From contig CAYOYV010000015.1 in the NCBI GenBank assembly GCA_964408285.1, forward strand, positions 1-42,442: a stretch of 42,442 nucleotides of DNA. Reading direction: 5' to 3'. Origin of the DNA: an uncultured Nitrososphaerota archaeon (GTDB lineage Archaea > Thermoproteota > EX4484-205 > JAAOZO01). The notes under the pieces were generated by a model. That model was not told the DNA's origin and made no database searches. It worked only from the letters and a program-made list of their open reading frames with translations. How positions within the stretch are numbered: the first letter of the stretch is position 1; each line of letters begins with the position of its first letter. This document shows positions 1 to 42,442 of this stretch, one piece after another. Both the position numbers and the translations under genes were made by a program.

Positions 1-168
<168 letters not shown>

Positions 169-296
169 ACATACGAGACACTGCTCGTCGCGGGTTAAAT
201 GGGAATTGATGTCCGTTGCCTTCATGAGCCCTTGGATTACTGTAGTCCTTGGGTGAAAGGCGCTATCTCCCGTCTGATGAGATGGGGGAGATGAAC

Positions 297-322
297 GCCG
301 GCATGGTGGATGCGCAATTCTC
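297..322 (+). other. 5' strand of pre-23S processing stem (pairs with 3575-3601; BHB-like)
   Basis: GCCGGCATGGTGGAT-GCGC-AAT-TCTC pairs with GAGA-GCGT-CAGA-ATCTACCATGTTGGC: a long helix with a 4-bp central helix and two offset bulges (3 and 4 nt). Confidence 0.8.
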
Positions 323-340
323 AAAGTGATCGTGGGGACC

Positions 341-3557
<3,217 letters not shown>

Positions 3558-3654
3558 GTCTCTGCGTTCACCTAGAGAGCGTCAGAATCTACCATGTTGG
3601 CACTTGTTCGCCTTCTTGATTAAGGATATATTTCACTTCAATCCAACTAATCTA

Positions 3655-3959
3655 CCCGGGATGAGTTGGTGGGCGGATGTCGGGCTCATGGGAGCCTGAG
3701 GAAACTTCCTTCTCTGCGCGGGTCTCGAGGCGTCGAAAGACGCAGGGGGAGACCCCTAGCAACGGGACAGAAATTCCCCCCTCCCACCGCGTGTGTATGA
3801 TGGGAACCCCCGGACAAAGGTGGCAAAGGGGTTGAAAATCTCGCCTCATGAAGAGCAAGGCCAAGTAAGCCAGATGATCGACCCGCTTGATGGCTAGGTA
3901 GGCCGCCTAGTCGAATTCCGCCTAAAACAGAAAAGGAGTTACGGCCAAGACATCCCGGG
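3655..3959 (+). ncRNA. rnpB: RNase P RNA
   Basis: P1 CCCGGGATG/CATCCCGGG; CR-I GAGGAAACTTCC and CR-V AACAGAAAAGGAGTTA form P4; ACAGAAA and TTGAAA S-domain motifs; TATA-like element near 3626. Confidence 0.95.
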
Positions 3960-3978
3960 AATCTAGGTCAAAACACGA

Positions 3979-4449
3979 ATGAAGTTGATGGCCCTACTTC
4001 TAGACAAGGATGATCCGAAGAAGTGTACGAGTAGAAAGCTTGCTAGGGCAGGGCTGGTATATGTAATTAGGAGCTCGTATCTGATACCAAGGAATTCGAT
4101 AGTGCTGAACCCAGAGGCGAAGGAAACGCTCTCCGAGAGGGACTTGGGATTGGCCGAAAAGCACGGCTTGGTAGTAATCGATACTTCGTGGAAGACTGGA
4201 ACTGAAATATTTTTGAAACTGAAGAGAGGTATCCACAGGAAGTTGCCAAGTCTGATCGCTGCAAACCCGACGAATTATGGTAAGCCATACGAATTATCTT
4301 CAGCAGAGGCACTTGCTGCTGGGCTATCGATATTCGGGATGAGGGATGAGGCGATTAGGATTCTCTCCGGATTCAAATGGGGAATGGAATTCCTGAGGCT
4401 GAACGAGTCACTGACGCGCACGGGCAAAAATGAACTCGTTTACCTTTGA
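3979..4449 (+). CDS. tsr3: 16S rRNA aminocarboxypropyltransferase Tsr3 (DUF367)
   Basis: DDPKKCT, DTSW, LPxLIAANPTNYGKP.ELSSAEA, FKWG motifs. Confidence 0.95.
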   Translation: MKLMALLLDKDDPKKCTSRKLARAGLVYVIRSSYLIPRNSIVLNPEAKETLSERDLGLAEKHGLVVIDTSWKTGTEIFLKLKRGIHRKLPSLIAANPTNYGKPYELSSAEALAAGLSIFGMRDEAIRILSGFKWGMEFLRLNESLTRTGKNELVYL

Positions 4450-5621
4450 AGATCCTCTATCCTTAGCACCATCGTTTCAGACGGCTTTTTCTCGACCTTT
4501 CCTATTCTCTCTCCAACTATGACTCTATACCCTAACGACTCCGCTTTGTCCACGATCCTTTGTGTGATGACACCATCGAATATTATAGCGAATTCCTCTC
4601 TGTGTTGGTCCAGAGATTCGAACAACTCTCCGACAGGAATCTCGGCGATCTGTCCGCCATCGTTTGATAGTATAACGGACAAGAGCTTTCCCTTCACGTG
4701 ATTTGCTCCCTCCTTGAGAGCATTCAGCTGTTTCTCATCTAATTGACCCCTCTTTTGAGCTTCTAAAGTCGTCAGATATTCCTGCACCGGAGTGGCTTTT
4801 CCTGCTAGATCTAGTATCTCTGCTGGACTCAATTCCTCCACTTCTTTACCAACAGGAGCTCTCACTATTGAGTCCAATTTTGCACCGGATCTCAATAGTT
4901 CCCTCAATATCATCTCTCCAACCCTGTCACCATCCAAGAAAGCCATTACTCGTCTCTTGTTCTTGGTTAGATTCACGAGGGACTGAGGCACGTTCACACC
5001 ATTTGTTGCCACAGAATTCTTGATTCCGGCAGCTATCAGTATTGAGACGTCTGCCCTGCCTTCGACTATCGTAAGATCTTCAGCAGTTTCGGCCTCCGGA
5101 CCTGCTGGCAACTGGTCCGGTCCCCAATTTATCGGCTTCGATAGCTCAGTTATCTCGACCACATTCGCTATTGCCTTGGTGTCTTCGGTGCGCCTCAATG
5201 CTTTCCATCTTTGCATTATCTCTTGCGCTCTATTCACTATCTCTTTTCTCTTTCTTTCCCTGAAGTCCTCTATTCCAAGTAGCGTGAACTTGGCATTATA
5301 TGGTCCGACCTTCTCTATGCTCTCCAAGGATGCAGCTAGGAGTGCCGTAGTAGGTTGATCCATGGAAGAAGGCACCGAAACAAACCCGACTGTTCTACCC
5401 TCCTGCTCCTTTGCATCTACATCTATCCTTCCTATTCGGGTGCCCTTCTGCAATTTCTTTAGGTCGAGGGTATCATCGAAGAGCCCTTCGGTCTGGCCGA
5501 AGACAGCGCCGATGACATCATGCTTTTGCGGGGGCCGTTAGGCCCTGTCCACAACCCCCTCGGCTTCGAATTTGAGCTTAACCAAGTACTTGAAATAAGG
5601 ACCAACTTGCTCCTCATTCAT
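4440..5621 (-). CDS. dnaG: Archaeal DnaG (primase-like, exosome-associated); two exons 5621-5547 and 5525-4440, 386 aa after splicing
   Basis: Toprim motifs IVEGRADV and AFLDGDRVG. The conserved N-terminus KYLVKLKFEAEGVVD/KHDVIGAVFGQTEGLF is restored only by removing 5526-5546. SD GGAGGTG at 5634-5640; an alternative in-frame ATG lies at 5642. Confidence 0.92.
5526..5546 (-). other. Predicted 21-nt BHB intron in dnaG mRNA, containing in-frame UAA
   Basis: Minus strand GTT-GTGG-AC|A-GGGCC-TAAC-GGCCC-CCGC-AA|A-AGC is a strict BHB; splicing gives GTG GAC AAG CAT (V-D-K-H). Confidence 0.88.
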
Positions 5622-5693
5622 CTTGTCACATAACACCTCCATAAAACTTGACTATTCGAATCGATAAACAGCTTTTATATAAATCTTAGTCAT

Positions 5694-6173
5694 TTGATTT
5701 TTGACGTGAAAGCGAAGAGGATCCGCCCGCGAATTGATTTGGCTCCGGGCTGGAACGAAGCCAGGCTTGAGCTGCTGACGAGGATATTTCGAGATATAAA
5801 ATCCCTTGGCAGAGACGACCTGATCCTTGTGGAGGGCAAGAACGACCTTAGAAGTCTGAGACGCATTGGAGTGGAGTCCAAGATCATAACCGAGAGCGAA
5901 CTGAGAAGGGGCAGAAGCATCAGTCCTCCCTCACAGACTAGGAACCAGCGGATAATCCTCCTACCGGACTTTGACAAAAAAGGAAGGCAAAACATGCGTA
6001 AGTGGCAGAAAGCCCTACAGCGGACCGCCAAAGTGGACGATTCAGTCTGGAGAAAGCTCCTGCATGTGACCAAAGGGGGAGCAGGGGGTGTCGAAGGGCT
6101 CTCAGCACTCGCAGTTAGGTTTGGACTCATAAGAGGAGGAATGTGGCTCGACCCTGACGAACAGGTTTCATAG
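5694..6173 (+). CDS. Small toprim-domain protein (RNase M5/primase-like)
   Basis: ILVEGKND and ILLPDFDKKG toprim motifs; divergent from dnaG. Start codon uncertain. Confidence 0.85.
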   Translation: MIFDVKAKRIRPRIDLAPGWNEARLELLTRIFRDIKSLGRDDLILVEGKNDLRSLRRIGVESKIITESELRRGRSISPPSQTRNQRIILLPDFDKKGRQNMRKWQKALQRTAKVDDSVWRKLLHVTKGGAGGVEGLSALAVRFGLIRGGMWLDPDEQVS

Positions 6174-6318
6174 GGGGCAAAGCCCTTCCTCACCAGACTC
6201 TAAAGTCGAGCCGGCGGCGGCTACTTTCCCCGCCCTGGGTACCCTTCCCTCATAGCAGGAGCTTGCAGCTCCGACCTCGGTCAAGTCCGCTTATATGGCG
6301 GGATATTCGCCTTCCGCC
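6123..6318 (-). ncRNA. Candidate structured non-coding RNA of unknown family
   Basis: GC-rich segment with about eight nested or adjacent stems. G-U pairs favour the minus strand. A BRE/TATA-like GAAAAGCTAATAATT lies ~25 nt upstream on the minus strand. Confidence 0.55.
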
Positions 6319-6434
6319 TTTACTAGAAGTCACAACGTGAATTATTAGCTTTTCGAAGAGAAAGGACACATGGGGCAACTTTCATTAATGTGATTCCGGT
6401 CAAATCGCCTGTGCTGTGTGTGGGGTAATGAAGC

Positions 6435-7679
6435 TTGCCCGAAAAACTGATGCTGACTGAGGAAGCTAGGGGCTACCTCAGGTATGGTCTGCCAGAGAAA
6501 AACCTCGCGGAGGCATTGAAAACAGGGCCTCTCACTATTGGAGAGGCCTCCAGGAGGGTGAAAAATCTGGACATAGCACTGCAATGGGGCAAGAAGAGGG
6601 GCTGGATAGAAATCAAAGGTGGCAGAATCTCTCTGGTAACTCCTCCTGAAGAGGTGCCGGAGGAGGAGGCACTGAGCAAGATTGCGAGGGGGGAATCAGT
6701 TGACGAATCCATGGCAAGGACCCTCGCAGAAAGGAAATTGGTCGTAAAGCAAAGCGATCTTCTCAGGAAGTTGAAGGAGCTTGATGGAAAGGAAGTGACA
6801 AACCTCACTCCAGATTTGATAAGAACGGGTTTCTGGAGAAATGTCAGGTTCAGGCCATACAATGTAGAGGTGCCTGGGAAGAAGGTGTATCCAGGAAAAA
6901 GACAGCCTTACAACGAATTCCTCTCGAATCTTAGACAGAAATTGGTAGAACTAGGATTCAAGGAAATGTCTGGGACAATTATAGAAACCGAATTCTGGAA
7001 CTATGATGCCCTATACCAGCCTCAGAATCATCCGGCGAGGGACTGGTTTAACACGTTTTATATAAAAACTACGTTAAAAGGAGAATTACCGAGAGTTGCA
7101 GGGGAAGTGAGAAAGGCACATGAGAAGGGAATCGCCGGCAGTTCGGGATGGGGATACAAGTGGGATCCATTAAAGGCTGTCCGTCTAATGCCAAGGGCGC
7201 ATGGCACTGCCCTTTCAGCAAGGACACTGGCAAAGGGTCCTGAGATGCCTGGAAAGTACTTCGCGATTTCGAGATGCTTCAGGCCGGATGTGATAGATGC
7301 TTTCCATGGGGTTGAGTTCAACCAGGTAGAGGGGATAATAGTGGACAATACACTGACGTTCAAAAACCTGCTGGGAATTCTTGAGATGTTCTCGAAGGAA
7401 GTTGCTGGAGCTGAACGCATAAGATTCGTTCCGGACTACTATCCGTTTACAGAGCCTTCCGTTGAGATGAACGCTTTACATCCAGAATTGGGCTGGATAG
7501 AAATCGGAGGAGCTGGGATATTCAGGGAGGAACTTACCATACCATTACATGTGGACGCTCCAGTTATCGCTTGGGGGCTCGGCGTGGACAGGTTGGCGAT
7601 GTTCAAACTTGGCATAAATGACATACGCGATCTGTTTTCAAAAGATCTAGATTGGATGAGACAAAAAGGGTTGGTCTAG
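6435..7679 (+). CDS. pheS: Phenylalanine-tRNA ligase alpha subunit
   Basis: FWNYDALYQPQNHPARD, FRPDVIDAFH.EFNQVEG, YYPFTEPS, WGLGVDRLAM. Confidence 0.98.
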   Translation: MPEKLMLTEEARGYLRYGLPEKNLAEALKTGPLTIGEASRRVKNLDIALQWGKKRGWIEIKGGRISLVTPPEEVPEEEALSKIARGESVDESMARTLAERKLVVKQSDLLRKLKELDGKEVTNLTPDLIRTGFWRNVRFRPYNVEVPGKKVYPGKRQPYNEFLSNLRQKLVELGFKEMSGTIIETEFWNYDALYQPQNHPARDWFNTFYIKTTLKGELPRVAGEVRKAHEKGIAGSSGWGYKWDPLKAVRLMPRAHGTALSARTLAKGPEMPGKYFAISRCFRPDVIDAFHGVEFNQVEGIIVDNTLTFKNLLGILEMFSKEVAGAERIRFVPDYYPFTEPSVEMNALHPELGWIEIGGAGIFREELTIPLHVDAPVIAWGLGVDRLAMFKLGINDIRDLFSKDLDWMRQKGLV

Positions 7680-9359
7680 ATGCCATCAATTGAAGTCTCC
7701 AGCGAGGATATGCAAAGACTATTGGACTCCAAGCTGACTATAGACGAGTTGAGCGATCTAGTGGCATATGCTAAGTGCACGATAGATGCGGTGAACGGGG
7801 ATACTCTGAAGCTTGCAGTCAAGGATACCAATAGGCCAGATCTATGGTCTGCAGAGGGAATCGCGAGGGAGATAAGGTTCAGAACAAGAAAGCCAGGGCT
7901 TCCAAGATACAGGTTTCGGAATTCAAGCGTAAGAGTCAATGTTGATAGGAGTGTGCACAGGGTTAGGCCCTACACGGTCTGCACTTCGGTGACTGACCTG
8001 GAGCTAGATCAGTTCAGTCTATCTCAAATGATACAACTTCAGGAGAAAGTTGCGGTGAGCTTCGGCAAGAATAGGAGGGAGATAGCTATCGGAGTGTATG
8101 ATCTCGATAAGATAAAAGCCCCGATAAAATACACGACAGTCGACCCGGATGGAATTCAGTTCGTCCCCTTGGATTTCAAGGAAAAGCTCACCCCAAGGGA
8201 GATATTGGAAAAACACCCCAAAGGCAGAGAATTCGGCCAACTGCTTGCTGGGGCAGATAGATATCCGATGTTCATCGATTCTGCCGGGGAAGTCCTGTCC
8301 ATACCTCCGATAATCAACTCAGATTACACCGGGAAAGTGACCGAGGACACGAGGAACGTATTCATCGAATGCAGCGGATTCGCCTTGAGGACGCTTTCCA
8401 CAGCATTGAATGTCGTGAGCACTGCCCTAGCCGAAAGAGGCGCCGTCATAGAAAAGATCACGGTTCAATATCCAAACACGAGAATCGTGACTCCAGACCT
8501 ATCTCCTAAGACTGCGTACCTTAAGCTTCAGTATCTCAACCGACTCTCAGGCCTCCAACTCAGCATGCCACAAGCTTGCAGATTGCTCAGAAAATCTGGA
8601 TATGATGTCTCACACACAGGGCAAAGAATAAGAGTTCTTTATCCTTCATACAGACAGGATATCATGCATGAGAGGGACCTAATCGAGGATCTACTGATCT
8701 CCTATGGGTACGACAAGATTCCACCAGTGCGGCCAAAATTGCCGACAGTGGGAAAGGGAAGCGAAATAGAGGATGTCTCGAATCTGTGCTCCCGAATTCT
8801 TATTGGATTGGGCTTCCAGGAGACTATGTCTTACATATTGACAAACAAGTCGAATCAGTTCGAGAAGATGAATCTCAAGGAGGGCGATGCAATTGAGCTG
8901 GAGAATCCGGCTTCCTCAAATTGGAATGTTTTCAGAAGCTGGCTTCTACCATGTGTCATGGAGTTTCTCTCAAACAACCTTCACGTGGAATATCCCCAAA
9001 GGGTGTTCGAAATCGGAGATGTTGTAATATCTGACGAGAGTGTCGAGACGAGGGCAAGGGATCTTAGGAAGATGGTTTGTGCCTTAAGCAACTCCTCGGT
9101 GAGCTATGAGGAGATTTCGCCAATCCTTGATGCGCTCTTCAGCGCCCTTGGGATGAAATATGAGTTGACACCAAAGGAGCACCCAAGCTTCATCGAGGGA
9201 AGAGCCGCCGCCGTGAGGTCTCTGGGCGAGGAGATAGGTTTCATCGGTGAAATCAATCCACAGGTTCTTGAAAGCTGGAGGATAGAGGCTCCAGTTGCAG
9301 CATTTGAGCTGGATGTGAACCAAATGCTCAAAAGCCTTCTGACCCTTGGCAAGATCTGA
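7680..9359 (+). CDS. pheT: Phenylalanine-tRNA ligase beta subunit
   Basis: DTNRPDLWSAEGIAR, SIPPIINS, YRQDIMHERDLIED; directly follows pheS. Confidence 0.98.
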   Translation: MPSIEVSSEDMQRLLDSKLTIDELSDLVAYAKCTIDAVNGDTLKLAVKDTNRPDLWSAEGIAREIRFRTRKPGLPRYRFRNSSVRVNVDRSVHRVRPYTVCTSVTDLELDQFSLSQMIQLQEKVAVSFGKNRREIAIGVYDLDKIKAPIKYTTVDPDGIQFVPLDFKEKLTPREILEKHPKGREFGQLLAGADRYPMFIDSAGEVLSIPPIINSDYTGKVTEDTRNVFIECSGFALRTLSTALNVVSTALAERGAVIEKITVQYPNTRIVTPDLSPKTAYLKLQYLNRLSGLQLSMPQACRLLRKSGYDVSHTGQRIRVLYPSYRQDIMHERDLIEDLLISYGYDKIPPVRPKLPTVGKGSEIEDVSNLCSRILIGLGFQETMSYILTNKSNQFEKMNLKEGDAIELENPASSNWNVFRSWLLPCVMEFLSNNLHVEYPQRVFEIGDVVISDESVETRARDLRKMVCALSNSSVSYEEISPILDALFSALGMKYELTPKEHPSFIEGRAAAVRSLGEEIGFIGEINPQVLESWRIEAPVAAFELDVNQMLKSLLTLGKI

Positions 9360-9377
9360 CGTGCTAAGCGAGGGAAG

Positions 9378-9893
9378 CTATGAATCAGATATCTCCTTCC
9401 TGAGCATTCTTCCCTCAGTATCGATTTCGCTAGCTCTTATCCTTGAAGAAGATATGAATCCGCCGCCCTCTGCAATCGCCAATGGGATTACGATTATCTC
9501 GACCGGTGGCAAGCCAGAAATCCTCCTCTGATCGTTTATCTTGAATCCATTCCCCATTGTATTCACGGTGACGAATAGAGCTTCAATCTCTGGATCGCCT
9601 CCAGCAGGCCCGAGGAAGTCATCTATCTTGACTAGTTGTATTCTATCTGACGCCCCTAGCGATTCAACAAATGATAAAACGTCATTCGCTCTGCTTTCGA
9701 ACGGCATGCATCCATGTGATTTGGTCCTTTTCACGAATTCGTCACTCGTAAGCCCTATGACTAACCGGTCACACATCCCTAAGGCCATTTCTATCAATCT
9801 TTTATGGCCGGTATGGAGCCTGTCAAATGTGCCCCCAAGCGCTCCTTTGGGATATTTCTTCACGAACCCCTCTTTCAAACTTAAATCCATCAT
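9378..9893 (-). CDS. coaD: Phosphopantetheine adenylyltransferase (archaeal type)
   Basis: GGTFDRLHTGH (HxGH), IGLTSD, ISSSRIR. Confidence 0.9.
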   Translation of the reverse strand: MMDLSLKEGFVKKYPKGALGGTFDRLHTGHKRLIEMALGMCDRLVIGLTSDEFVKRTKSHGCMPFESRANDVLSFVESLGASDRIQLVKIDDFLGPAGGDPEIEALFVTVNTMGNGFKINDQRRISGLPPVEIIVIPLAIAEGGGFISSSRIRASEIDTEGRMLRKEISDS

Positions 9894-9922
9894 TTGAATC
9901 GCGCTTCATGCTAGGATAGCAA

Positions 9923-10795
9923 TTGACTACTAAAAGGCTTACGTCAGAGGAACTGGATCACTACATGCAGGCAGGAAGAATAGCGCAAAGGATTCGGGAG
10001 GAGTTCAAGGGGAGGATCAAAGATGGCAAGAAGATCTTGGAATATTGTGAGGAGCTTGAAACGAGCGTTCTATCATCTGGGGCCTCCTTGGCATTTCCAT
10101 GTAATATCGGGATTAATCAAGTGGCCGCCCACTTCACCCCTGATTTCTCCGATGAAATGGCATTCGGACCAATGGATCTGGTCAAAGTGGACTACGGGCT
10201 ACATATAGATGGCTGTATAGCTGACGCTGCTTTCACCGTACCTCTGTCGACCGCAGATTCGAAATTGGTGGGGACGGCCGATCTGGCTCTAAGGGAAGTG
10301 GTGAGTGCCCTAAGGGCAGGAGACAAGATTTCAAAAGTAGGAGGAATCGTTGGACCGATTGCAGGACGTAACTCCTTCAAGATAATAGAAAACCTGCAGG
10401 GACACGGAATAGATAGGTATAGGCTCCATTCCGGTATTTCAATCCCCAATGTGCCGAATTATGACATGAGGAGATTACAGGAGAACAGCATAGTGGCGAT
10501 AGAGCCATTCCTAACATATGGCTTCGGAGCTGGTCGCGTTGATGAAACATCGACGGTCAATATCCTTCAACTGCCGGCCGACTCGAAAGCAGTGCCAAGA
10601 GAGCTTTCAAGGGCTTTCGATTATCTTCCATTCTGTAATCGTTGGCTGAGGAGGCTATCATTATCAATTCCCCCGAGCATTGAAGGCAGGACGCACAGAT
10701 ACCCCGTGTTGGCTGAGGCAAATGGAGCGCCTGTGGCACAGGCGGAAACTACCTTGATCCTGTTGGAGGATAGGACGATTGATCTTATCCCTTAG
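9923..10795 (+). CDS. map: Methionine aminopeptidase type II
   Basis: AFPCN, AAHFTP, KVDYGLHIDGCIADAAFT, NLQGHGI, AIEPF. Confidence 0.95.
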   Translation: MTTKRLTSEELDHYMQAGRIAQRIREEFKGRIKDGKKILEYCEELETSVLSSGASLAFPCNIGINQVAAHFTPDFSDEMAFGPMDLVKVDYGLHIDGCIADAAFTVPLSTADSKLVGTADLALREVVSALRAGDKISKVGGIVGPIAGRNSFKIIENLQGHGIDRYRLHSGISIPNVPNYDMRRLQENSIVAIEPFLTYGFGAGRVDETSTVNILQLPADSKAVPRELSRAFDYLPFCNRWLRRLSLSIPPSIEGRTHRYPVLAEANGAPVAQAETTLILLEDRTIDLIP

Positions 10796-11195
10796 GAGGG
10801 CTCTGAAGGAATATCGCCTTTATGACTATGGAATCCTGTGTATTGCACTTTGGACAGGGACCGCTCTTCTCGTACATGTAATCTCCTTCCTTGAATGGTC
10901 TAACGTTCGAGTAATCGCACTTAGTACACGACTCTGAAGTCAGAACTCTTGGGGCGCTCGGAGGCTTACCGAGGGAAGAGAACCGAAGCTGCACCTTTCT
11001 AATGTTGTATCCTACAAAGCCTATACCAGCGATTCCTGCGACCATCTCCATGATGGATCTAAGAGTATCCGCCTGATAGGCCATCAGACCATCGAAGATC
11101 AACATTATTGATAACATTAGGAGGGAGCCAAGCAGAAATAGCAAAAGAGAGACGTTTATGCTATATCTTTGAGTGTCTTCGCTCATTTGGATCAC
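10785..11195 (-). CDS. Membrane protein with C-terminal Zn ribbon
   Basis: Two hydrophobic helices followed by CTKC...FKEGDY...CPKC; overlaps the stop of the DUF1512 gene. Confidence 0.8.
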   Translation of the reverse strand: MIQMSEDTQRYSINVSLLLFLLGSLLMLSIMLIFDGLMAYQADTLRSIMEMVAGIAGIGFVGYNIRKVQLRFSSLGKPPSAPRVLTSESCTKCDYSNVRPFKEGDYMYEKSGPCPKCNTQDSIVIKAIFLQSPPKG

Positions 11196-12301
11196 TTCAC
11201 ACCAACTGTATTGCCCACGCCGACAACTAGGGCGTTACCTCCGACTGGGACCTTTTCAGAGATTATCTGTTTCACCCTCTCAGTAGCCTTCTCGGCGCTC
11301 TTGAACAGGGTTTCTGTAAGTGGAGTGATGCACTCCTTGTAGGACATCTCTATGAAAACGGCATACATGGTTACCTGTTTCTTCGATACAATTTCTTCTA
11401 TCTTGTATCTCTCAGTTCCTATTCCGCCAATTGCCGCACCGGTGGCTTCTATCATTGTTCCACTTTTTTCTCCTTCCAGCTTGACCAACGCATCAATCGT
11501 CACGACCAAGTCGAAATTCTTCTGGTTCATCACTGCCTGAACAGCGTCTCCAGGATAGCCAACTGTTCCGCCAGGGCCTTCGCACTTCAATATCGTGACT
11601 TTTCTCGATTGAATCTCCTTTTCTACACACACCATATCTTGAGCTATATTGTAAGCCTCGTCGGGGTAGATGAGTTGGGCCGCAACAAGTTCTCCAATTC
11701 CATCTCCTATTGGATGGCCATATGCGAACGCATATAGGCCCCCCATTCGAGCGTCGGCCTGCATCAGTACATCGGGCAATATGGCCTGCAGCTGAAAGAT
11801 GAGTATAGGGTTTCCGGTCTTCTTGCCTAGAATATGGTAGTGTTTTATCATCTTGTACCAAAAATTGAGCTCTGAGGAGATTTCAAGTACCATGGCGAGA
11901 TTACGCCTGTTTTGTACCGGTGCTGTCGCAACTGCGGCCTCGACCTCAGATCTCATCCTGTTGTCTGTTATCTTCACTAGGTGATCCCATTTCTGCACTA
12001 TGCCAGCAGGATCCAATGAGACGGGATCTAAGGTGAAGTAATCCATCATTCTCTCTATGAACGGAGTTGGATCTGTTTGAGGGTTGTATTTCTTGAATCT
12101 CTCCAGCGTTATCTTTTTCGCCTCTTCCTTCATCAATAGCAACCTGCCCAAGGCGAACTCTATTTCCCGCATTATGACATAGCTCTGTATTCTCTGTCCC
12201 CATACGATGTATACGAAGAACAATACCACCATCAATATGTTCAGCAACGTGCTGATGTCAAACTGAGAGACTGGAATTGGGAAACCAGACTGTGGAAACA
12301 T
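11192..12301 (-). CDS. DUF1512 family protein
   Basis: PVSLDPAGIV, PIGDGIG, EGPGGTVG, IDALVKLEGEKSG, GVGNTVGV. Start moved to ATG 12301 because the longer ORF runs into the 5S gene. Confidence 0.88.
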   Translation of the reverse strand: MFPQSGFPIPVSQFDISTLLNILMVVLFFVYIVWGQRIQSYVIMREIEFALGRLLLMKEEAKKITLERFKKYNPQTDPTPFIERMMDYFTLDPVSLDPAGIVQKWDHLVKITDNRMRSEVEAAVATAPVQNRRNLAMVLEISSELNFWYKMIKHYHILGKKTGNPILIFQLQAILPDVLMQADARMGGLYAFAYGHPIGDGIGELVAAQLIYPDEAYNIAQDMVCVEKEIQSRKVTILKCEGPGGTVGYPGDAVQAVMNQKNFDLVVTIDALVKLEGEKSGTMIEATGAAIGGIGTERYKIEEIVSKKQVTMYAVFIEMSYKECITPLTETLFKSAEKATERVKQIISEKVPVGGNALVVGVGNTVGVK

Positions 12302-12356
12302 CCTTGGCAATTCTCGGACGCTTATTAGGCTGATATAAGCGTTATTGAATGAAGAC

Positions 12357-12499
12357 TGGGCGCCGGCTTCCTGGGCTTCGCGTGACCTCGCGGATCGCAC
12401 TACAACCCAGAACGGAACTGCTTTTTACTTCCGTGTTCGGAATGGCTCCGCGGCGTTAGCCTGTACGGGTAGTTCCACAGTCCTATGGCCGGCCACCCA
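12357..12499 (-). rRNA. rrf: 5S rRNA with a 17-nt insertion/intron
   Basis: GGCCATAG...CCCGTAC[17 nt]CCATTCCGAACACGGAAGT; GCGAG loop; helix I TGGGTG.CCGGC/GCCGGCGCCCA. Confidence 0.95.
12446..12462 (-). other. Predicted 17-nt BHB-type intron in 5S rRNA
   Basis: CCGT-AC|A-GGC-TAAC-GCC-GCGG-AG|C; removal restores the canonical CCCGTACCCATTCCGAAC. The outer helix is relaxed. Confidence 0.82.
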
Positions 12500-12532
12500 A
12501 AATGTGTTCACAATTGGGCTATTAAGAATTTC

Positions 12533-14479
12533 CTAAGGAGTTTCTTCTCTTGAGACGAAGACCCGGGAACCGCAATAGGGACATATTGGGACCCTCTTGG
12601 AGACAATCTCACCACAGACTGAACACATCTGCCTTTGGGAGTAGAGTGTTACTCCACCCATTCTTCCTTGAATGATGTCCTCTGGCTTTATGATGCCCAG
12701 TTCGCTGTCGTCAATATCAAATGCCATTAGGCTGGAACCTGTTAGCACTGCCTGAAATTCTGCTTCCCTCTCCATCCATGTCTTCAAATCACTCATGTTC
12801 GGGGGCAGAATCTGTGCCTTTGGAGGGTACAGGCCATCCCAAGAAAGACCGGAACGCATGATGATCTTCTCATCTGATTCCCTCTGGACCGTGGCTCTGA
12901 CGCTATTCACTACCTTTTCTATCAGCCCCAGAGTGCCCTTTGAATATGGATCGGGATCCCCCGAGAGGCTCATCGCCATAGCGTGTATCCCATCGAATTG
13001 TATCGATGCTATCAATTGCTTATCTCGCATGTATCTACGCCCATCGTGAATGGACGAGAGAATAGGTAGAACCCGGTTGTTGATTCTTTTCACAAGGTAA
13101 TCATTTCTGATTTGGAAGGCTTCCTTAGCTCTCGATATCAATCCTTTGAGTTTGTCGAAGAATATCGACTCCTTCTTCTTGGAGTCAGCCAGTATTATGG
13201 GGAGATCAACCCTTACCGATCCTAGAACCGTTAGTCCATGGTAATCCATGATTTCAGTTGCCAAGTCGCCTACAAGTATCCGCTCGTAGGACACCAGATC
13301 GGCCCTGTCCTTCAATATTGTGACGGTGGCTCCGAAGGCGGATGTGGAAAGCGCCGCCCTTGTAATTCGTCTAAGTTCTTCGTTATCCATCTTATCTGCG
13401 ATTATCGAAATCCTGAGGTTATCTAGGGGTGATATCCTTCCACGTTCAGAGAACGCCTCCAACATCTTTTCTATTCCTTCCACATTCCTCTCACTGCCCT
13501 TCATGGAAATGCTCAACTTGCTTCCCAATGCCAGCGAAAACCTGACCTTGCTCGCTAACTCTTCGGGTTTCTGCGTCTCTGTCGTGAGCAACAAAGTCTG
13601 ACCACTGCATATTTCCTTAGAGAGCGCCATTACAAAATAGTCCAAGCTTGCGGGGATGGGAATGCCATCCTCCATCTTTAGTCTAATAGGGGAGCTGGGA
13701 AGCAGATTGTACCATTTGAGGTCCACCTCGGGAATGTGAATGATCTGTTCCGGGCGGAGGGCCCACTCTGGAAGATGATTAAGTTGCATCTGACCGGATA
13801 GATGAATGTCCGCAAGGCTCTTTGGGAGCATTTCAAGTAGAACATATTGCAGAAATACCTCCTTTGCAGCTTTTGAGAGGGGGAACCCTTCATTGTATTG
13901 GCTTATGATATTTCCTACATCATAGACTGGCATACCTAATCTGGTCAACTTGTGCCTCGCCTTCTCATATCCTCGTTCCATTAACACAGCGATTGTGAGC
14001 TCCCTTATCAGGGGGGCAGTGAGATATTTCACCTTCAATCTCACTATTCTGTCTTGGACTTCGAGCGCTATCTCGTTTGCTTCATCGTCTTCCATTTTTG
14101 CCTCCTTTTCGAGAGAACTCACGATTCTCATTCTGTCAAATGGCTCTATCTTCAACTTTGAAGTTCTAACCTTCGGCAGTCTCTCTTCCTCTATTATTTC
14201 GCCCTTAATTTCGTGTACGTGTCTGAGAAGGCTGTCACCCAATTTTGTCAACTGATATTTCTTTTCCGCTTGGTTCAATGTAATCAACTCTGCTCTCATC
14301 AATTTCTTAATGTGGAAGGAGAATTTCCCTGCATCGGTCTTTTGATCAAGACCCAGTTTTCGCATTAAGTCGTTGTACCTTAATCCTCCGTCTTCCAAAA
14401 GCTCCAGGACCTTCAATCTTATGGAGGAGCTCACTGCTTGGAGTATCAGAACGGAATCTTCCTCTCCCTCCTCTTCCAT
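12533..14479 (-). CDS. ArsR-type HTH + ATP-cone + degenerate NrdD-like domain + Zn ribbon fusion
   Basis: N-terminal winged helix (IRLKVLELL..GKFSFHIKKL); ATP-cone VRTS..IEPFDRMRIVSSL..LTAPLIRE; ADIHLSGQM; C-terminal CxxC..CPYCGS without the glycyl-radical motif. Confidence 0.8.
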   Translation of the reverse strand: MEEEGEEDSVLILQAVSSSIRLKVLELLEDGGLRYNDLMRKLGLDQKTDAGKFSFHIKKLMRAELITLNQAEKKYQLTKLGDSLLRHVHEIKGEIIEEERLPKVRTSKLKIEPFDRMRIVSSLEKEAKMEDDEANEIALEVQDRIVRLKVKYLTAPLIRELTIAVLMERGYEKARHKLTRLGMPVYDVGNIISQYNEGFPLSKAAKEVFLQYVLLEMLPKSLADIHLSGQMQLNHLPEWALRPEQIIHIPEVDLKWYNLLPSSPIRLKMEDGIPIPASLDYFVMALSKEICSGQTLLLTTETQKPEELASKVRFSLALGSKLSISMKGSERNVEGIEKMLEAFSERGRISPLDNLRISIIADKMDNEELRRITRAALSTSAFGATVTILKDRADLVSYERILVGDLATEIMDYHGLTVLGSVRVDLPIILADSKKKESIFFDKLKGLISRAKEAFQIRNDYLVKRINNRVLPILSSIHDGRRYMRDKQLIASIQFDGIHAMAMSLSGDPDPYSKGTLGLIEKVVNSVRATVQRESDEKIIMRSGLSWDGLYPPKAQILPPNMSDLKTWMEREAEFQAVLTGSSLMAFDIDDSELGIIKPEDIIQGRMGGVTLYSQRQMCSVCGEIVSKRVPICPYCGSRVFVSREETP

Positions 14480-14784
14480 TTGCGAAATGCACCTAGAGGA
14501 GCATTATTACCTTTTTTCCTCTCGGCCAAATGAAGCCTGAGTGACTGTCCATTGAGCCGACGATAATCGCCATCGAGGACTAGGTTCACGACGAGTGGCC
14601 ATTGGATCAGATCTCGTGGATTTCCCAAGCGCTAGAAGTGTTGGGAATTAGGAGATTCCTGCCCTTGCCAAAAGTATGTTAGACGTGAGCCCAAAATGCC
14701 CGTCTACCAAGAAAATGATGGGGAAGCTGAAGCAATCGCATGAGTGTTGCACCCCAACGAACCAAGATAACGCTTTTCTAATGC

Positions 14785-14793
14785 TTTATTATT
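14785..14793 (+). promoter_or_regulatory. TATA box of tRNA-Pro
   Basis: CTTTATTAT about 20-25 nt upstream of the tRNA 5' end. Confidence 0.55.
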
Positions 14794-14808
14794 TCGAAGT
14801 CGCCCTAT

Positions 14809-14952
14809 GGGGGTGTCGGCTAGGCACTCGTTGAGTGGGCCAACTTGGTCTAGGCTTCATGGCTCGACCGAAAAAGGGGCTAGGGAGCGCTTGGCCAAGA
14901 TCCCATGAGACTCCAGTTCGAAACCAAGAAGGCGAAAATCTGGGCACCCCCA
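14809..14952 (+). tRNA. tRNA-Pro(CGG) with four introns: 14824-14843 (15/16), 14867-14883 (35/36), 14886-14901 (37/38), 14923-14938 (59/60)
   Basis: The spliced product GGGGGTG TC GGCT AGCTTGGTCTA GGCT T CATGG CTCGGGC CCATG AGAC TCCAG TTCGAAT CTGGG CACCCCC A folds into a full cloverleaf; each insert sits in a BHB or relaxed BHB. Confidence 0.85.
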
Positions 14953-14984
14953 TTACATTCAATAACGTTTTTATCGCCTAGGGA

Positions 14985-16406
14985 TTGGACTCAACGGTAA
15001 AAACATTGTATGACGCTCTAATCATAGGAGCTGGGCCAGCGGGCATCTTTGCTGGCATACGATTTCTTGAAGCGATTGAAAACGGTGCTGATCTATCAGT
15101 TCTGATCTTGGACAGAGGCCCTGATGTACCGGGGAGATATTGTCCGGCTCGGGAAACATCTAGCATATGCACGAAGTGCTCCAACTGCGCTCTCCAAACC
15201 GGATGGGGTGGCGCAGGGACTTTCAGCGACGGGAAAATCACGCTGACTCCTAGCGTGGGAGGGTGGCTATCTGAGTTCCTTGGGAGTAACAAGGTTGTGG
15301 ATCTTCTGAGCGATGTAGATCGATACTTCCTGAGATTCGGGGCTCCGGATAAGCTATACGGGGTAGACGATGAACAGTTCCACATCTGGTCAAGGAGAGC
15401 AGCCCTTGCAGACTTGAAACTGGAAAGAAACGTACTAAGACACTTGGGAACGGATCTTTGTAAGGACATACTAACGGAGATGAAAAGATATCTGTCAAAA
15501 CATATCGAGATCCGTCTCGGTGAACGGGTACAAAGCATCAATGCGGAGAATAGCAAGGTCAGGGGGATTTCGCTCTCAAGTGGAGAATCGATAGCTTCGA
15601 GGACAATCTTGGCTGCCCCCGGCAGGTATGGCGCCACTTGGCTTTCTTCAGAGGCCAGTAGACTTGGTTTAGGTTTGGAGACAAATCCGGTTGATCTGGG
15701 GATACGCGCCGAACTGCCATCTGAAATATTGGCTCCTCTCACCGACGAGTTATACGAGCCAAAATTGAAATATGTCTCGAAGACGTTCGATGATACAGCA
15801 AGAACATTCTGCGTGAATCCTTGCGGTCAAGTCATAACTGAATATTATGATGACGTAGTTACTGTGAACGGACACAGCCTAAGGAATGGCTCGTCTCCGA
15901 GCACAAACTTCGCCATTCTCGTCAGTAGTTTCTTCACTGAACCCTTTAAGGACCCGATATCGTACGGAAAATACATAGCGAGGCTTGCGAATATAATCTC
16001 AGATGGAATAATAGTACAGAGGCTCTGGGATCTCCTACAGGGGCAAAGGTCCACCAGCCAAAGAATAGGTAGAAGCATTACGGTCCCAACCTTGAAGGGG
16101 GCGACGCCGGGCGACATCAGTTTCGTGATGCCTCACAGGATAATGACCGACATAGTCGAGATGTTAAAGGCCTTGGATAAGATGGTGCCCGGGGTAATGT
16201 CACAGAACACCCTACTATATGGAGTGGAGGCGAAATTCTATTCGTTGAGAGTTCAGACCGATCACGGTCTTCAGACATCGGTAAAGGATCTATTTGTGGC
16301 TGGTGATGGTGCGGGCATAACAAGGGGTCTCAGCCAAGCTGCCGCTTCAGGACTATCGGCCGCGGACAGCATGCTACGTTCAATGGGTCTTAATAAGACC
16401 CCTTAG
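14985..16406 (+). CDS. FAD-dependent oxidoreductase (uncharacterised flavoprotein family)
   Basis: IIGAGPAG, GWGGAGTFSDGK, RTFCVNP.G, VNGHS, AGDGAGITRGL. Confidence 0.9.
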   Translation: MDSTVKTLYDALIIGAGPAGIFAGIRFLEAIENGADLSVLILDRGPDVPGRYCPARETSSICTKCSNCALQTGWGGAGTFSDGKITLTPSVGGWLSEFLGSNKVVDLLSDVDRYFLRFGAPDKLYGVDDEQFHIWSRRAALADLKLERNVLRHLGTDLCKDILTEMKRYLSKHIEIRLGERVQSINAENSKVRGISLSSGESIASRTILAAPGRYGATWLSSEASRLGLGLETNPVDLGIRAELPSEILAPLTDELYEPKLKYVSKTFDDTARTFCVNPCGQVITEYYDDVVTVNGHSLRNGSSPSTNFAILVSSFFTEPFKDPISYGKYIARLANIISDGIIVQRLWDLLQGQRSTSQRIGRSITVPTLKGATPGDISFVMPHRIMTDIVEMLKALDKMVPGVMSQNTLLYGVEAKFYSLRVQTDHGLQTSVKDLFVAGDGAGITRGLSQAAASGLSAADSMLRSMGLNKTP

Positions 16407-17114
16407 CTTGCCAACATAGACTCCTTCCATCGTTTCTACGTCCATCTCCTCCATTTCGATATATTTCTTGGACAACAAAGGTCCTCTGAGTTCTGGGCCA
16501 GTTCTCTCGTTAACCAGCAGCTGTCCTATGTAGTTGTTAAAAGAGGGCATGACTATGAGCGTTGGGCTCCATGGCAACTTCATTTTGCCAGATAGCCAAA
16601 CCTGAAAAACATAGCCATAGCCCTTGGAATCTCTTAACCTAACTGAAGGATGGACATGCCCTATGATGACCTGTTTCTTGTTTTTAGCCTCGGGATGAAG
16701 ATTGGCTGATCCGTGTGCAACCCAAGACTGTCCAAAATCGAACCCAGAGGTCTCATGCATCACTATACGTCTCGATGTGAACGCCTCTAACCCTCCATCG
16801 TGGTTTCCAGGCACGACATGAATGTCTTCGACTTTGCTTTCCATCGCTGACAGAAATCTCGGGACAGCAAATACCTCGGGTCCCTTGGGCACCGCTATAT
16901 GATGCTTTATGTCTCCGAGTATGACCAACCTCTTCGCTCCACTCTCTTGTAGGATTCCGGTCAGTCTCGCAATCAGTTCGTCTGTCTTCATCGGTATGTT
17001 GATTCCCCTGTTGGCAAGTTCCTGTTCAAAACCAAGGTGAACATCCGCTACGGCTAGGGTCTCTTCATCCAGCATAATGGCGGGATGGCCCAAAACCTTA
17101 ATTGGATAATCCAT
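16380..17114 (-). CDS. Calcineurin-like metallophosphoesterase
   Basis: ADVHLG, LGDIKH, GNHDG, GHVHP, MPSFN motifs; start placed at MDYPIKV. Confidence 0.9.
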   Translation of the reverse strand: MDYPIKVLGHPAIMLDEETLAVADVHLGFEQELANRGINIPMKTDELIARLTGILQESGAKRLVILGDIKHHIAVPKGPEVFAVPRFLSAMESKVEDIHVVPGNHDGGLEAFTSRRIVMHETSGFDFGQSWVAHGSANLHPEAKNKKQVIIGHVHPSVRLRDSKGYGYVFQVWLSGKMKLPWSPTLIVMPSFNNYIGQLLVNERTGPELRGPLLSKKYIEMEEMDVETMEGVYVGKLRGLIKTH

Positions 17115-17126
17115 TCTGACAGTCTG

Positions 17127-17522
17127 TTGGCCATCGAGGAGAATATTAAGAGATTCGGGGAGATCTGCGACAGGATAAGAAAGCGAGGCTTTGTGGTAAG
17201 TGAGGACTTGGACGAGGTCAAACACCTATTCGGAGACAAAGCTGCGAAGGCATTAGAACTCGTCTCATCAGCTAGAGTGAAGAAGTACAGGTTTCTACCT
17301 TCAGACGTAGTGAAATGGGTTGTCGTTGGCCGGGAGAGAGAATATCTCGTCCTGTCCTCCGCTTCATATTGCTCTTGCGATGACTTCTATTATTCTTTCA
17401 TGAAAGGAGAAAAGCCAATCTGCGCTCATATTCTCGCGCAACGACTCGCAGATGCTACTGGAGACTACAGAGAATTCGTTGAGGATGACGAAGATTTCGA
17501 GAAGCTAATTGAGAAGGCCTAA
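17127..17522 (+). CDS. SWIM zinc-finger protein
   Basis: RVKKYRF.PS, WVVVG..REY, YCSCDDF..CAH; TTG start inferred. Confidence 0.85.
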   Translation: MAIEENIKRFGEICDRIRKRGFVVSEDLDEVKHLFGDKAAKALELVSSARVKKYRFLPSDVVKWVVVGREREYLVLSSASYCSCDDFYYSFMKGEKPICAHILAQRLADATGDYREFVEDDEDFEKLIEKA

Positions 17523-18200
17523 CTTCATGGACCTTTCCAATTCGTAGATGGCTCTAGAAGCGACGACCCATGCAGCGAGCATCTTCGGATATATGGAGAT
17601 CACCTCATCGCTCAACTCAAGAACCCTCTTTCTCGGCGGTCCTTTAGCGTATGCTCCTATCAGATAGACACATCGTTCGTGGTCACCTGTCTCAAAGAAT
17701 CGCCTCAAATCCACAAGTCTGCCCCTACTGCTGAACAACACCACTTTCTCGGGTCGAAATATATTCAGAGCCTCGGCCAGATCTCCCTTCGCCGCGGTCA
17801 GAATTGGCTCACGATCAGGTGGGACCCTCTTGTTCTCCAGTAGCTGTTCGATAAGACTCAAGAAGTTATTGTAGTTCCTGGGAGGCCTCCAGATACTCTT
17901 AGGCACTATGACCATGTCCCTGACAGTGTGCAATGCAAAATTCGCGAGGCCGCTTTGATACAGGGGGGTGTCAGTCAAACTAAGAACCGAAAGGTGAACT
18001 ATGTCGGGCCTTCCCCTTCTATCTCCGTCTGCCATTGACTTCAGAATGGGGTGGTGTATTGCTCTGTCCAGAAGCATCTTCTCGGCCTTCTTTCGATAAC
18101 GTGTTGCCAACCTCTTTAGCTGAGGCATTTCTGAATAGGAAGAAGGAATCGTCTCTATGTTTGAATCGAAGAAGAGGAATGATACGGGAGCCCTACGCAT
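17505..18200 (-). CDS. nep1: 16S rRNA pseudouridine N1-methyltransferase Nep1/Emg1
   Basis: LLDRAIHH, RRGRPDIVH, RPPRNYNNF..LIEQL, IGAYAKG SPOUT motifs. Confidence 0.93.
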   Translation of the reverse strand: MRRAPVSFLFFDSNIETIPSSYSEMPQLKRLATRYRKKAEKMLLDRAIHHPILKSMADGDRRGRPDIVHLSVLSLTDTPLYQSGLANFALHTVRDMVIVPKSIWRPPRNYNNFLSLIEQLLENKRVPPDREPILTAAKGDLAEALNIFRPEKVVLFSSRGRLVDLRRFFETGDHERCVYLIGAYAKGPPRKRVLELSDEVISIYPKMLAAWVVASRAIYELERSMKLGLLN

Positions 18201-18553
18201 GGACAAACTCAGAGTCAGGTTTGTTATTTAAGTGAATTTCTGGACGGATAAGCCAAGCCCCTCCTCTCACTTCTTTTTGTCATGCACGGGATAGGGATTA
18301 TTCCAGCATGCGAATCGATCCTAGATTGCTGTCATTGGACCTCTATGTTGTCCCTCAGAATCATCTGAGACAATTCGTCATCAGTCAAGAGCCGCCCTTT
18401 GATCTGCCAGACGTGACCAGATCCATCTAGATCCTCACGAAGAATCGCCACGCTAGATTCCCCAAATGAAGCGACCCAGTATTCGCCCTCACGGTCGTGA
18501 ATGTCGGGGCCATTTCAGCCTTGGAGAACGCTTCTCTTGTCTTGCCCTTTTCA

Positions 18554-18754
18554 CTAATTCAGGAACTTCCCGGGGGCGCTTCCTTTCGTTCTAGCTTCGC
18601 CAACTCCAACAACAACCAAGAACAGACCAATGCCAATTGTGGCGAACATCAAAATGGACGACGCTTGAGGGTTGGTCATTGATATTCCCAGCCAAATCAA
18701 GCCAAGTGCCAAGACGATAATTCCAGAGGAGATTATCTTATTGTTATCTATCAT
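18554..18754 (-). CDS. Small two-helix membrane protein
   Basis: 66-aa ORF with two clear hydrophobic segments. Confidence 0.6.
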   Translation of the reverse strand: MIDNNKIISSGIIVLALGLIWLGISMTNPQASSILMFATIGIGLFLVVVGVGEARTKGSAPGKFLN

Positions 18755-18996
18755 TATGGGATAACGTCAGCCTGCGTGCCGAGAATATCAAAGTTCCGAT
18801 AAAAGCCTTATTCGTTTGTATCGGCCTATCACGCGCGCAATCATAGCAGGAAGGATAATAGTGAGTGAGAGGGACGAAACTGAAATCTATGCCAAGGAGT
18901 TCAGGGATCCGCTCAGAAAGGAAATAATCTGGTAGCTAAATCGGTCTTCTGGCGATAACGCTTATTATTAACTATTACACGCGATGTCTTTGCAAG

Positions 18997-19428
18997 TTGC
19001 CCTCTGTATACGATATTCCGGGACAAGAAATGGTCAAGGCACTAGCCGAAGTGCTAGAACGAGATCATCTAGCAATACAGCCGCCGCCATGGAGCCTTCT
19101 TGCTAAGACGGCACCCTTCAAGGCAAGGCCGCCTTCGGATCCAAAGTGGTGGTACAAGAGGGCAGCATCGATTCTTAGGTTTCTGTACATCAAGGGACCG
19201 GTCGGAGTCTCGAGATTGAGATCGAAGTATGGTGGAAGGAAAGACACGCCAATGAGAAAAGCTCACCAGATGAAGTCAGGTGGTTCATCAATTCGGAAAA
19301 TCCTGGGGCAATTGGAGCAGGAGAATCTTGTCACGAAATCTGGGAAGGGCAGGGCTATTACCTCAAAAGGACGAGCGGTGCTTGACTCTATTGCAGGCAG
19401 AATGCTCAAAGGTGCAACGGGTACATGA
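18997..19428 (+). CDS. rps19e: 30S ribosomal protein eS19
   Basis: PPPWS..KT, WWYKRAASILR, GPVGVSRLR.KYGG. Confidence 0.97.
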   Translation: MPSVYDIPGQEMVKALAEVLERDHLAIQPPPWSLLAKTAPFKARPPSDPKWWYKRAASILRFLYIKGPVGVSRLRSKYGGRKDTPMRKAHQMKSGGSSIRKILGQLEQENLVTKSGKGRAITSKGRAVLDSIAGRMLKGATGT

Positions 19429-19769
19429 GCTCAGAAGACGAGGGTGAGGAGGAATTACGAGAATTGCTGCGAGAGCGTGAAACAGAGATCGTCGGTCGCT
19501 CGAGACGGGATCAAGCGGCCAAAAGAGCAGAGCACGAGGCCAAGAAGAAGGCACTCGCTCGCCTTGTCTTCTCTCCGGAGGCCAGGCAAAGGCTCGCGAA
19601 CATAAGGCTTGTGAGACCGGCTTTGGCGAATCAACTGGAGGAGTATCTCATGAGCCTAGCGCAGCAAGGCCAGATATCAACCCCAGTAGACGATCAGACA
19701 TTGAAAAAAATCCTACAGAAAATACAGGAACAGAAGAGGGAAACAAAGATTTCGAGGCTTGGAACATGA
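19425..19769 (+). CDS. PDCD5-like double-stranded DNA-binding protein
   Basis: SPEARQRLANIRLVRP..A.QLE.YL; conserved position after eS19. Confidence 0.92.
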   Translation: MSSEDEGEEELRELLRERETEIVGRSRRDQAAKRAEHEAKKKALARLVFSPEARQRLANIRLVRPALANQLEEYLMSLAQQGQISTPVDDQTLKKILQKIQEQKRETKISRLGT

Positions 19770-19921
19770 GCAGAAGAAAGACGAAATTCAGGAAAAGCAG
19801 GCTGACCGCTGAGTCAAAGAGAGCGTCTGCGATACCTGCGTGGGTAATGCTCAGGACAGAGGGGCGAGTCAGGATTGGCAGAAGAAGGAGAAACTGGAGA
19901 AGGTCCAAAATAAAGATCTAA
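19766..19921 (+). CDS. rpl39e: 50S ribosomal protein eL39 (not in ORF track, 51 aa)
   Basis: Manual translation MSRRKTKFRKSRLTAESKRASAIPAWVMLRTEGRVRIGRRRRNWRRSKIKI. Confidence 0.95.
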   Translation: MSRRKTKFRKSRLTAESKRASAIPAWVMLRTEGRVRIGRRRRNWRRSKIKI

Positions 19922-19930
19922 GGTGACTGA

Positions 19931-20191
19931 TTGTTGGCAAAAAAGGAGAAGGAAAGCGAATCGTTTGTGGTTGATCTTTCCCCAGCATTCTCCTCTCCGC
20001 TCGGGAAGAGAGTCCAGACATCCATTTCACTGGTAAGAAGAGCGGTCAAGAAAAGGTTCGACGCATCAGAAGTGAGGATAGATCCAGACATCAATTCGAA
20101 ATTATGGGCTCGTTCTAGATCGAAGCCCCCTAGGCATATTAAAATCAAAGTGTCAATTGTGGATGAGGTGGCGCATGCCGAACTCGGTTAG
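19931..20191 (+). CDS. rpl31e: 50S ribosomal protein eL31
   Basis: VRIDPDINSKLWARS..KPPRHIKIKV; synteny. Confidence 0.92.
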   Translation: MLAKKEKESESFVVDLSPAFSSPLGKRVQTSISLVRRAVKKRFDASEVRIDPDINSKLWARSRSKPPRHIKIKVSIVDEVAHAELG

Positions 20192-20864
20192 GAAGATTCG
20201 AGGCCTGCCCGTATTCAGGGCCACGATAAAGAAGAGCCCCTTTGTAGGTGCTTACATATCCCTATTCGGAGAAAGGGCAATAGTTCCACCCATAGCGCCC
20301 AATGGCTTCCTCGGCCGCCTCGAGAATCACCTCGGCGCCAAGTATGTCGTGACTACCCTCGGGGGAGTTTCGACCATTGGTTCAATGGTTGCTATGAATA
20401 AGGATAAGATGATACTTCCGAGGACGATTCAGGAGGACGAATTGTCAGCGATAATGCAGACTGGCTCTGATGCCCTGATCGTGAATAGTAAGCTTCTTGC
20501 CTGGGGGAATCTGGTCACGCTCAACAACAAAGGCGCCATTATCTCCAACATAGTTCCAGAAGCTGTTAAAAGGGAGATAGCGGATTTCCTTGGCATTGAA
20601 TGCGTACCCGTCTCAATTGGAGGCTTCAGGACTGTTGGATCCTTATTTGCCATATCAAACGATTTCGGTCTGGTTTCTCCGCTAGTCAAGACCAATGTCT
20701 ATGAGCTGGCAGAAAGCGTGCTTAGAATAAGGCTGAGCTCTTGTACGGTGAATGATGGAGAAAGACTAGTACGTCTTGGGGTAGTGTTGAATGAAAGAGG
20801 CATTATAGTCGGTCGGACCACAACGGGGGCGGAACTGATGGCGATACAGTCTTTATTTTCCTGA
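20175..20864 (+). CDS. eif6: Translation initiation factor aIF-6
   Basis: SPFVG, GNLVTLNNKGA, TVNDG..VRLGVVLNERG..VG.TTTGAEL; synteny. Start uncertain. Confidence 0.92.
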   Translation: MPNSVRKIRGLPVFRATIKKSPFVGAYISLFGERAIVPPIAPNGFLGRLENHLGAKYVVTTLGGVSTIGSMVAMNKDKMILPRTIQEDELSAIMQTGSDALIVNSKLLAWGNLVTLNNKGAIISNIVPEAVKREIADFLGIECVPVSIGGFRTVGSLFAISNDFGLVSPLVKTNVYELAESVLRIRLSSCTVNDGERLVRLGVVLNERGIIVGRTTTGAELMAIQSLFS

Positions 20865-20908
20865 ACGGACGTAAAGAGTTTAATCCATCCAACTCACTAG
20901 GAACACAA

Positions 20909-21331
20909 ATGGCCGAGGAGGAAGTAAGGCGCGCTTACCTCGAAAGCAAGGCGATAGAGGAATACATGCAGGCTCTCAGGTCCAGGTACCAACTTCTCGA
21001 TGCCTCTGAATTGAGCCTAGGGAATGCGAAGGAGGCGCTAAGGTCGATCGTCGATGCCACGGAGGGGCAACACATACTGGTTGATGTGGGTGGAGGAATC
21101 TTCGTAAACGCATCGCTTGGCGACAACAAGGAAGTCTTGATAACAGTAGGAGAAGGGGTGTATCTCAGCAAGACAACCGAGGGCGCCTCGAAGCTTTTGG
21201 ACGAAAGACTGGAATCAGTGCGAAAAGCAAAGGAGACAGTGTTACAAGAGCTGACGAGGGCGCAAACCCAATATGCCCAAAGACAGACGAAACTGTCCGA
21301 ACTGACCGAGAAGTTGGCAACTAAGAAATGA
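20909..21331 (+). CDS. pfdA: Prefoldin alpha subunit
   Basis: Coiled coils flanking ILVDVGGGIFV..VLITVGEGVY. Confidence 0.93.
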   Translation: MAEEEVRRAYLESKAIEEYMQALRSRYQLLDASELSLGNAKEALRSIVDATEGQHILVDVGGGIFVNASLGDNKEVLITVGEGVYLSKTTEGASKLLDERLESVRKAKETVLQELTRAQTQYAQRQTKLSELTEKLATKK

Positions 21332-22242
21332 GTCTAGGCGTTCTCTCTTCCTTCAAGCGCTTCTTAGACCAAATTGGAAAAAGGGAGCTGACGGAGAAGG
21401 AACTGGAGATACCACTCCAGGATCTTAGGCTGAGATTGGTCGATAACGATGTGGCCTACGAGCTTGCGGAAAAAACGACTGAGCATCTGAAAAGGGTCCT
21501 CGTAGGACAGAAGGCAAAGTGGACGGAGACTACTATCAGAACCACGGTAGTCAGTGAATTGAAATCATATCTCATTTCAGAACTGCCGACACAAGAGCTA
21601 GATTTGCTATTGGAGGCTAGGAAAGTGATCGAGAAGGGAACTCCCTTTGTGATCATGTTCATCGGGACAAATGGTTCCGGCAAGTCAACGACTCTAGCGA
21701 AATTCGGGCACATGTATGCGACGGCAGATCTTCGGCCAATTTTGGTTTGCTCTGACACTTACAGGGCTGGTGCGCTCGAACAGCTTCAGATTCACTCAAA
21801 CAGACTGGGGCTTCCTTTGATAGGAGGCAAGCGTGGGGACGATCCTGCCGCCGTGTCCTTCAAGGCATTACAGGATGCAGCGAGCAGCTCTTCAAACGTT
21901 CTCCTAATCGATACAGCAGGTCGACTTCAGACGGACATCAATCTAACGAATGAACTGAGGAAGATAAAGAGGGTAGTCGAACCATCTCATACGATATTGG
22001 TGGTGGATGCCCTTATAGGGAACGATGCCTGGGACCAAGCGAAGCTATTCGAGGAATCCGTTGGTTTCGATTCAGCTGTCTTGGCGAAGTTCGATGCGGA
22101 CGTGAAGGGAGGCGCCGCACTATCTGTTGCTTATTCTGCCAGAAGGCCGATTTCATATGTCGGAGTAGGCCAAAGGTACACCGACCTACGCAGATTTTCG
22201 ATGCTGGATTACATTGAGGCAATTCTGTCCAGGCTGATGTAA
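21328..22242 (+). CDS. ftsY: SRP receptor FtsY
   Basis: GTNGSGKSTT, DTYRAGA.EQL, DTAGR, AKFDADVKGG, GVGQ.Y.DL. Confidence 0.97.
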   Translation: MSLGVLSSFKRFLDQIGKRELTEKELEIPLQDLRLRLVDNDVAYELAEKTTEHLKRVLVGQKAKWTETTIRTTVVSELKSYLISELPTQELDLLLEARKVIEKGTPFVIMFIGTNGSGKSTTLAKFGHMYATADLRPILVCSDTYRAGALEQLQIHSNRLGLPLIGGKRGDDPAAVSFKALQDAASSSSNVLLIDTAGRLQTDINLTNELRKIKRVVEPSHTILVVDALIGNDAWDQAKLFEESVGFDSAVLAKFDADVKGGAALSVAYSARRPISYVGVGQRYTDLRRFSMLDYIEAILSRLM

Positions 22243-22469
22243 TCTTCTCAATCCATCCATGGAACAAGGTCTAGCGAACCCTACAACCAAAGGAGTTCAA
22301 CATGACCTAATCGACAGCTCCAGAATTCCGTGAGTTTCGGAATATTACGATAAGAGGAGGATTCTGCCCTTAGGAAACCGGGACCAGGCCAAACCGATTT
22401 CTCCACTCAGCGCTCGTTCTGCTTCATTTTTCATAATTGGTCTAGGCTTCGAAAAGGGAAAGAATAAAA

Positions 22470-22673
22470 ATGGGGCAATCGGTTAACGCCACAGGATTGC
22501 CCGAATTCACCATATTGAGGAAGATTAGGAAGGCATTATCTGTGTCGACCAAGCCCGACAGATCCTCCTTCTTGGAGTCGCTCAGGATAACTCTCATAGG
22601 AATAGGAGCCGTGGGCCTTTTGACCTTCCTAGTTCACCTGCTTTCGTTGATCTTTCAATTCGGCCCGAGGTGA
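22470..22673 (+). CDS. secE: Protein translocase SecE/Sec61 gamma
   Basis: KPD..F plus one transmembrane helix, directly before spt5. Confidence 0.85.
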   Translation: MGQSVNATGLPEFTILRKIRKALSVSTKPDRSSFLESLRITLIGIGAVGLLTFLVHLLSLIFQFGPR

Positions 22674-22679
22674 TCTGCT

Positions 22680-23141
22680 TTGTTCTTTCTGGTCAAGACT
22701 ACTCCTGGAAGGGAAAGGGCTGTAGCAGAATCAATAATGTATAGAGCAGTCGCCGAGAAGATCCCAGTTTCATCGCTCCTTTCTCCGGATGATCTCAGAG
22801 GCTACATAATCGTAGAATGCCAGACCTCATACCCAGTTGACCTCGTAATACAGGACGTGAAAAACGCAAGGGGCAGACTCCCGGGGGTTCTTACCCAAGA
22901 AGAGGTCACTAAATACTTCGGAGAGAAACCCATCATCGAGGCCCTTTCGGTCGGAGACATAGTCGAAGTTAAATCGGGGGTGTTCAAGAGGATGAAAGCC
23001 AAAATACTGGAAGTGGACACCACTAGGAACGAGATCACGATAGAACTACAGGAAGGAGCAACTCCGTTCCCGATAACACTCTCCGCGGACTTGGTCAAGT
23101 ATCTTGGCAAGAGCAAAGAAGGCGAGGAAACCGGGAAATAG
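22680..23141 (+). CDS. spt5: Transcription elongation factor Spt5/NusG
   Basis: VKTTPGRE, GYIIVE, KOW motif GDIVEVKSGVFK. Confidence 0.95.
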   Translation: MFFLVKTTPGRERAVAESIMYRAVAEKIPVSSLLSPDDLRGYIIVECQTSYPVDLVIQDVKNARGRLPGVLTQEEVTKYFGEKPIIEALSVGDIVEVKSGVFKRMKAKILEVDTTRNEITIELQEGATPFPITLSADLVKYLGKSKEGEETGK

Positions 23142-23180
23142 TTTAAATCCTCATCGAAAATCGAAAATCGGACGCTGAAT

Positions 23181-23666
23181 TTGCCGGAGAAAGTCTCAAT
23201 CTCTGCAATTGTGACAGGCGGGCAAGCGAATCCCGGACCGCCCCTAGGGCCATCCTTGGGTCCTTTAGGAGTCAATGTGGGGGCGGTGATCGCGGAGATT
23301 AACAGAGCAACGACTGATTTCTCAGGCATGAAGGTGCCTGTTACAGTCACGGTTGATTCGGAAACAAAGAAATTCGAGGTGACCGTTGGCATGCCACCCA
23401 CCATTGCATTGATACTGAAGGAGGCAGGTGCTCAGAAGGGTTCGTCAAATGCTTGGAAACAGCCAGTGGGGGACATCCCCTTCGACAAGATAGTCTCAGT
23501 AGCAGAAAAGAAAATGTCGGTGTCAAAATCGAAGAATCTGAAGAACCATGTGTTACAAGTCCTTGGCACCTGCTTGAGCGTCGGCGTGACTGTAGACGGG
23601 AAGCCCCCTAAGGAGATCATGGAGCGAGTGAAATCGGGAGAACTAAAGGCCGCGAGGGGGAAATAG
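23181..23666 (+). CDS. rpl11: 50S ribosomal protein uL11
   Basis: GGQANPGPPLGPSLGPLG, GTCLSVGV. Confidence 0.97.
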   Translation: MPEKVSISAIVTGGQANPGPPLGPSLGPLGVNVGAVIAEINRATTDFSGMKVPVTVTVDSETKKFEVTVGMPPTIALILKEAGAQKGSSNAWKQPVGDIPFDKIVSVAEKKMSVSKSKNLKNHVLQVLGTCLSVGVTVDGKPPKEIMERVKSGELKAARGK

Positions 23667-23670
23667 TGAA

Positions 23671-24342
23671 ATGGCCTCGGTCGAGGAAATCATCCAGGAG
23701 TTATTGAAGAAAGCATTAGCCCCTGAGAATCAGAAGACAAAGAAGTTCAGGCAATCGGTAGACCTCTATCTAAGATTCAGAGAACTCGACCTAAAGAAAC
23801 CAGAGAATAAGTTCGCGTCAATCGTAGAGCTCTCAAGATTCCCTCAAGGTAAGGAGAACAAAGTGGCAATCATCACCGGGGGGCCGCTTGCACCGGCGGC
23901 TAGAACTCTGGGAGTTGACGTGATAACTCGTGAACAGATAGAGGCGGTGTCCGGGAACAAGAACGCTGCTAGAAAAATGATTGAGCCATACGACTTTCTT
24001 ATATCAGAAGCTCCATTGATGGGGCTAGTGGGTAGAGTCTTCGGCCCCTTCTTAGGACCGAAGGACAAGATGCCTGTGCCGATTCCGCCAAATGCAGATA
24101 TTGGGCCGGTTGTATCAAGACTGAAGAAGAGCGTTTTGATAAGGCTCAAAACACAGAAGGCGCTTTCGGCTTCAATAGGAACGGAGGACATGACTCTAGA
24201 GGAATTAAGGGAGAACGGGATGAGGATCGTCTCGGCGGTCGAGCAAAAGGTACCAAATGGACTCAGAGCTGTCGATTCCATTACGATCAAGACGACAATG
24301 GGCAATCCAGTATCCTCTAGGCTGTGGGTGAAGGAGAAATGA
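23671..24342 (+). CDS. rpl1: 50S ribosomal protein uL1
   Basis: KFRQSVDL, GPFLGPKDKMP, IKTTMG. Confidence 0.96.
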   Translation: MASVEEIIQELLKKALAPENQKTKKFRQSVDLYLRFRELDLKKPENKFASIVELSRFPQGKENKVAIITGGPLAPAARTLGVDVITREQIEAVSGNKNAARKMIEPYDFLISEAPLMGLVGRVFGPFLGPKDKMPVPIPPNADIGPVVSRLKKSVLIRLKTQKALSASIGTEDMTLEELRENGMRIVSAVEQKVPNGLRAVDSITIKTTMGNPVSSRLWVKEK

Positions 24343-25196
24343 CCGAGCGGAGACCAGCGCTTGCGAAGAAGGTGAAACAGATGGAGGAGCTGGCGGCCAT
24401 CCTGAAGGCCTACAAGACCATATTAGTAATAGATTCATCGAGAGTCAGGACCTATCTAATAAACGATATGAGGTTGACGTTCGATGGGCGGGTGCTATTC
24501 AGATACGTAAAACCTAATGTGCTTAAGAAGGCAACAACTCAAATCGGGGAAGCGTCACTTACAGAATTCGCAAGCAAACATTCGTATGGAACATTGATTT
24601 TGGCGCTTACAAACGAGGATCCATTCAAGGTGACTGATGAATTCAGGAGGAACTCGATGCAACTGAGGGCGAAATCAGGAGACATTGCACAATCCGATAT
24701 TGTGGTCGAACCAATGAATACAGGTCTTCCTCCTGGTCCGGTGATCTCGGAGTTGAACGAAGCTGGGCTGCCAACGCGCATCGAAACTGGAAGTGTTTGG
24801 ATTACAAAGAGAACTACGGTGGCAAAGGCGGGAGAAGTAATCTCTCCCCGTAAGGCTGCGGCACTTTCTAAGATAGGAATTAAACCAATTAGACTCTATC
24901 TATCGCCGAAAGCCGCCTTCTCGGACAAGATCGAAATAGCAGGAAGCATTCTGAAGATCGAACCTTCGGAAGTCTATGAAGGCCTAAGCCTAGCTACCCG
25001 TGATGCCCTTCTGGTGTCACTGGATATCATCTTTTTCTCAGATAAGACACTTCCGATACTTCTGTCAAAGGCAGTCACGGTCGCCATGAGCTTGGCCATT
25101 GCAACTGACTATTCATTGACAGAGACGATCGAACCATTAATCAAAAAGGCCCAAGCAGAAGTGAAATCACTCGAATCCTCAATAGGGGCTGCTTGA
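24339..25196 (+). CDS. rpl10: 50S ribosomal protein uL10 (P0)
   Basis: AKSGDIAQSDIVV, TGLPPGP.ISEL; synteny. Confidence 0.95.
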   Translation: MTERRPALAKKVKQMEELAAILKAYKTILVIDSSRVRTYLINDMRLTFDGRVLFRYVKPNVLKKATTQIGEASLTEFASKHSYGTLILALTNEDPFKVTDEFRRNSMQLRAKSGDIAQSDIVVEPMNTGLPPGPVISELNEAGLPTRIETGSVWITKRTTVAKAGEVISPRKAAALSKIGIKPIRLYLSPKAAFSDKIEIAGSILKIEPSEVYEGLSLATRDALLVSLDIIFFSDKTLPILLSKAVTVAMSLAIATDYSLTETIEPLIKKAQAEVKSLESSIGAA

Positions 25197-25243
25197 GATT
25201 AGGATTTAAATAGGGGTGAACCCCATCGTCGGAAAAGATAACC

Positions 25244-25549
25244 ATGTCTGAATATTTGCACGCGGCGTTGCTATTACATGCTGCCAAGAAGGAGATAAGC
25301 GAGGAAAATCTGAAGAAAGTGGTAAAGGCGGCAGGGGTGGAACCTGATCCTCAGAGAGTCAAGATGCTTGTCTCCGCACTTTCTAGTGTTGACATAGACA
25401 AGATTCTGTCCACCGCAACTTCTGCACCCTTGGTGGCACCCGCAATAGGAGGGCAAGCGACACCCTCTAAGGCAGAAAAGAAACCTGCCGAGGAACCCAA
25501 AGAGGAGAAGAAGGAGGAAATGGCAGGACTGGGAGCGTTATTCCAGTAG
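25244..25549 (+). CDS. rpl12: 50S ribosomal protein P1/aL12
   Basis: EYLHAALLLH, C-terminal GLGALF; TTTAAATA box near 25205. Confidence 0.96.
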   Translation: MSEYLHAALLLHAAKKEISEENLKKVVKAAGVEPDPQRVKMLVSALSSVDIDKILSTATSAPLVAPAIGGQATPSKAEKKPAEEPKEEKKEEMAGLGALFQ

Positions 25550-25551
25550 GA

Positions 25552-26220
25552 CTAGGATAACTTCGCCCCACAATTGTAGCAATATAGACTCGTTTCTGGA
25601 TTTTCGGCTCCACATCTAGGGCACATTCTAGTTTTCGGTTCCTTCTTTGGCTCAGCAGGTGGCGTCTTAGACGGGGTGGTAACGGATTGTTGGGGTTGCT
25701 TCGCTGGAACTACCTCAGCAACTGGAGGACGAGGGGCACGAACCTCCGCAGGTCCTGCGGGCCTGTGCTGAGCAATCATAGACGAAACCCTCTCCATGTC
25801 GTCATCCATACTGGAGATTAATGAATTAATCGAACCACTGAATTCCTCTATCGCCTGAAGCCTCATCAAGTATGTGGCCCTGCTGACTTTGTACTGATCC
25901 TCTGGAGTAGAGCCTATCGTATATCTAACCTCAAGACTTTCCAAGTCATGTCTCGATTGCTTCTGCTCCTCTGTCATCCTCCCCAATCTTTCTTCAGCCG
26001 ACTTCTTGAGATCTGTGTGCTTTGGCACATATGCCTCGAACCTGTTCGATATGTCGTCCAAGACCTCCCTGAATACGACATCGCTCACTTTGCCCTCGCT
26101 CCTCAGTTGGACTAGCCTTTCCAACTGCTGCCTCAGCTTCTGAAATTGCTTTGAAGTTAGGTCGAGTTCGTGGTGAAGTTCGTCGTCGGAGAGAAACTCA
26201 TAGCTCAACTTAATCGGCAT
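25552..26220 (-). CDS. CdvA-like coiled-coil protein with Pro-rich linker and Zn ribbon
   Basis: Helical repeats ending GKVSDVVF and IGSTPEDQY; C-terminal CPRCG..CYNCG. Confidence 0.7.
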   Translation of the reverse strand: MPIKLSYEFLSDDELHHELDLTSKQFQKLRQQLERLVQLRSEGKVSDVVFREVLDDISNRFEAYVPKHTDLKKSAEERLGRMTEEQKQSRHDLESLEVRYTIGSTPEDQYKVSRATYLMRLQAIEEFSGSINSLISSMDDDMERVSSMIAQHRPAGPAEVRAPRPPVAEVVPAKQPQQSVTTPSKTPPAEPKKEPKTRMCPRCGAENPETSLYCYNCGAKLS

Positions 26221-26283
26221 GTAGTATGGTGGTTTTGTATTTAAGTTCTTATTTCGAGCTGCCAAAAGCCATCCGGAACTAAG

Positions 26284-26377
26284 TGGGCCGGGCCGGGCTC
26301 GAACCGGCGACCTTCTGCGTGTCAGGCAGATCTTAGAGGCAAGCTCCTCCTGTCCTAACCGCCTAGACGACCGGCCC
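26284..26377 (-). tRNA. tRNA-Val(GAC) with a 20-nt intron at 25/26 (26332-26351)
   Basis: GGGCCGG/CCGGCCC-A acceptor; TCTGC-CTGACAC-GCAGA anticodon arm; insert AGGAGGAGCTTGCCTCTAAG in a relaxed BHB (TAGG/TCTA). Confidence 0.9.
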
Positions 26378-26418
26378 CAATTTGCCCCAACGACGCGTTT
26401 ATTTTAAATTTAGGGCTA

Positions 26419-27510
26419 CTAGGATTCCATCCTGGATTTCAGGAACTCCACTATCTCTCTTGCCTCTGGATCCCTCTGCAGGGCCTCCCTAGCAGGTTTC
26501 AGTCTCTTTATGAGAAAGGAGGCCAGCTCTTCCTTGAGATCTGCCGGGTGAAGCGATCCCTTCCCATAATCCCTGGCCAAATCTTGGTGTGATGCGTAAG
26601 TGATGTCGCCGCCGAATTTCGATGATCTATGGACTGTGAATTCCTTCTGTTCCCTGAATACTATGTACTTAACTATGTCCAACAGGGGATTGTATTCCAC
26701 GACCTTGGGAGGTGCAAACGAGTTCTTGATTTTCTGGGCGATTTCCTCGGGAGAATCATAGACGAAAATGGCCCCCTCCGGTCTTGACTTGCTCATCTTC
26801 ACCTCCAGTATTGCTTTCTTCTTATCTTCGGATGATTCAGGAAAAGGCCAAACAGGGGGCCTTATCAGACCCTTCAGTATATGATGATGCACACAAACCG
26901 GTTTCCAAAGACCCAATTTGGGCCCGACTTCCCTAGCCACCATATTTGCTTTCCTTTGGTCCAATCCAAGTTGGCATATATCGACTTTCATTTGGAAGAT
27001 GTCAGCCACCTGCATGGGCGTGTAAAGAAGGTCAGATATCTTCCTCGCTTCCATCTCCGTCCTGCCCATTATCTCCATGGTCCTCCTTCCTCGCATTATG
27101 GTCATCTCCCTCGAGACCATTACTACCTTGTTCCAGTAATCGATGTCATCATAGATCTCCTCGGGCCATACTATCTCAATTTGATCAACAGGAACTCCAA
27201 GCGCCTTCCATGAACTGACGAAGTGATTGGCAGCCTTTTTGATGGCGTCACGATCTCCCCCCAGCTTGTTATTTATCCAGCCGTGCCACGTTGCCAAGAA
27301 CGCCTTGAATTTGATGCCAGCTTGGATCAGGTCCATCATCTTGTATCCGCATATGAGGCCAGTTCCCAAGTGCACAAGCCCGCTTGGTTCCCAACCATCA
27401 TAGGCCACAGGATGGTCATTGGTTTCCAGCAGCTGCTTGAGCTCCTCAAGCTTAACTGTCTCCTCCGTCGGAGACCTAGTTATCAAATCGATTCTAGTCT
27501 CGATGTCCAA
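26419..27510 (-). CDS. tyrS: Tyrosine-tRNA ligase
   Basis: YDGWEPSGLVHLG, YTPMQVADIF, GLDQRK, KMSKS. Confidence 0.97.
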   Translation of the reverse strand: MDIETRIDLITRSPTEETVKLEELKQLLETNDHPVAYDGWEPSGLVHLGTGLICGYKMMDLIQAGIKFKAFLATWHGWINNKLGGDRDAIKKAANHFVSSWKALGVPVDQIEIVWPEEIYDDIDYWNKVVMVSREMTIMRGRRTMEIMGRTEMEARKISDLLYTPMQVADIFQMKVDICQLGLDQRKANMVAREVGPKLGLWKPVCVHHHILKGLIRPPVWPFPESSEDKKKAILEVKMSKSRPEGAIFVYDSPEEIAQKIKNSFAPPKVVEYNPLLDIVKYIVFREQKEFTVHRSSKFGGDITYASHQDLARDYGKGSLHPADLKEELASFLIKRLKPAREALQRDPEAREIVEFLKSRMES

Positions 27511-27621
27511 ATCCTCTCATCACTGGTATTGTGTCTCTCGCTCTCTGCCGATCGCGGAGAAAATAAAGATTCCGGAAATCCAGCTCATATGGCACCATGG
27601 TTCCAAGGTGATTTTCGGAGG

Positions 27622-28893
27622 CTAGACTTCGGCTCCGAGTTCCTTTACGAGTTCCTGAGCTCTGTCGAATCTAACCTTTCCCTCCTTGACCATGATGTCT
27701 GAGACTTTTTCTATCAGATCGCCTTTAGCTCCTGCCATGACCGCGACATTCCTGGCGTGCAATCTCATGTGGCCTCGTTGTATCCCTTCCAACGCCAGTG
27801 CCCTTAGCGCGGCAAAATTCTGAGCAAGTCCGACAGCCGCCATTATCCTAGCCAACTCGGTTGCAGTTTTCACGCCAAGAATCTTGAGGGCTACTCGCGC
27901 GACGGGATGGACCTTGGTCGCTCCACCAACCAAGCCTACTGCCATGGGCATTTCTATTGTTCCAGTCAGATCTCCGTTTTCGTTCTTCTCCCAAGTGCTG
28001 AGTGGAACGTAGTCTCCACTTGTTGCCGCATAGGCGTGAGCCCCGGCTTCCAAAGCTCTATGATCTTGACCGGTAGCGAGTGCAACGGCAATCACCCCAT
28101 TCATTACGCCTTTGTTGTGGGTAGCCGCCCTGTAAGGATCTGCGGCAGCAAACGCCCATGCTTTGACTATGGCATCCACTGCACCTTCTCCTCCTATCTC
28201 TGACTTGCTCACAATAGCTCTCGCTCTCACTATTCTTTGATCGGCAAGGTTCGATACTATCCTGAGCAATGCTTTGCCTCCTGTCAACTGCTCCAAGTAA
28301 GGTGCCACTCCCTCGCACATTGTATTCACCGCGTTGGCTCCCATCGCGTCTCTTACGTCTATCAACAGATGAACTATCACCAGCGGTCCGACTTTCGAAT
28401 CAAGAACTCTCACGTTCACTTCCCTTGCCCCGCCTCCGAGTTTCACCAAGACGGGGTCTTGTTCATTGGCCATTCTAAGTATCTCCTGCTCATGCTCTAG
28501 GATTCTCATCTTTGCAGTCCAAGCATCCTTAACATCTGTCATCTGAATCTGTCCTATCATTATCGGTTGAGTGCAAGTAGTGAGAATCCCTCCGCTTTCC
28601 CTCATGATCTTTGCCGCGTTACTTGCTGCTGCCACAACGGATGGCTCTTCCAGCACCATTGGCACTAGGCAATCCTTCCCATCGATCAGAAAGTTGGCCG
28701 CAACTGCAAATGGATAGGACATAGTTCCTATGACATTCTCGATCATCCTATTCGCGGTTTCCAAGTCAAGATTTCCGACTTTCTTCACCAACTCAACTTC
28801 CTCATCTGCCAATCCCGCGAAATCCTTGACCAGGCTAAGCCTTTCTTCAATTGACAAGTTGTAGAACCCAACAATTCGAGAACTCTTGTTCAC
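27622..28893 (-). CDS. mvaA: HMG-CoA reductase, class II
   Basis: MIENVIG, EEPSVVAA, DAMGAN, RAATHNKG, GIQRGHM.LHARN. Confidence 0.95.
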   Translation of the reverse strand: MNKSSRIVGFYNLSIEERLSLVKDFAGLADEEVELVKKVGNLDLETANRMIENVIGTMSYPFAVAANFLIDGKDCLVPMVLEEPSVVAAASNAAKIMRESGGILTTCTQPIMIGQIQMTDVKDAWTAKMRILEHEQEILRMANEQDPVLVKLGGGAREVNVRVLDSKVGPLVIVHLLIDVRDAMGANAVNTMCEGVAPYLEQLTGGKALLRIVSNLADQRIVRARAIVSKSEIGGEGAVDAIVKAWAFAAADPYRAATHNKGVMNGVIAVALATGQDHRALEAGAHAYAATSGDYVPLSTWEKNENGDLTGTIEMPMAVGLVGGATKVHPVARVALKILGVKTATELARIMAAVGLAQNFAALRALALEGIQRGHMRLHARNVAVMAGAKGDLIEKVSDIMVKEGKVRFDRAQELVKELGAEV

Positions 28894-29411
28894 AGCCTAG
28901 ACGAATTCGTCAGTCTTAAATCCCTATCGTATTGGACGCAGACAGATGTCGAACACATTCATAGCTGTAAAAGGAAAATAGACAAGACTGACAAACACTC
29001 CCGTGCTTCGATAGAATCAAGCGCGTTCATCACGAAGCCCGCAGTGGCCTCTGCTGATTATCGTGATTGGGAATCGGATCGCCTCCGGGTCCCTCTTCTT
29101 TTCTTTTTTGCGTATGTCTTACTCAGGGTTCCAAAACGCAACCAGGGTCCCCTCCCCCGGCATCCCTCTTAGGACCGGGTAGGCCTCGACTATCGGACTG
29201 ACGCAGAAGATCCGAACCGAAAACGTCCAAGCTTAATGTAGGTCTCACCATGAGAATGTACTCCTCTTTTCACGCTCACGCTTATTTGGCATCAAGGAAA
29301 CATGAGGAAAGGAATGACAAAGATGGTTAGGATTGACGTCTCGTATTGGATGCGAGATCGATTCTGCTGCCGGGGCTTCAACTAACCTGTGCGTGAAAGC
29401 AAGAAGAGAAG

Positions 29412-29500
29412 TGGACCGGCAGGGATTCGAACCCCGGACCTCCCGCAATTTGGGCCTCTGGAACGCCAAGCGGGCTCTCTACCAACTGAGATACCGGCCC
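29412..29500 (-). tRNA. tRNA-Ala(GGC) with a 16-nt intron at 37/38 (29448-29463)
   Basis: GGGCCGG/CCGGTCC-A acceptor with G3-U70; CCCGC-TTGGCG|..|T-GCGGG; central helix TTGG/CCAA. Confidence 0.92.
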
Positions 29501-29610
29501 CTCTTCCTAGAAACAAGAGGTCCAATATTTTTACTTTGCTGGGCGGATTCGATCGAGAAAAGACAAGCATCCAGCAAATCAATAAAAGGAATGCCTCGAG
29601 CAATAAGGGT

Positions 29611-30915
29611 ATGGCAAGATTGACTGAATACCTGGAGCGGGCGCCTCTTACTAGGTTTCACTATGTGTTCTTGATAATCCTGAGCCTGTCATATGCCCTG
29701 ACGGGAATGAACGTTCTGTTGATAGGGGCTGTGTTGCCATCGATAAAGCTGGAATGGAAACTCGACGACGTTTCGTCGGGGCTACTTCTGAGTGCCGGCT
29801 ATGCTGGAATGGCAATCGGCGCAGTCTCCAGCGGGTTACTCTCAGATCGTATAGGGCGGAAAAAGACACTGATGGCAATGTTGGCAATAATGTCAATACT
29901 TACGGCTATGTGCGCTTTCGCGCGCGATGTCTACTCGATGTCACTGCTTAGATTCTTGGCTGGGATAGGTCTAGGAGGAAGTCTGCCAATTCCTGGAGTG
30001 TATATGTCAGAATACCCGCCGGCGAAATACAGGGGGCGCTTCGTTGGGCTAGTGGAGACTGCTTGGGTTTATGGTTCCCTACTATCGCTCGTCTTCTCCT
30101 ACTTTCTCATTCCTCTTTATGGTTGGCAGAACACCTTTCTAGTGGCCTTGCTTCCGCTTGCCCTAGTTCCGCTTGTCGCTTTTAAGATACCTGAGTCGAT
30201 AAGATACTTGGAAGAGAAGGGAAGATTCGAGGAAGCGAAGGGTATAGTAGTAGGTCTGGATTTCATGAAGGAAAACGATGTAGTCACCACGACCATGGAG
30301 AAATCAAAACATGGCATAAGTGACCTTTTTTCGAAGGAATATCTCAAACGTACGACCGTGCTCTGGATAACTTGGGCCGTGCTAGTTTACACATACCATG
30401 GCATCTTCCTATGGTTACCCACTATATACTCAAAAATGGGATTTACGATAGTCAGATCTCTTGAATGGTCGTTCATAATCACGCTGGCCCAAGTTCCAGG
30501 GTACTACAGCGCGGCCTTCCTCTTGGACAGGTTCGGAAGGAAACCTGTGACTGCGTTCTACCTGGCCATGGCCGGCCTAGGGTGTGTACTGCTGAGCATC
30601 AGCCCAAACGTAGAACTGGTTCTGCTTTGGAGCCTTGTAATTTCGTTCTTCAACCTTGGGGCGTGGTCTGGGCTCTACACATATACCCCTGAGTTGTATC
30701 CAACTGACATCAGAGGGTTCGGTTCTGGAGTTGCAGCGAGCATCGGCAGGATAGCTGGGATAGCAGCTCCGACAGTAACAGGATATCTAATGAGTGTAGG
30801 AAATCTACCATATGCCTTTACCGCCTTCTCAATAGCTCATTTCACCGCAACTCTAGCAGTAGCTCTGATCGGACCTGAGACAAAGGGACTGAGACTGGAG
30901 GAAATCTCTAAGTAA
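29611..30915 (+). CDS. MFS transporter (sugar/aromatic acid/niacin-type)
   Basis: GLLSDRIGRK, RFLAGIGLG, YMSEYPP..RG, YTPELYPTDIRG, PETKG. Start placed at ATG 29611 because the longer ORF overlaps tRNA-Ala. Confidence 0.93.
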   Translation: MARLTEYLERAPLTRFHYVFLIILSLSYALTGMNVLLIGAVLPSIKLEWKLDDVSSGLLLSAGYAGMAIGAVSSGLLSDRIGRKKTLMAMLAIMSILTAMCAFARDVYSMSLLRFLAGIGLGGSLPIPGVYMSEYPPAKYRGRFVGLVETAWVYGSLLSLVFSYFLIPLYGWQNTFLVALLPLALVPLVAFKIPESIRYLEEKGRFEEAKGIVVGLDFMKENDVVTTTMEKSKHGISDLFSKEYLKRTTVLWITWAVLVYTYHGIFLWLPTIYSKMGFTIVRSLEWSFIITLAQVPGYYSAAFLLDRFGRKPVTAFYLAMAGLGCVLLSISPNVELVLLWSLVISFFNLGAWSGLYTYTPELYPTDIRGFGSGVAASIGRIAGIAAPTVTGYLMSVGNLPYAFTAFSIAHFTATLAVALIGPETKGLRLEEISK

Positions 30916-31051
30916 AGGAGGAAAAGAGTGGAAGGATCCTCAGCACGCTTCGGTACTTGTTGGAAACGTGTAAATCGATTATCTAGGCCTTCATACACGC
31001 GGAAAAATCGGATGATAAGTTTTTATTCCTCTTTCCTCCAAGCCTACAAAA

Positions 31052-31477
31052 ATGGCCGATGATCTGGACCTGGAGAGGATAATGCAGAACAAAGCTGAGA
31101 GATTGAAGAGAGAATTTGAGGAGGTAAGAAGTGCAGGTTCACTCAAACAGAAGGTCGGTCAGATTGTCGTCACAGATTCTGATTTTGACTCTGTAGTGCT
31201 CTCTTCCGAATCTCCGGTTCTCGTAGATTTCTGGGCGGAATGGTGTATGCCCTGCAGGGCTATGGACCCGATATTGGAGCATGTGGAGTCTAAATATGGA
31301 GAAAGGATTGTTTTCGCCAAGCTGAACGTAGATGAAAACCCCTCCACTGCCAGCAGATATGAGGTTTTTGGCATACCTACCTTCATACTCTTCCAAGGAG
31401 GCGGCGAAAGAGATAGAATAGTGGGGGCCGTAGATCAAGTTAGATTGGAGGAGATCTTAGCCCCGTACATGGTCTAG
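31052..31477 (+). CDS. trxA: Thioredoxin with N-terminal helical extension
   Basis: VDFWAEWCMPC, KLNVDENP, IPT. Confidence 0.93.
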   Translation: MADDLDLERIMQNKAERLKREFEEVRSAGSLKQKVGQIVVTDSDFDSVVLSSESPVLVDFWAEWCMPCRAMDPILEHVESKYGERIVFAKLNVDENPSTASRYEVFGIPTFILFQGGGERDRIVGAVDQVRLEEILAPYMV

Positions 31478-31498
31478 CGACATGAGGTCACTTGACAA

Positions 31499-31807
31499 AT
31501 GCCACAGAAAGCAAGGATCAAAATCTCAAGCCAGAATCTTGACAGCATTAAGGCGTTAGAGAAGAGTATCCTCGATCTCGTCAAGGAGTCGAACGTCAGC
31601 TATTCAGGTCCGATCCCACTACCGACAAGAACACTAAAGGTGACAACGATGAAGAATCCGAGCGGCGAAGGCACGGTGACTTGGGACAAATTCGAAATGA
31701 GAATACACAGAAGGGTCTTCTATCTCGACGCGAACGAGAAGGCACTGCGGATGTTGCTCAGGGTCAAACTGCCTGAAGACGCGAAGGTCTCACTGGATCT
31801 ATTCTAG
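31499..31807 (+). CDS. rps10: 30S ribosomal protein uS10
   Basis: SGPIPLPT, PSGEG..TWDKFEMRIHRR. Confidence 0.97.
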   Translation: MPQKARIKISSQNLDSIKALEKSILDLVKESNVSYSGPIPLPTRTLKVTTMKNPSGEGTVTWDKFEMRIHRRVFYLDANEKALRMLLRVKLPEDAKVSLDLF

Positions 31808-31886
31808 AAATCGGGAAATCCTAAGAGAACTCTCGATTTGATGCCGAACGCTTATATTGGCTGCTAAGAATAATTAGTCTGACCTC

Positions 31887-33185
31887 ATGACAGACGCTTC
31901 GTTATTGCGGGTCATATTCCCTATTGGCGGCGAAGCGAAGAGATTTCAGCCTCTTGCCGCAACGATCTCGAAGTCATGCGTAAGAATGCTAAATCGACCC
32001 ATGATAGAATTCTCAATGGAAAGCCTTTCCCGCCAAGGGGTCAGGAATTTCATATTCGGCGTCAAGGGATATTTGAACTACAGGTCTCTCTTTGATTACT
32101 TCAAAGAAGGCGTCGGCTTTTCAGTTAGACATAATCTACAACCAAGAGCTCACGTAAAGTACCAGCCCAACATAGAGGATGTTGGCAGCGCCGACTCTGT
32201 GAGAATAAACCTAGACTACTACGATATCAAAGATGCCATTTTCGTCGTTCAAGGTGACAATATCTTCGACATAGATTTGGCTAGCGTCCTGAAATTTCAT
32301 GAAGAAAAGGACGCGCTCATGACAATTGGCCTAGCCCCCGTCGACAGAACTGAGGAGTATGGGGTCGCTGATATTGATTCAGATTTTCGGGTGAAACGCT
32401 TCGTTGAAAAACCTCCAACTGACAAAGCACCAACCAAATTGGCGAACACAGGGCTATATCTGATTTCCCCAAAAATACGGGAGGTCTATGATGAACCCAA
32501 AGTCAGGGAAATGATAAGGAGAGGGCGTTTGGATTTCGGAATGGATATGATACCATATCTGGTGGAGCAACAATATCCAGTGTGTGGATATCCGATGAGT
32601 GGAACGTGGTTCGACGTGGGCACCCCTGAAAGATATCTGGATGCAATGGTCAAGATCCTTCACGGGCAACTTAGAACGATCTCGGAATTCGAAGGAAGGA
32701 TAGACCAAACCAAAAACATATTCCTTCAGGGAACCAGTATTGAGGCACTCGCAAGGAAGAAGGAACTGACCGAAAGATTGAGGCAGAAAGCCATCAACTT
32801 TGACGGCGCCGTTTTGGTTGGTAGACACACGAGCGTGGGATTGGGCTCAAGGTTGATTGACGCAAACGTGGACAATTTTGTCATACTTGGGGAAGGCGTG
32901 CATGTAGAGCGATCCGCTATATTGGACAGGGCATACGTTGGTGATGGAGCCTTCATCCAAGATAGCATAATCTCCAGGCACTCGTACGTCAACTCGTCAA
33001 AGACTGAACCCAGTAGACTAACGGCGAATTCCATAGTAGGTGACGATGTAAGGGTAGGAGAAGGATGTCATTTGGTATCGACAAAGATATGGCCCGGTCT
33101 AGAGATTCCACCAAGATCTGAGCTATTCAGAAGCGAGATACGCAACAAAACCCAACTCGAAGAAGCCCTTAGGTCCAAAAAGTGA
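31887..33185 (+). CDS. Sugar-phosphate nucleotidyltransferase (NDP-sugar synthase) with C-terminal hexapeptide repeats
   Basis: PIGGEAKRFQPL, QGDN, YGVA, FVEKP, WFDVGTPERY. Confidence 0.9.
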   Translation: MTDASLLRVIFPIGGEAKRFQPLAATISKSCVRMLNRPMIEFSMESLSRQGVRNFIFGVKGYLNYRSLFDYFKEGVGFSVRHNLQPRAHVKYQPNIEDVGSADSVRINLDYYDIKDAIFVVQGDNIFDIDLASVLKFHEEKDALMTIGLAPVDRTEEYGVADIDSDFRVKRFVEKPPTDKAPTKLANTGLYLISPKIREVYDEPKVREMIRRGRLDFGMDMIPYLVEQQYPVCGYPMSGTWFDVGTPERYLDAMVKILHGQLRTISEFEGRIDQTKNIFLQGTSIEALARKKELTERLRQKAINFDGAVLVGRHTSVGLGSRLIDANVDNFVILGEGVHVERSAILDRAYVGDGAFIQDSIISRHSYVNSSKTEPSRLTANSIVGDDVRVGEGCHLVSTKIWPGLEIPPRSELFRSEIRNKTQLEEALRSKK

Positions 33186-33221
33186 GGAAAACTTTATTTT
33201 GATTCCCTCCAGCGACGAGCG

Positions 33222-34796
33222 ATGATCCGTTGGGTTGCCGGCCTAGTGATCTCGTTGCTGGTATTGTTGCCGTTCGTATCGCCTGTTTACGGGGAGCCGC
33301 AACCCAGCCTAAGCTATGACATGCTAATAGATACCGAGGGCATAGGCTTGATAACGATCAGTTTCATTGATCCCCGTCAATCTGGAATCAGAAACTTCTG
33401 GCTCCTTCTACCGAAGGACCTAGATTTCGCCAAGAGCTCGTGGAGCGGGAGATTTCTGAACAAATCAAAGCCAATTGAAGGGTCCCAAGTTGGCACAAGC
33501 TACGTATTCTACGATAACGTAACGATTTGGTATGAATCTCCGTTCTCTATCGATTTCAAATGGAATATGTCATATGCGGCGCTGATCTTCGAACCCGATG
33601 CACTTACATTTTCTCCTGCTATAGACTTCTCGCCAGCGCTGCAACCCACCTTCACGATTCATCTCCCGAACTCGACTACCAGGGTCACCGAGTTCTCCCT
33701 AAGTCCAATCCAAAGGAGGGGCCTCAACTACACGTTTAGGGCCACGCAAGATTCGAGGATCGCGGTGGCTTTTCAGGTCAAAGGGACGCCGAGCATGGTC
33801 GTTCTCAATTCCTCCCGTTTCTCCTTGAAATCTCCGGCCAGATACACAACGCTCGGCAAGAGGATAGTCTCCTTCTACGAAAACGTAACTCCTTCCCTAG
33901 ACAGCATTTTTAGAACCAGCTTATCTGGCATCAAGGTCGAATTTTTCGTCCCCAAGACGCTGGATGAAATCTCTGTAGGTGGATTTGTTCCAATAGGTTC
34001 TGCCCACAGGCTTGGAAGCGTTTTCCTCAATCTCTTCTGGGTCAGAACGAAAGAGGGCTATTTCGAATCGATAGCAGCCCATGAGCTTGTCCACCACTAT
34101 CTCTTTTCCGCAGGGGTCTCGACTAATCTGCTTTGGTTCCACGAGGGACTGGCAAATTACGTTGGCATAGGCGTCTCAAGATCAGCGGGCCAAGGAGGCG
34201 TCTCAACGGGGGAGGATCTGGTGAATGAGGCAAGGAGTATCGCAAAACAAGGGCTCACCTTCGTATACCGCTGGAGGCCTGACTACGAGGTTCCAGGGTA
34301 CACGACCTTTCAGCATTATGCAGCATCCTACTACATAGTGGCCAACATATCCCAAACCCTAGCCTCTCCCAAGGATGAGGTTATTCCTGGTCAAATATTC
34401 CTGTCCTCGCTCTTCGATAATCTCAGAAAATCAGGTTCTAGGTTGGATACTACGGATCGGCTAGCGACACTGGCCTTCATTTCTGCGAATATGTCTGCAC
34501 TATCATACCGTGCTCTCAGCCCTTTTGGATTAAGGGTCGACCCATTCAGAATGCATTATGCAAACATAACGGCAAACGGCATAACCCCGGCCTCATTCTC
34601 CGAGCTAGTGATAGCTCCCTTGATTGCGCCTTCGATATATGCGGCATATAACCAGACTGTATTCGTTGATCCAGCGAGGGCAGAAATGATAATCTGGGAG
34701 GCCTTCAGATTGGTCAATGGTTTGTGGACTTCATTCATCTTCTTTCTTTTCCTGCTGACCCTCGGTGTATTGATTCGTAGACTGGAATCCCTTTGA
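33222..34796 (+). CDS. Secreted, membrane-anchored gluzincin (clan MA) metallopeptidase-like protein
   Basis: Signal peptide; AHELVHH..WFHEGLANY (HExxH..E); C-terminal transmembrane helix; many N-x-S/T sequons. Confidence 0.8.
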   Translation: MIRWVAGLVISLLVLLPFVSPVYGEPQPSLSYDMLIDTEGIGLITISFIDPRQSGIRNFWLLLPKDLDFAKSSWSGRFLNKSKPIEGSQVGTSYVFYDNVTIWYESPFSIDFKWNMSYAALIFEPDALTFSPAIDFSPALQPTFTIHLPNSTTRVTEFSLSPIQRRGLNYTFRATQDSRIAVAFQVKGTPSMVVLNSSRFSLKSPARYTTLGKRIVSFYENVTPSLDSIFRTSLSGIKVEFFVPKTLDEISVGGFVPIGSAHRLGSVFLNLFWVRTKEGYFESIAAHELVHHYLFSAGVSTNLLWFHEGLANYVGIGVSRSAGQGGVSTGEDLVNEARSIAKQGLTFVYRWRPDYEVPGYTTFQHYAASYYIVANISQTLASPKDEVIPGQIFLSSLFDNLRKSGSRLDTTDRLATLAFISANMSALSYRALSPFGLRVDPFRMHYANITANGITPASFSELVIAPLIAPSIYAAYNQTVFVDPARAEMIIWEAFRLVNGLWTSFIFFLFLLTLGVLIRRLESL

Positions 34797-34832
34797 CCGA
34801 ACGTCAAACTAGGCACGCTGTTGAGGATCGTC

Positions 34833-36284
34833 TCAACCCTTGACTACTCCAATCGGAACTAGACGCACCACTTTCCTTGCCAGTCCTACTTTGTCAGATA
34901 CATCAGCTACCGCATCAACCGACTTGTACGCATCTGGAGCCTCCTCAGCCACGACTCCCATGTCGGCCGCCATTAGGATTATGCCTCGCGTTTGAAGTTC
35001 GCTTTTCACCTCAGAGCCCCTATGCTTCCTAAGGGCTGCAGCTCTACTGAGAAACCTCCCAGCCCCGTGCGCCGTAGAGCCGAAACTCAGTTCCATAGAT
35101 GATTCGGTTCCTTTGAGGACCCAACTTGATGTTCCCATAGAGCCAGGTATGAGAACAGGCTGGCCACTTTCCCGGTATTTCTTAGGCACCATATCACTTC
35201 CGGGAGGGAATGCCCTCGTAGCGCCCTTCCTGTGAACCACGAGCTTCAATCTCTTCCCATCGACGGAATGCTCCTCAATCTTTGCAATATTGTGCGCGAC
35301 ATCGTACACGGGCCTCAAGCCCAGCTTATCCGGGCTTACTCCAAAGACCGAGCCGAAGGATTCCCTGACCCAATGAGTTATCATTTGCCTGTTCAAAAAT
35401 GCGTAATTGACCGCCGAAGCCATAGCTGCAAGGTAGTCTCGGGCCTCAGGTGTTCCGATCGGTACCGCCGCAAGTTCCCTATCCGGCAGAGAAATATGGT
35501 ATTTCTCAGATCCCCTCTCCATCGCTCTGAGGTAGTCACTGCAGACCTGATGCCCATATCCCCTGCTCCCAGTGTGAACGAAGACAACCGCTTGGCCGTG
35601 ATGCGTCAAGCCATAGGCTTCTGCAGTTTTCTGATCGAAGATGCTATCAACTACATCTATCTCCAAGAAATGGTTTCCGCTTCCCAGCGAACCCAGTTGC
35701 GGCTTGCCTCGGCTTCGGGCCCTCTCGCTGACCTTGCTGCTGTCAGCATCAGGCATTCTTCCGTTTTCCTCGATGTACTCCTTATCCTCATCCCAACCGT
35801 AGCCCCTCTTTATGGCCCAGTCTACTCCCTCCTCAACGGCTCTGTTCAATTCATCAACGGTGAGCCTAACTTTTCCCTCAGAGCCAAGACCTGACGGCAC
35901 ATTTGTGAAAAAAGCCTTCAGCAAATCCGTGAGCTTAGGTCTCAAGTCCTTTTCATCAAGGTTTGTGGTGAGCAGACGTACTCCACAGTTGATGTCGTAG
36001 CCAACGCCTCCCGGTGACACAACACCCCCATCATATGCGGTTCCAGCTACTCCGCCGATGGGGAAACCATACCCTTCATGCCCATCAGGGAGCGTGATGG
36101 AGTATCTTTGTATGCCAGGCAGGAACGAGACATTTGCCGCTTGCTCCAATGTCTTGTCCTCCTTCATTTTCTGCAGGAGATTCTCATCCGCGTATATTCT
36201 GGCGTTTACCCTCATGCCGCTCCTGTAAGTCCTCGGGATCTCCCAGATGTAATCACTCACTTTATTCAGATTACCTCTGAACAT
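34833..36284 (-). CDS. rtcB: tRNA-splicing ligase RtcB
   Basis: PDGHEGYGFPIGG, GYDINCGVR, GSLGSGNHFLE, HRKGAT, PGSMG, HGAGR, EEAPDAYK. Confidence 0.98.
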   Translation of the reverse strand: MFRGNLNKVSDYIWEIPRTYRSGMRVNARIYADENLLQKMKEDKTLEQAANVSFLPGIQRYSITLPDGHEGYGFPIGGVAGTAYDGGVVSPGGVGYDINCGVRLLTTNLDEKDLRPKLTDLLKAFFTNVPSGLGSEGKVRLTVDELNRAVEEGVDWAIKRGYGWDEDKEYIEENGRMPDADSSKVSERARSRGKPQLGSLGSGNHFLEIDVVDSIFDQKTAEAYGLTHHGQAVVFVHTGSRGYGHQVCSDYLRAMERGSEKYHISLPDRELAAVPIGTPEARDYLAAMASAVNYAFLNRQMITHWVRESFGSVFGVSPDKLGLRPVYDVAHNIAKIEEHSVDGKRLKLVVHRKGATRAFPPGSDMVPKKYRESGQPVLIPGSMGTSSWVLKGTESSMELSFGSTAHGAGRFLSRAAALRKHRGSEVKSELQTRGIILMAADMGVVAEEAPDAYKSVDAVADVSDKVGLARKVVRLVPIGVVKG

Positions 36285-36359
36285 CGCTTGTCTGCCTAAT
36301 CGTTCCGAATTTTCGATTTAAGCGTTTTTGGTGTCTCAGACCAAAAACTATTATAAGTT

Positions 36360-36377
36360 TTGGTGGTTTCATACCAA
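36360..36377 (+). promoter_or_regulatory. Palindrome TTGGT-N8-ACCAA between TATA box and start of the HTH gene (possible auto-operator)
   Basis: Inverted repeat just downstream of TTATAAG (36351) and 5 nt before ATG 36383. Confidence 0.4.
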
Positions 36378-36382
36378 TATAG

Positions 36383-36805
36383 ATGAAGGTGACAGTAAGC
36401 AGGTACCTTACGAGGGATGAAGCCCTAAGAAGAATTCGGGAGTTCAGGGGCGGCGGCAGCCGGAGGCTTGGCTCAGGGGATATGGACAAGGCCACTTCAA
36501 TGCTAGACACGATCAAGGCTTACGAGGAGGGAGAAGGAGCAGAAATCCTGACCGATGAAAGACTGCCCTCTATGGAGCTACTAAGGAAGACCCTTACCCC
36601 AAAGCGCTTGAACCTACTCGATCACGTCAGCCGGGGTGTTGACTCAGTGACCGAACTGGCCAGAAGGGCGGGCTCAAGAGACATCAAGAACGTTCACAGT
36701 GACCTACAGATTCTGAGAAAAGCTGGTTTCATAACGCTCGAGAAGAGCGGAAAGAAGGTTGTGCCAAAACTCCTTGTCGCTAGCATAAGAATAGAGTTCC
36801 GTTAG
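36383..36805 (+). CDS. Winged-helix DNA-binding protein (HVO_A0114-like)
   Basis: LTPKRLNLL..SVTELARR..RDIKNVHSDL..L..AGFI. Confidence 0.8.
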   Translation: MKVTVSRYLTRDEALRRIREFRGGGSRRLGSGDMDKATSMLDTIKAYEEGEGAEILTDERLPSMELLRKTLTPKRLNLLDHVSRGVDSVTELARRAGSRDIKNVHSDLQILRKAGFITLEKSGKKVVPKLLVASIRIEFR

Positions 36806-36995
36806 AACATCGACGCTCGGACAACATCCATGCCGCCGGGTACGTAGATCAGTAAACGTCATAGCAGCACCAAATCGCACGAATGAGATTGGTTGATCCA
36901 AGAAGGCGGGGCCGGAAACGCTAGGTAATATCAACCTGTAGCGACAAAAGGAGACTTGGAACATACGTGTCATAGTCCAGCCCTGCGTCGATGTT
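36806..36995. repeat. 190-bp segment bounded by 11-bp perfect inverted repeats
   Basis: AACATCGACGC (36806-36816) and GCGTCGATGTT (36985-36995). Confidence 0.6.
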
Positions 36996-37071
36996 ATTTC
37001 TTGTAATCCTCATGTTCATATGCGAACGAAAGTAACTACGAGCCTTCGCCTTCGATTATGTAGGGTTCGGG

Positions 37072-37317
37072 TTAGACTTCGTTGGCCGCTATGCCTGTTA
37101 GCGTCTCAGCCATGTAGCCAGTTGTGAAGGCTACCTGCATCACGAAATTCATTGCAGTCTTGACATCTGGCGATTCGAATACGATTACCGCATCATATCT
37201 TCCGAATGTGAAGACCATATCATGGATCTTAATTCCCTTGGGTGGTTTCAGAGTCTTCAGGTATTTGACGGCCTCCTCTCCCTTTCCCTTTGGTTGAAGT
37301 AGGGTTACAAAGAGCAT
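37072..37317 (-). CDS. GYD-domain protein
   Basis: TFGRYDAVIVFESPD..A, terminal ETL. Confidence 0.85.
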   Translation of the reverse strand: MLFVTLLQPKGKGEEAVKYLKTLKPPKGIKIHDMVFTFGRYDAVIVFESPDVKTAMNFVMQVAFTTGYMAETLTGIAANEV

Positions 37318-37505
37318 GCCTCATGTGTGATTATGAAAGTAATTAAGCTTTCACGCTTATCTGAGCGGAAAACCTCGGGAGTTGATTCTGCGTAGGATTT
37401 CCGTTATCTGTGGACTAATGCGTATTATGTTCGACATGCTATTAGCGGGAAAGTGTAATATATTGCCTGTTTGCCAAGGGTGCATAGCGACTAGAGAGGG
37501 TTGAA

Positions 37506-37721
37506 ATGTCTGAAGAATTTCCATTCTCGGCAATGCATAGATTGCTTAGAAGGGCAGGAGCTGAAAGAGTAGGAGAGGATGCGGCCACAGAGCTATCGAA
37601 AGTTCTGGACAGTATCGGCTTCAAGATATCAAAACAAGCAGTCGAATTAGCGGCCCATGCTGGAAGGAAGACGGTCAAGGCAGCGGATATCCAGATAGCC
37701 GCGAAGCCATATCTTGAATAG
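37506..37721 (+). CDS. Archaeal histone (HMf family)
   Basis: FPFSAMHRLLRRAGAERVGEDA..A.HAGRKTVKAADI. Confidence 0.96.
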   Translation: MSEEFPFSAMHRLLRRAGAERVGEDAATELSKVLDSIGFKISKQAVELAAHAGRKTVKAADIQIAAKPYLE

Positions 37722-37722
37722 A

Positions 37723-38163
37723 CTAGATATCAAGCAGTACGGTAATCGTAGTCCTGTTTCTGCTGATCTTCACGGTCAGATCGTGATAGGTTACTCCTTT
37801 TATATGAATCCCAGGCCTATGTCTCCTAGGGTCGAATTTCTCTCCTTTCAATATCCCAGTAAGAAGGTAGGTAGTGTGATCTCTTCGGATCTTGCCATTG
37901 AACCGCTTGAACAGAAAGCCCTCACTATCAAATAGGAAGATGAACTCCTCTAGCCACAGATAGATCAATTCCTGCAGATGTTTCGCCTTTATCTTGACAC
38001 TCCTGCTTTGAGATTGTCGGATGACCTCAGGATTTCTAACCAGCACCGCCGTCAGCCCCCTAGCGCAGCTAACGAGAGCTTGTTTGAGATCATTACCGTG
38101 TCCTCTCACATATATGTCTGATATGTGCTCGAGAAACTCAAAGCCCCGCAAGTTGTTTCGCAT
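37723..38163 (-). CDS. Archease (RtcB cofactor)
   Basis: FEFLEHISD, LIYLWLEEFIFL, GEKFD, IKGVTYH, terminal LDI. Confidence 0.95.
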   Translation of the reverse strand: MRNNLRGFEFLEHISDIYVRGHGNDLKQALVSCARGLTAVLVRNPEVIRQSQSRSVKIKAKHLQELIYLWLEEFIFLFDSEGFLFKRFNGKIRRDHTTYLLTGILKGEKFDPRRHRPGIHIKGVTYHDLTVKISRNRTTITVLLDI

Positions 38164-38279
38164 ATGATCGGTAAGGCATCGTTTATTGCTTTTGTCCGAA
38201 GTGGCCAAGAGGTAGAGTTAGGGAACAAAGGGGCGTTTCATGGCTCTCCTAATTGCATGGACCTTCTATTGGGATTAGG

Positions 38280-38376
38280 CGCCCGGAAGGAGATTCGAAC
38301 TCCTACGGCCCGCAAGGGGCCACAGGCTTTCTCAAGGCTCAAGGCCTGCGCAATAACCAGGTTCTGCCATCCGGGC
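38280..38376 (-). tRNA. tRNA-Ser(UGA) with a 9-nt insertion/intron at 37/38 (38329-38337)
   Basis: GCCCGGA/TCCGGGC-G acceptor; long variable arm GGCCC/GGGCC; CAGGC-CTTGAG|CCTTGAGAA|A-GCCTG. Confidence 0.88.
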
Positions 38377-38540
38377 ATTTTGGACTTTCCGTAAAGAGCT
38401 ATTAAGCCTTAGTGTTCGACTCAAAGAGGTCAACGTCACGGCATCTTTATTCTTCCGTTGTTTGTGGTAATGCAGAAGTTCTCGGGGTCCTATCCTCGCG
38501 AAGCTTTTTATGGGGTTCTCAAGTTCAACCATCATAGCAT

Positions 38541-38933
38541 ATGGAAGAGGATCGTGAACTTGACAGGATAAAACGCGCTAAGTTACAACGGTACCTCGAC
38601 AGATTGAACAAGCCAGAGCCTCCCAAGAAGTCAGAAAGTCAGGAAGAGGATACTGAACGGGTCGTTTCTCGCTATCTTGATGCCAGAGCTGTGGACGTGA
38701 TGCGGGCTGCCGAATCACAGTTCCCTATTGAAACGAAGACTATCAAACAAGGACTGCACAAGATGATAAAGGATGGCAAGCTGGAATATGTGATAGATGG
38801 TGGGACCCTTCTGCTGCTGTTCAGAAGCTTGGGTCTCAATCTCCATGTCAAGACCGAGGTGAAGTTCGTGGAACACGGAAAAGCAAAGAGCCTAGCGGAA
38901 AAATTGTCCGAAGATTTTGAAGCCAAGGAGTAA
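38541..38933 (+). CDS. PDCD5-related dsDNA-binding domain protein (second paralog)
   Basis: EDRELDRIKRAKL N-terminus; LDARAVDV..A..QFP; IDGGTLL.LFRSLGL. Confidence 0.7.
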   Translation: MEEDRELDRIKRAKLQRYLDRLNKPEPPKKSESQEEDTERVVSRYLDARAVDVMRAAESQFPIETKTIKQGLHKMIKDGKLEYVIDGGTLLLLFRSLGLNLHVKTEVKFVEHGKAKSLAEKLSEDFEAKE

Positions 38934-39025
38934 TAATGGCTTTAGCAAGGATCTCGGAAACTGACCATATCACGAATGTTATTCCCGATATGCTTTTGTA
39001 TAAAGATCCACTTAACTTTGTCTCA

Positions 39026-39391
39026 ATGACACAGAGGGAGGAGGGAAGCTATTTCTGTCATATAATAATCCCATCTAGAAATCTAACGACATCACGGATT
39101 TTCTTTGAAAGAGTGTTCGGATGGAAAGTAGAGGCGGCACCAGGGACGAATTCGCTGGATGTCCTGCCTCCCTCAGGAAAAGGAATAAGTGCAGAACTGA
39201 ATCCTGAAGAAGAAACCATAGTCCCATCCATTTACACGACTGACATAGAAGGAAAGCTTGAGCTTATCGAGGAATCGGGAGGAAGGAAACTAAGAGGCAA
39301 ATCTCGGATTGACGATAAGGGTGAACAAGGCTATTACGCGCTTTTTCTGGATCCTGAGGGGAACAAGATGTGCCTCTACTCTGACAAATGA
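39026..39391 (+). CDS. VOC/glyoxalase family protein
   Basis: FCHIIIP..FFERVFGW, GG.K, YYALFLDPEGN; start placed at ATG 39026. Confidence 0.88.
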   Translation: MTQREEGSYFCHIIIPSRNLTTSRIFFERVFGWKVEAAPGTNSLDVLPPSGKGISAELNPEEETIVPSIYTTDIEGKLELIEESGGRKLRGKSRIDDKGEQGYYALFLDPEGNKMCLYSDK

Positions 39392-39649
39392 TGGCACGCG
39401 TATCCTCTCCTTGTCCTTCGTAATAACGGCAGCGATATTCCTGATGACAGACGGACATATTCTTGGAGAGAATGCCACAGGCATAGCAACCACCTAGGAG
39501 GGGTAGAAATCAGTCTGGTGCGCATCTTCAATCCAACCAGGTTGTGCAAAGCCAAGAAATCCTCAGAGCAAACTTGAAGCCGCCATTGTTAATAGTGAAA
39601 AGGCAAGAGTTCGAATCAACTCACGCGTTGTGAACTTGGGGACTATCCG

Positions 39650-40642
39650 TTAGCGCATGAGTCGTGTGTAGACGATATCGCCTAACTTCGTTAATTGTCC
39701 TTGCTTCAACAGGCCCAAACCTTCGAATTGTGAAATAAACTCTTCTCCCTCTTCAATACTCTCTCCTGCAGCAATTTTCCTGAAAGCATGGGTGGCCTTG
39801 GGCCTCTGTGTGACCCAATTGAAGAGCTCTTCTGCCAGCTTCGTGCGATTGTGGGCTCTCTCCCAATAATACTGGAACAAATCCTGACACCATTTATGGG
39901 CTCTTTCGTCTTTCGCCGTGAATCCCAAGTAGTCAAATCTAGAATCGAGCATGGGGAAGGCGACTGCGCCAATTTCCTTCTCGGACGTGTACATGCATAC
40001 CTTAAGCTCATCGAGTACCCTTTCCTCTAGGAGGCCCTTGATCCTCGCCCGGTCTGCGGCCTCCAGATCCTCGGTACGGTAGCCCCGTTTTATAATGGGA
40101 GGAACGACCCAGTATTTCGTTTCTATGTGTCTCACCCTTACCCCTCGTTCGAGAGCTTTTGTTGTTAAGGGATACCAACCGTCATGATATTGATCCGTGA
40201 TCACGCAAATAAATTCCTCCGCCTCGCTGAACACCCTGTCAACGTTGTAGAAAGCTGCCATGACACTGCCGACATATTGGGAATCTACCAGATCTCCAAT
40301 CCTGGCTACGAACTCTGTAGGCAAATCGACTATGGAGTGGGAGACGAAATATTCCCTGTTCTGAGAGGTATATCGCAACCCGTCTAGCTGCTTCAGTGTT
40401 GTCTTTCCGTAAAGAGTCAGATGATAGAAGCCCTGCGCATCCTTCTCGGCCAGCTTCGTTCTGACCAATCTGGAAAGATGCCTGCCGCACTCTTGGATGC
40501 TGAGATCCAGCTCCTTTGATAGGCCCGTGAGGTTCGCGGCCTTCTTGTCCATCACATATAGGATTCTGAGTCGATCCTCGTTTGAAAGCTCGAAAAACGT
40601 ATTGCCGAGGCTCTCCAATGCAAACACCGGATACTGATCCAT
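39650..40642 (-). CDS. ArsR-like winged-helix regulator with DUF1724-type C-terminal domain
   Basis: FFELSNEDRLRIL, RHLSRL, Y.LT.YG, AFP.LD.RFDY.GF, WC.DLF.YYW. Confidence 0.85.
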   Translation of the reverse strand: MDQYPVFALESLGNTFFELSNEDRLRILYVMDKKAANLTGLSKELDLSIQECGRHLSRLVRTKLAEKDAQGFYHLTLYGKTTLKQLDGLRYTSQNREYFVSHSIVDLPTEFVARIGDLVDSQYVGSVMAAFYNVDRVFSEAEEFICVITDQYHDGWYPLTTKALERGVRVRHIETKYWVVPPIIKRGYRTEDLEAADRARIKGLLEERVLDELKVCMYTSEKEIGAVAFPMLDSRFDYLGFTAKDERAHKWCQDLFQYYWERAHNRTKLAEELFNWVTQRPKATHAFRKIAAGESIEEGEEFISQFEGLGLLKQGQLTKLGDIVYTRLMR

Positions 40643-40929
40643 CCTAAGCCCTCTAAATCAATATTAAAGTTTCCTGATTGCACTTGCGGACGTCTTTTAT
40701 ACGATTTCCAGACGGGGTTATGCCAAGGCGATGTATGATACGAGAGCGGGAAAAAAGAGGAAGGGCGCGAGTCAAGCAACAGAGATGCTTGCTGCCAGCT
40801 GGGGCGTGCCATCCCTCAACCAGCGCGGGCGCGATAACCAGTTGCTTGTGACACAATTCCAGATGTTCGTTTCTGCCGTCTCTTCTCTGCGTAATTAGAT
40901 TCAGGAACTCTTATCACCCACTGTTGAGG

Positions 40930-41175
40930 ATGAACGGCGAAGAAATGAAGCATGCATTCAGCGTAGAGTTGAATTCCAAGGAATATTTGAGGGAAGTGTC
41001 GATCTCAAATGCGGCTCCTGATCACGTCCTCCTCGAGGGATTCCTAGGTGAACTGGAAGAACTCTCCCTTGTCGAGGGCGAACTGATGGAAGTCAAGGGA
41101 GTAAATGGTGTGCTCAGAATCGACCTGAACGAGGACGAGCTGTCTAGAATTCTTCGGAAGAAGGAGGCTGACTAA
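40930..41175 (+). CDS. Conserved hypothetical small protein
   Basis: HAFSVELNSK..VLLEGFLGEL..GVNGVLRIDL; 4 nt upstream of the ABC ATPase. Confidence 0.75.
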   Translation: MNGEEMKHAFSVELNSKEYLREVSISNAAPDHVLLEGFLGELEELSLVEGELMEVKGVNGVLRIDLNEDELSRILRKKEAD

Positions 41176-41179
41176 CACG

Positions 41180-41968
41180 ATGAACGCGGTGATTCGAACC
41201 GAAAAGCTATCGAAGTATTATGGCAACAAGGGAGAAATCAAGGCCCTGAATGAACTCGACCTTGAGGTCTACGATGGAGAAACCTTTGGCCTCCTCGGTC
41301 CCAATGGAGCGGGCAAGACAACGACCGTTCGATTATTGAATTGTCTGATAAAGCCAACTAATGGCACAGCTACAGTGAATGGCTACAGCATTCTCAAAGA
41401 TGAAGACAAGGTGAAGCGCGCCACAGGTCTGCTCGCAGAGTCCCCGGGATCATATGACAAACTCAGCGCCAGTGAGTTTCTTGAGTTCATGGGCGCCCTC
41501 TATGATGTCCCAAGTGATATTCTGCCGGCAAGGATAGATGACCTACTGAAGCTTTTCGGGCTCTTTGACAGGCGTGATTACCTACTCGAGGGCTACAGCA
41601 CAGGTATGAAACAGAAGGTGTTGATCGCAGCTGCGCTGGTCCATGATCCTCCCATCTTATTCCTTGACGAGCCAACGTCGAACTTGGATCCCAGTGCCGC
41701 TCACGTAGTAAAGGATCTGGTCAAGGAACTCTCGGAGAGTGCGGGCAAGACCATCTTCATTTGCAGCCATATGCTACCGACCGTAGAGGAGCTTTGTGAT
41801 AGGATCGGCATTATCAATCAGGGGAAACTCGTCGCCTTGGGTACCGTACATGAGATCATCGCTCAAACGAAAACGGGTACCTTGGAGCAAGCGTATATTG
41901 CCATAACCGGCGGCATCGAAGAGAAGGAACTATTGGCGTGGAGGGAGCATAGACGTGCCAGTCCCTAA
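41180..41968 (+). CDS. ABC-2 type exporter ATP-binding protein
   Basis: GPNGAGKTT, YSTGMKQ, LFLDEPT, CSH. Confidence 0.96.
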   Translation: MNAVIRTEKLSKYYGNKGEIKALNELDLEVYDGETFGLLGPNGAGKTTTVRLLNCLIKPTNGTATVNGYSILKDEDKVKRATGLLAESPGSYDKLSASEFLEFMGALYDVPSDILPARIDDLLKLFGLFDRRDYLLEGYSTGMKQKVLIAAALVHDPPILFLDEPTSNLDPSAAHVVKDLVKELSESAGKTIFICSHMLPTVEELCDRIGIINQGKLVALGTVHEIIAQTKTGTLEQAYIAITGGIEEKELLAWREHRRASP

Positions 41969-42442
41969 ATGGTTCGTGATCGCTAAGAACGAGTACCTTG
42001 TGCGTACCAGCACATTCAGGTCGATTCGGCGCTATCTTCCGTTCATCGTCATACCGACCCTAGCGGTCTATGTGGCATTCATCGCCCCGGCAATGGTCAA
42101 TCTCCTCATCGATGAGTTACTCGCGTTGTTCCTATCCCAAGTGGCGGTTGCGGTCGTTCAGATCCTGTTGTTCACGATATTCTCCTACTTCATCGTGCTC
42201 CCGATTGCGGGTGCATTGAGACAGACGGAGATGGGTCGGATTCAGATCCTCGTTTCTGCTCCAGTAAGGCCAAGTGATGTTTTGCTCGGCGAATTCCTAG
42301 GTGCAGTGCCTTTGTACACTGTAGTCGTTACGATAGTCGCTGGTCTTTTCACTGCTGCACTGAATCCTCTCGGGCTGGACTTGGCTCAGATGGGCATAAT
42401 CATCGCGATTTTCATCCTCACCCTCTTTTCTGGTCTCTGGAT
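41955..42442 (+). CDS. ABC exporter permease (partial, runs off the window)
   Basis: Open frame from GTG 41955: VPKWFVIAKNEY..., several transmembrane segments, LVSAPVRPSDVLLGEFL. Confidence 0.85.
   Translation, partial: MPVPKWFVIAKNEYLVRTSTFRSIRRYLPFIVIPTLAVYVAFIAPAMVNLLIDELLALFLSQVAVAVVQILLFTIFSYFIVLPIAGALRQTEMGRIQILVSAPVRPSDVLLGEFLGAVPLYTVVVTIVAGLFTAALNPLGLDLAQMGIIIAIFILTLFSGLW

Follow-up and report, generated by a model that had tools for sequence, protein, structure and literature searches.

The window, i.e. the whole stretch of 42,442 nucleotides analysed here (contig CAYOYV010000015.1 of the assembly GCA_964408285.1, from an uncultured Nitrososphaerota archaeon), carries on its minus strand, at 4440-5642, a dnaG gene whose reading frame is interrupted close to its 5' end. 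The genome to which the window belongs (G000 below) is a metagenome assembly of 1.82 Mb in 46 contigs, 93.7% complete. As the DNA reads, the dnaG frame is ...KFEAEGVVD-RA*RPPQ-KHDVIGAVFGQTEG, and the interruption separates a short first exon from a long second one (Table 1). Exon 2 matches the NCBIfam model NF003108 'DNA primase DnaG' with 354 bits (cut-off 300) as well as the Pfam domains Toprim_4 and Toprim_2, both above their cut-offs. The NF003108 alignment runs from profile position 16 on, and hence leaves room for exon 1. Two ATG codons could start exon 1; ATG 5621, giving 25 codons that end in ...EGVVD, is the likelier one over ATG 5642. The words of the TATA-like box found upstream of exon 1 recur at the corresponding place in two related genomes, G002 and G004.

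The insert and the codons next to it can be folded into a BHB (bulge-helix-bulge) motif of the hBHBh' layout. The 21 nucleotides take in one base of the 5' bulge (its third), the inner hairpin, the central helix's 3' strand and two bases from the 3' bulge. In pre-tRNA BHB motifs each bulge lies 3' of its central-helix strand, and both dnaG bulges are placed in this way. Cutting in silico after the second base of each bulge gives VVD|KHD. In the alignment with 12 full-length homologues the gene is longer by exactly 7 codons, and cutting at the BHB sites removes precisely these; the gene then reads FEAEGVVDKHDVIG against the consensus FEVEGVVEKPDVIG, with no gap relative to the intronless homologues. 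The initial annotation of this DNA had described an insert with an in-frame stop, its BHB layout and the repair of the frame by such a cut. All three descriptions hold: the TAA is read directly from the sequence, the outer helix, central helix, bulges and inner hairpin are present base for base, and the cut takes out the extra codons exactly.

Table 1. Coordinates of the dnaG locus, its BHB motif and the other features discussed (window positions unless a contig or locus is named)
Feature	Position	Strand	Remarks
dnaG exon 1	5547..5642	-	Frame open from ATG 5642; aligns with the N-terminus of full-length DnaG homologues
Putative BHB intron of dnaG, 21 nt	5526..5546	-	In-frame TAA 5540-5538; sits between the VVD and KHD codons
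dnaG exon 2	4440..5525	-	361 codons + stop; begins KHDVIGAVFGQTEG; no other stop
Whole hBHBh' motif	5522..5555	-	Outer helix, central helix, two 3-nt bulges, inner hairpin
Outer helix	5555-5553 with 5524-5522	-	GUU with AGC; one G-U pair
Central helix	5552-5549 with 5531-5528	-	4 bp, GUGG with CCGC; one G-U pair
Bulges, 3 nt each	5548-5546; 5527-5525	-	ACA; AAA
Inner hairpin		-	GGGCC-UAAC-GGCCC
TATA-like box TTTATATAAAA, putative promoter	5673..5683	-	Upstream of exon 1; proposed from the sequence
rtcB	34836..36143	-	Pfam RtcB, E 1e-168; 494-aa open frame, no stops; RtcB family models match
cbf5 insert, 15 nt	G000 contig C6 39016-39030; L039 1697-1711	+	In-frame TGA
pyrG (CTP synthase) putative intron, 23 nt	G000 contig C1 204628-204650; L114 2250-2272	-	BHB
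dnaG insert in family f34, 26 nt	L041 428-453		
dnaG insert in family f34, 26 nt	L040 1229-1254		
dnaG insert in family f34, 19 nt	L068 375-393		
dnaG insert in family f34, 33 nt	L067 1107-1139		

The genome encodes the enzymes that splicing of such an RNA would need. Two EndA paralogues were found, encoded on the G000 contigs C4 (194 aa) and C8 (217 aa). The one of 194 aa gives full-length matches to 2cv8_A, 3p1z_B, 3ajv_B and 2zyz_B, which we take to be crenarchaeal catalytic subunits, while the one of 217 aa maps to the N-terminal half of fused EndA models and matches 'subunit beta' weakly. The two together point to a two-subunit (alpha-beta) splicing endonuclease of the crenarchaeal type, with the subunit roles assigned provisionally from these matches. 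Available excerpts of PMC2738675 and PMC5829648 tie this type of EndA to relaxed motifs and to cbf5 splicing. The RtcB encoded in the window itself would be the expected ligase for the two dnaG exons. There are also two RNase PH genes in the genome, adjacent to each other, and by analogy with other archaea DnaG presumably sits on the exosome in this organism.

ARAGORN reports three long tRNA genes in the window, all on the minus strand (26283-26377, 29411-29500 and 38278-38376). In its intron mode, the second carries a 16-nt and the third a 9-nt intron, both at position 38, and the first, 95 nt long, is assigned no type. Only 22 tRNAs are found by ARAGORN across the genome, suggesting that many are probably hidden by non-canonical introns.

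We propose that dnaG contains, within its coding sequence, a genuine tRNA-type (BHB) intron of the archaeal kind at 5546-5526 (minus strand), and put the probability of this reading at about 0.88. In the pre-mRNA the exon bases GUU-GUG-GA would pair with the intron CCGC and the exon bases A-AGC, a fold that would set both splice sites in 3-nt bulges flanking a 4-bp helix. The alpha-beta splicing endonuclease would then cut each bulge after its second base, and RtcB would ligate the exons to give ...EGVVD|KHDVIGAVFGQTEG... and a full-length DnaG. Unspliced RNA would yield only a short peptide; the 27 aa given by the initial annotation stand if translation starts at ATG 5621, and become 34 aa if it starts at ATG 5642. 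From the sequence we infer the cleavage, the ligation and the dependence of DnaG synthesis on both. In X20, the one RNA run covered, we found five short dnaG pieces, all less than 90% alike and coming from other organisms, and no RNA of this organism.

The motif by itself carries no argument for an intron, since motifs of this kind are not enriched in the window over shuffled sequences. With h of at least 3, H of 4, h' of at least 5 and a length of up to 50, we counted 19 matches in the window, against 21.7 +/- 4.6 expected from 30 dinucleotide shuffles of the window; strict and loose motif counts alike show no enrichment over shuffles. By arithmetic from these counts, the rate of such motifs is about 7e-6 per position-and-length pair. 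What stands above chance in these comparisons is that the putative motif brackets exactly the 7 extra codons and that it is conserved across the class. The local fold of the dnaG insert shows no unusual stability either (z = -1.5, with 14 of 200 shuffles equally stable). In G000 a rival hairpin has an equal energy and the central helix has an ensemble probability of 0.43; across the class, the core of H and h' has an ensemble probability of at least 0.93 in 17 of the 23 genomes with dnaG. When BHB-like elements are ranked in G000 without any frame filter, the proposed intron is the top-scoring one in the 110 nt upstream of FGQTEG.

The insert is found throughout the class of this archaeon. Our class sample covers 26 species genomes from one order and four families, all of them metagenome assemblies. 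A dnaG match is present in 23 of them, and the three genomes without a match are 70-80% complete. All 23 genes have an insert at the identical dnaG codon, with lengths ranging from 18 to 41 nt: 18 nt (2 genomes), 19 (1), 21 (1), 23 (1), 24 (2), 29 (4), 30 (1), 32 (10) and 41 (1). In G003 the length of 19 nt is one C, within a run of Cs, away from that of the nearest relative, and could be an error. The frame is shifted by 17 of the 23 inserts, and the remaining 6 are in frame and all contain stops.

A BHB cut restores EGVVE/D-K/R-H/S-D...FGQTEG in 23/23 genomes when the loci are parsed with a restored-frame filter. We used this parse in place of a longest-helix one, which chose chance motifs in many loci. 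Without the anchor or the frame filter, the same element still ranks first in 18 of the 23 genomes. The BHB is canonical in 18/23 genomes, including G000, and relaxed in two genera (g2 and g3). In the five genomes of these genera the element ranks 7-9 among 42-68 loose matches and the motif is weak: the inner helix has 3-4 bp, g3 has a G.A mismatch in H, and g2 has no contiguous outer helix. The two g3 genomes, with a strong competing hairpin in addition to the central-helix G.A mismatch, have P(H) of 0.00.

It is the base-pairing of the insert that is conserved, and not its sequence. In the alignment of the 23 sequences (A2), 95.8% of the cells are paired, versus 30-56% after shifting the partners by 1-3 columns. 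Two-sided changes are seen in 7 of the 12 pairs, including all 5 pairs of the inner helix, whose variants include GGGCC/GGCCC, GAAUC.../...GAUUC, GAACCU/AGGUUC and AGACCUAG/CUAGGUUU. None of 500 shuffles reaches the pairing values observed in A2, a shuffle statistic that is inflated by the kinship of the genomes. The initial annotation had proposed that an alignment of dnaG from relatives be searched for compensatory changes and for intron-less alleles. The former are there, with every one of the five inner-helix pairs covarying; the latter exist outside the class, whereas none of the 23 class genomes has one. The presence of the insert at one codon in all 23 genomes, frame-breaking or stop-bearing throughout and covarying in its inner helix, supports the BHB intron reading made initially. 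The class-wide intron probably goes back to a single gain in the ancestor of the class.

Outside the class dnaG is generally unbroken at this place. Our phylum sample has 251 genomes, 245 of them with dnaG, and we took the best 150 of the 245 matches, 127 of which lie outside the class. Among these 127 outside-class matches listed, 119 run from residue 24 or earlier without a stop. Of the eight exceptions among the matches listed, five (G031, G145, G122, G222 and G207) prove to lack an intron when the DNA is read, one (G161) stops at the end of its contig, and two (G139 and G230) carry a different intron.

This different intron belongs to a family of the same phylum (f34), in which dnaG is split at FGQ|TEG, ten codons downstream of the class site. 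In G139 and G230 the inserts measure 26 nt; their H is CGGU/GCCG, the bulges are CAA and AAA, and the inner helix has 8 bp. An insert is present in 4/4 genomes of f34, while the 55 other dnaG-bearing genomes of its order are unbroken there. The 33-nt insert, in frame and with a TAA, differs in its inner helix. For all four genes, the best-scoring BHB in a search free of any frame filter restores ...VGALFGQTEGIFS. The f34 site is independent of the class site and represents a separate gain.

Other readings of the dnaG insert fit these data poorly. It would be extremely surprising if dnaG were a decaying pseudogene here, or the insert an artefact of assembly or sequencing. Such a reading could draw on the in-frame stop near the start of dnaG, on all sequences being metagenome-assembled and on gene callers giving truncated proteins only. 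But the initial annotation had suggested looking for the 21 nt in the raw DNA and for a second intact dnaG, and the results speak against decay and artefact alike: the insert is unchanged and without an indel in contigs of the runs X3, X4 and X9 (X3 being a possible source of the window DNA), and a search of the 93.7% complete genome gives this dnaG as the sole copy. Moreover, an intact exon 2 scores higher than the curated cut-off for DnaG, and all 23 class genomes have the same interruption with no further break. Exon 1 also keeps a coding pattern in its substitutions, as judged from 19 codons compared in 22 genomes (18 vary at the third position, 10 at the first and 7 at the second). We give just as little credence to the idea that the insert stays in the mRNA and that translation gets past it through stop readthrough, a frameshift or bypassing by the ribosome. 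A few known genes do have short gaps with stops that ribosomes bypass, e.g. gene 60 of phage T4, and 6 of the 23 insert lengths are divisible by three. However, the inserts fall into all three frame classes (6, 1 and 16 genomes) and use TAA, TAG or TGA depending on the genome, and hence no single recoding event fits; no matched take-off and landing codons were seen by eye in G000, and the conservation of pairing rather than of insert sequence also argues against recoding.

A shorter DnaG made from an internal start, with the insert retained and exon 1 dispensable, is very unlikely. A 337-aa ORF does begin at TTG 5453 and many database entries are truncated calls of this kind, but a start there would lose the nearly invariant GAxFGQTEG block, and the truncated calls vary in where they begin, as artefacts of gene calling would. 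Throughout the class the protein sequence of exon 1 is conserved, and the TATA-like box is kept upstream of it in G000, G002 and G004, which is again at odds with a dispensable exon. We give the least weight to a reading in which a neighbouring homing endonuclease has spread the insert as a mobile intron or mini-element. With only 21 nt the insert is too short to encode anything, and its one fixed site across the class fits vertical descent. The idea owes what appeal it has to the divergent neighbour of dnaG, which has a Toprim-like nuclease-type domain; this neighbour matches the PRK04017 'hypothetical protein' family below cut-offs only, and it also adjoins intronless dnaG outside the class (L028, L029 and L030). 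For the record, the neighbour is a 159-aa Toprim-domain protein (window 5694-6173, plus strand), transcribed divergently from dnaG and conserved next to it in and outside the class.

The tRNA-type intron that we favour for dnaG has consequences for database annotation. The closest database proteins (P0001-P0033 and P0115) are N-terminally truncated, with lengths of 307-364 aa, and start just behind the insert, in agreement with the initial expectation that automated annotation would truncate the gene. One of them, P0014, reads through part of the insert (...RRARPTQKHDIIG). The public dnaG calls of this class are a systematic mis-annotation caused by the intron.

The dnaG gene is not the only interrupted protein gene of this genome. 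The cbf5 of G000 reads GTLE*IRGNPGVTGVL, and its insert splits the codon of the catalytic Asp (GTLD|P). The crenarchaeal cbf5 intron occupies the same catalytic-Asp site, according to the available part of PMC2738675. By eye, the 3' site of the G000 insert lies in an AAA bulge and the 5' site in a loop; our scan did not recover this element. Of 24 class genomes whose cbf5 match exceeds the cut-off, 22 have the gene split at profile position 70; in G000 and in one contig of G011 the model runs on across a single stop. A second match to cbf5 in G011 (contig C32 333-1325, L070) scores 420 bits, more than the other copy, and is read through with one TAA. This extra match could be a second copy or contamination.

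The pyrG gene shows a further putative BHB intron, located between GGVLSS and GKGS. It has an outer helix of 6 bp, H GCUC/GAGC and an inner helix of 5 bp (CUCGG/CCGGG). The same site carries a 22-nt insert in G002 and G004 (2259-2280 in both L113 and L112), with a covarying inner helix, CUCGUC/GACGAG. In 18 other class genomes, including genus g2, pyrG is unbroken and matches its family from position 1-2, and hence the pyrG intron is the younger, recent gain. We scanned G000 for BHB motifs combined with ORFs, which reduced 97,968 loose matches to 308 and then to 28 final candidates, and dnaG and pyrG are the only convincing ones among them. The scan is not exhaustive, as it missed cbf5, whose inner helix has 1 bp. 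Taken together, the putative introns of dnaG, cbf5 and pyrG make up a small group of introns in the mRNAs of this lineage.

For Crenarchaeota, a BHB intron of the pre-mRNA of cbf5 was reportedly described by Watanabe in 2002. As far as the available excerpts go, PMC7714728 (2020) gives cbf5 as the only additional archaeal BHB intron reported, apart from its own case in a 5' UTR, and PMC2738675 (Yokobori 2009) has introns in other protein genes as predicted and unconfirmed. Our search of the full-text literature, whose coverage leaves out most subscription journals, found no report of a dnaG or pyrG intron. The crenarchaeal cbf5 intron resembles that of dnaG in several ways, again according to the available part of PMC2738675: both are short introns in coding sequences (16-44 bp in cbf5) with canonical or relaxed BHB borders, both are tied to a hetero-oligomeric endonuclease, and in both the inserts are partly in frame and partly not. 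They differ in their hosts, which are Desulfurococcales and Sulfolobales for cbf5 and an uncultured class for dnaG, and in that cbf5 splicing has been shown experimentally whereas dnaG splicing is deduced from sequence. The dnaG intron is, on these comparisons, a new case of the cbf5 kind, real and conserved, with its splicing as the inferred step.

Other spliceosome-independent systems share part of these features. The BHB introns of archaeal pre-tRNAs and pre-rRNAs have the same 3-nt bulges, 4-bp helix and cut after the second bulge base as dnaG, and EndA and RtcB are the enzymes expected for both. The host RNA of the dnaG intron differs from these in being an mRNA, and codons make up half of the motif, which is therefore also constrained by the protein. 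In HAC1/XBP1 splicing, IRE1 acts together with a tRNA ligase or RtcB in a regulated stress switch. This system is like dnaG in having a short mRNA intron removed without a spliceosome by an endonuclease and an RNA ligase, with the protein being changed, and unlike it in its endonuclease, its RNA motif and the regulated nature of the switch. Unconventional mRNA splicing of HAC1/XBP1 is mentioned in the available part of PMC13149111. The BHB intron of Haloferax volcanii HVO_1309 is likewise in an mRNA that is a substrate of the splicing endonuclease; it differs from dnaG by lying in a 5' UTR rather than in a reading frame, and was confirmed by an in vitro assay (PMC7714728, as excerpted).

Introns within the protein-coding genes of archaea have so far been viewed as a curiosity of one gene. 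If the introns described here are spliced, tRNA-type splicing of mRNAs has a broader place in the gene expression of archaea than has been supposed, these essential genes are systematically cut short by standard annotation, and the gain of the pyrG intron within one family offers a dated, studiable example of intron gain. The coupling of RNA decay to splicing capacity through the dnaG intron, as proposed in the initial annotation, is speculative. A wider hypothesis, which we consider doubtful, is that the N-terminus of dnaG is a recurrent and selected target of tRNA-type introns, given the class site and the f34 site, and that dnaG together with cbf5 and pyrG forms a housekeeping regulon whose translation is gated by EndA/RtcB. 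Such a regulon, if true, would link RNA decay, the modification of RNA and the supply of nucleotides to splicing capacity.

Breaks in reading frames were also seen at other places. The dnaG of G253 (L069, contig C45, about 1019-1138) matches in two different frames that are separated by 119 nt within the variable middle region, and this gap may reflect a frameshift, an error or a further intron. A candidate on contig C27 of G000 (about 6250-6720, minus strand) was rejected: it has a lone in-frame TAA (LLLTLR*SRKPPDE) with no BHB around it, and may be a pseudogene, an error or a case of readthrough. On reading its sequence, the gene resembles a transporter of the cation-diffusion-facilitator type.

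Follow-up and report, generated by a model that had tools for sequence, protein, structure and literature searches.

The BHB motif of archaea consists of a 4-bp helix placed between two 3-nt bulges (PMC7714728), and introns of this kind have been described in 16S and 23S rRNA and in the cbf5 pre-mRNA (PMC4496867, PMC2738675, PMC6125680). The splicing endonuclease EndA acts on BHB motifs beyond tRNA, rRNA precursors included (PMC10515664, PMC7714728), and its (alpha-beta)2 form, present in TACK archaea, accepts relaxed or non-canonical versions of the motif (PMC7714728). In the topology of a BHB intron, one strand of the helix is made of 5'-exon bases and the other of bases near the 3' end of the intron.

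Inserts in 5S rRNA have been documented as segments that are retained in the molecule. Halococcus morrhuae carries one at site 104.1-105, and those of bacteria include loop C sites at positions 34-37, which are among the least obstructed (PMC7812874). In the main text of this survey (Stepanov & Fox 2021), archaeal expanded 5S rRNAs occur only in Halobacteriales and at another site than the one reported here, and the inserts measure 13-109 nt. The maturation of 5S rRNA in M. maripaludis proceeds by cleavage of an A/U-rich motif at both ends and not by EndA (PMC10515664). We found no description of a 5S rRNA intron in the literature searched, which left subscription journals and supplements mostly outside. 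In the main text of the paper that described the Brockarchaeota, none of the terms 'intron', '5S rRNA' and 'tRNA' occurs.

Here we analysed the 5S rRNA gene of an archaeal assembly, G000, together with those of its relatives. 5S rRNA probably has introns in these archaea, because the insert that interrupts the gene is built like a BHB intron and because relatives carry matching inserts at two sites.

A 17-nt insert in the 5S rRNA gene

Besides the 5S rRNA gene, the window, that is, the whole stretch of 42,442 nucleotides analysed, contains according to Rfam two intron-bearing tRNA genes, genes for 23S rRNA and RNase P RNA, and a 16S rRNA gene of which only the 3' end is included. The 5S gene matches RF00001 with 55.4 bits (window 12496-12358, minus strand), and model positions 1-120 are all covered. 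Immediately 3' of ...ACCCGUAC the Rfam alignment holds 24 bases, compared with 7 in the model, and the insert sits at the 5' edge of loop C, a position that we call type 1. On the minus strand the region reads ...CCGU AC/A GGC UAAC GCC GCGG AG/C CAUUCCGAAC..., and onward from the last bulge also CAUUCCGAACACGG, with slashes at the predicted cuts.

A preliminary description of this DNA had located a 17-nt insert at 12446-12462 and had named as its elements a helix CCGU/GCGG, the bulges ACA and AGC and a hairpin GGC-UAAC-GCC. The minus-strand sequence and the RF00001 alignment agree exactly with these coordinates, and every one of the elements is found in the sequence (Table 1). The same description held that cuts at the standard BHB positions would regenerate canonical 5S rRNA, which proved correct: ...CCGUAC followed by CCAUUCCGAAC... 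is identical to the uninterrupted sequence in the genes of three relatives (G001, G003 and G006b). The exon tetramer CCGU has a second role, since the mature 5S fold uses it as the 5' strand of helix III, and both the Rfam alignment and the pair probabilities indicate that its mature partner ACGG competes for it with the GCGG of the insert.

Table 1. Positions in the window of the 5S rRNA gene, of the predicted splicing elements and of associated features.
Feature	Position	Strand	Remarks
5S rRNA gene	12358..12496	-	139 nt; sole 5S gene found in assembly G000
Predicted exon 1, 34 nt, 3' end ...CCGUAC	12463..12496	-	Sequence and Rfam alignment to model position 34
Predicted 17-nt BHB-type mini-intron, type 1 site	12446..12462	-	Between Rfam model positions 34 and 35
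Predicted exon 2, 88 nt, 5' start CCAUUCCGAAC	12358..12445	-	Sequence and Rfam alignment
CCGU, exon strand of central 4-bp helix H	12465..12468	-	Partner GCGG 12448-12451
Bulge 1, A C/A	12462..12464	-	Predicted 5' cut after 12463
Inner hairpin h', GGC-UAAC-GCC	12452..12461	-	Flush with bulge 1 and with H'
GCGG, intron strand H' of central helix	12448..12451	-	GCGG in 17/19 distinct sequences
Bulge 2, A G/C	12445..12447	-	Predicted 3' cut after 12446
ACGG, 3' strand of helix III	12431..12434	-	Rfam alignment and pair probabilities
TATA-like box TTCTTAATAG	12519..12528	-	About 25 nt upstream of the 5S 5' end; function inferred
RtcB RNA ligase gene	34836..36143	-	PF01139 560.7 bits; open frame 494 aa

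The insert follows the BHB rule in a relaxed form

We expressed the BHB rule as a register in which the four exon bases at -6 to -3, counted from the 5' cut, pair with the four intron bases at -6 to -3, counted from the 3' cut. The window itself offers an internal control, the tRNA-Ala(GGC) gene at 29412-29500, whose 16-nt intron, when placed at the standard position 37/38, has the central helix H UUGG/CCAA and the bulges CG/U and AU/U, with both cuts after the second bulge base. When this register is applied to the 5S insert, the cuts fall after 12463 and after 12446. The central helix of four base pairs is then present as CCGU/GCGG, one G.U pair included, and two bulges flank it: AC/A lies between H and h', and the second bulge has no closing helix on its far side. 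Inspection of the sequence revealed no outer helix beside the 3' cut, where the MFE fold shows a multibranch junction. Because no outer helix was found there, the motif is not a strict hBHBh' and fits only the relaxed HBh' or bulge-helix-loop-like forms.

We then measured how often this rule is satisfied by chance, counting as a pass four base pairs to the exon in register together with at least three flush inner pairs, in 200000 trials each. It was passed by 203/200000 shuffled and by 165/200000 uniform random versions of the 17-nt insert, and the shuffles of three inserts gave 203, 227 and 221 passes of 200000, which is about 1 in 1000. The fit of the 17-nt insert to the BHB rule is more than chance.

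Folding was less one-sided. Partition-function calculations on 17 type-1 genes and on four genes with an insert at the second site described below (type 2) gave no consistent preference between the BHB helix and helix III. The mean pair probability of H ranged from 0.02 to 0.76 across the type-1 genes, and mature helix III was often favoured in the precursor.

Two further structural readings were considered and discarded. A K-turn carries tandem G.A pairs, and inspection of the ACA bulge showed that it is followed by Watson-Crick G-C pairs instead. A pairing of the GGAG of the insert with helix II was rejected on account of an A/G polymorphism in the insert that is not accompanied by covariation in helix II.

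Related genomes carry homologous inserts with a covarying hairpin

The order to which G000 belongs is represented in our collection by 26 genomes, 24 of them with a 5S match. A comparison with the 5S genes of relatives, which the preliminary description had suggested as a check, revealed homologous inserts across the order with compensatory changes in their hairpins. Type 1 inserts are present in 15/24 of the order genomes with a 5S gene, namely G000, G002, G004 and 12 species of genus g6, and 7/24 have no insert (G001, G003, G005, G006 with two copies, G013, G019 and G023). Within the order, the insert-bearing genes score 46-66 bits against the Rfam 5S model and the insert-free ones 69-101 bits.

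A scan for the type-1 pattern in one genome per prokaryote species returned 15 loci, of which 14 are within the order. The record titles of these 14 name Candidatus Brockarchaeota in four cases and, in the rest, a Thermoproteota, Nitrososphaerota, Thaumarchaeota or Crenarchaeota archaeon or an uncultured archaeon. The fifteenth locus belongs to G041, which by its record title is a complete chromosome of Candidatus Bathyarchaeota and whose sole 5S gene has 155 nt and carries a 33-nt insert at the type 1 site. The same 33-nt insert occurs in its relatives G042 and G043, which makes three carriers in another order. Metagenomes were scanned with a pattern consisting of the 5' exon up to the cut site, able to match spliced and unspliced forms alike; the insert was carried by 9/9 of the contigs matching it, all of them multi-kb DNA contigs.

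Together these searches yielded 19 distinct type-1 sequences, with inserts of 17-33 nt. The exon tetramer CCGU and the two bulges, AC/A and A(A/G)/C, are invariant in 19/19, and GCGG is found in all except G042 and G043, which have GCGA with one C.A mismatch. Three of the four H pairs are accordingly invariant in 19/19 and the fourth is paired in 17/19; H is conserved only, and no covariation was found in it across the type-1 alignment. The inner hairpin h' is flush and at least 3 bp long in 19/19, and its stem appears as GGC/GCC, AGC/GCU, GGA/UCC, GGG/CCC and longer variants. Compensatory changes affect two of three h' pairs in alignment A1, where 98.5% of the cells are paired, compared with only 36-49% in slid registers. 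The covariation score was 0.184, against 0.055 in shuffles, and 0/500 shuffles reached 0.184. That the core-complementary GCGG is kept in 17/19 sequences while the hairpin varies in both length and sequence argues against an insert that merely remains in the mature RNA as an expansion segment.

The covariance-model scans covered 151 and 41 genomes, and the two insert sites were sought by fixed patterns only. A covariance-model sample of the phylum included 134 genomes with a 5S match outside the order, and not one of them had an oversized 5S gene; such genes are rare outside these lineages. Near loop B, 5-6 extra bases occur in the 126-nt 5S genes of G045, G051 and G056; they lack the BHB layout, and we regard them as a separate phenomenon.

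A second insertion site ten nucleotides downstream

Type 2 inserts are located 10 nt downstream of type 1, where they separate the final C of the conserved CCGAAC from the preceding A (Rfam positions 44/45). They measure 17-32 nt and have the layout ...UCCG AA/A - hairpin - CGG(G/U) NN/C.... Five of the 401 sampled phylum genomes, from four families, carry one (G007, G009, G052, G077 and G418), and two of these, G007 and G009, are order members (2/24). A reversed-pattern control gave 0 matches in the same 401 genomes.

The central helix at this site uses a different exon tetramer, pairing as UCCG/CGGG in 4/5 and with CGGU in 1, and the cuts derived from the rule again restore CCGAAC. Three of the five fit the register (G007, G077 and G418), G007 with an inner stem of only 2 bp. 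The two imperfect cases are G009, where an additional C separates h' from H', and G052, with a U.U in H. An insert that splits CCGAAC and carries, at BHB spacing, a tetramer complementary to the exon just upstream is not easily explained as a retained segment, and retention at both sites would require two independent 1-in-1000 coincidences.

Inserts in 23S rRNA and tRNA genes

The 23S rRNA gene of G000 contains a 186-nt insert (window 2368-2553) that splits the conserved ...CUCUUA/AGGUAGCC.... Its layout comprises an H CUCU/GGAG, the bulges UA/A and AA/A and a flush 7-bp h' (CGGGACG/CGUUCCG); as for the 5S insert, no outer helix was found at its 3' cut. In an alignment of 12 genes, it is absent from 11/11 of the other order 23S genes compared. 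The type-2 carrier G009 has 30-nt and 384-nt 23S inserts with the same BHB layout. Given that the inserts of G000 and G009 split conserved core sequence and that each is confined to a single gene among the 12 compared, we regard them as putative introns. If so, rRNA introns of the relaxed HBh' type would exist in the order, and some would be very short. The 186-nt insert also bears on retention of the 5S insert, and speaks against it, by being of like build, located in the conserved core and missing from all 11 other genes.

Not every 23S insert behaved in this way. A 51-nt insert of G009 fits only with a 4-nt bulge or with a product one base short and was not used as a control, and an insert of about 751 nt in G021 and G013 does not follow the BHB rule. 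The 23S gene of G010 has a 99-nt insert.

Only 18 tRNA matches were obtained in G000 (estimated about 94% complete), of which 11/18 are longer than 80 nt, and one tRNA has an insert in the D-arm region; G000 is therefore intron-rich. A blastn-short search for copies of the 5S insert and its flanks elsewhere in the genome returned only chance matches of 10-11 nt, and there is no sign of a recent transposition from a tRNA intron.

Splicing enzymes, promoter and copy number

Genes for both a splicing endonuclease and an RNA ligase are encoded in G000. Two EndA-family ORFs, of 194 aa on contig C4 and of 217 aa on contig C8, match TIGR00324 with scores of 108.3 and 77.4 bits, and from a comparison of its sequence with the catalytic motif we take the 194-aa protein to be the catalytic subunit. 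The presence of two paralogs is consistent with the broad-specificity alpha2beta2 form of the enzyme. This form is not evident in every carrier, because G041 and G286 have one EndA-domain match each. RtcB, whose gene lies in the window (Table 1), is the expected exon-joining enzyme and would act in trans.

At the same distance as the TATA-like box, a AAAAATTTAATAG-type element precedes the 5S genes of relatives, both insert-bearing and insert-free. Assembly G000 consists of 46 contigs and is estimated to be 93.7% complete, and the hunt for another 5S gene, also proposed in the preliminary description, returned no match above the cut-off beyond the gene described here. A weak candidate (17.9 bits, contig C9) falls within a 379-aa ORF, has no Rfam match at E up to 1 and was dismissed as chance. 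Each of the 17 insert-bearing order genomes likewise has a single 5S match.

Distribution of the insert on the 23S rRNA tree

In a maximum-likelihood tree of 23S rRNA, the pair (G000, G002), with type 1 inserts, is sister to the insert-free genus g2. The insert-free G013 is sister to the insert-bearing G015 (97/93) and nested among the g6 carriers, and on this tree the presence or absence of the insert must have changed at least three times. A constraint that united the g6 carriers in a single clade cost 7.1 log-likelihood units (AU p 0.04, for a group named after the tree had been seen), and by the AU test the nesting of G013 among carriers is marginal.

Once its insert is removed in silico, the G015 gene is colinear (120 nt) with that of G013. 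All 9 differences between them are at positions 28-66, around the junction, and they include helix base 33 and bulge bases 34 and 36, which are invariant among carriers. This pattern fits either a precise loss or a replacement by an insert-free allele, and it also fits an insert that constrains the flanking exon bases.

Alternatives to splicing

The main rival to splicing is retention, by which the insert would be an expansion segment that leaves loop C as a small hairpin on the solvent side of the central protuberance, in the manner of Thermoanaerobacterium 5S rRNA, its BHB-like features being incidental or a relic. Several observations are compatible with it: type 1 lies in the region of the bacterial loop C 34-37 sites, the predicted ensemble of 10/17 type-1 genes favours helix III with the insert as a loop-C hairpin, many of the hairpins are capped by stable GNRA-like loops (GAAA, GCAA, GGAA), and none of the collections searched yielded a spliced form, the 9 metagenome contigs included. 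The preliminary description had maintained that the insert must be removed since loop C is the contact region of uL5 and uL18. This steric argument is weak and fails as a proof of removal, because retained inserts are documented at loop C 34-37 and the site is among the least obstructed ones in bacteria (PMC7812874). According to the same survey, retained inserts show no noticeable complementarity to the 5S core and, apart from one exception, leave conserved motifs uninterrupted. A retained segment would thus be a self-contained helix that neither pairs with the core nor breaks such motifs, and the type 1 and type 2 inserts do not have this character. With the conserved GCGG, the second site and the 23S insert also weighing against it, we consider retention unlikely, though not negligible.

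An insert that is excised without joining of the exons would leave a 5S rRNA in two pieces, one of 34 nt and one of 88 nt, that helices I-III would keep together. Fragmented rRNAs with unligated intervening sequences are known in bacteria, and the BHB layout predicts cleavage and is silent on ligation. The precedent is only a general one (such rRNAs are also cited in PMC7812874), and at the cut, in loop C, the short helix III alone would hold the pieces. Moreover, the window encodes RtcB. This ligase is the standard partner of EndA, and we regard unjoined exons as very improbable. That the gene is a silent or decaying copy, with an insert-free one missing from the assembly in use, is scarcely credible: rRNA genes are often missed in assemblies such as the 46 contigs of G000 (estimated 93.7% complete), but 17/17 insert-bearing order genomes show a single 5S match, the chromosome of G041, titled complete, has the insert-bearing gene only, the exons are canonical and the promoter element conserved, and the insert itself is conserved with covariation across the order.

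A model for splicing of the 5S precursor

We therefore return to splicing, and consider it likely that the insert at 12446-12462 is a relaxed BHB (HBh'-type) mini-intron of the 5S precursor. The preliminary description had interpreted it as a BHB intron, and that interpretation is upheld by the layout and the cuts, by the order-wide inserts with covariation, by the second site and by the like-built 23S insert; what did not hold is the strict hBHBh' form, for which the outer helix was not found. From the gene sequences we infer that the precursor is cleaved and its exons ligated, and that ribosomal 5S rRNA lacks the insert.

In the proposed pathway, a BRE/TATA-type promoter of its own would drive the 5S gene. 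The exon CCGU of the precursor would pair with the GCGG near the 3' end of the insert and not with its mature partner ACGG, and this pairing would expose two 3-nt bulges around a 4-bp helix, with the short inner hairpin behind. EndA, with its two paralogs, would cut after the second base of each bulge, and RtcB would join the exons. The CCGU would then be free to form helix III of the canonical 122-nt 5S rRNA.

A more speculative extension, which we think rather doubtful, is that 5S introns are a long-lived and functionally kept feature of this hot-spring order (some of whose records are titled Brockarchaeota) and of some Bathyarchaeia-like lineages, acting as a fold-holding checkpoint on the loading of 5S rRNA. 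A type 1 intron would sequester the 5' strand of helix III and a type 2 intron the bases of loop C, and the pre-5S would be held in a non-native state until EndA and RtcB act. Splicing could in this manner set the moment at which 5S rRNA folds and, loaded with uL18 and uL5, enters the large subunit. Loop C might be a recurrent landing site whose exon bases are able to supply half of the central helix.

If the insert is spliced, the substrate range of EndA and RtcB would extend to the third ribosomal RNA, and BHB introns could be as short as 17 nt and reside within a 120-nt RNA. These genes would also provide natural cases of an intron that borrows a strand of a mature helix for its recognition motif, which bears on the origin and persistence of introns. 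For annotation, insert-bearing genes will be reported as oversized 5S rRNAs or expansion segments unless the motif is recognised.

Comparison with known systems

The closest parallels are the BHB introns of tRNA, 16S and 23S rRNA and cbf5, with which the 5S insert shares a 4-bp helix between exon and intron, 3-nt bulges predicted to be cut after the second base and an inner helix. It is also like them in its patchy presence among close relatives and in a host with two EndA paralogs and RtcB. Unlike them, it has 5S rRNA as its host RNA, belongs to a group of inserts of only 17-33 nt and shows no outer helix at the 3' cut. A further difference is that H takes its exon half from helix III, whose 5' strand it is, so that the putative intron would compete with the mature fold.

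The retained segments of 5S rRNA in Halococcus morrhuae, Thermoanaerobacterium and other bacteria offer a second parallel, as they too produce an oversized 5S rRNA with a helical insert. Type 1 shares the loop C region with the bacterial segments at 34-37, and the carriers of both come from anaerobic or thermal habitats, judging in our case by the hot-spring names in record titles. Unlike the segments surveyed, however, the inserts described here combine a conserved complementarity to the exon at BHB spacing with a second site in a conserved motif, and they occur in lineages that are unreported in the main text of that survey.

Other BHB-dependent events in stable RNAs follow a different plan. 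The permuted SRP RNA of Thermoproteus depends on BHB processing, and the processing stems of 16S and 23S rRNA form a related case. In both, the cuts release or circularise whole RNAs, whereas the motif described here lies inside the body of the 5S rRNA.

Predicted introns in 23S rRNA genes

The 23S rRNA gene of the window carries a 186-nt insert that, among the 12 23S genes of the order that we compared, is found only in this genome (G000), where it interrupts the conserved sequence that reads CUCUUA followed directly by AGGUAGCC. Its layout is of the BHB type, with a helix H formed by CUCU and GGAG, the bulges UAA and AAA, each with its predicted cut after the second base, and an inner helix of 7 bp; no outer helix was found at this insert. 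Judged from this layout, the insert is probably a 23S intron. The 23S gene of G009 (locus L093), an order genome with a type 2 5S insert, contains three more inserts, which are 384, 30 and 51 nt long. Those of 384 and 30 nt agree exactly with the BHB rule, the shorter of these two lying at the junction of GGGA(A/C)AAGAA and GUCC in a conserved region, and the 51-nt insert fits the rule only imperfectly.

In the window the 23S gene is followed, after about 100 nt, by the RNase P RNA gene, an arrangement that is also present in five relatives (L041, L042, L054, L089 and L092). The 5S gene of the window is not linked to this pair, as it is located about 8.8 kb away on the opposite strand.

Location of the inserts and RNA genes described in this section
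Feature	Location	Strand	Remarks
186-nt insert	Window 2368-2553	+	Inside 23S rRNA gene 339-3558
RNase P RNA gene	Window 3661-3953	+	175.3 bits
tRNA gene	Window 26284-26377	-	Anticodon loop CUGACAC
~751-nt 23S insert, G021	L089, about 3571-4321		After ...GACUCU
126-nt 5S genes	G045, G051, G056 (L064-L066)		Near loop B, 5-6 additional bases (AAAUAG-like)

tRNA genes of G000

In the tRNA gene at 26284-26377 of the window, the D-arm region comprises 35 bases against 13 in the model, which points to an intron outside the canonical position. Only 18 tRNA matches were obtained with Rfam in the whole genome (17 above the cut-off), which is estimated to be 93.7% complete, and the ARAGORN list was likewise short and odd. 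Many tRNA genes of G000 are probably masked because they are split or because their introns are multiple or unusual.

5S rRNA genes without the insert

We compared the insert-free 5S genes of three genomes of genus g6, G013 (L018), G019 (L019) and G023 (L016), with the exons of the insert-bearing G015 (L027), sister of G013, and found 9-10 differing positions. Nearly all surround the insert site, within positions 28-66, and two compensatory pairs of helix III are among them; outside this stretch only position 15 differs, in G019 and G023. Conversion by a foreign allele could explain this pattern, as could a constraint released after loss of the insert.

Separately, three relatives of G041 (a genome of another order with a 33-nt 5S insert) have 126-nt 5S genes, in which no BHB layout was found; this small length variant is distinct from the BHB-type inserts.

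The large 23S insert of G021 and G013

The 23S gene of G021 contains an insert of about 751 nt with a counterpart at the homologous site in G013 (L092). A BHB intron was considered and rejected, as the rule could not be fitted. The start of the insert is able to pair with the exon end, placing a U.G at the junction, and its last base is G. Its match to Intron_gpI is weak, at 22.2 bits (E 0.0029) against a cut-off of 50, and it contains an ORF of 177 aa in which a LAGLIDADG-like motif is present. A possible reading of this insert is a group I intron carrying a homing endonuclease.
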